Source of the DNA: Oligoflexales bacterium
GTDB taxonomy: Bacteria; Bdellovibrionota_B; Oligoflexia; Oligoflexales; Bog-1112
Length of the DNA: 14,252 nucleotides
NCBI GenBank assembly: GCA_045105515.1
Contig: JBGCDR010000249.1
Span: 1 to 14,252 of the forward strand
Direction: 5' to 3'
Made by a program: the position numbers and the translations under genes. Positions 1-14,252 of the stretch are shown here, piece after piece; the first letter of the stretch is position 1, and each line of letters opens with the position of its first letter. The notes below the pieces were generated by a model. The model ran no database searches, had not been told where the DNA came from, and worked only from the letters and a program-made list of their open reading frames with translations.

Positions 1-94
1 CGCAGCTTCTTCAAAGTTAAGAGTCAGAATTGATAAGCTTCGTGATGAAATAGGTTACGCAGCAGCAGGTCTTTGGAACTATAAAATAACATAA
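1..94 (+). CDS. 3' end of a CDS entering from the left edge (…AASSKLRVRIDKLRDEIGYAAAGLWNYKIT*)
   Basis: Frame is open from base 2 to TAA at 92-94 with protein-like composition, and AT-rich intergenic sequence follows. Confidence 0.55.
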   Translation, partial: AASSKLRVRIDKLRDEIGYAAAGLWNYKIT

Positions 95-306
95 ATTAAG
101 CTACCAAAGGGTTTTATCAATTGTTAGACAACTCTAATATTATAGCATCACTTTGGAGTACATTTAGCTGGGTAGCCTTACAAGTACAATTTCAATCATA
201 ATCTAAATGCCGATATTTGAAGATTATGAAGTTATTATTATTACAAAATAATTACTGGACAAAAAGGTCAATTAAAACAGCATCAAATGGCAGTCGCGAG
301 ATTATC

Positions 307-335
307 TTAATTTTTTAAAAATTTTTTTCCGATAA
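307..335 (+). promoter_or_regulatory. sigma28/SigD-like promoter
   Basis: TTAAT(307-311)-N16-TCCGATAA(328-335), same spacing as four other copies in the window. Confidence 0.55.
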
Positions 336-477
336 CAGATTGATTATTAAATCAACTAGACTAAAAATTAGGTTTATTCAGGAATCGGACTATTTTCCTA
401 GTTAGTTTAAAAGAAACTGCAAGGAAAACCCTATCAATAGAATTAAATGATGGAAAGAAATAGTATACCAACTTCAT

Positions 478-570
478 ATGAAGAAGAAAACATTGAGTCA
501 TACAAATTTGCCGCAATTTCTGGTATTATCATTGGTCTTTCTGGCTGCTGCACTTTGTGTTTTATATTGA
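478..570 (+). CDS. candidate small membrane peptide, 30 aa (MKKKTLSHTNLPQFLVLSLVFLAAALCVLY); alternative overlapping frame 447..584, 45 aa
   Basis: Basic N-terminus plus a single hydrophobic helix, downstream of the 307-335 promoter motif. No clear RBS. Confidence 0.3.
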   Translation: MKKKTLSHTNLPQFLVLSLVFLAAALCVLY

Positions 571-576
571 TTGCTA

Positions 577-1260
577 TTATCTAGTTTTTATCTGTCCATA
601 ATACAAGGGACTTCGATATTCGAATATAGATAAAGTTTCAAATTTATGCCTCGAGGTAATAAAACAAGACTCATGAGTTTGATATTCGACCATTTGTTTG
701 TTCAAGTTAAGGTCGTATGACATGGCTGAGACTATATTCAACATTGCTTTATTATAGAGACTTGAAGAAGCTTCGTACATGGAGTCGACCTCTTTCTGCT
801 CACTCCAGTAGTTAAAGACATCTGTATTGGTTAAAAGATCTTAAGATTTAGGCGTAGCCATGCCTGAAGTTCGGTACATAGTGCCAGAATTGTGGCTGTA
901 GATACATTCGCCCAAATCAAGCCTCATATCGATACCATCTTAATGCAAAGGGTTGTAAATTATTGTCTTTGCACCATATATTTCGATTGAGTTAGCGATA
1001 CCTCAAAAATAATGGTTTTATTTTAGGATCATTTCCTTCTATACCTAGAAAAGAAAAATTTCTTTCCGCATCTTCAAAGGTATGGTCGATTAGATATTTA
1101 TATGAATCACGAAAAAATATATTATATACGAATTCTGAAATCTGAATATCATCACCGCTCTTCCTGGCAATAGCTTCGACCACATAGTTTCGGGCTGATA
1201 ATTTTCAGGTTAGTTTGCTTGGGTGTTTTTAAACTTCCTCATCTTTCGATGTAAAATAGT
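577..1260 (-). pseudogene. degraded gene of unknown function
   Basis: ORF fragments 992..1183 and 577..780 can be joined by one frameshift near 1000. The 577..780 frame extends upstream through in-frame TAA stops at 841-843 and 940-942 (GIANSIEIYGAKTIIYNPLH*DGIDMRLDLGECIYSHNSGTMYRTSGMATPKS*DLLTNTDVFNYWSEQKEVDSMYE…). Further stops occur upstream of 1183. The 5' boundary is approximate. Confidence 0.5.
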
Positions 1261-1426
1261 ATCATGCATCAGCATGCTCACATATATAATCTTATAAAAA
1301 GAACTTCAGGTTCAATCGCAAAACCTGATGTACTCGTCATTGATCAAGGTATTTTATGAAAAGAGTAGGCTGATCGCAAAATTTTAGCATTCGATTATCT
1401 TTATATAAAATAAGGTAAGGAAAAAT

Positions 1427-1777
1427 ATGTCCAAAATACTAATCGTAGACGATCATCAAGATACCATTGAAACTATTGAATCATGCATTAAAGACAATGC
1501 CACTAAGATTTACAAAGCTAATGATGCTAAATCTGGCTGGACCACCTTCAAAAAAGTGAAACCTGATCTTGTAATCACTGACTATGGCATGCCAGAAGTA
1601 GATGGATATGTCCTCGCATGTTTGATCGCAAAAGAAAGTCAATGTCCGGTGATCCTTGTAACTGGTTATGGGAACATTGATGAAAAGCTAAAATCACAAT
1701 TCGTCCATGTATTCCCGAAGCCATTTCCTATCGAAGATTTCATGAATACTGTTAAAGATCTACTAAAGCGTAGTTAA
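1427..1777 (+). CDS. single-domain response regulator (CheY-like receiver)
   Basis: ILIVDD acidic pocket, phosphoacceptor Asp in DLVITDYGMP, Thr in ILVTG, conserved KP(F). AAGGA RBS upstream. Confidence 0.93.
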   Translation: MSKILIVDDHQDTIETIESCIKDNATKIYKANDAKSGWTTFKKVKPDLVITDYGMPEVDGYVLACLIAKESQCPVILVTGYGNIDEKLKSQFVHVFPKPFPIEDFMNTVKDLLKRS

Positions 1778-1806
1778 TAAAAACCTCGCATATAGGACTA
1801 CCAAGC

Positions 1807-2028
1807 ATGACGACTCAGAAACAAAAAGATTTGAATGCAATTGACAAATCTATTCTTGAACTACAGAGTCAACTAAAGGTTGCACCAAATGAACAAGAGC
1901 ATGCTGAAACTTGGAATATAATTGATCGAAATCTAGAAATTAGAACTACTATTTTAATAAACAGATATGAAGAACTATCTTCGGATCAAATAAAACTCTT
2001 GAATCTAATCAGAAAAACATTTGGATAA
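1807..2028 (+). CDS. small helical hypothetical protein, 73 aa
   Basis: AGGA RBS, 29 nt after the receiver gene on the same strand, amphipathic helical pattern. Confidence 0.7.
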   Translation: MTTQKQKDLNAIDKSILELQSQLKVAPNEQEHAETWNIIDRNLEIRTTILINRYEELSSDQIKLLNLIRKTFG

Positions 2029-2260
2029 TAGATTTTCGATTTTTATAATGAGCCCCACATTTATTTTCTCCCCTAAATTATTGGATTTTCCTCCATGAAT
2101 TTCGATTCTTATTGCATCCTATAAGGATGTAACTGAGTTTTTTTCATCCTGCGACTCCTTACTCAAACCCTACTAATTTAATTACCGGCGTTAACCTTCT
2201 TAATTACTGATCCTTACAAAAATTCCTTTCGAAACTTCGAGAAATAGCCGAACTTATTGA

Positions 2261-2342
2261 TATGCAGTTGTTACTACTGTAATTTACTATTTTCAAATGA
2301 TCTTGTATCCTTTTTTAGTGGACCAACAGGGTCATTTTTTTT
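2261..2342 (+). ncRNA. candidate small RNA (5' hairpin plus terminator hairpin)
   Basis: TGCAGT/ACTGTA hairpin at 2263-2281, a 12-bp stem 2295-2306/2326-2337 with G-U pairs, and an 8-T run at 2335-2342. A GCCGAACT -10-like box lies at 2247-2254. Confidence 0.35.
2295..2342 (+). terminator. intrinsic terminator-like hairpin
   Basis: AAATGATCTTGT…ACAGGGTCATTT stem followed by a T tract. Confidence 0.6.
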
Positions 2343-2568
2343 AGCCTTTGCTTAAACGCATATTTTTTTACTCATACTTTAAATAATATCCTTGAACTCA
2401 CTTGGTTCAAGTGTTCTCTTCATGAAGGGGTTTTAGTTCCCTTTGGAGAGTCATGCTTTATTTTATATTTGAAGGGTAAAATAGAGAACTTGGGTTTGGG
2501 AGTCTTTCCAAATTGATGTACTGCTGATTACCAATACATTGCCAGTAGGGTGCGCATTTGTACCTACT

Positions 2569-3495
2569 CTATTCCAAAGATATCTGACAGGAATCATTTA
2601 TCCAAATACCTCCCTTAGCTTGGCAAATCTTAGCTTTCTTCATAACGTTGGGATTTGTTTTTGGGTTTGCCTTTGTGTTTGCCTTTACACCCGCCTTTGT
2701 GTTTGCCTTTGCGCTCGCTTTTGCACTTGCCTTTGTACTCGCCTTCGTGCTCGTATTCGTATTTGTACTAGCTTTCGCAGTCGCTTTAGGCTTAACCTTA
2801 GGCTTAACCTTAGGCTTAACCTTTGGTTTGTAAGCTTTAAATCCTAAAACTTTGTCAACTTTCGCAGAGGTAGTCATTGGTCCTATGATATTACTTTTTC
2901 CTCCTTCAGCAGTAGCTGCTCTGGTAGCAAAAGTATCTTCGGGAAAATCTTTAAAAAATAAAGAAGCTACTTTTCCAAGATGAGTTCTGATATCAAATGC
3001 TCCTGGACATCCATAGGATTGGTATTCATAGGAATCTCTTGGATTCGAAATATTCTGAAGTAGCATAAGGACCTTAAAACACCCAATAGAGCCATTATTT
3101 TCGCTCTCATAGTCAGAGGTCACAATCTTCATAGTATAGGTATCTTTACCTTTTTTAATTTTGCGAATGTTGTTTTCGTGAATTACTCCAATTTGTAATT
3201 GAGGACCACTCTTATTTCTTTTTTTAGCTTTCATGTCACGTATCCTATTTGAAACGTGATCTACTATTGCTCCATAAGTATACCTTAGCTTATTTTTTTC
3301 CTTGTCAGTTTCATATTTTGGTATTACGAACACTAGTAGTTTATCCGACTTAAGCAATTTCTTTTCATCTTCCTGTGGACTTAAAAAAAACTCGCTGCCT
3401 CGGAATCCTTTTGTTGCTACCCATGTGGACGATGAGTTCACGCAACTACTAGTTACGATAGACATAATCAAAAGCAGTAATTTATTTACTCGCAT
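2569..3495 (-). CDS. lipoprotein with Lys/Ala/Thr tetrapeptide-repeat tail and terminal two-Cys motif
   Basis: Signal peptide MRVNKLLLLIMSIVTSS-C and GGGG RBS. KPKV x3 is followed by KATA/KAST/KASA/KANT repeats, and the protein ends CQAKGGIWINDSC. Confidence 0.85.
   Translation of the reverse strand: MRVNKLLLLIMSIVTSSCVNSSSTWVATKGFRGSEFFLSPQEDEKKLLKSDKLLVFVIPKYETDKEKNKLRYTYGAIVDHVSNRIRDMKAKKRNKSGPQLQIGVIHENNIRKIKKGKDTYTMKIVTSDYESENNGSIGCFKVLMLLQNISNPRDSYEYQSYGCPGAFDIRTHLGKVASLFFKDFPEDTFATRAATAEGGKSNIIGPMTTSAKVDKVLGFKAYKPKVKPKVKPKVKPKATAKASTNTNTSTKASTKASAKASAKANTKAGVKANTKANPKTNPNVMKKAKICQAKGGIWINDSCQISLE
2645..2821. repeat. coding 12-bp tandem repeat (three exact TTAGGCTTAACC copies at 2786-2821, degenerate copies to ~2645)
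   Basis: Direct reading of the sequence; it encodes the K-x-x-x periodicity. Confidence 0.9.
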
Positions 3496-3576
3496 GGTTT
3501 TACCCCCAAAAAACTAAAGATGTTCATGCAGAACGTTGAGACTTCTAATCTTGGAAAGATCTAAGAATAGAACTGT

Positions 3577-3610
3577 TTAAGACATCAGTTACCATTTTAC
3601 TATGTCTTAA
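3577..3610. promoter_or_regulatory. inverted repeat, possible operator or hairpin upstream of 2569..3495
   Basis: TTAAGACAT-N16-ATGTCTTAA, perfect 9-bp arms. Confidence 0.3.
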
Positions 3611-4059
3611 TGCCCTCATCAAAACACCTGATTTAATTGGAGTAATATTTTTTTTGCTCTATCCGCCACTCAATAGCTAAATAAATGCATAGATAAAGTG
3701 TTTTCGGCGGCGGATTAATTAGCACAAGCACGCCCAAATTACATCGTTGTAATACGCAGTAAATTCTGAGATTTAGTAGTTAGCATGAGGAATTAACAAT
3801 TTTTCCTGGGAAGTTCTAACTTGAAAATTCCAGCTTTTGCTCATTGAATACCGCTACCATGACCCCTATACGGCTGATTCTTTTTTATTTCAAACTGGTA
3901 AATATCGATATTCACAATATCGCTCCTCAGAAATTTAAGTATTTTTTTTCTTGAAACAGGTTTGGGCAGTATATTTGGTGATTTTACCAACAATTATTAT
4001 ATTATACGTAAAGACTTAAATTTCACAGCAAATAGCCTTCCCGTTAGTTGTGCAATAAT

Positions 4060-4524
4060 TTACTGTTCATCATTGTAATCTGGGTCAGGATTGTTTATTT
4101 TCAGCCATTGTTTAGGGTTACTCTTAAATCGCTCGGCTTCATTACGAATATATTGGACATCTTTTCTCGAAGCATGATCTGACCAAATTTCTACATGCTT
4201 AAAGTCAATCTTATTACCTTCCACAACTCCGAATTGTGTTCCAGTATATATCCAATGTTCAAACGCCCGCTTCTGCTCACTAATCATAATACCGCGTAGC
4301 TCTAAATTAACAACGCCTCGGTACTGCAACCTAAAATCGTTGGTGAAAAATATGATAAATGCCCAAGAGAAAGCTAGCGGCTCCAGCAAATTCAAAATTT
4401 TAACCATTGAGGGAATAAAACTAAAGAGTATAGCTGTAATTAGCCAAAATAGAGCTAAAATCGCTCCAACATGATGAGCATAATTATGGAACCAATATTT
4501 ATAATTTATTTTATTTAAAAACAT
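4060..4524 (-). CDS. membrane protein, two predicted TM helices, unknown function (start revised from 4551)
   Basis: Hydrophobic segments VGAILALFWLITAILFSFI and LLEPLAFSWAFIIFF. A GGGGG RBS lies 9 nt before the ATG at 4524. Confidence 0.75.
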   Translation of the reverse strand: MFLNKINYKYWFHNYAHHVGAILALFWLITAILFSFIPSMVKILNLLEPLAFSWAFIIFFTNDFRLQYRGVVNLELRGIMISEQKRAFEHWIYTGTQFGVVEGNKIDFKHVEIWSDHASRKDVQYIRNEAERFKSNPKQWLKINNPDPDYNDEQ

Positions 4525-4572
4525 TAAGAGTGACCCCCTATTTTTTTCCATTATATTCCCTCTCGCTTTAAT

Positions 4573-4593
4573 AATAGATTTAATAAATCTATT
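4573..4593. promoter_or_regulatory. palindromic candidate operator between divergent genes
   Basis: AATAGATTTA-A-TAAATCTATT, perfect 10-bp arms. Confidence 0.35.
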
Positions 4594-4802
4594 TTACTCG
4601 AATCATCGGTTGTGCTGCATTATCTACACGAACAATAAAACCACAAATATCGCCAAGATAAATTACCCTGCCCTTCATCATTTCTTCCAGAGTCGTCTTG
4701 ACATGATTTTGGCTCTGTAGAATATAGCGACAACATAAACAGTAAGTTATTACTTAATTTATAGCATATAATCTTATATTAACATTACCTTATAAAGCTA
4801 CT

Positions 4803-4830
4803 TTTAGTCAGACATAAGCATCTCCGATAA
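4803..4830 (+). promoter_or_regulatory. sigma28-like promoter (partial -35)
   Basis: TCCGATAA at 4823-4830, 43 nt before ATG 4874. TTTAG lies at N15. Confidence 0.5.
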
Positions 4831-4873
4831 GTGTTATATACATCACAAAAAATTCATAATTAGGGGGTATTCT

Positions 4874-5371
4874 ATGAATTCAACACTCTTGTCGTTGGTA
4901 TTACTTTTAAGTTTATTTGGCTGCGGATTTGAAAATATTATTCCGGGCAGCAAATCAGAAAAATCAAATTCTCAGGAAGCTGGAGATGAAACAAATTCTG
5001 ATGATGGATCTCAAGGAAATTCTAACCCAGGGGATGAAGAAGATGATAAAGAAGACGAATGTAATTTTCACAGTTTGATATCCTCAACTTATGCAAGTGA
5101 TTTTGGTGACATCAAATTAGAGATCTCTTCAGATAATTCCGTTGAAGGCGATTACTCCTACGATGGCTATGAAGGAAAAATAGAAGGTTTATTTGATAAA
5201 AAGACCCTTAAAATTGAAGGAAATTATCGCGAGTTTAAGGAGAGAATCATTCTTCCCTCTTCAGAAGAGACCGGCAATTTTGTGATAGAATTTAGCGTTG
5301 ACGATTGTAAGCAGGTCAAAGTTGTTGAAAGTAGCTATCAAGAAGAAGGGGGGGAAGAATGGGAGCCTTGA
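4874..5371 (+). CDS. lipoprotein with acidic linker and beta-barrel-like C-terminal domain
   Basis: Lipobox LFG-C and GGGGG RBS. Gly/aromatic beta-strand pattern, similar to 6120..6782. Confidence 0.85.
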   Translation: MNSTLLSLVLLLSLFGCGFENIIPGSKSEKSNSQEAGDETNSDDGSQGNSNPGDEEDDKEDECNFHSLISSTYASDFGDIKLEISSDNSVEGDYSYDGYEGKIEGLFDKKTLKIEGNYREFKERIILPSSEETGNFVIEFSVDDCKQVKVVESSYQEEGGEEWEP

Positions 5372-5410
5372 GGAATTAGTGCCAAATAATATCTAATTTT
5401 GATAGTCCTA

Positions 5411-5440
5411 CCTGGATCTAAAATTCGGTCCAGGCTTTTG
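5411..5440 (+). terminator. hairpin terminator between convergent genes
   Basis: CCTGGATC-TAAAATTC-GGTCCAGG followed by CTTTTG. Confidence 0.55.
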
Positions 5441-5478
5441 TCATTAAGGATGGGCTATCTTCCTACCTCTAAATATTT

Positions 5479-5874
5479 TCAAAGATCTGGAATTTTTATA
5501 AGCTGACCTGGTCGAATCAAATTTGGTTTAATTCCAGGGTTAGCAGCCAATATATCATGCCACAATTCCTTATCTCCATAATAGCGAGCTGCTAATTTAG
5601 ATAACCAATCCCCACGACGAACCTTATGATTTTTAAACCGTGAATAAGAAGGATTCTCTGCGGATGGCTCTTCAAAAAGATCCGCTTCCTCAGAAGAGTC
5701 TTCTACGACTTCATCAAGGGGGAATAAGAAAGGTTCTTCATAAACAATTAGTTCAGTTGCAGATTCTTCATTCTCTTCATTCACTTCATCAGTGGTGGCA
5801 CATGATACAGAACCAAGAATAAATAATACGGCTATTAATTTTTTAGAAATTGATGAATTTAGTATTTCTCTCAT
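5479..5874 (-). CDS. LysM peptidoglycan-binding lipoprotein (start revised from 5889)
   Basis: Lipobox SVS-C and acidic linker. C-terminal LysM HKVRRGDWLSKLAARYYG…ILAANPGIKPNLIRPGQLIKIP. GGAG lies 9 nt before ATG 5874. Confidence 0.92.
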   Translation of the reverse strand: MREILNSSISKKLIAVLFILGSVSCATTDEVNEENEESATELIVYEEPFLFPLDEVVEDSSEEADLFEEPSAENPSYSRFKNHKVRRGDWLSKLAARYYGDKELWHDILAANPGIKPNLIRPGQLIKIPDL

Positions 5875-6119
5875 TATGAATGACTCCATTATAGATTTAT
5901 CTAGAAACTAAGCAAGATAAATGCCGAAGCCAAGCACCTAATATTTAGCATTTTTTTTAATGAAGTGTGTCTAGTAATTGGAATGTGTCAAATAAATATA
6001 CATTAAAATATTGATGATGTTTTTTAGCGAGTGTTCAGATTTAACGAATTATTGGGAATTAAAAATCTACAGCACAAATTTTCGATAGACATACTCAAGG
6101 ACCTAGCTTCGGCTTTTTC

Positions 6120-6782
6120 TTATGGACGAAAGCAGAAATAATCTTCTTGATCAAACCAGCCTTCCAATTCATCTTTTATCTCAATTTGTTTGGTGTTTGG
6201 ATCATTGATAAGTGTAAGGTTCCAATCTTCAATCCAATTGCCGCTTGTACCATATCGCCACTTACCAATTAGATCAATATTTCCAGTTTTATCACCTTCA
6301 AAAACAAATTCTGCTTCACCGTAGTCATCTTCGCTCTTTGCTCGGTACTTTTCATTATTTTTATCTACCTCACACCACCAAGCTGTCACTTTCCCTGTAT
6401 CCGGATCATATTTACCTGTTAATGTACCCTTGCGATAATTGTAAGTTCCTCTAACATTATTGCTACTATCTATCTTCAGTACTAGTTCATTCCACTTCTC
6501 ATTGTCATAAAAACCATTTACAGTACTGCTTATTTCTCCTTTTAGAACCTCAGATGATGAACTATCTTCATCTATAGGAGCTACTTTATTATCTTCTTTA
6601 TTTTTCGGTGCTGGATCCTTTTCAATCACTTTTACTACTTCGCCTTGAATATCTCCAGATTCGGTATTCTCCACTTTTTTGCTGTCATCTGCACTGCGCA
6701 TTTTTGCTGAAGAGCATGCAAACCCAAACAACAAAAAAATCAAAAAAACTATATTAGATACAGTGTTATTAACATTAACCAT
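6120..6782 (-). CDS. lipoprotein with Trp/Gly-rich beta-barrel-like domain
   Basis: Lipobox GFA-C, charged linker, and VRGTYNY…GTLTGKYD…AWWCE…GEAEFVF…GKWRY strands. Confidence 0.85.
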   Translation of the reverse strand: MVNVNNTVSNIVFLIFLLFGFACSSAKMRSADDSKKVENTESGDIQGEVVKVIEKDPAPKNKEDNKVAPIDEDSSSSEVLKGEISSTVNGFYDNEKWNELVLKIDSSNNVRGTYNYRKGTLTGKYDPDTGKVTAWWCEVDKNNEKYRAKSEDDYGEAEFVFEGDKTGNIDLIGKWRYGTSGNWIEDWNLTLINDPNTKQIEIKDELEGWFDQEDYFCFRP

Positions 6783-6814
6783 AGCGAGCCATTCTTACTT
6801 AAAAATTTACTATC

Positions 6815-6843
6815 TTATCGGAAAAACTGATCTGTTTTCTTAA
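6815..6843 (-). promoter_or_regulatory. sigma28/SigD-like promoter
   Basis: Minus-strand TTAAG-N16-TCCGATAA, about 30 nt upstream of the 6120..6782 start. Confidence 0.65.
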
Positions 6844-6984
6844 TATTTTAGTTAATTAAGCTATATTATTACAAATTTTCAATGATAATATTGCAAGATC
6901 AAATTTTATTAGAGTCTTGTAGGTCGGATTATTATTGCTAGTCTTTGTGAGTTTCGCCGTGAGTGAGTCAAAACTGCTTGTGAC

Positions 6985-8070
6985 CTACTTTAGATAGTCT
7001 TTTTGAGGAGATCTCTGTAATGCAGAAACACATTCAAAGTGAGCTGTACTAATTGGCTCCCCTTTAATAAGTGCATCATCGAAAGCGCTGGTCACCATGG
7101 GTTTTATATCAGCGGGTGAAAAACTACTAAAGACCCGAGCGATGTCTAACTTATGAGTTTTATGTTCAATCAAGCTAAAGTCCATATCCGGATAATTTTT
7201 CTTACTATTAGCAAAAAACATATCTAACAATGGAACTATTTCATGTTCTCTCGGTTTTTCAACTTCAATTTTGCTCGGTAGCCTTCTACCTAGCATGGCT
7301 TCATCTATTAGACTTGGTCTATTGGTTGCTATGATAATTACGTAATTTTTAGAAGCAGATCCAGTCAAAGAAAGAAAATGGGAAAGAAAATCTGCATGAT
7401 CTTTGCTGGTGTTAGTTTTTCTTGACTCAAACATGATTTCTGCCTCATCGAAGAAAAGTACTACCTTTCTCTTGTCAAACATTGATTGAGAATTTGCCCA
7501 TTTAAAAAGCTTAGTCAACCGTGTTGTTTTCTCTTCTTTAAATGGCTTAAACGAACTGCCTGACATAAGCGCGTAGGTAAACCCTTTTCTATTTCCTATT
7601 CTCTTGGCTATTTCTGTTTTTCCCGTACCTGGTGCTCCCATCAAAAGGAGACTTGGCAATTCTCTTTTCTGTTTTATCGCTAAATCTAATCGAGCAATGT
7701 AACTGTCAAGCTTACTCTTAGTATTTTTCGGATATATAAGGCCCTTAAATAGGTCCTTATGTGGAGTTCTTGGTTGAAACAAAATATTAGGGCCATACTT
7801 TGCAGTAGGAGGTTTAAAGAAAATATTGTCTACATATCCTTGGACAAAGGGATAAAGTAATGACGTGAAAACTGCAGACACTATCTGAGCTCTCGCATTG
7901 AATAACATAAGGTCTGAGCCCACCGAAGATGCTACGTTTGAGGTAGCAACTGAAATACTCTGACCAAGTGTAGAAGAAGCCTTAGTAGCTGTTGATAGAT
8001 TCAAAAAGAACCAGGTCGTTAAACATAGTAAAATAAACCTAAAATCAAGGATTCTTGTGTGCTTCATCAT
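6985..8070 (-). CDS. membrane-targeted AAA+ ATPase, ATAD3-like (start probably ATG 8070 or 8067)
   Basis: Walker A GAPGTGKT (7615-7638), Walker B LFFDEAE, sensor-1/SRH IATNRPSLIDEAMLGRR. Also YALMSG, KLFKWAN and FLSLTG segments, an N-terminal signal-like helix, and a second hydrophobic helix. Confidence 0.9.
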   Translation of the reverse strand: MMKHTRILDFRFILLCLTTWFFLNLSTATKASSTLGQSISVATSNVASSVGSDLMLFNARAQIVSAVFTSLLYPFVQGYVDNIFFKPPTAKYGPNILFQPRTPHKDLFKGLIYPKNTKSKLDSYIARLDLAIKQKRELPSLLLMGAPGTGKTEIAKRIGNRKGFTYALMSGSSFKPFKEEKTTRLTKLFKWANSQSMFDKRKVVLFFDEAEIMFESRKTNTSKDHADFLSHFLSLTGSASKNYVIIIATNRPSLIDEAMLGRRLPSKIEVEKPREHEIVPLLDMFFANSKKNYPDMDFSLIEHKTHKLDIARVFSSFSPADIKPMVTSAFDDALIKGEPISTAHFECVSALQRSPQKDYLK

Positions 8071-8356
8071 TTTTTCCAATAAAATAACCACTATTCAGTG
8101 GTAAAATCTATTTTTTGCGATTCAGATGCCATTAAATAGCATTACTGGCGGAAATAAGCAAGACAAATTTCTTAAACTCCTTTAATTAACGACATTTAAG
8201 GTTTGTTCCTTTAGAAGCGATTCCCATAAAGTAAGATATTTTTATTGTGGAAGTATCGAATGCAAAGTTTTGATGTATTCCCAAAGCTCGCAAAACTATA
8301 TTTTCGTAATTTTAGTATTGAATTTAATAAGAAAGAAAAATTAAATATGCCTAGGA

Positions 8357-8385
8357 TGCTTAATATCAAAAACTGATATTAAGCA
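8357..8385. other. perfect 12-bp inverted repeat (terminator or operator)
   Basis: TGCTTAATATCA-AAAAC-TGATATTAAGCA. Confidence 0.55.
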
Positions 8386-8466
8386 ATAGATTACGGAAAA
8401 TGGAAAGCATAGATATGTGTATCAGGGGAAAAGCTCTAAATATTATCTAATTCAAACCAGTTTTGG

Positions 8467-8489
8467 TTTTGGACAAGGAAAGTCCAAAA
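8467..8489 (-). terminator. hairpin immediately after the 8494..9048 stop
   Basis: TTTTGGAC-AAGGAAA-GTCCAAAA. No strong U tract on the minus strand. Confidence 0.4.
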
Positions 8490-8493
8490 TTAA

Positions 8494-9048
8494 TCAATTA
8501 GTAATTCTACCGAAAATAGAATCAATATCATTCAAAAGACTAGACAATGCTTCCGCATTCTTAATCGCTTTTTTTGGAGCATTCAAATCTGAATCTATCG
8601 TAGTTTCAGGAGTTTCTGCATTGTCAGAGGAAGAAGCAACTGATTTATCTGAAGAAGATGATTTAATCGTGATTACAGAGCCTATTATACTATCTGAAGA
8701 AGAGACTACAGATTCATGACTTTTCGAAGCAGAAGAGGATATTGAATCATCATCATCAATAGAAGTAGAAGTAGGGTCTTTAAACCCGAAATAAGTAACT
8801 CCACCTACTACCATGATAGTAGCCGCAACAGAAGCACCACATTTTAAAGGGTTCGCAACACACCATTTTAATGGGTTTTTGCTAAAGCCAATTTTAGTCT
8901 GATTTTCGTTTTCCAGCTCTGAAGATAGTTCGTCAAAATTAGATACTATCTCTTCGGAATCAATTTCTTGAACAACAATAGCGTCGTATTCTTTACCAAA
9001 TCCAGTATTAGCAAAAGCTAAACCAATAATTAAAAGTACAATTTTCAT
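8494..9048 (-). CDS. signal-peptide protein with internal TM helix and Ser-rich tail
   Basis: MKIVLLIIGLAFANTGFG signal, NPLKWCVANPLKC, hydrophobic GASVAATIMVVGGVTYFGF, and a Ser/Asp-rich linker. AAGG RBS. Confidence 0.8.
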   Translation of the reverse strand: MKIVLLIIGLAFANTGFGKEYDAIVVQEIDSEEIVSNFDELSSELENENQTKIGFSKNPLKWCVANPLKCGASVAATIMVVGGVTYFGFKDPTSTSIDDDDSISSSASKSHESVVSSSDSIIGSVITIKSSSSDKSVASSSDNAETPETTIDSDLNAPKKAIKNAEALSSLLNDIDSIFGRITN

Positions 9049-9406
9049 AACAAGTGACCTTATATAAATTTTTTTTAAAGACGATTGGCGACATTACCAC
9101 AATTTTAGCTAAAATCAACCTCAAAAAAAGTAATGCCTTTTGAAGGCCTAATTGGTCACTATTTTGCTAGTAAAGCTATAGTAAGATTATTTTTATAATT
9201 GATTAAGAATATGAATATATTAAGCAAGGAATAGTAAACCGATCTCGGTTAAAAAAACAGTATATTATACACTTATTGGATTCTGGATCTGAGATTAATT
9301 ATGATTCGAATCAACTTCCTATTTCCCTACTATTTAAGAATAAGATTATATTTAAACTCAATTTTAGTTTAAGGGAGAAACCTGAAATTATGATATGATA
9401 TCAAAC

Positions 9407-10993
9407 CTAATTAATAAGATTTGACATTGCTGCGCACGACAATGAAGGCGATTGAGTGGTATTGTAGTGCTCTTGCTGGAAACCAAAATCATATTGAGAC
9501 CATCCTGGATGGTCCGCTAAAGTGTTATTGAACAAGGCTTTTAATCTAGGATCTTTTAACGTCTGTGACAGTTCTGGAAGGGTGGTAGCGAGGTTCGGGT
9601 CATCCTTTAACAAGGCATCCAGCAATAAGATGCCTGCTGGGAAGTCTATTCTATTAAAACCGATCCACATACGCACTGGCTGATCACCTGTACGATGAAA
9701 ACCAAATATATCTTGATAGTTATATCCAAACTCCATAAGCTTGTTCTGAATGCCTGCATAATCCTCTGTGCATGCTAACTCATAAGCTAATGCTAAGCGG
9801 TTATTTTGGCTCAGATCATCATTTGACATTACTGCTGATGTCAAAGCTCTTCCTGCATTTTTTGCTAGAAAGAAATTCATAATCTGATTATTACCATTTT
9901 CTCCATAATTTACCCGAGGTCGCAAAACACCTTCAAGAGGATAATTATTCTGAAAAGTCAAATATTGATAAACAGGTGATGTGTTATCCTGCTTTGCCGC
10001 ATTAAGTAAATCCAACTCTTCAGCTGTAATTTTATCTCTATCTCCTACTGTTCCAGGCCAACTATTATAGGCTGTCCAGTTTGGTCGAGGGGATTGACTA
10101 TGACAAGCTTTACAAGTTTCTCTTTCTATTTCGGTCTCTTTTTCGGAATCATAAGTTAGACCAACTAAGTCCCAAGTATTGGTATTATAATCAAACACAG
10201 CAACTTCGACTGTTTTCGAATTCGGTACTGTTTCAACTGTCACAATAAATTTACCATTAGGAGCCATCAATATTACCCTTGGGTTTTCCATGGAGGCAAA
10301 TTGGTTGCTCCTAGATGTGTGCATCATCATCCAATTTGGTCTAACTTTTTCCGGTAGGTTCTTGAGAACGTCTTCTGGAGTTTCAAAGCATGCTAAATCA
10401 GCCCCGTCACTGAAGTTCTCCCAATCAATTTTGCATTCTCCATTTTGCTGCCCACCAGGGGTATTTGAATCTGAATTAGGCTCCATATTTAGCGCATAAA
10501 CTAAATTTTCTATTTCTATGTTGCTAAGAGTAATATCTTGCATATTTGGAATACTGACTATAGCCTTACGGATTCGCTCTGCATCAGCCAGCAGCTTTGA
10601 AGACACGGCAAGCTCCCCATGACATGAACTGCATTCTGCCTTATAAATAACAGCACCAGAATCAAACTTTTCTTGATCAAAATCAGTCTGCTGGCCCTGA
10701 TCTTTGTTGGAATCGGTTTCAGAGTCCTTATTTTCTTTATCAGTATCTGTATCAGTGTCCTTGTCACTCTTGATGTCAGTCTTGCTATCTGTCTCTGGTT
10801 CTTTATCTTTTTCTAGCTCTGTATCATCTTCATTTGAATCATTTGCTTTAGAAACGTCCTGCTCAGGTTTTAAATTATCAATAGATGCATTAGAGCTTTT
10901 AACAGCCTTTGCTTCATTAACTCTGTTTAAATTATCTGGCTTTGAACAGCCAAACATCAATGACGCAATAATTATAAGTGAAAATATACCCAC
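9407..10993 (-). CDS. diheme c-type cytochrome lipoprotein (start revised to GTG 10993)
   Basis: Lipobox MFG-C and Asp/Lys-rich linker. CSSCH (10619-10633) sits in a class I cyt c-like domain with a distal Met (IPNM), and a second CKACH lies at 10100-10114. TGGGAAAA RBS precedes the GTG. Confidence 0.88.
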   Translation of the reverse strand: MGIFSLIIIASLMFGCSKPDNLNRVNEAKAVKSSNASIDNLKPEQDVSKANDSNEDDTELEKDKEPETDSKTDIKSDKDTDTDTDKENKDSETDSNKDQGQQTDFDQEKFDSGAVIYKAECSSCHGELAVSSKLLADAERIRKAIVSIPNMQDITLSNIEIENLVYALNMEPNSDSNTPGGQQNGECKIDWENFSDGADLACFETPEDVLKNLPEKVRPNWMMMHTSRSNQFASMENPRVILMAPNGKFIVTVETVPNSKTVEVAVFDYNTNTWDLVGLTYDSEKETEIERETCKACHSQSPRPNWTAYNSWPGTVGDRDKITAEELDLLNAAKQDNTSPVYQYLTFQNNYPLEGVLRPRVNYGENGNNQIMNFFLAKNAGRALTSAVMSNDDLSQNNRLALAYELACTEDYAGIQNKLMEFGYNYQDIFGFHRTGDQPVRMWIGFNRIDFPAGILLLDALLKDDPNLATTLPELSQTLKDPRLKALFNNTLADHPGWSQYDFGFQQEHYNTTQSPSLSCAAMSNLIN

Positions 10994-11036
10994 GTTAAGC
11001 TTTTCCCATTTAGATTGCCGATTATAACTAGGCAAC

Positions 11037-11065
11037 TTATCGACTATTTCTATATATATAATTAA
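11037..11065 (-). promoter_or_regulatory. sigma28/SigD-like promoter
   Basis: Minus-strand TTAAT-N16-GTCGATAA. Confidence 0.6.
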
Positions 11066-11295
11066 GTATTTCTCTTGTTTGTTGTTTTTTAAGGTAAAAA
11101 TAGGGATATTTATTCGTAGCTGTAAGTTTCTTGTAGATCAGTTTATCTTACGTGAAACTATTCTTCATTCTCAAATCCCTAGTAGTAGAATTTCTGAATC
11201 TGATAAGGGTAATCAAATTCAACGCAATATTGCTTTTCGTAATCCATGAATATATTTCATTTTTATAGAAATAAAACGATTTTAAGGTTATGATT

Positions 11296-11319
11296 ACAAA
11301 AAGAGTGTGCACACTCTTT
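11296..11319 (-). terminator. intrinsic terminator of 11351..13009
   Basis: Perfect 20-bp palindrome AAAGAGTGTGCACACTCTTT (11300-11319), reading …CTCTTTTTGT on the minus strand. Confidence 0.7.
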
Positions 11320-11350
11320 AACTTGAAATTTCCTTCACGAACATCAAAGC

Positions 11351-13009
11351 TTATAGCTGAGGTTCCATTACCGTTTCTTGCGTTGGAACCTTAGATGAAC
11401 CCGGGTAGTAAGGGTTCATGCCAGGAATAATTTGACCATTGCGTTCGAATTGATAAGCTAATGCAAGCCCAAAATAAACCGTAGACGCTGTATGGGGATT
11501 GAAATAGTATGACCAGGTAATTCCTGTATTGCAGCACGAATCATCAGAAGGTTGATTATGAGCAGGAATGCCCGAGCTTCCATATTCATCAAACATTATC
11601 TTAACGCTAGTCCGTAACTTATCTATATCAGCGCTCGCATTATTCTGATGAAAATCGTTCAGCGCCAGGAGTGCGGCTCCAGTATTTTCCGATTGAATAC
11701 CACTTCCGATATTAGTGAATTTAACGCCCCAAATTGCTTGGCCTAGACGAGAAGTAAACCCTGGATCTTCTATCATAAAAGTAGGTGTCACCAAAGCCTC
11801 CATTGTTGTAGGGGTCCTGGAATCATGATTGGCTACATTTTCTTCAGCTCTTGCTAGGTAACGCCAAGTAATCCCATCAACAGGTACAAATTCGTTATTA
11901 AGTTGCGTATTCGCATTGCATGAAGGTTCAGTTCCAGTACGATAGCGACCATTAGCGCTGTCATACATTTGGCTAACAAATTTGCCAGCTATTTTTTGAA
12001 CCTCATCAGCCGAGGTGTTAACTCCAGGCTCTGCAGTCAATGCAGCTTTTTGGACACACGCTCCTAGAGCATACATATCGAGATTATGTTCAACAGATTG
12101 CCAATCCGCAGATGCAGTGCTTGTGGGGCGCCCCATATAACCTTGATAGGGACCAGTTTTACATTGAAAGTTATTATGAATTTCTGACATTATGGCTTTG
12201 GCAGCACTATAGTATTCTTTATGCAAAGTTGCATTAGGAGCATCGTCTTTAAACTGAAGGTAATACCTGCAGAACGCTAAAGCCATCATGGAATTGTTAC
12301 CAACGTCAAGGAATGCACCACCAGAATCAATCCACGATGCTGGATTTAGGTCATAATGGTTAACCCTTGGCCAAAAAAGCCCTTTCCTGTAATTATCATT
12401 AGCTAGAGTCCACTTATGCATACGAAGCCAGGAGTCAAGAATCTTTGCAGCCTTTTGTGGTTTTCCAACTACGGTAAAAAATATTGATGCCAAAGCGTTA
12501 TCATAGGTATCAGATGCTGCATAAAATATATCTCCCTCAGCAACATCGTAAGTCCGGACAGTATAAGCATTAGGGTCATCGCTATGCATTGCATGCCTTG
12601 TTTGACCATCTATATATTGTTCGACATAATTCAAATATTTGTTCTGTTCTGAGTTGTCTAATTTAAATGGACCAGACACCTGTGGATCATCTTCAGAAGG
12701 ATCTTCTGCTGGAGGATTTTCATTTTCCATGCCTCCTGCACTCGCCATTAAATCATCAGCTTCTTTTCTAAGGTCTTCTGCTTCTTCTTTAAGACTTTCG
12801 GCTTCTGCATCATTTCTTGCTTCAGCCTCCGCTGCTCGTGCCTCGGCCTCTGCGGCTCGTGCTTCAGCCTCTAATGCTTTTGCCCTAGCCTCTGCCAACA
12901 TTTCCTCGGTTGCTGCCGAAGAGGAATCTGACATATTAACTCGAGCTCTTCTTTTTGTGCTACAAGAGCTAACCACTAAAACCAAAATAATTGGTAATAC
13001 ATACTTCAT
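11351..13009 (-). CDS. lipoprotein with coiled-coil stalk and putative six-hairpin glycosidase-like (alpha/alpha barrel) domain
   Basis: Lipobox VSS-C and AEARAAE heptad repeats. Helical segments with TYDNALA, DVGNNSMMALA, WQSVEHNLDMYAL, ENTGAALLAL and PHTAST motifs. The fold call is from pattern recognition. Confidence 0.8.
   Translation of the reverse strand: MKYVLPIILVLVVSSCSTKRRARVNMSDSSSAATEEMLAEARAKALEAEARAAEAEARAAEAEARNDAEAESLKEEAEDLRKEADDLMASAGGMENENPPAEDPSEDDPQVSGPFKLDNSEQNKYLNYVEQYIDGQTRHAMHSDDPNAYTVRTYDVAEGDIFYAASDTYDNALASIFFTVVGKPQKAAKILDSWLRMHKWTLANDNYRKGLFWPRVNHYDLNPASWIDSGGAFLDVGNNSMMALAFCRYYLQFKDDAPNATLHKEYYSAAKAIMSEIHNNFQCKTGPYQGYMGRPTSTASADWQSVEHNLDMYALGACVQKAALTAEPGVNTSADEVQKIAGKFVSQMYDSANGRYRTGTEPSCNANTQLNNEFVPVDGITWRYLARAEENVANHDSRTPTTMEALVTPTFMIEDPGFTSRLGQAIWGVKFTNIGSGIQSENTGAALLALNDFHQNNASADIDKLRTSVKIMFDEYGSSGIPAHNQPSDDSCCNTGITWSYYFNPHTASTVYFGLALAYQFERNGQIIPGMNPYYPGSSKVPTQETVMEPQL
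12813..12897 (-). repeat. degenerate 21-bp coding repeat (AEARAAE heptads)
   Basis: Translation AEARAKALEAEARAAEAEARAAEAEARN. Confidence 0.75.
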
Positions 13010-13045
13010 AGTTTTTCCCAGTCTATAGTATTTTAACTATAAACA

Positions 13046-13074
13046 TTATCGGAAATACTCTCTTAATAAATTAA
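13046..13074 (-). promoter_or_regulatory. sigma28/SigD-like promoter (proximal)
   Basis: Minus-strand TTAAT-N16-TCCGATAA, 36 nt upstream of ATG 13009. Confidence 0.65.
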
Positions 13075-13148
13075 TGTATGTTTTAATAACCTGATTTTAC
13101 ATAGAAAATTATTGTTAGATTTTCTAACTATCATTTCTAATGTAAGTC

Positions 13149-13177
13149 TTATCGACAAGTGCACATCCTAAATTTAA
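13149..13177 (-). promoter_or_regulatory. sigma28/SigD-like promoter (distal)
   Basis: Minus-strand TTAAA-N16-GTCGATAA. Confidence 0.55.
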
Positions 13178-13415
13178 ATCTCTTGTCCTTTGAAAGGGTC
13201 TTCAATTTTCTATTATTAGACAATAATCTGTGAGAACAAATCTATACCAAGAATTTTTTAATTTGTGGGGACTTGGCTTTAGATATGAATTTATTCCTTC
13301 ACCCAGATTCCCAGTAAATTATCAATTGAAAGGACTCAGCTTATCTAGTATCTGTTCGAACGGTGTTTTACCCTCTAGTCACCAATCTCATAAACCATTC
13401 TCAGAGGAAATTGGT

Positions 13416-13856
13416 ATGAAAATCTGCTTGAGAAAATGTTCAAATAACTTGGTCTTTAAATTATTATCTATAGTAATGCTATTTATTTGTGGATCTGCCC
13501 AATGTTCTAATATTTTTAAGGTTCCGAATGATCTGGAAGAACGCTTCAAAGATATCCCGGACTACGTACTATTAAAGGATATCTACAGCGAAGAAATTGA
13601 AGAATTGCTGACATGGAAAGGTGAAAATAAAGGTATTCAGGAATTAGGCTTGTTCTTATTCGACCTACTAGACAATGCTTATGATAAAGGCAGGGATAGT
13701 TGTTGTTGTAAAATTTTTTCACGCCAAGATCTAGGTGAAAAAATGCTACTTGATAGAAGTATTGTTTGTTTAGCTGGGATAATGATGGGAGAAAACCTTC
13801 AAACTCATAAAATTCGAAATTTTGATTTTTCACCACTGGCATTAGTTAGTGCCTGA
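13416..13856 (+). CDS. Cys-rich exported hypothetical protein, 146 aa (start revised from 13230)
   Basis: GAGG RBS before ATG 13416, followed by a basic N-terminus and hydrophobic LVFKLLSIVMLFICGSAQC. Confidence 0.7.
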   Translation: MKICLRKCSNNLVFKLLSIVMLFICGSAQCSNIFKVPNDLEERFKDIPDYVLLKDIYSEEIEELLTWKGENKGIQELGLFLFDLLDNAYDKGRDSCCCKIFSRQDLGEKMLLDRSIVCLAGIMMGENLQTHKIRNFDFSPLALVSA

Positions 13857-13865
13857 TTGGAAACA

Positions 13866-14252
13866 CACTGCCGCTTTTGTGTGTAAGGCTTAGAGCACTA
13901 TAATCTTTAGCGAATTTCCCCAGTTTCTCTAAAAAGGCTATAATTGTCGGAAAATCAAAAGATCTTGGGGGTGCCCATGCGCGCAACATGTAAAGAGTCT
14001 TATAGTTATGATACAATGAAACTCAAGGTAGATTTAGGTTCTAGCGATGATATTCCTGCCCTGATCAGAGGTTTGCAGCACATCTACATGGAAGACCATC
14101 CGAGAATGCTCAAAATCTCTGTCTTAAAACCGACTCACTTTACGATTGCAGACCTTACAACAGGCCGTCCAGGTATGGATCTTTGGAGACTCTTCGTTTT
14201 GGCAGTGTTCCGGGTTAACCTTGATTGGGACTACGATAGATTGACGGATATG
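13866..14252 (+). mobile_element. left part of an insertion sequence (ISNCY/IS5-like), truncated by the window edge; left boundary uncertain
   Basis: Contains the transposase start. TATAAT boxes lie at ~13898 and ~13939. The candidate end CACTGCCGC at 13866 cannot be confirmed without the right end. Confidence 0.65.
13977..14252 (+). CDS. IS transposase, N-terminal 92 aa (ISNCY/IS5-like), not in the supplied ORF track
   Basis: MRATCKESYSYDTMKLKVDLGSSDDIPALIRGLQHIYMED…TGRPGMDLWRLFVLAVFRVNLDWDYDRLTDM. The DDIP..L.GLQ.IY, GRPGMDLW and WDYDRL motifs are typical of these transposases. GGGGG RBS. Confidence 0.85.
   Translation, partial: MRATCKESYSYDTMKLKVDLGSSDDIPALIRGLQHIYMEDHPRMLKISVLKPTHFTIADLTTGRPGMDLWRLFVLAVFRVNLDWDYDRLTDM

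Follow-up and report, generated by a model that had tools for sequence, protein, structure and literature searches.

The minus strand of the window (the whole 14,252-nucleotide stretch of contig JBGCDR010000249.1 from an Oligoflexales bacterium) carries an intact open reading frame for an AAA ATPase, P0002, whose AAA module has as its closest named relative eukaryotic ATAD3 (ATAD3A/B), the mitochondrial inner-membrane AAA+ ATPase; this likeness suggests that the ATAD3 family has a bacterial branch. The explanation that we favour, and hold to be reasonably likely, is that P0002 is a hexameric ATPase anchored in the inner membrane, with its motor in the cytoplasm, and belongs to a bacterial family closest to mitochondrial ATAD3. 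In the excerpted text of a preprint (bioRxiv 10.1101/2025.10.06.680775), ATAD3 is essential in animals and Plasmodium, is linked to human mitochondrial disease, and is treated as eukaryotic, at first as restricted to multicellular eukaryotes. Searches of openly accessible papers found no description of bacterial ATAD3 relatives.

The reading frame occupies 6985..8091, and the plus-strand frame of the same interval is riddled with stops. Read from the GTG at 8091, it would encode 368 residues. The identical protein in the sequence collection, P0002, has 360 residues and the N-terminus MKHTR, corresponding to the ATG at 8067. This ATG is the probable true start, and is favoured as well by a terminator-like hairpin (8102-8087) that overlaps the GTG. 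A scan of 5900-9500 gave no excess of promoter-like (11 versus 14.3) or terminator-like (2 versus 1.7) signals over shuffled sequence. The features of the gene, from the N-terminus of the protein onward, are as follows.

6985..8091, minus strand: open reading frame of the ATAD3-like AAA ATPase (368 residues from GTG 8091)
7978..8067, minus strand: signal-peptide-like N-terminus (P0002 residues 1-30; from sequence, a hydrophobicity scan and the AF2 helix 2-34)
7912..7977, minus strand: Ser/Thr-rich connecting stretch (P0002 residues 31-52; predicted disordered)
7834..7911, minus strand: second hydrophobic helix LMLFNARAQIVSAVFTSLLYPFVQGY (P0002 residues 53-78)
7675..7833, minus strand: juxtamembrane linker and N-terminal helix of the AAA module (P0002 residues 79-131; from alignments and hhalign)
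7261..7650, minus strand: AAA core domain, Pfam PF00004 (P0001 residues 148-277; 78 bits, E 1.2e-21, cut-off 21.2)
7615..7638, minus strand: Walker A, GAPGTGKT (P0002 residues 144-151)
7444..7461, minus strand: Walker B, LFFDEA (D207 and E208)
7282..7329, minus strand: sensor-1 and second region of homology, ATNRPSLIDEAMLGRR (N249, R261/R262)
7012..7254, minus strand: helical lid of the AAA module (P0002 residues about 272-352)

All the segments quoted in the preliminary description of this DNA (GFTYALMSG, KLFKWAN, LFFDEAE, FLSLTGSAS, ATNRPSLIDEA and IVSAVFTSLLYPFV) are found in the translation, and the nucleotide-binding motifs that it called intact are indeed so: Walker A (GAPGTGKT), Walker B (VVLFFDEAE), the sensor-1 asparagine and the two arginines (RR) of the second region of homology. 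Across 78 family sequences, residues G144, G147, G149, K150 and T151 of Walker A, D207 and E208 of Walker B, and N249, A257 and R262 of the sensor-1 and second region of homology are invariant. The AF2 model of P0002 has a pLDDT of 88 overall and of 95-98 over the AAA module, where an alpha/beta core is joined by a helical lid (helices 274-352, pLDDT about 97), and matches p97, FtsH and Rpt subunits with a Foldseek probability of 1.00. The lid aligns with those of ATAD3 and FtsH in hhalign. Judged by its motifs and fold, P0002 is a classical-clade AAA+ ATPase with a complete set of catalytic residues. A reading as a pseudo-ATPase was rejected because every catalytic residue is intact.

The match of P0002 to ATAD3 lies far above chance and above generic AAA similarity. 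Among the domains fetched, those of ATAD3 type score 84-112 bits per domain in phmmer, versus at most 57 bits for Cdc48-like, FtsH and other AAA domains; against P0002 the per-domain scores of single-AAA proteins lie at 84-172 bits, and 17 of the 72 that were scanned contain Pfam ATAD3_N at E<=1e-8, the named ones being eukaryotic ATAD3. The hhalign alignment to eukaryotic ATAD3 (score 426, E 1e-55, 295 columns) begins at residue 65, within a hydrophobic helix, whereas that to FtsH has a lower score (272, E 1.6e-35, 248 columns over the AAA module and lid) and begins 38 residues later, at residue 103. With a profile built from six bacterial modules, the best 120 matches are all family members (234-452 bits), and FtsH, Cdc48 and proteasome subunits are absent among them; the named matches comprise 17 eukaryotic proteins, several called ATAD3, four from bacterial MAGs, and ten designated 'ATAD3A/B' by JGI. 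In a tree of 85 rows (IQ-TREE, LG+C20 PMSF), the 71 family rows split from 14 outgroup AAA domains, FtsH included, with 100% SH-aLRT support on a branch of 1.26. The per-domain bits, hhalign scores, profile matches and tree all bear out the earlier claim that the AAA module is specifically ATAD3-like rather than generic; neither the best matches nor the tree placement fell with generic AAA proteins, the outcome that the preliminary description had named as contrary to its assignment.

The same tree places P0002 outside ATAD3 proper. The eukaryotic ATAD3 clade (11 rows, 99% support) excludes P0002, which groups with P0003 (100%) and then with P0026 and P0036 (93%) in the unresolved basal part of the family. 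By this placement P0002 is not an ATAD3 orthologue and is a member of a divergent subgroup outside the eukaryotic clade. P0002 and ATAD3 nonetheless share, in collinear order, the elements SG..., LF.WA, F.DEA(E/D), FL..TG and A(T/S)N.P..D.A, which in the profile alignment correspond to SGMDYAIMTGGDV, HKVFDWANTS, LLFVDEADAFL, NAFLYRTGEQS and LASNQPEQFDWA of a Pinctada ATAD3 (P0181, PF12037 plus PF00004), and, just ahead of the AAA module, the helix and linker of P0002 can be aligned with ATAD3's transmembrane and juxtamembrane region. P0002 is encoded by a bacterium, unlike eukaryotic ATAD3, and has 360 residues compared with roughly 460-850 for the full-length ATAD3s fetched. The ATAD3_N coiled coil of ATAD3 (PF12037) has no Pfam match in P0002 at E<=0.01, and only about 50 residues precede the helix. 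The LGKPxLVRETS linker of ATAD3 is degenerate in P0002, and the putative pore-loop position reads K-P-F in P0002, Q-F/Y in bacterial relatives and G/A-P-L/M in ATAD3.

The preliminary description cited the general view of ATAD3 as a eukaryotic mitochondrial family. ATAD3-like proteins are not confined to eukaryotes: in an exhaustive search, single-AAA proteins whose signal peptides are of bacterial style turned up by the dozen. A signal-peptide-like N-terminus is present in 49 of the 67 rows outside the eukaryotic clade versus one of the 19 within it; the other 18 eukaryote-clade rows do without the Sec-type signal peptide that P0002 has. The predicted plan of the family comprises a Sec-type signal peptide, an extracytoplasmic segment, one transmembrane helix, a conserved juxtamembrane linker, and the AAA module. 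Most members are unnamed, and the few named ones come from Dependentiae/Babeliales, from Chlamydiae and from relatives of the Oligoflexales genome; database labels are 'AAA family ATPase' in Dependentiae/Babeliales, Chlamydiae and 'Zetaproteobacteria' MAGs, and 'ATAD3A/B' from automatic annotation by JGI. Nearest to P0002 are P0003 (60% identity, 404 bits), P0026, P0036, P0034, P0004 and the paralogue C305. In P0002 and P0003 the ectodomain is shorter (about 10-25 residues) and the anchor helix less hydrophobic than in the rest of the family; most other members have 100-350 residues from the signal peptide to the transmembrane helix. A search of genome contigs with a profile from a three-sequence alignment returned five loci, two of which (L040 and L041) are family members; the other three, in Firmicutes MAGs, match weakly over short stretches. 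With the same alignment, metagenome contigs yielded 595 pattern matches, none of them a relative.

The Oligoflexales genome has four paralogues of the family. Two of these, C351 (626 residues) and C66 (477 residues), retain the long N-terminal helical region together with a signal peptide, a strongly hydrophobic transmembrane helix (Kyte-Doolittle 2.1 and 1.8, respectively) and a KPRLV(K/Q)ET linker. C66 matches the last 60 positions of PF12037 weakly (18.8 bits, cut-off 25) and scores 41 bits against a local model. The earlier proposal that the coiled coil had been replaced needs narrowing, as the loss concerns the P0002 paralogue alone and the long N-terminal region persists elsewhere in the same genome.

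The N-terminus of P0002 was correctly described as a signal-like helix followed by a second hydrophobic helix, seen both in the sequence and in the AF2 model (helices 2-34 and 51-83). The first begins with a basic n-region, MKHTRILDFR, and continues into a 14-residue hydrophobic core, FILLCLTTWFFLNL; STATKA, immediately before SS, is a possible signal-peptidase site, from which we infer cleavage. The Ser/Thr-rich stretch of residues 31-52 would be the periplasmic portion; residues 35-50 within it have a pLDDT of 47-51 and are without secondary structure. The second hydrophobic segment, which sits in the one long helix 51-83, is moderately hydrophobic (Kyte-Doolittle 1.43 over 19 residues) and has N, R and Q inside. 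The preliminary description counted this segment among the parts that replace the ATAD3 coiled coil. It aligns instead with ATAD3's own helix, the alignment with the end of the ATAD3 transmembrane segment starting at residue 65, and by that alignment it is the homologue of the ATAD3 transmembrane/juxtamembrane helix. Beyond it, the family motif LxKPxLVxETS is degenerate (VDNIFFKPPTAKYG), only the K-P being left (FFKPPTAKYG). Across 84 family proteins, net charge averages +0.83 on the N side of the transmembrane helix and +1.82 on its C side, and K and R are commoner on the C side in 41, equal in 13 and fewer in 30, a positive-inside signal too weak to decide the topology.

In the explanation that we favour, the signal peptide would take the N-terminus of P0002 across the inner membrane, the second helix would stop transfer and anchor the protein, and the AAA module would remain in the cytoplasm, where ATP is available, as a hexamer on the membrane. 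The predicted topology is like that of ATAD3, with the motor on the cytoplasm or matrix side, the cytoplasm being equivalent to the matrix and the periplasm to the intermembrane space. The extracytoplasmic part would be reduced to about 25 disordered residues, and P0002 would therefore amount to a motor-only version of minimal size. Its probable task is to remodel membrane or envelope proteins or to extract them, possibly in concert with the longer paralogues or a small signal-peptide/transmembrane protein encoded alongside.

The preliminary description left the choice between a membrane-anchored cytoplasmic AAA protein and an exported effector; the former is the better supported and the latter the less. 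We consider it unlikely that P0002 is a eukaryote-like effector whose signal peptide is cleaved and whose second helix does not act as a stop-transfer segment, so that it would leave the cell for a compartment of a host or prey that contains ATP and, as a mimic of ATAD3, insert into a host membrane. The second helix is weakly hydrophobic throughout the P0002 subgroup, even less so in the closest relatives (Kyte-Doolittle 1.1-1.4), and in P0002 may fail to stop transfer. An effector would also fit the named bacterial members, which come from obligate intracellular lineages (Babeliales/Dependentiae and Chlamydiae), and the patchy, accessory-gene-like distribution of the family, found in two of the 131 genomes of the phylum; secretion into amoeba is argued, in an excerpt of the Babela paper (PMC4378268), for other signal-peptide-bearing AAA proteins of that organism. 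However, anchored proteins are typically built with a Sec signal and, behind it, a helix such as the 33-residue one seen here, the transmembrane helices of paralogues from this genome are fully hydrophobic, and the homologous segment of ATAD3 is given as a membrane anchor in the preprint text cited above (bioRxiv 10.1101/2025.10.06.680775).

A somewhat less likely arrangement departs from our favoured explanation solely in signal-peptide cleavage: the first helix would stay uncleaved and form, with the second, a hairpin anchor with both termini inside, as in FtsH, the AAA module being cytoplasmic. In the AF2 model a short loop joins helices 2-34 and 51-83, Foldseek ranks a full-length FtsH model first (338 columns aligned), and basic residues lie N-terminal to helix 1. 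The core of helix 1, however, is only 14 residues long, the length typical of a signal peptide, and is followed by the small-residue site TKA-SS.

It is very improbable that P0002 is a generic bacterial AAA protein (SpoVK, FtsH, Cdc48 or proteasomal) or an IetA-type anti-phage ATPase without a tie to ATAD3, a reading that is already contradicted by the per-domain scores, tree and profile comparisons. PF00004 is indeed the sole Pfam name for P0002, NCBIfam models for PAN, FtsH, IteA and CdvC match at 42-45 bits, one relative is named 'SpoVK/Ycf46/Vps4 family' by JGI, and among solved structures p97, FtsH and Rpt subunits match best. All 18 NCBIfam matches, however, stay far below their cut-offs (45 bits versus 500 or more), the per-domain lead of ATAD3-type proteins over any other AAA domain is about 30 bits or more, and no ATAD3 entry was returned from the PDB set, so the structure lists cannot show an ATAD3 preference. 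FtsH, a membrane-anchored AAA protease, resembles P0002 in having a classical-clade AAA module on an N-terminal membrane anchor, but its M41 protease domain (PF01434) is absent by Pfam from P0002, which ends after the lid. IetA/IteA, the ATPase of the IetAS anti-phage system, is likewise a single-AAA bacterial protein of similar length; the PADLOC IetA match (65 bits) covers residues 110-342 and leaves the signal peptide and transmembrane helix unmatched, the NCBIfam IteA score is 44 bits versus a cut-off of 510, and the two flanking genes match neither an IetS-like partner nor any other family in PADLOC.

Mis-binning of eukaryotic or foreign DNA into the Oligoflexales genome, to which short contigs (3-14 kb), an estimated contamination of 4.8% and the lack of the family in a same-genus genome might point, is just as improbable, since the composition of the four paralogue contigs is typical for the genome (GC 33.6-36.5% against 38.3%; tetranucleotide correlation to large contigs 0.936-0.967, which among 321 similarly sized contigs ranks at the 20th-70th percentile), the genes are uninterrupted and have bacterial-type signal peptides and bacterial neighbours, and a genome of the same taxonomic family (G005) has one member between bacterial genes.

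In the free tree of 85 rows the eukaryotic clade nests inside bacterial-type groups; an AU test did not reject a single clade of all non-eukaryote rows (log-likelihood difference 12.7, p 0.26). A bacterial branch that shares the motor and juxtamembrane region would raise the question of ATAD3's source and would give a simpler system for what an ATAD3-type AAA protein does at the membrane, the smallest members having 360 residues and no coiled coil, so that they should be expressible in E. coli. It would also draw attention to genes of intracellular bacteria that are so far unannotated beyond 'AAA family ATPase' and whose products may act on host or bacterial membranes. The gain from P0002 alone is modest, as it is a divergent, truncated member of the family.

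The neighbours of the P0002 gene encode a response regulator, a LysM protein and a cytochrome-c-like protein, and close by lies a candidate partner gene:

8494..9048, minus strand: candidate partner gene (184 residues; adjacency and motif defined after the fact)

Its product has a signal peptide, an acidic stretch with FDEL, one transmembrane helix and a Ser-rich tail. A complex prediction for this product with the AAA protein (score 0.00, mark 0.32) speaks neither for nor against an association, and BLASTP among the small neighbour proteins gave nothing significant (best E 0.009 in a six-sequence database). A bolder and rather unlikely reading joins the two lines: ATAD3 would not be a eukaryotic invention but a mitochondrial descendant or ancient exchange partner of bacterial AAA motors anchored in the envelope (with a signal peptide, a helical region in the periplasm, a transmembrane helix and the AAA module), a family that would survive mainly in host-associated lineages, namely Dependentiae, Chlamydiae and relatives of the Oligoflexales genome, and the four pairs of paralogue and small protein might form an undescribed two-gene membrane-remodelling module, whose signal-peptide/transmembrane partners would have in common an (F/L)D(E/K)L motif. 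A similarly built small protein adjoins each of the three other paralogues.

The minus strand holds the single open frame of 6985..8091, the plus strand being closed by many stops. Its translation carries intact AAA motifs, i.e., Walker A (GAPGTGKT), Walker B (VVLFFDEAE), the sensor-1 Asn and an Arg-Arg pair, together with every ATAD3-like segment quoted in the preliminary description.

Minus strand, 6985..8091: ORF of the ATAD3-like AAA ATPase, 368 aa from GTG 8091 or 360 aa from ATG 8067
Minus strand, 8087-8102: terminator-like hairpin followed by a T-run, overlapping GTG 8091 and just upstream of ATG 8067

The shorter product is favoured because the hairpin overlaps GTG 8091, in a region where terminator-like sites are no more numerous than by chance. 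An identical protein in the public collection (P0002, 360 aa) begins with MKHTR, i.e., at ATG 8067.

Searched exhaustively with phmmer, 1.84 billion representatives yield 10,460 matches at E<=1e-3, of which 26 reach E<=1e-30. Since giant proteins with four to six AAA domains lead the summed scores, the matches were rescored by domain. The nearest relative, P0003, then stands at 404 bits; a few short relatives reach 122–172 bits and about 75 single-AAA proteins 84–112 bits, whereas Cdc48-like, FtsH and other AAA domains reach 57 bits or less each, the two-domain P0080 (62.6 bits) excepted. Pfam ATAD3_N is present at E<=1e-8 in 17 of the 72 scanned single- or double-domain matches, and the named matches among its carriers are eukaryotic (Porospora, Chrysoparadoxa, JGI 'ATAD3A/B', also Pinctada). 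In profile–profile comparison, the window subgroup aligns with 13 eukaryotic ATAD3s over 295 columns (score 426, E 1e-55), beginning at residue 65 inside the second hydrophobic helix, and with eight FtsHs over 248 columns, from residue 103 (score 272, E 1.6e-35). A profile built from six bacterial modules only recovers family members throughout its best 120 matches (234–452 bits); the named ones comprise 17 eukaryotic proteins (from plants, Babesia and Phytophthora, several of them named ATAD3), four from bacterial MAGs and ten JGI 'ATAD3A/B', and no FtsH, Cdc48, proteasome or SpoVK name occurs among these 120 except on one fragment, labelled 'SpoVK/Ycf46/Vps4 family' by JGI. Domain scores, profile comparisons and six-module matches all favour ATAD3 over generic AAA proteins, and the proposed likeness beyond generic AAA motifs holds.

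FastTree (113 rows) and IQ-TREE (LG+C20+F+G4 PMSF; 85 rows, 309 columns, short search, SH-aLRT support only) are in agreement. In the latter, a branch of length 1.26 with 100% support divides all 71 family rows from the 14 domains used as outgroup (FtsH, Cdc48 D1/D2, multi-AAA giants and plant AAA). The rows of eukaryote type, 11 in all and each with ATAD3_N, group in one clade (99%) within a 53-row group (94%), alongside clades termed bacterial-type from their N-termini, a crude criterion with most rows unnamed. A Babeliales protein and two of the paralogues of this genome fall in these bacterial-type clades. Under a constraint that unites the 60 non-eukaryote rows, the log-likelihood falls by 12.7 units (AU p 0.26), so the nesting of eukaryotes among bacterial-type clades is not secure. 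The window protein joins P0003 at 100%, then P0026 and P0036 at 93%, in a group that lies among the unresolved basal groups with long branches. Since this placement is outside the eukaryote-type clade, the protein is, by its sequence, a member of the ATAD3-like superfamily and not an ATAD3 orthologue. P0020–P0025 and about 60 further phmmer matches, which lead by summed score, are giants of 1000–2124 aa with 4–6 tandem AAA domains scoring 30–57 bits each; P0020 and P0023, the sole giants entered in the tree, both fall in the outgroup.

The family plan comprises a hydrophobic N-terminal signal, 100–350 residues, one TM helix, a linker LxKPxLVxETS and the AAA module, and the window protein is its minimal form. 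The signal-like helix (a 14-residue core after a basic n-region, then TKA-SS) is followed by about 20 disordered Ser/Thr-rich residues and, in the AF2 model (pLDDT 88), by a single 33-residue helix (51–83) of moderate hydrophobicity (KD 1.43) that continues into the AAA module; the linker motif is shrunk to K-P. The preliminary description of the N-terminus, a signal-like helix plus a second hydrophobic segment, is thus borne out, except that the second segment is no novel replacement: in the alignments its counterpart is ATAD3's own TM and juxtamembrane helix. A signal-peptide-like start is found in 49 of 67 bacterial-type rows versus one of 19 rows in the eukaryote clade of the FastTree set. 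Outside this pattern, the 497-aa member of a Chlamydiae MAG (locus L041, 2167-3660, plus strand) starts MSYFFNTEDMARKF..., which is not signal-peptide-like, but its TM helix is retained, with GRPKLATE as the linker; P0085 has the same N-terminus, and such a start would be compatible with Sec-independent delivery. Two eukaryote-clade ATAD3s, P0138 (886 aa) and P0145 (925 aa), carry an N-terminal Peptidase_S74 (endosialidase chaperone) domain before ATAD3_N and AAA, and the N-terminal extension of P0134 aligns with that of P0162.

We consider the window protein to be probably a membrane-anchored cytoplasmic AAA motor that may act on membrane-associated proteins by threading or remodelling them. 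With a Sec signal and then a stop-transfer helix, the N-terminus would lie outside and the C-terminus inside, and the motor should be on the cytoplasmic side because it needs ATP; this arrangement would be the bacterial counterpart of ATAD3 topology, in which the AAA module lies in the matrix, according to passages of a 2025 preprint (bioRxiv 10.1101/2025.10.06.680775). The intact motifs and an aromatic residue at the putative pore loop 1 position (K-P-F here, Q-F/Y in relatives) suggest an active motor. Export as an effector would accord with the weakly hydrophobic second helix of the window subgroup and with the intracellular lifestyles of named carriers, and is unlikely. Rather unlikely too is a hairpin anchor, which differs from the anchored motor in cleavage only.

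A generic AAA protein or IetA is very improbable: Cdc48-like and FtsH domains score below the single-AAA relatives, and the PADLOC match to IetA is only 65 bits, with no partner. Curated libraries return PF00004 (78 bits) as the only Pfam family above threshold and 18 NCBIfam families, the top one at 45 bits where the cut-offs are 500 or higher. The nearest solved structures by sequence are those of p97/Cdc48 (two domains, 43 and 32 bits), and Foldseek on the model returns classical AAA proteins, a full-length FtsH model first; no ATAD3 entry is among the best 60 structure-sequence matches or the Foldseek list, and neither list bears on ATAD3 preference.

The genome (6.29 Mb, 461 contigs) encodes four paralogues:

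C249 (the window): 360 aa, minimal form
C305: 416 aa, 41% identical to the protein of the window
C66: 477 aa, long N-terminal region
C351: 626 aa, with a signal peptide, a helical stretch of about 300 residues, a TM of strong hydrophobicity and the linker KPRLVKETN

The C66 paralogue matches the last 60 positions of ATAD3_N at 18.8 bits in Pfam (below cut-off) and at 41 bits with a local model. By family profile, only two of 131 genomes of the phylum have members, this one (four loci, 180–484 bits) and G005, of the same taxonomic family (one, 509 bits); a same-genus genome (94% complete) has no member in this search, and other genomes give matches of 97–132 bits only, mostly in FtsH-sized frames of about 600–720 aa. 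Contamination is scarcely credible, as the four paralogue contigs are compositionally ordinary for the genome. The copies in G005 and the Chlamydiae MAG are surrounded by bacterial-looking genes.

Our literature search found no description of bacterial ATAD3 relatives. Automatic labels exist: JGI annotation already names some metagenomic members 'ATAD3A/B', and NCBI calls bacterial members 'AAA family ATPase'. In the passages found in the same preprint (bioRxiv 10.1101/2025.10.06.680775), ATAD3 is said to have been initially regarded as restricted to multicellular eukaryotes; neither 'bacteria' nor 'prokaryotes' occurs in these passages.

Beside each paralogue, on the same strand, is a gene for a protein of 181–258 aa that combines a signal peptide, an (F/L)D(E/K)L motif within an acidic stretch, and a TM helix:

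Window, 8494-9048, minus strand: upstream of the ATPase gene
Locus L002, 1490-2266, plus strand: downstream of the paralogue
Locus L003, 607-1152, minus strand: downstream of the paralogue
Locus L004, 78-734, minus strand: downstream of the paralogue

The three downstream neighbours follow at gaps of 15–313 nt. The motif, defined after the neighbours had been seen, occurs at residues 21–70 in nine of 1167 signal-peptide-like ORFs (100–320 aa) genome-wide, four of the nine being these neighbours. BLAST among the neighbour proteins gives no significant mutual similarity, and no ORF of 120 aa or more beside the G005 copy is of this kind. We treat a coupling of this small protein to the paralogues as a lead only.

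Elsewhere in the window (4060-6782, 11351-13009), the majority of genes encode signal-peptide or lipoprotein-like products, and the region is rich in unassigned envelope proteins; those of 4874-5371, 6120-6782 and 11351-13009 match no Pfam family. A secreted-looking 542-aa protein (9407-11035, minus strand) has a cytochrome-c-type motif region (Pfam Cytochrome_CBB3, 26.6 bits, just below the cut-off of 27) and, around residue 300, a further weak match to a haem motif. A 308-aa signal-peptide protein (2569-3495, minus strand) has a C-terminal series of KPKV and TKA(S/N) repeats, of which the opposite ORF (2539-2847, plus strand) is an apparent by-product, and the gene at 5479-5889 encodes a LysM domain.
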